Of a stretch of 11,766 bases of DNA, positions 1-11,766 are shown piece by piece. A model generated the notes under the pieces. It ran no database searches and was not told where the DNA came from. It saw nothing but the letters and a program-made list of their open reading frames with translations. Each line of letters begins with the position of its first letter. The first letter of the stretch is position 1. Source of the DNA: Armatimonadota bacterium (GTDB lineage: Bacteria; Armatimonadota; Armatimonadia; Armatimonadales; Armatimonadaceae); contig JAYUUO010000149.1 in the NCBI GenBank assembly GCA_043754515.1, forward strand, positions 1-11,766. Direction: 5' to 3'. A program made the position numbers and the translations under genes.

Positions 1-1
1 T

Positions 2-82
2 GCGATGAACCGGATGACGGCACTTGGGATGCCGGACAGTTACGCGCCCGTGACGCCGCCGCAGGTGCCGGCGGTACTTTAA
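2..82 (+). CDS. IS5-family (IS903 group) transposase, C-terminal part (gene starts before the window)
   Basis: Frame from position 2 reads AMNRMTALGMPDSYAPVTPPQVPAVL* (TAA 80-82). NRMTxLGMPxS is the typical C-terminal motif of IS903-group transposases. Confidence 0.8.
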   Translation, partial: AMNRMTALGMPDSYAPVTPPQVPAVL

Positions 83-151
83 GGAGATGTGGTAAGAGTA
101 GTGTTTCCCCGCGCGGAAACGGGTGCCGGGGACGACTACGCAAAAAACGCT

Positions 152-169
152 GATTTATGCAACAAAGCC
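152..169. repeat. IS903-like right terminal inverted repeat
   Basis: 18-mer GATTTATGCAACAAAGCC. It supplies the spurious 'ALLHKSAFFA*' end of ORF 136..1698. Confidence 0.85.
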
Positions 170-700
170 TGGTCAGTGCTCCCGAATAGAACTTGCCACC
201 GGCGAAACGGCAAGTAATTGTCCTTAAACCACATGAGAACGTCGGCAGGCGAGGAGCCGGGCGGCACATCCCCCGGCTGAAGCGGCGGGCAGGTGCTTTG
301 CAATCGCTGACCAGAGGAGGGAGGTAAATGCTCCCGTAGTCCCCGGACCAACTCCTGAGTTACCCACTCCGGGTGGCAGGCGAGATATTCATCGGTCAGC
401 AACGCGGCGACCTTGAGAAGGTCGGCGTGAAAAGTCCCGGCGACCATACCCCGCCAGAACGACTCCGCGCCCTGCTCGATCGGCCCGTACTTCCAAACAC
501 CTCGGGCTAAATCTTGCCATTTCGGGGGAATCGGACGCGGGAAAACTACACCGAAACGACCTTCTAGAAGCCAGCCATGGAGCATCGTTTGCGCGTCATC
601 CGACGAACTGACGCGGTACGCGCTTTGCTCGGGCAAGTTCCCCTCGTCACCCGCCACGTCTCGGCGATTGACCGCAGTAAGGGACGAGACGGGTCGGCGT
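170..700 (-). pseudogene. Internal fragment of a possible PglZ-domain (BREX-like) protein, truncated by the IS903-like element
   Basis: Distal part of ORF 136..1698 (...PPLQPGDVPPGSSPADVLMWFKDNYLPFRRWQ) resembles, from memory, the region preceding the PglZ domain in BREX-like proteins. It is cut at 169/170 by the IS end. The upstream boundary (~700) is approximate. Confidence 0.35.
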
Positions 701-1545
701 CGGCAACCGGCGACCGCGAACTGTTCGGGTCGGCGCAGGAGCAGTTCCCAGTCGGCGATACCCGGCTCCGGCACGAATGTGTTCTCACGATACATCGTGG
801 TCTGGTGATCGTTCATTCGCAAAAATACGCACAACAAAAGGGGCAACACCCCGTCGGTCAACCCGAACTGTGGCGCGGCGAGGTCCGCGAATATCCGATG
901 AACCGGGCGCGGGTCGGGCGTCGCGTCCAGAAGCAACTCCTCTAACTTGCGCCATGTGGGGAGCAGGTTCGCCGGGTCGTTTAGCTCGTCCGGCGGCGCG
1001 AGAAAGTATGCACCGCCGTCACTGTCGCGTTTGTGCAAGCCGGTCGCCGCCAGAACAGATTCGTAGATGCTACGCTCCGGCGGAAACCCCGTGATCCCCA
1101 AATGGGGTCGCGTCACCTTTTCGTTATCGAGCAGTGCCTCAATCAGGTTGCGCCGCGCCACAGCCGCCTGCGACGAGATGTTGCGCCGGTTGATAAGTTC
1201 GTTGCGCAGGGTGGGCGTCCCCATGTAGGTCGCGTCCGCCATATCGGAAAGGGCGGGCAGCAGCGTGGGGACTAATTTTTTCGCGCCGCGATACCAGAAC
1301 TCGACGAAACCGTCGCCGCCCTCGCCCCTCGGCGCGAATAAGCGGAGCCATTCGGCGCGGAACGCCGTTTCCGCCACCTCCTGGCGCGTGCCCAGCTCGC
1401 GGCGGGCGGCGCGGTCGGATCCCACTTCCGGCACATCGGCGAGGACGCGTTCGGCGGCGAGACGATCCAGAGCCGCCTCGCGCAGAGCGTCGCTGTGTGA
1501 CGCGACCGCGACCAGCGAATCGGTAGCCGTAACCCCCGCGAGCAC
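700..1545 (-). pseudogene. Internal fragment of a large ATP-binding protein of the DUF4007/PAPS-reductase-associated (SspC-like) type
   Basis: Motifs DRAARREL, PTLRNELINRRNISSQAAVARRNLIEALL, LGITGFPPERSIYESVLAATGLH, LAAPQFGLTDGVLPLLL and WELLLRRPEQFAV. No N-terminal P-loop or credible start is present, and both boundaries are approximate. Confidence 0.5.
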
Positions 1546-1547
1546 CG

Positions 1548-1761
1548 CGATACAACGAGGGCAGAGGAATCGCCCCAGGCGATTTTCTCGGGCACCCGCA
1601 TTTGGGGTATCGGAACATGGGACGCCGGCCGCTCGACACGATCCGTCTACACCTCCAGGGGGGAAAAGACGCGGCGACAACGGGACCGGGAGCGGCAAAC
1701 GCGGCAGAAGCCGCCCCGATTCTGGCGACCTTTAGTGCAAGACATGAATGTTAATTATGCA
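1548..1761 (+). mobile_element. IS481-family remnant (transposase C-terminus and right end)
   Basis: The + frame from 1548 reads RYNE[GRGIAPGDFL]GHPHLGYRNMGRRPLDTIRLHLQ...SARHEC* (TAA 1752-1754). YNxxxPHxGYRNMGRxP matches IS481-type integrase-core C-termini. The stop lies within an IR-like end (GCAAGACATGAATGTTAATTATGCA), and GC content drops immediately after. Confidence 0.65.
1560..1589 (+). repeat. 30-bp hairpin mini-element, copy A (in-frame insert in IS481 transposase)
   Basis: GGCAGAGGAATCGCCCCAGGCGATTTTCTC. It is 24/30 identical to the minus-strand copy at 7045-7074, and removing it restores YNE-G-HPH spacing. Confidence 0.8.
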
Positions 1762-1923
1762 AATATTCAGCAAGGAAGGCAACCACTCGACTTTGAATCG
1801 CTTGTCACCCCCTGAAAGTCGTACATTGGGTAGGTCTTTTTGATTTCGGTTTCCATCCCAGATTGGTTCGATCAGAGGTATATTCATATTTTGTGGTATG
1901 GTAGAGCAATTATAGTTAGCACA

Positions 1924-3018
1924 ATGCTGACACGCGCATTTCTTTTTCCTAATAAACTATCGCGGATTTTGCTAATGCTTATTTTATTAAATCGTCTTTT
2001 ACAGATACGACTCTACACGATTCTTCTCGCTCTCAGTGTTCTAACGGTTAGTCTATCCCTTTCCGCAAACGCCCAAAGCCCTCTCTATATTACTACCAGT
2101 CCTGGTAGTGCCATCACCGGTTCCTATTCAACGATTACTGTAGGGCGCAATAACTCTAGCCAGAACTTCAGCGGGGTTACCGCCAATATCACTGCGGGCA
2201 CGAATACCGAGCTCGACCTCTATAACAACAGCATTGTTAATTATATAGGTTTAGTCAGTACAGATACCGTTGTAACCAATGATACCAGTACACTTAATGT
2301 ATCGGGAGGCTTGATCAATACCTCCCTTATCACCAACAGTACCAGCACACTTAATATCTCCGGAGGGAGCACCTATACCGTTTTAACTAACAGCACCGCT
2401 AATGCTACCTTTAGCGGAGGATCCGTATATACACTCACTACCAATGGTGGCAGTAGGATGACCATGAGTGGGAGTGCCAACAGCTCCTATGTCAATACCT
2501 ATGGCACCAGTCAACTTGATATTACCAACGGGTTAATTCAGTTCGGTCTGAATGCGGATAATTCGAGCATAGTGAACTTTTTTGGCGGTATTGTTACCTC
2601 TGGTGCAACGACTTCCGCTTCTACCAACAGTACACTCAACATATCGGGCGGCTCGCTCGATACGGTTGAAGGACATGACAGCGCGACAATCAAGATCACC
2701 GGAGGTAGTATCGCCAGCGGACTCTATGCCCATGACACATCGAAGTTTAATATATACGGGAAAAATCTGTCTCTCTCCGAAACTTCAACCACAGCAGATT
2801 ATGTCCAGTTTACGATGCTTGGTACTTTGTCCGACGGAACTAGCCTGGGGACAGGAGTGAGTGTCTACTCTTATAATTTAGCCGACCCTACATCGTCGAT
2901 TGCTCTCTTTTCTATAGTCCCGGAACCGAGTGATCTAATACTTATGGTTTCGGGACTACTTCTTCTGACCGGCCTGGTGTATTCACGCCGAATGGGACGG
3001 CCTAGTCCAACGCCCTGA
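1924..3018 (+). CDS. Secreted PEP-CTERM sorting domain protein with Ser/Thr/Asn/Gly-rich beta-helix-like repeats
   Basis: C-terminal IVPEPS, a hydrophobic helix and basic RR. Signal-peptide-like segment ending LSLSANA|Q. About 19-aa repeats (TNDTSTLNVSGG, TNSTSTLNISGG, STNSTLNISGG, GHDSATIKITGG). Start is ATG 1924 or ATG 1975; TTG 1840 is unlikely. Confidence 0.88.
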   Translation: MLTRAFLFPNKLSRILLMLILLNRLLQIRLYTILLALSVLTVSLSLSANAQSPLYITTSPGSAITGSYSTITVGRNNSSQNFSGVTANITAGTNTELDLYNNSIVNYIGLVSTDTVVTNDTSTLNVSGGLINTSLITNSTSTLNISGGSTYTVLTNSTANATFSGGSVYTLTTNGGSRMTMSGSANSSYVNTYGTSQLDITNGLIQFGLNADNSSIVNFFGGIVTSGATTSASTNSTLNISGGSLDTVEGHDSATIKITGGSIASGLYAHDTSKFNIYGKNLSLSETSTTADYVQFTMLGTLSDGTSLGTGVSVYSYNLADPTSSIALFSIVPEPSDLILMVSGLLLLTGLVYSRRMGRPSPTP

Positions 3019-6000
3019 CGTTCTGCGCTGGGGGTGGGCTCCCCCAGCGACCCCCTTTGTTGCACGGCTAAAACTGATACGTGTTCGGTTATCTGCATTC
3101 GATGTGAAGGTAATCGTATCCACATAGCCGTTCTGCAGGTCGATGGTCAACCGGGTCTTTGCCGCATTCCACGTTGTCGTTGGCAACAACTCTCCCGTGC
3201 GATACGGGAACAGTAGCACCTTATACTGCGGTTTGACCACATTATCCCGCTCGATCAAGACACGACTGGTCGGGACAATGGTTCGTCCGTTTCCGGGGGC
3301 ATTGTTATCGATTCCATAAGTCAACATATTAGCCGCGGTGGTGATGCTGGAGTTTTTTACCTCCAGTTTGATTGTCGGTTGCGAACTGTTATTGATTTCG
3401 GAGACATCGCGTACCAACAGGCGAGCGAGTCCGGTCTGTCCAGCAATTTTGACATCGTCAATCGGCGAGTGATAGACAGTAATGTCGGTCGGGGTTGCCG
3501 TTTTCGTGGTATCGACCGCTAGTGAAGCAAATGCCCGTCCCCCCGTCGAATTAATAAAGGCGTCACGAGTTCCGAAACCGGCGGAACAGTTCATACACCA
3601 CTTGTAGTTTCGTGCTGTATCGTCTTTGTTGAAATCATCCACGACTAGTACATAGGGACGTGCCCCACGCACAAACAGTGCCGAACGTAAAGCATATTTC
3701 ACTGGACGGAACATTGAGGAGGCTTTTATTTTTGCCGAGTATTTTGTATTGAGGTAGGCATGTCGTGAAACCAGGTTCGTAAACAGACCGGGGTACATAT
3801 ATGATGACCAGGGTGATAATGTGTAACTACTTACTCCCCCATAACCGTATCCATAGGCGTCCGTGGCATCTCCTGATATCAGAGTGTAATTATGTCGCGA
3901 ATCCTCCGTCACTTGGAGCAGATGTCCTGATACCGGACGCCCAGGTGTCACAATAGATGGATTATCAAACGCCGCTGAACTCGGACTCTGTCCGATAAAG
4001 CCGGCAGTCGGTGCGTTAGATGCCAGACTTGGTTCCTGAATCAATACCGAGGACTGTGCATCATTGATGGTTATATGGTACCCAGGAGCGATCGCCCAGG
4101 CGCGTCCGAGTGCAAAGAACGAGAAATTGTTCTTCTCGGCATGCAAGTGCCCCGAATCCATCCAACTCGACGCAAAGTAAAACGTAGCGTCACCCTCCTG
4201 CCAGCCGTTTCGAGTAACCGCGACCCCGGATTGTGGATCCAGTTTGATGAGTGGTAATCGCTTGCTGATTGCGACCTGTGGCAGAGTTGTCTTCTGACCA
4301 TTGATTCCTGGATCGAGTCCAAAAATTGCTGTCTGGAAGCAATCATATGGAAATAATGGTGCGTTGGCGGCATACAGATAATCAACTGCCGGGTCATCCG
4401 GGTACATATACTTTAGAAGCAGAATATGTTCGAGGCGGTAGTCGTAGGCATCGCTGTCCTCATGATCGTAAAGATAGATATTAGTTTTGAGGCTAGATAC
4501 AGTCGAGGATGTGATGGTTCGTTCGCCCGGATGGGATTCATGAAGCAGGAGCAACATCGAATTATAGAAATTGCCGGTGACAAACTGATTCTCGCCCCCG
4601 TGGATCGCATAACTGACTGCGGCGGGCCAATAATAGAAGGCACTGAGACCCAAGTAGGCTTCCCGGTTGACCGAAAATCCCCAGGGGGAAACATTGTAGT
4701 CAGTCCAGAGAATCTGTCGCCAGAGATTATCCACATCCACTTTGAGTGCGTTGGGCCATGCCATCGCGTCCGGGTAGGGATCAACCTCAGCGGGAGCAAC
4801 GACACCAGCCGCTGTAAAATCAGGATGCGTCCCTTGACAGGCATAGTATTTTGACTGCCAGGAACTGGTTGAGTCATAGGGACGTGCCCAGTCACCCGCA
4901 CGGATAAAGGTCTGAAAGACATTATACCCATTGGTGTAATAGGAACCCGCTTCGAAGTTGGTAAAGGCAGTATAGACATCGCTGGACACGCCACTCTCCT
5001 CCCCAGCAATCGCCATCTGATTGAAGACCAGATATTCGCTCAGGTTCGCGAAGTCACCGTTCTGATTGTCTCCACGATCCAGACCGCCCTGATGGGGATT
5101 ACCTCCCGGATAGCGTGAACCGGTTGTTCGTCCCCAACTAGTGGCGAAAAGAAAGTCGCGAGTATCCTGTTGCTGGCTGGTTATCATCCAGGGAGCGATA
5201 TAATCATACGCCAGACCAATCTGACTACCGACACCACCCGCACCGCTACCCGGTGTCCAACCGAATTTATCCATTTCACTCACGAAGAGTGGGTCGGTAG
5301 TGGTAAACGTATTGGTTGATCGGTTCCAGCATCGAGCGAACAGTACTCTGCAGTACGCCGATACGACGGTAGCCAGTTGGTTAAACTGTGTTTGTTTTGC
5401 AGACGAAACTTGGCTATGAGGTACAGTCGGATCTTGCCTGATCCAGGCGAGATAACAGGCATATTTGAGTTGTGTCTCAAACTCCGTCATGTTCGAAGCG
5501 GCAGTGGAGGTATTCCCCAGAGTTAGATCTGGCACGGTGCCAGTGTAGTTGTTATTAGCATAGGTTAAGAGCGCCCGGAACAGAATGCCCAGTGCTGAGG
5601 TGGATGTGTATATACCCGTTGTGTCACTAATCTGGGACTGCATCTTGCTGACGGCAGTCGAGGCGATTATGGCGTTGGTATCGCGGGTACTGATCTCGTC
5701 CCAGTCCTGATTTGTGCAGAAGACACGGGGATGATTGAACGCTCCAGGATCAGGAGAGAGAGTTCGGACGGAGGGGGGGGGGAGGATACCAGGAATAGCC
5801 GTAAGTGCGTCGAGCTTACCCGTAGCATCCTTCAGAGCAGGTATAGTCGACCAGACGTTGACCCAGGTATGGCGTACAACGGTATTGCCTCCGTCGGTTG
5901 CGGTCAGTTCGATCTCATAAACGCCGGGTGCGGAGAATGTCGCGGGAGTCGCTGCAGAGAAGGCATTGAGAAAAGTGACGGTTCCCGTTGTGGCGTTCGG

Positions 6001-6270
6001 ACTCAGATATTCCTGCAGTTGTTTCCACTTATAGGACGTTGGTGTGAAATTCAATGGGCTAGCGAGGAGATTAACTGTAGTCGTGGCTACGGTCTGGAAA
6101 ACGAGAATTGGGCGGTCAACACTGATGGACACCGTTGGGTTCGGAACAACATCCGCCTGATATAGACTAATCTTTTCGTTCTGTGCCTGGGTAGGATTTT
6201 GTATCAGACCAATCAGAGCAAGTAGCGAGATGCTGGCGGAAAAGGATTGTAAGAGACGCTTCGAAGACAT
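2983..6270 (-). CDS. Large secreted protein: PKD/Ig-like domain plus heparinase II/III-like (polysaccharide-lyase-like) region
   Basis: ATG 6270 with upstream AGGAAGG RBS. Signal peptide ending NPTQA|Q. PKD-like motif YKWKQ...FSAPGVYEIELTATDG. HPRVF motif, then GVAVTRNGW...GHLHAEKNNFSFFALGRAWAIAPGY, typical of Hepar_II_III-like domains. Substrate unknown. Confidence 0.7.
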   Translation of the reverse strand: MSSKRLLQSFSASISLLALIGLIQNPTQAQNEKISLYQADVVPNPTVSISVDRPILVFQTVATTTVNLLASPLNFTPTSYKWKQLQEYLSPNATTGTVTFLNAFSAATPATFSAPGVYEIELTATDGGNTVVRHTWVNVWSTIPALKDATGKLDALTAIPGILPPPSVRTLSPDPGAFNHPRVFCTNQDWDEISTRDTNAIIASTAVSKMQSQISDTTGIYTSTSALGILFRALLTYANNNYTGTVPDLTLGNTSTAASNMTEFETQLKYACYLAWIRQDPTVPHSQVSSAKQTQFNQLATVVSAYCRVLFARCWNRSTNTFTTTDPLFVSEMDKFGWTPGSGAGGVGSQIGLAYDYIAPWMITSQQQDTRDFLFATSWGRTTGSRYPGGNPHQGGLDRGDNQNGDFANLSEYLVFNQMAIAGEESGVSSDVYTAFTNFEAGSYYTNGYNVFQTFIRAGDWARPYDSTSSWQSKYYACQGTHPDFTAAGVVAPAEVDPYPDAMAWPNALKVDVDNLWRQILWTDYNVSPWGFSVNREAYLGLSAFYYWPAAVSYAIHGGENQFVTGNFYNSMLLLLHESHPGERTITSSTVSSLKTNIYLYDHEDSDAYDYRLEHILLLKYMYPDDPAVDYLYAANAPLFPYDCFQTAIFGLDPGINGQKTTLPQVAISKRLPLIKLDPQSGVAVTRNGWQEGDATFYFASSWMDSGHLHAEKNNFSFFALGRAWAIAPGYHITINDAQSSVLIQEPSLASNAPTAGFIGQSPSSAAFDNPSIVTPGRPVSGHLLQVTEDSRHNYTLISGDATDAYGYGYGGVSSYTLSPWSSYMYPGLFTNLVSRHAYLNTKYSAKIKASSMFRPVKYALRSALFVRGARPYVLVVDDFNKDDTARNYKWCMNCSAGFGTRDAFINSTGGRAFASLAVDTTKTATPTDITVYHSPIDDVKIAGQTGLARLLVRDVSEINNSSQPTIKLEVKNSSITTAANMLTYGIDNNAPGNGRTIVPTSRVLIERDNVVKPQYKVLLFPYRTGELLPTTTWNAAKTRLTIDLQNGYVDTITFTSNADNRTRISFSRATKGVAGGAHPQRRTSGRWTRPSHSA
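3026..3049. repeat. GC-rich hairpin at the convergent junction of the two cargo genes
   Basis: CGCTGGGGG-TGGGCT-CCCCCAGCG, a perfect 9-bp stem just after the PEP-CTERM stop and inside the tail of the long ORF. Confidence 0.7.
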
Positions 6271-6373
6271 TGAAATGTCCTTCCTACACATGGATAGAGC
6301 AATAAATCAGGCAAGCACCAATGTTGCTAGCAAACGATAACTGCAAAAAATACCAGTACTCAAAGCGATATAT

Positions 6374-6405
6374 TCTAGGTGGGGTGACGAATCACCCCAC
6401 CTAGA
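6374..6405. repeat. Perfect 14-bp inverted repeat (TTCG loop on the minus strand)
   Basis: TCTAGGTGGGGTGA-CGAA-TCACCCCACCTAGA, about 100 bp upstream of the lyase-like gene start. No U-tract. Confidence 0.8.
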
Positions 6406-6653
6406 CAGTGATACCTGATTCCAGTAAACAGTATATCAAATTTCGGAAGATAAGTAATCGTACATATTTAGGTTAGGCTTATCTCGGGCATCTTGAACGG
6501 GCTGAAGGCGATCCGGTACTCGGTCCCGACGGACTGTAGAATCGCGTTGACCGTGCCGTGCAACGCCTCTTTGTTCGCGTAGTCCTTCGCCCGCAACCAC
6601 TCATACTTGAGTCTCTTCCACAGCGTCTCCACGATGTTCAGGTGCGGCGAGTA

Positions 6654-6678
6654 CGGGTTTTTGCTCCGCAAAATACCG
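6654..6678 (-). repeat. 25-bp hairpin insertion splitting the FLPP|YSP motif
   Basis: Minus strand CGGTATTTTGC-GGA-GCAAAAACCCG. Removing it gives FLPPYSPHLNIVE in one frame. Confidence 0.85.
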
Positions 6679-7044
6679 AGGCGGCAGGAAGCCGATGTAT
6701 AAGCCGCGCTCCTCCCACCCCGCGCCGTGCCCGCGCACCATCTTCTTGTGAACCGACGCGTTATCCAAAACTACCACCGTCAATCTCTTCAGACCGAGCG
6801 AGAAGGCGTCCATCTGCTCCGCGAGCCAGTCCGCCGTCACCGCCTCCTCGCTAGTGAAGGAGGAGCAAGTGTTACTTCGGGACAGCAGGGCGAAACAGTT
6901 CAGTCGCCCCCCGTGGCTACAAGGTACGGAGACTTCTTCCCCCTTGAGTTGCCACCCCGACGCTATGCACGGCCGCAGGCTGACCCCGCTCGCGTCCCCG
7001 TAAAGCACGTCTATGTGTCCTTGTTCGTACAACTCCTCCCACTC

Positions 7045-7074
7045 AAGAAAATCGCCTCAAGCGATTTCTTTGCC
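7045..7074 (-). repeat. 30-bp hairpin mini-element, copy B (in-frame insert in IS630 transposase)
   Basis: Minus strand GGCAAAGAAATCGCTTGAGGCGATTTTCTT translates to GKEIA*GDFL within CECLR|EWEELYEQG. Confidence 0.82.
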
Positions 7075-7150
7075 CCGCAAGCATTCGCAACGCAGGGCGT
7101 ACACCTCCGGCGACGGCTCGCCGCGCACCACCCGCCTTATCCTCTTGTGA

Positions 7151-7176
7151 GTGCGTAGTGCTTCGCACTACGGCAC
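7151..7176 (-). repeat. Hairpin (probable ~22-bp insertion) just downstream of the IS630 slippery site
   Basis: Minus strand GTGC-CGTAGTGC-GAA-GCACTACG-CAC: an 8-bp perfect stem with a GC-GAA-GC loop. It places TAG in the orfB frame and lengthens the KK...HKRIR spacing. Confidence 0.7.
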
Positions 7177-7896
7177 GGCCAGCCTTTTTTTAGGAACCGC
7201 TTCAAGGTGGGCAGACTGAACTCCTTGTTCAGCTCGCCTTGCAACTCTTCTCTCGCCATCCGCAACCGCTGACAATTATCTCCGGCCGCCTTTTTGACGG
7301 CGGGCAGGTCGCCGTCCTGCCGCAGTATCGGCTTGCGACCGCGCCCTTTGGCGACCGCCAAGCCTTCGATCCCTTGCTCGGCGAAGCGGACCATCCAGTC
7401 GTTGATGGACATTTCGCAGCAGCTGAGTTCGTCGGCGACGTCCACCGAGGTTCGTCGCTCGCATTTGAGCAGGATGGCCTGACAGCGCATCCGGTAGGAG
7501 GGCGTGCGGCCGTACTTCATCCCTTTGACAAGTGCCGCTTTTTGTATGTCCGTGGCGGTCACGGTTTTGATGCGTGGCATAGTGCATACAGTCTAACACA
7601 TTTCTACGCAAGTGCTTATCTACTTTAGACACAAATTAAATGACATCAGAGAGATTCAAAACACTACGCGCGACGCTCGTTCTAGATACTTGTGCCAAGA
7701 TTTATTTTTCCAGATTAAGTAAGCCACAATTTTTCGCTTGGCGAAATTAGGATAATCATTCAGACCACTGGGTTATCGTGTCAAACCAACAACTCCACTC
7801 TGGCATAGCCCAATTCAGGTGATAACTTTTTCCCGTTAAGTCCACCACCTGTTCTTTGGTGTGCTTAAAATCATTAGAAATAGCGAACCTACCGGA

Positions 7897-7938
7897 GGGG
7901 GCAGGGGAACGCACTGACCGGTGCATTCCCTTGCCCCC
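7897..7938 (-). terminator. Long hairpin downstream of the integrase (possible terminator or repeat element)
   Basis: GGGGGCAGGGGAACGCAC-TGACCG-GTGCATTCCCTTGCCCCC: an 18-bp stem with two non-Watson-Crick positions, 23 nt after the integrase stop. No U-tract. Confidence 0.5.
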
Positions 7939-7961
7939 GATGTACCTATTACGATTAACAG

Positions 7962-8966
7962 CTATATCAATTTCTTGCGCCTCTCCTTTTTGCCCATCAC
8001 GATCCCTTTGACGATTCCGACTTCGGCGTGCATGTCGCGTATGAAGTCGGCGTCGAGTTTTGTATACATGAGTGTTGTCTTCGTTTCGCGGTGGCCTGCG
8101 ATCTGTTGTGCCGCAAGAAGGTTGTGCTTGGCGAGTCGGTTCAGGCTGAATCGGCGTAAGCCGTGGAGTGTAATTTCGTCGGACAGTTTCGCCCAGCGGA
8201 TTATTCGCTTCGTGGACTTGAAGAAAATACCCTCCCCGATTCGCCCTCCATACTTGCTAACAAAAAGCCAGCCTTCGTCTTCTCCTGCTGAGACGTCTGA
8301 CATGAGCCGTTTACGGATTTTTAGCCACTCGTCCAGCGCGTCCAGCCACTCCTCACTAACCGGCAGTGTGCGAGGGCGTTTACCCTTCGCCTCTCGGATG
8401 AGTATCTGCCGGTCACTGTGCTGTACGTCGCCCACTTTCCGATTAAGCATTTCCCCGATGCGACATGCGCTGTCGAGTAGTCCGAGTAGAATCGCATAAG
8501 CGCGGTCGCGGTGGAAAATACGTTTCGTGATCGGATAAAACCGCACGGCCGGATTCTTTATCAGATTCCAGTGGTCACGCACTGCCTGCAGAAGATTTAG
8601 AACTTCTTCCTCCGAAGGCATATACCTTGCTGGTTCGGGGGTGTTCATGACCTTGTATTCCGCGAGAGGTGAGCGGTCGAGAATATCGTTACGACTACAC
8701 CAACGGAAGAATGCTTTGGCGGCAACCGCGTCGTGTTTGACAGTGGTTAGCGATTTACCTCCCTGTTGCCGGAACACGAGATACCTATCGAGATGCCGCT
8801 TGCCAAACTCGCCAAATCGAATCAGGCTTTCGTCCGTCCACAGCAAGAGTTGCCGCAACTGGACGTCATAAAAGCGCACTGTCTTTTGTGTGCGGGTCGC
8901 TTGGACGTGGAGAAGATACTCCTTGACTGCCTCGTCCCAGGTCGTTTCGGTGGAAACTGATGCCAT
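7962..8966 (-). CDS. Tyrosine recombinase/integrase (XerC/D-like, 334 aa)
   Basis: Catalytic set R (CRIGE), K (AKGKRPR), HxxR (HGLRR), H...Y (AGHRETKTTLMY). N-terminal SAM-like domain. ATG 8966 preceded by AAAGGGG. Located immediately 3' of a tRNA. Confidence 0.92.
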   Translation of the reverse strand: MASVSTETTWDEAVKEYLLHVQATRTQKTVRFYDVQLRQLLLWTDESLIRFGEFGKRHLDRYLVFRQQGGKSLTTVKHDAVAAKAFFRWCSRNDILDRSPLAEYKVMNTPEPARYMPSEEEVLNLLQAVRDHWNLIKNPAVRFYPITKRIFHRDRAYAILLGLLDSACRIGEMLNRKVGDVQHSDRQILIREAKGKRPRTLPVSEEWLDALDEWLKIRKRLMSDVSAGEDEGWLFVSKYGGRIGEGIFFKSTKRIIRWAKLSDEITLHGLRRFSLNRLAKHNLLAAQQIAGHRETKTTLMYTKLDADFIRDMHAEVGIVKGIVMGKKERRKKLI

Positions 8967-9045
8967 CTGAGCCCCTTTACTGGTATGTTGCCAACAGGTT
9001 AGCAACAAATATTAACAACAGCAAGAGTCTGAAAATGGCCTAACG

Positions 9046-9082
9046 AAAAAAACGGTTCCTATCTGCTATTGATAGGAACCGT
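9046..9082 (-). terminator. Rho-independent terminator of tRNA-Lys
   Basis: 12-bp perfect stem ACGGTTCCTATC/GATAGGAACCGT followed by a T-run on the minus strand, 7 nt after the tRNA. Confidence 0.85.
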
Positions 9083-9089
9083 CCTTTGA

Positions 9090-9162
<73 letters not shown>

Positions 9163-9195
9163 GCACGCGTCCCTTATCGCCGAAACGCAATGCGA

Positions 9196-9224
9196 ATGAT
9201 ACCGTGATCATTCACCCGGCGCAA
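9196..9224 (-). promoter_or_regulatory. Putative sigma70 promoter of tRNA-Lys
   Basis: TTGCGC-N17-TATCAT with an upstream A-rich tract (AAAATAAAG), 33 nt before the tRNA. Confidence 0.6.
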
Positions 9225-9301
9225 CTTTATTTTTCGGTGCCGAGACGTCGCGGCATCCAGGAGAACCGGGCGGGCACCCGGTCCCCCTATAAACCGGCGT
9301 G

Positions 9302-9625
9302 CTACACGTGCGCGGTGAGCCGCGCCGCGATGTCCTGGCGAGTGCGCTGGCTGGTCAGCACTTCCGCGACCTTACCACCCTTGAAGATGAACAGGGCGGG
9401 GATCGCCGAAATGCCGTAACGCGCGGCAATCTCGCTCTCGCTGTCCACGTCTACCTTGACCACCTTGGCCTTGCCGCTGAGTTGCTCCGCGACCGCGTCT
9501 ACCTCTGGCGAAACCTTGCGGCACGGACCGCACCACGCCGCCCAGAAGTCTACCAGAACCGGGACCTCGGACTGCAATACCACACTATCGAAATCGGCCG
9601 TCGAAACGGCTACCGCGTTACTCAT
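9302..9625 (-). CDS. trxA: Thioredoxin
   Basis: 107 aa, VLVDFWAAWCGPCRK active site, ISAIP cis-Pro motif. ATG 9625 with GGGAGG RBS; the ORF-track extension to 9775 is spurious. Confidence 0.95.
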   Translation of the reverse strand: MSNAVAVSTADFDSVVLQSEVPVLVDFWAAWCGPCRKVSPEVDAVAEQLSGKAKVVKVDVDSESEIAARYGISAIPALFIFKGGKVAEVLTSQRTRQDIAARLTAHV

Positions 9626-9692
9626 AGCTTTACGCCTCCCTTTAACTCGTTCCGCTAGACGCTCCGTGAAGGAACCCCGCGAATATTTCCTC

Positions 9693-10667
9693 TTATATAA
9701 CACCCGAAATGTACCCTTTAGTTCCGCTTTTGTCTCGGGGCGTTTCGGGCGCGGCGGTGGTAGGGGACATGGCACGCGGGGTGGGTGGCGTCACCCGGCG
9801 CGTCAGAGCGGCGCGGATCGCTCCAGCAGCGGTGCCAGTGACCCGGAGCAGGAACACGCGGCGCGCCCATGCGAACCGTGCCGCGAGGAACGCGAGCACA
9901 AACAGCGGGAGCCAGAGCGGGGCGTACACCAGCGCGAAGGCTATGCCGACCGCCGTTCGGGCGAGTAGCTGGTCGCGATGCCACTCCGCCCGCCGTTTGC
10001 CGTTGCCGAACCAGTGCGCGACGCCCTGTCGCGTGGGGGCGGCCGGAGTCACGCCGACCGGTAGCGGCTCGAACAGAGTGACCGTGATCCGCGCCGTATG
10101 CGAGCGTCGCTCCATGTCAGACTGTTGCTGAGTTAGCGACGCGGCATCTACGTCCGCCCGGTAGAGACGCTCCTCGATAAACAGGATGTCGCTCCCGCGC
10201 AGGTTGCGCCGGGAATGGAGTAGCGCGTCGAGGCGCGCCTGGTGCTTGCCGAGTTGCGTGACGCGTCGCCCGAGGTCTTCGTATCCACTCGCCTGCTCCG
10301 TCGTGGCTAGGTTGTCGGCGGACAGTACGCCGACGCCGCGAATCGTCGGTAGCAACTCGGGCAGGCGGTCGGCGGTGACGCGCAGTTCGACGAAGCCATG
10401 CCTGCGCCCCTTTTCACTGACGAACGTCCTGCCCCTGGTGACCTCAGCGCCCAGAACTCCCGCCGCGTCCATCACCTTCTGGCGGGCCGCTACAAAGTTC
10501 GGTACCTTCAGAATGACGGCCCCGCCCCAGGCGGGCATTCGCGCGGTAGCGGGCGGCGAGGCGAGGGCGACCTCCTGCGCGCGGGCGGGGCGCGGGGCAG
10601 GTGACAGCGCGGCGAACGTGATCGCGGCGACGGGCACGAAGCGGTTGAAATAATTACGGAGCGGCAT
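9693..10667 (-). CDS. DUF4349-domain membrane-anchored protein
   Basis: Signal-like N-terminus, VELRVTADRL, coiled-coil (LDALL...DILFIEERL), ARITVTLFEP and a C-terminal TM segment (ALVYAPLWLPLFVLAFL). AAAGGGG RBS spacing favours ATG 10667 over 10673. Confidence 0.78.
   Translation of the reverse strand: MPLRNYFNRFVPVAAITFAALSPAPRPARAQEVALASPPATARMPAWGGAVILKVPNFVAARQKVMDAAGVLGAEVTRGRTFVSEKGRRHGFVELRVTADRLPELLPTIRGVGVLSADNLATTEQASGYEDLGRRVTQLGKHQARLDALLHSRRNLRGSDILFIEERLYRADVDAASLTQQQSDMERRSHTARITVTLFEPLPVGVTPAAPTRQGVAHWFGNGKRRAEWHRDQLLARTAVGIAFALVYAPLWLPLFVLAFLAARFAWARRVFLLRVTGTAAGAIRAALTRRVTPPTPRAMSPTTAAPETPRDKSGTKGYISGVI
9699..9725 (-). promoter_or_regulatory. Possible ECF-sigma promoter for trxA
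   Basis: GGAAC-N19-GTT in a locally AT-rich stretch about 75 nt upstream of the trxA start, inside the tail of the preceding CDS. Confidence 0.35.
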
Positions 10668-10684
10668 CGGCATTCCCCTTTCTT

Positions 10685-10723
10685 ACTACATGTGTAGTAT
10701 AATTATATTACATATGTAGTCAA
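10685..10723 (-). promoter_or_regulatory. Sigma70 promoter overlapped by two TACA-N2-TGTA operator boxes (BlaI/MecI/CopY type)
   Basis: TTGACT (10718-10723)-N16-TATACT (10696-10701). Boxes TACATGTGTA (10687-10696) and TACATATGTA (10709-10718) lie within a near-perfect 36-bp palindrome. Confidence 0.75.
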
Positions 10724-10733
10724 GTACTGGACG

Positions 10734-10764
10734 AAAAAAAGCGGGGTTGTCAGCCCCCCGCTTT
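10734..10764 (-). terminator. Rho-independent terminator of sigH
   Basis: Minus strand AAAGCGGGG...CCCCGC-TTTTTTT, about 45 nt after the sigH stop. Confidence 0.8.
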
Positions 10765-10810
10765 CTAAACCACGCCCGCGCCGCGCGAGGAACCATCGTC
10801 CCCGATTGTG

Positions 10811-11524
10811 CTACGCCGCGATGTCTTCCACCAGCACCCGATGAAACTTGATCTCCGTCAGGTCGGCGTCGCCGACCTGAATCGTGGACACCTTGCGTTT
10901 AATCCGGGCGAGCGCGTTGTCCACCGATTTCGTTTTGCAATGCAGTTCGGCGGCGATCTCGCGGTACGATTTGCCGACCTGATAGCCGGACAGCACTTGC
11001 CACTCGAAGGTGGACAGGGCTTGCAAGAGTGTGTCCTGGAGCACCCGCGTGTCCTCGGAGCGCAACACCATCTCTTCTGGGTCCAGGCTATCGTCGCAGG
11101 TCAGGATGTCGGATAGGTTCCAGTCGGCGGTAGGGTCTTCGGACGGCGATTCGAGCGAGAGCGACTGGTTGAGCGGCATCTGCTTCTGCCGGGTGGCTGT
11201 TTTGATCGCGGTGATGATGTGGCGCTGGATGCAGACCTTAGCGAACGCGGGGAAAGAGATCGCCTTGTCGCACCGGAAGTCAATCACAGCCTGCCAGAGT
11301 CCGATCATCCCCACCTGAAGCAGATCGTCTTTCTCCGCGCCAACCAGAAAGTACGATTTGACTTTGGTCTTCACGAGGTTGCGGTATTTATAGAGCAAGT
11401 ACTCGGCGGCTTGCGACTCGCCGCGCTGGGCGCGCGTCACGACCTCGCGGTCCGGCAGATCAGCGTAGCGGAGCAGTCCCGCGCGGGGCATGTCCATTAT
11501 CGGGCGAAACGACGAGGTGATCAC
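10811..11524 (-). CDS. sigH: RNA polymerase sigma factor SigH (Spo0H family)
   Basis: KYRNLVKTKVKSYFLVGAEKDDLLQVGMIGL, AIKTATRQKQMPLN and GKSYREIA...KSVDNALARIKRK are hallmark Bacillota-type SigH motifs. GTG start with upstream GAGGA; ATG 11497/11491 are alternatives. Confidence 0.9.
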   Translation of the reverse strand: MITSSFRPIMDMPRAGLLRYADLPDREVVTRAQRGESQAAEYLLYKYRNLVKTKVKSYFLVGAEKDDLLQVGMIGLWQAVIDFRCDKAISFPAFAKVCIQRHIITAIKTATRQKQMPLNQSLSLESPSEDPTADWNLSDILTCDDSLDPEEMVLRSEDTRVLQDTLLQALSTFEWQVLSGYQVGKSYREIAAELHCKTKSVDNALARIKRKVSTIQVGDADLTEIKFHRVLVEDIAA

Positions 11525-11766
11525 GACGTGAAGTCCTCACAATTCTTGGTGTAATGATAGGAGAGATGAACGGGACTAGCAGGGCGCGGCGCGGCGAACC
11601 GTCGGGCGGGTCGGATGGGAATAATGAGAGCGTCCTTCCTGTGCATCGTCGTCGGTGCTGATATGTTCAAGCGGGTGATCCTTTACCTGCCGAGCGGAGC
11701 GCGGCACCTTCGAGGGACGCGCTGAACAAACGCCGAACCGGATGATTGGGGAGGTAGAGTGGGTTC

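Follow-up and report, generated by a model that had tools for sequence, protein, structure and literature searches.

Small dispersed repeats (SDRs) are sequences of about 21–27 nt with a conserved secondary structure upheld by compensatory change; they show empty and filled site pairs without flanking direct repeats, and they are nested in themselves, in sister elements and in minitransposons. To our knowledge, how elements shorter than 30 bp move has been an open question since the SDRs were described. The set SDR1–8 of Nostoc and relatives (heterocystous cyanobacteria) was reportedly presented by Elhai et al. in 2008. One of them, SDR5, is located in HIP1 according to the account cited (PMC4390886). 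For IS608, the sources drawn on describe a hairpin on the top strand that bears an extra-helical T, integration on the 3' side of a tetranucleotide, and resealing of the donor without gain or loss (PMC3201880, PMC5027513). IS200/IS605 and REP systems are described as using a guide, a tetranucleotide on the 5' side of the hairpin, which in REP/RAYT is of the GTAG type and lies 0–2 nt away (PMC6006769), and ribosome-bypass cassettes are stated to need matched take-off and landing codons (10.1101/2022.08.31.505936). Literature searches returned no mechanism for elements of this size and no description of the 30-mer family presented here.

The window, the whole 11,766-nt stretch of DNA that was analysed, contains two copies (A and B) of a 30-bp hairpin, which are listed with their hosts in the table. 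A preliminary description had reported both copies, and what it gave for sequence, coordinates, identity (24/30) and peptides (GRGIAPGDFL and GKEIA*GDFL) was confirmed; its positions 1560–1589 and 7045–7074 lie one base off the family register (1561–1590 and 7044–7073), and the two are equivalent at both sites because of a shared G. It had assigned both copies to transposase genes, which stands for the IS630 host of copy B, but the host of copy A is a 3' remnant of about 210 bp of IS481 and no whole gene. A Pfam/NCBIfam search of this IS481 fragment itself gave no match, and Rfam gave none at copy A or copy B. In the window IS630, three hairpin inserts within 1.1 kb are the sole lesions of the reading frame, and 343 codons are open without them. 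The 26-bp sister insert is identical in the paralogue C262 and absent in L029, while the 25-bp sister has seven copies in the genome at two kinds of site. The two further inserts in this IS630, as well as the concentration of the family in mobile DNA, were points absent from the preliminary description.

Table. Features of the window relevant to the 30-bp element
Feature	Position	Strand	Basis
Copy A, 30-bp hairpin element	1561..1590	+	family register; junction also filled in C269 and C46
3' remnant of an IS481-family transposase, holds copy A	1551..1775	+	blastn to C269 and C46; BLAST to IS481 records
IS630 element, holds copy B	6460..7620	-	
Sister hairpin insert, 25 bp, in IS630 between FLPP and YSP	6654..6678	-	
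Copy B, 30-bp element, brings an in-frame TGA	7044..7073	-	runs X5 and X6 show the site empty
CGGG target tetranucleotide, 5' of copy B	7074..7077	-	fits C-N-R-S
Sister hairpin insert, 26 bp net, with ends placed to within a few bases	7151..7176	-	

The 30-mer carries no gene; it is a mobile element and belongs to a family, at the level of the genus, of bulged hairpins of 21–31 nt. A scan for further copies, which had been suggested, found about 55 dispersed copies in this Armatimonadota genome; by weight matrix, 41 loci reached at least 20 bits, and nothing in the reversed genome reached 14 bits. Family copies are 29–30 nt long (11 held-out copies are 28–29 nt), and sister hairpins 21–31 nt. 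A tandem pair and nested copies of the 30-mer were found on C143, and a 22-nt sister hairpin is nested inside a TA-flanked MITE. Among 40 relatives the 30-mer occurs in two, both of the same genus (3/41 genomes including its own), and among 185,579 species genomes the exact pattern matched one other genome only, an Armatimonadota; viral contigs gave 0 exact matches. A blind census of hairpins returned mostly other repeats, and a generic hairpin pattern run over the 41 genomes was too noisy for a superfamily map, with a few paired matches in G006 as a hint of a wider range.

Mobility is indicated by gaps in related sequences. Aligned with an IS481 homologue, the C269 paralogue of the copy A host shows a gap of 10 aa, and at the position of copy B a 10-aa gap is found in the IS630 paralogues C125, C45 and C183 as well as in intact IS630s from other genera; in the comparison proposed earlier, the ten residues are missing from intact homologues of both IS481 and IS630. 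In addition, contigs from two other studies span the copy B site in an empty state with exactly 30 bp missing, one (X6 record 21) with 0 other letters and 30 gaps, the other (X5 record 11) with 1 other letter and 30 gaps; arithmetic on the X6 depth table puts the gap at 7044–7073. This empty allele may be the pre-insertion or the post-excision state. Further exact 30-bp paralogue gaps were seen for C112, C300/C127 and C156. Tabulation of 40 sites revealed no tail and no flanking duplication of at least 2 bp beyond chance (2-bp matches at 3/40, 3-bp matches at 0/40). The element varies at its first base, and a mismatch at a single base of the junction is seen in several paralogue pairs; a swap of one target base per insert was considered, with which several noisier pairs are compatible, but it was not seen at copy B. 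Empty and filled site pairs, on which the preliminary description had made its case depend, are thus present as the copy B allele and the paralogue gaps, and its view of a mobile, structure-conserved 30-bp element with a mobiliser left unnamed is supported by copy number, gaps and the empty allele.

In the inner stem, six pairs show two-sided change, which 0–1 of 500 shuffles reach, a count that is inflated by related copies; controls with a slid register score lower. Two stem registers fit the family equally (95.8% versus 95.6% of cells paired), and sister families speak for the register that makes the disputed base of G5/A5-C30/T30 a bulged pyrimidine. Covariation is seen in the inner stem, while the compensatory pair G5-C30/A5-T30 proposed earlier is uncertain, since both registers fit alike. 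A C-G closing pair and a T before the last G are conserved, and the fold grammar N-C[stem]-T-G has 175 matches versus 19 in the reversed genome. The sister hairpins, unrelated in sequence, have one bulged fold in common.

A strand-specific target motif, C-N-R-S^N-N-Y, was found. At 38 independent sites, C occupies -4 in 30 (p=1e-9), R occupies -2 in 34 (p=2e-7) and Y occupies +3 in 31 (p=8e-5); by tally of rows, nine of the 11 held-out copies have C at -4 and nine have R at -2. Among 80 sister sites, A/G is at -2 in 57 and Y at +3 in 62. This motif replaces the G|G(A/G)G context deduced from the two window copies, and copy A itself is preceded by GAGG, without the motif C. A guide in the loop was not found, in that no correlation between element and flank positions exceeded the null maximum (top z 2.97 versus 3.48) and loop-flank matches equalled those of shuffles (3.95 versus 3.89); flank-to-flank pairing, site by site, was not enriched. 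The guide G[TG][AG]G occurs within 0–2 nt 5' of the hairpin in only 8/47 copies.

The same junctions were used repeatedly. The 25-bp sister lies at the same IS630 junction in hosts that are not monophyletic (AU p=0.002), and the copy A junction is also filled in the paralogues C269 and C46. Three IS630 variants filled at the copy B junction each carry an in-frame TGA, differ by dS of 0.53–0.85 with dN/dS of 0.11–0.20, and form one clade (77% support); C163 and C238 likewise have a TAG-bearing copy in common, and C262 carries a further nonsense codon. Copies at the same site agree at 8/8 variable positions, as 0.7% of random pairs do. A memory of donor flanks was considered and not accepted (r 0.04–0.10, p 0.02–0.24 across six windows; a nested pair was one of those behind the correlation).

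Copies are strongly concentrated in IS and prophage DNA. Between 23 and 28 of the 55 lie in IS DNA, which makes up 0.8% of the assembly, although the resulting 54–66-fold enrichment may be too high because the denominator covers only the IS families that were hit. Long ORFs of typical codon usage, 57% of the assembly, hold 1/55 copies. The host gene on C157 gave no match in a BLAST check and is presumably IS, judging by a motif. Sense orientation and a common codon phase had been proposed as features of the insertions, but 11 copies are sense and 17 antisense to the host gene (p=0.34) and all three phases occur, so the agreement of A and B is coincidental and a DNA strand rather than mRNA is indicated. 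Five of 24 tabulated in-gene copies bring a stop codon. Could this distribution arise without any targeting, by insertion wherever the motif occurs and purging from useful DNA, so that dead IS and prophages retain the copies? So short a motif is frequent, copies in prophages are often intergenic, and the IS enrichment may be overstated; however, the 42% of the assembly that is neither long typical ORF nor IS contains no greater number of copies than the 0.8% made up by IS, the window IS630 received three inserts over 1.1 kb and is otherwise undamaged, and the repeated use of junctions is not accounted for, which makes this reading unlikely.

A search for a RAYT/TnpA(Y1) or RT gene flanked by the same hairpin had been proposed earlier as a way to the mobiliser, and no such gene was found in this genome, whose assembly is 92.7% complete. 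Four Y1 matches are present, none flanked by hairpins, and none of the Y1 loci of the relatives (30) or the orthologue loci (12) is so flanked; Y1 genes occur in 37/41 genomes searched versus the 30-mer in 3/41. The single-copy Y1 gene on C71 was set aside, having orthologues in genera where exact families were not found and no hairpins nearby, and none lies near an IS605-like element on C244. ORFs between two hairpins proved to be ordinary phage or IS genes. The IS110 transposase model PF02371 gave 0 matches in this incomplete assembly, with its control giving a signal in 6/14, and the IS91 model PF04986 gave 0 matches with its control giving none anywhere.

The 30-mer is probably an SDR-like, non-autonomous element that an HUH enzyme transfers in single-stranded form. 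In its specific form, to which about even credence is given, entry of the element into its sites, or exit from them, made no duplication of at least 2 bp, and a Y1-type enzyme that reads shape moves it in trans. One strand would fold while the DNA is transiently single-stranded; the enzyme would cut after the terminal TG and 3' of the C-N-R-S tetranucleotide; the donor would be resealed and the 30-mer pasted into another exposed strand, as in IS608. Filled transposase genes would mostly be dead, and the same junction would be hit again in diverged paralogues, with the filled paralogue probably as donor. Copy number, the empty allele, the paralogue gaps of 30 bp, the lack of duplication, the target motif, the fold grammar, the bases common to the sister sites, orientation, the IS608-like traits and the presence of Y1 genes speak for this model. 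Against it stand the mismatch in Y1 distribution and the lack of an enzyme linked to the element, the scarcity of guides (8/47), the absence of a lagging-strand signal by local GC skew (20/44, a weak test on short contigs), and the variable first base with junction mismatches, which clean cut-and-paste does not predict. The recurrence of one variant at same-site copies is left unexplained by the model, and the literature examined offers no precedent for one hairpin acting as both ends.

A tyrosine recombinase could instead join the folded single strand to degenerate double-stranded sites, as integron integrase does with attC, the variable junction base being a remnant of strand exchange. Conservation of shape rather than sequence, bulged bases, the one variable junction base and the loosely symmetrical sister-family target (R at -2, Y at +3) agree with this, and 14 recombinase matches exist in the genome; none is bracketed by hairpins, though, with stray copies at 3/14 loci, as in prophage DNA, the flanks do not pair site by site, and 21–31 nt leaves little room for a pair of recombinase binding sites. 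This route is accordingly considered doubtful. Movement through a small RNA, reverse-spliced or reverse-transcribed into DNA, would draw on the two RT genes and on the G-U pairs of one stem register, and an RNA carrying flanks could account for re-entry at the same junctions. Yet neither RT is flanked by the hairpin and, judged by gene neighbourhood, one resembles a retron RT and the other that of a diversity-generating retroelement; sense bias, duplication and tail are all absent, sense and antisense folds are equally stable, and flank similarity follows element similarity weakly (r about 0.1), all of which renders an RNA route rather improbable. That the inserts are harmless micro-introns or bypass cassettes in functional transposase genes inherited filled fits the low dN/dS and single clade of the TGA-bearing variants, the otherwise unbroken window IS630 and the TAG-bearing copy of C163 and C238, but is very unlikely in view of the near absence from typical ORFs, both orientations, matched codons in 0/5 stop-bearing copies, the nonsense codon of C262, the empty allele and the non-monophyletic 25-bp hosts.

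The movement question becomes testable with oligonucleotides, as definitions are at hand for the ends, the active-strand asymmetry, the bulged-T fold and the target motif, together with one exact pair of empty and filled alleles. An enzyme capable of scar-free insertion and removal of a 30-nt cargo would be of interest to genome engineers, and hairpin inserts account for broken IS and phage genes in the genus and will mislead annotation. More speculatively, and with little confidence, the hairpins might mark an undescribed switch-off of mobile DNA, in which an enzyme pastes removable hairpins of 21–31 nt preferentially into transposase and phage DNA and copies them, without flanks, from a filled gene to the same junction of diverged paralogues, a homing by a 30-base element that lacks its own endonuclease gene. 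If transposase genes are really targeted, this would be a novel means by which bacteria restrain IS elements.

Compared with known systems, the 30-mer lacks the target duplication of a MITE, and unlike the bypass cassettes of T4 gene 60 and byps it has neither matched codons (0/5) nor restriction to the sense strand. Rickettsia palindromic elements are likewise palindromic coding-sequence inserts with a length divisible by three, but in the source cited they are of about 150 bp and tolerated in ordinary metabolic genes (PMC10969869), whereas the present element has 30 bp, is found in hardly any ordinary gene and in some cases introduces a stop. REP/REPIN-RAYT systems share short, dispersed, lineage-specific palindromes that are sometimes in genes, as far as the cited sources describe them (PMC6006769, PMC3733652, PMC3116915); the 30-mer differs in lacking a GTAG-type foot, a CGTC tag and a flanked Y1 gene, in occurring as single units rather than doublets, and in its place mostly in mobile genes (23–28/55 in IS genes) rather than extragenic. 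With IS608 and IS200/IS605 it has in common an imperfect hairpin with an extra-helical T, a strand-specific upstream tetranucleotide, no duplication and a scar-free empty site, though this site may be either pre-insertion or post-excision. It differs in having one hairpin and no gene in place of two hairpin ends around tnpA/tnpB, where IS200/IS605 derivatives have two subterminal hairpins matching a cognate IS, and in a degenerate target motif with no guide sequence identified. A likeness to the Nostoc SDRs was suggested in the preliminary description and is supported by several families with a common fold, compensatory changes, the lack of flanking duplication, insertion of copies within each other as well as within a MITE, and a mobiliser yet to be named, and the size class is broadly similar (about 21–30 nt, with 29–30 nt for this family and about 21–27 nt for SDRs); it is a likeness of described features rather than of compared SDR sequences, and between different phyla. 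In conclusion, the 30-mer family differs from the SDRs in its target, C-N-R-S^N-N-Y versus HIP1, in its concentration in transposase genes and prophages, and in the reuse of junctions in diverged paralogues.

Copies A and B of the 30-bp hairpin element (the 30-mer) were found as the preliminary description had them, 24/30 identical and read as GRGIAPGDFL and GKEIA*GDFL, and both are insertions relative to homologues. The hosts named there, IS481 for A and IS630 for B, held in part: B lies in an IS630, and A in an IS481-type 3' remnant of about 210 bp. This remnant itself had no match in the Pfam/NCBIfam profile search; its paralogue on contig C269 matches IS481-family transposases. Comparison with intact homologues, the check that had been proposed, found the 10 extra residues absent at B from IS630 paralogues (C125, C45, C183) and from other-genus IS630s spanning the site (L149, L150, L151, L154, L155, L156), and absent at A from an IS481 homologue. 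Gaps of exactly 30 bp were seen in RHS repeats on C112, in the C127/C300 pair and in C156 versus C163/C238. Furthermore, contigs from four sequencing runs of four studies were aligned to the window IS630. The site of B was empty in X6 record 21 (spanning 6922-7153, 30 gaps, 0 other letters) and X5 record 11 (6814-7165, 30 gaps, 1 other letter), filled in X5 record 12, an 84%-identical IS630 variant, and uncovered among the matches listed for X8 and X10. Depth in X6, at 2.52 and 1.62 of 3.04 in two adjoining bins, placed the gap at 7044-7073. The empty allele of B is scar-free and represents either the pre-insertion or the post-loss state.

The expectation of further copies was borne out. In the assembly (5.13 Mb, 313 contigs, 92.7% complete, with the window as one entire contig, C149), scanning with an iterated weight matrix recovered 41 loci of at least 20 bits, versus 0 at 14 bits or above in the reversed genome. 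Together with shorter or worn copies from profile searches, the working list comprises 55, about five of them partial or worn, with the consensus N-CAGAGAAA(T/C)CGCC-nnn-GGCG(A/G)TTTTCTTG. The pattern occurs in 2/40 relatives, both of the same genus, and exactly in one other genome, also Armatimonadota, of a species genome collection; five metagenome loci represent three distinct sites, and a search of viral contigs gave no match.

The inner stem covaries, with six pairs changed on both sides among 32 aligned copies (30 distinct), a count reached by 0-1 of 500 shuffles and much lower in slid controls, kinship of the copies inflating the test. Two pairing registers fit the outer stem equally, and sequence-unrelated sister hairpins share the one in which C2 pairs with G30 and both G6 and T29 bulge. 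A fold grammar, N-C[stem]-T-G with AAA/TTT within the stem, gave 175 matches of 20-31 nt versus 19 in the reversed genome. Element loops occur in either orientation, a 22-nt sister is present in the relative G003, and sisters nest within one another and within a MITE, about 184 bp long, that is present in multiple copies.

Features in the window (C149) and at other loci
Feature	Location	Position (strand)	Remarks
ORF	window	136-1550 (-)	ATPase-associated-looking; no Pfam or NCBIfam match; 5' end lost to IS481 remnant; stop-free frame continues antisense across copy A
Copy A	window	1561-1590 (+)	
Protein	window	1840-3018 (+)	no Pfam match; C-terminal tail presumably PEP-CTERM-like
1102-aa protein	window	2983-6291 (-)	secreted-looking; no Pfam match
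IS630	window	6460-7620 (-)	host of copy B; profile evidence
Copy B	window	7044-7073 (-)	
25-bp insert	window IS630		at FLPP^YSP
26-bp insert	window IS630		near slippery site
Tyrosine integrase	window	7962-9008 (-)	beside tRNA-Lys(CTT)
tRNA-Lys(CTT)	window	9090-9162 (-)	
30-mer pair	L038 (C143)	2041-2100	head-to-tail; inner parts nearly mutual reverse complements
Y1 (HUH) gene	L136 (C71)	1501-1983	single-copy; directly after trpB-like gene; no flanking repeats
MITE, ~184 bp	C84	16517-16700	dozens more loci; terminal inverted repeats, TA ends; made of nested small hairpins; stepwise shorter forms on C305, C59, C35, C130
27-nt sister, tandem pairs	C225	7183-7235, 7980-8032	oppositely oriented; flank collagen-repeat phage gene
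26-nt hairpin	G006, C358	6378-6403	four similar matches; closed by a C-G pair and with a bulged T, as in the 30-mer; from a different genus in the family

Transposase or IstB genes, identified by profile or BLAST, hold 23/55 copies, the hosts belonging to IS630, IS481, IS3, IS701, IS1, IS256, IS21, ISAs1 and an IS5-type; five more, placed by a weak BLAST match or by sequence motifs, presumably lie in IS genes too. Host-homologous IS DNA makes up 39.6 kb (0.77% of the assembly), in which copies are enriched 54-66 fold with a denominator that omits IS families never hit. Most remaining copies lie in contigs resembling prophages (with matches to terminase, tail, RuvC and primase), in RHS repeats or in a nuclease-like gene present in multiple copies. 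Long typical-codon ORFs, 57% of the assembly, contain one of the 55, and another, beside a GH25 lysozyme gene, is in an open frame missed by that filter. Outside this genome, 5/9 distinct sites have a transposase host by Pfam or alignment. That selection alone explains this distribution is unlikely. Insertion in the same sense and codon phase, suggested by A and B, did not hold as a pattern: independent in-gene sites comprise 11 sense and 17 antisense, with all phases represented, and a stop is added by 5/24 tabulated in-gene copies. The stretch left of the integrase in the window has the look of an integrated island, carrying IS remnants and two low-GC genes.

At 40 independent sites, with same-site paralogues removed, 2-bp duplications were found at three and 3-bp duplications at none, and the element's first base varies (T19, G10, A6, C5). 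After removal of two more, 38 targets were left, of which position -4 is C in 30, position -2 is R in 34, position -1 is S in 32 and position +3 is Y in 31 (p at most 0.001 for every position, versus local composition). Of eleven held-out copies of 28-29 nt, nine have C at -4 and nine have R at -2; among 80 sister sites, position -2 is R in 57 and position +3 is Y in 62, with a weaker preference for C at -4 (38). The target of B, CGGG, fits the motif, whereas GAGG of A does not. One junction base is unlike the empty paralogue in several diverged pairs; at B no base is swapped.

The 30-mer shows fidelity to particular junctions. Without its three inserts the window IS630 is open for 343 codons. 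At B's junction the IS630 variants C149 (the window), C262 and L029 are all filled by 30-mers that differ at 1-2/30 bases, with 8/8 variable positions agreeing, as in 0.7% of 741 random pairs. These hosts differ at dS 0.53-0.85 (dN/dS 0.11-0.20), with differences coming as close as a few bases to the junction; C163/C238 show the same pattern. Other same-site copies, C74/L003 and an RHS trio, differ at 4-7 bases and are consistent with simple inheritance. A tree built from 15 IS630 pieces, two of just 55 residues, rejects monophyly of the hosts carrying the 25-bp sister (AU p=0.002), so the FLPP^YSP junction was hit, or precisely emptied, more than once. The three 30-mer hosts form one clade (77% support), and an old insertion that happened once and was later precisely lost is therefore possible at B's junction. 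No guide was found in the loop, and flank correlation was weak.

Movement by a single-strand HUH route is, by analogy, about as likely as not. IS608, described as such a system in PMC3201880 and PMC5027513, is resembled in the lack of duplication, the scar-free empty allele, the asymmetric hairpin with bulged T, the strand-specific upstream tetranucleotide and the indifference to gene direction. No candidate mobiliser was linked to the 30-mer in its own genome or at the relatives' loci checked, and no IS110 or IS91 transposase matched in the incomplete assembly, with a silent control in the case of IS91. A hairpin-flanked RAYT/Y1 or RT gene, as once envisaged, was not found: the Y1 genes are unflanked by hairpins and near-universal among the relatives searched. 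The Y1 on C71, with orthologues 37-67% identical in 13 same-family relatives, is a putative domesticated transposase. A tyrosine recombinase is an improbable mover of the 30-mer. An RNA/RT route is more doubtful still; the two RTs look, from their neighbourhoods, like one of retron type (L034 on C263, behind a SWIM/BRCT-like gene) and one of DGR type (L035 on C197, with an Avd-like neighbour). Harmless splicing or bypass is very improbable, and the 30-mer differs from translational bypass cassettes as defined in bioRxiv 2022.08.31.505936.

The 30-mer departs from REP/REPIN, as described in PMC6006769 and PMC3733652, in all three traits compared: the guide foot, a Y1 gene flanked by the repeat and a mainly extragenic location. 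SDR5 in HIP1 is treated in a passage of PMC4390886. No description of the family was found in the portions of literature searched. In sum, the 30-mer is a genuine mobile hairpin, SDR-like and genus-level, whose ends, fold and target can be tested, and the kind closest to it we take to be the SDR class of Nostoc.
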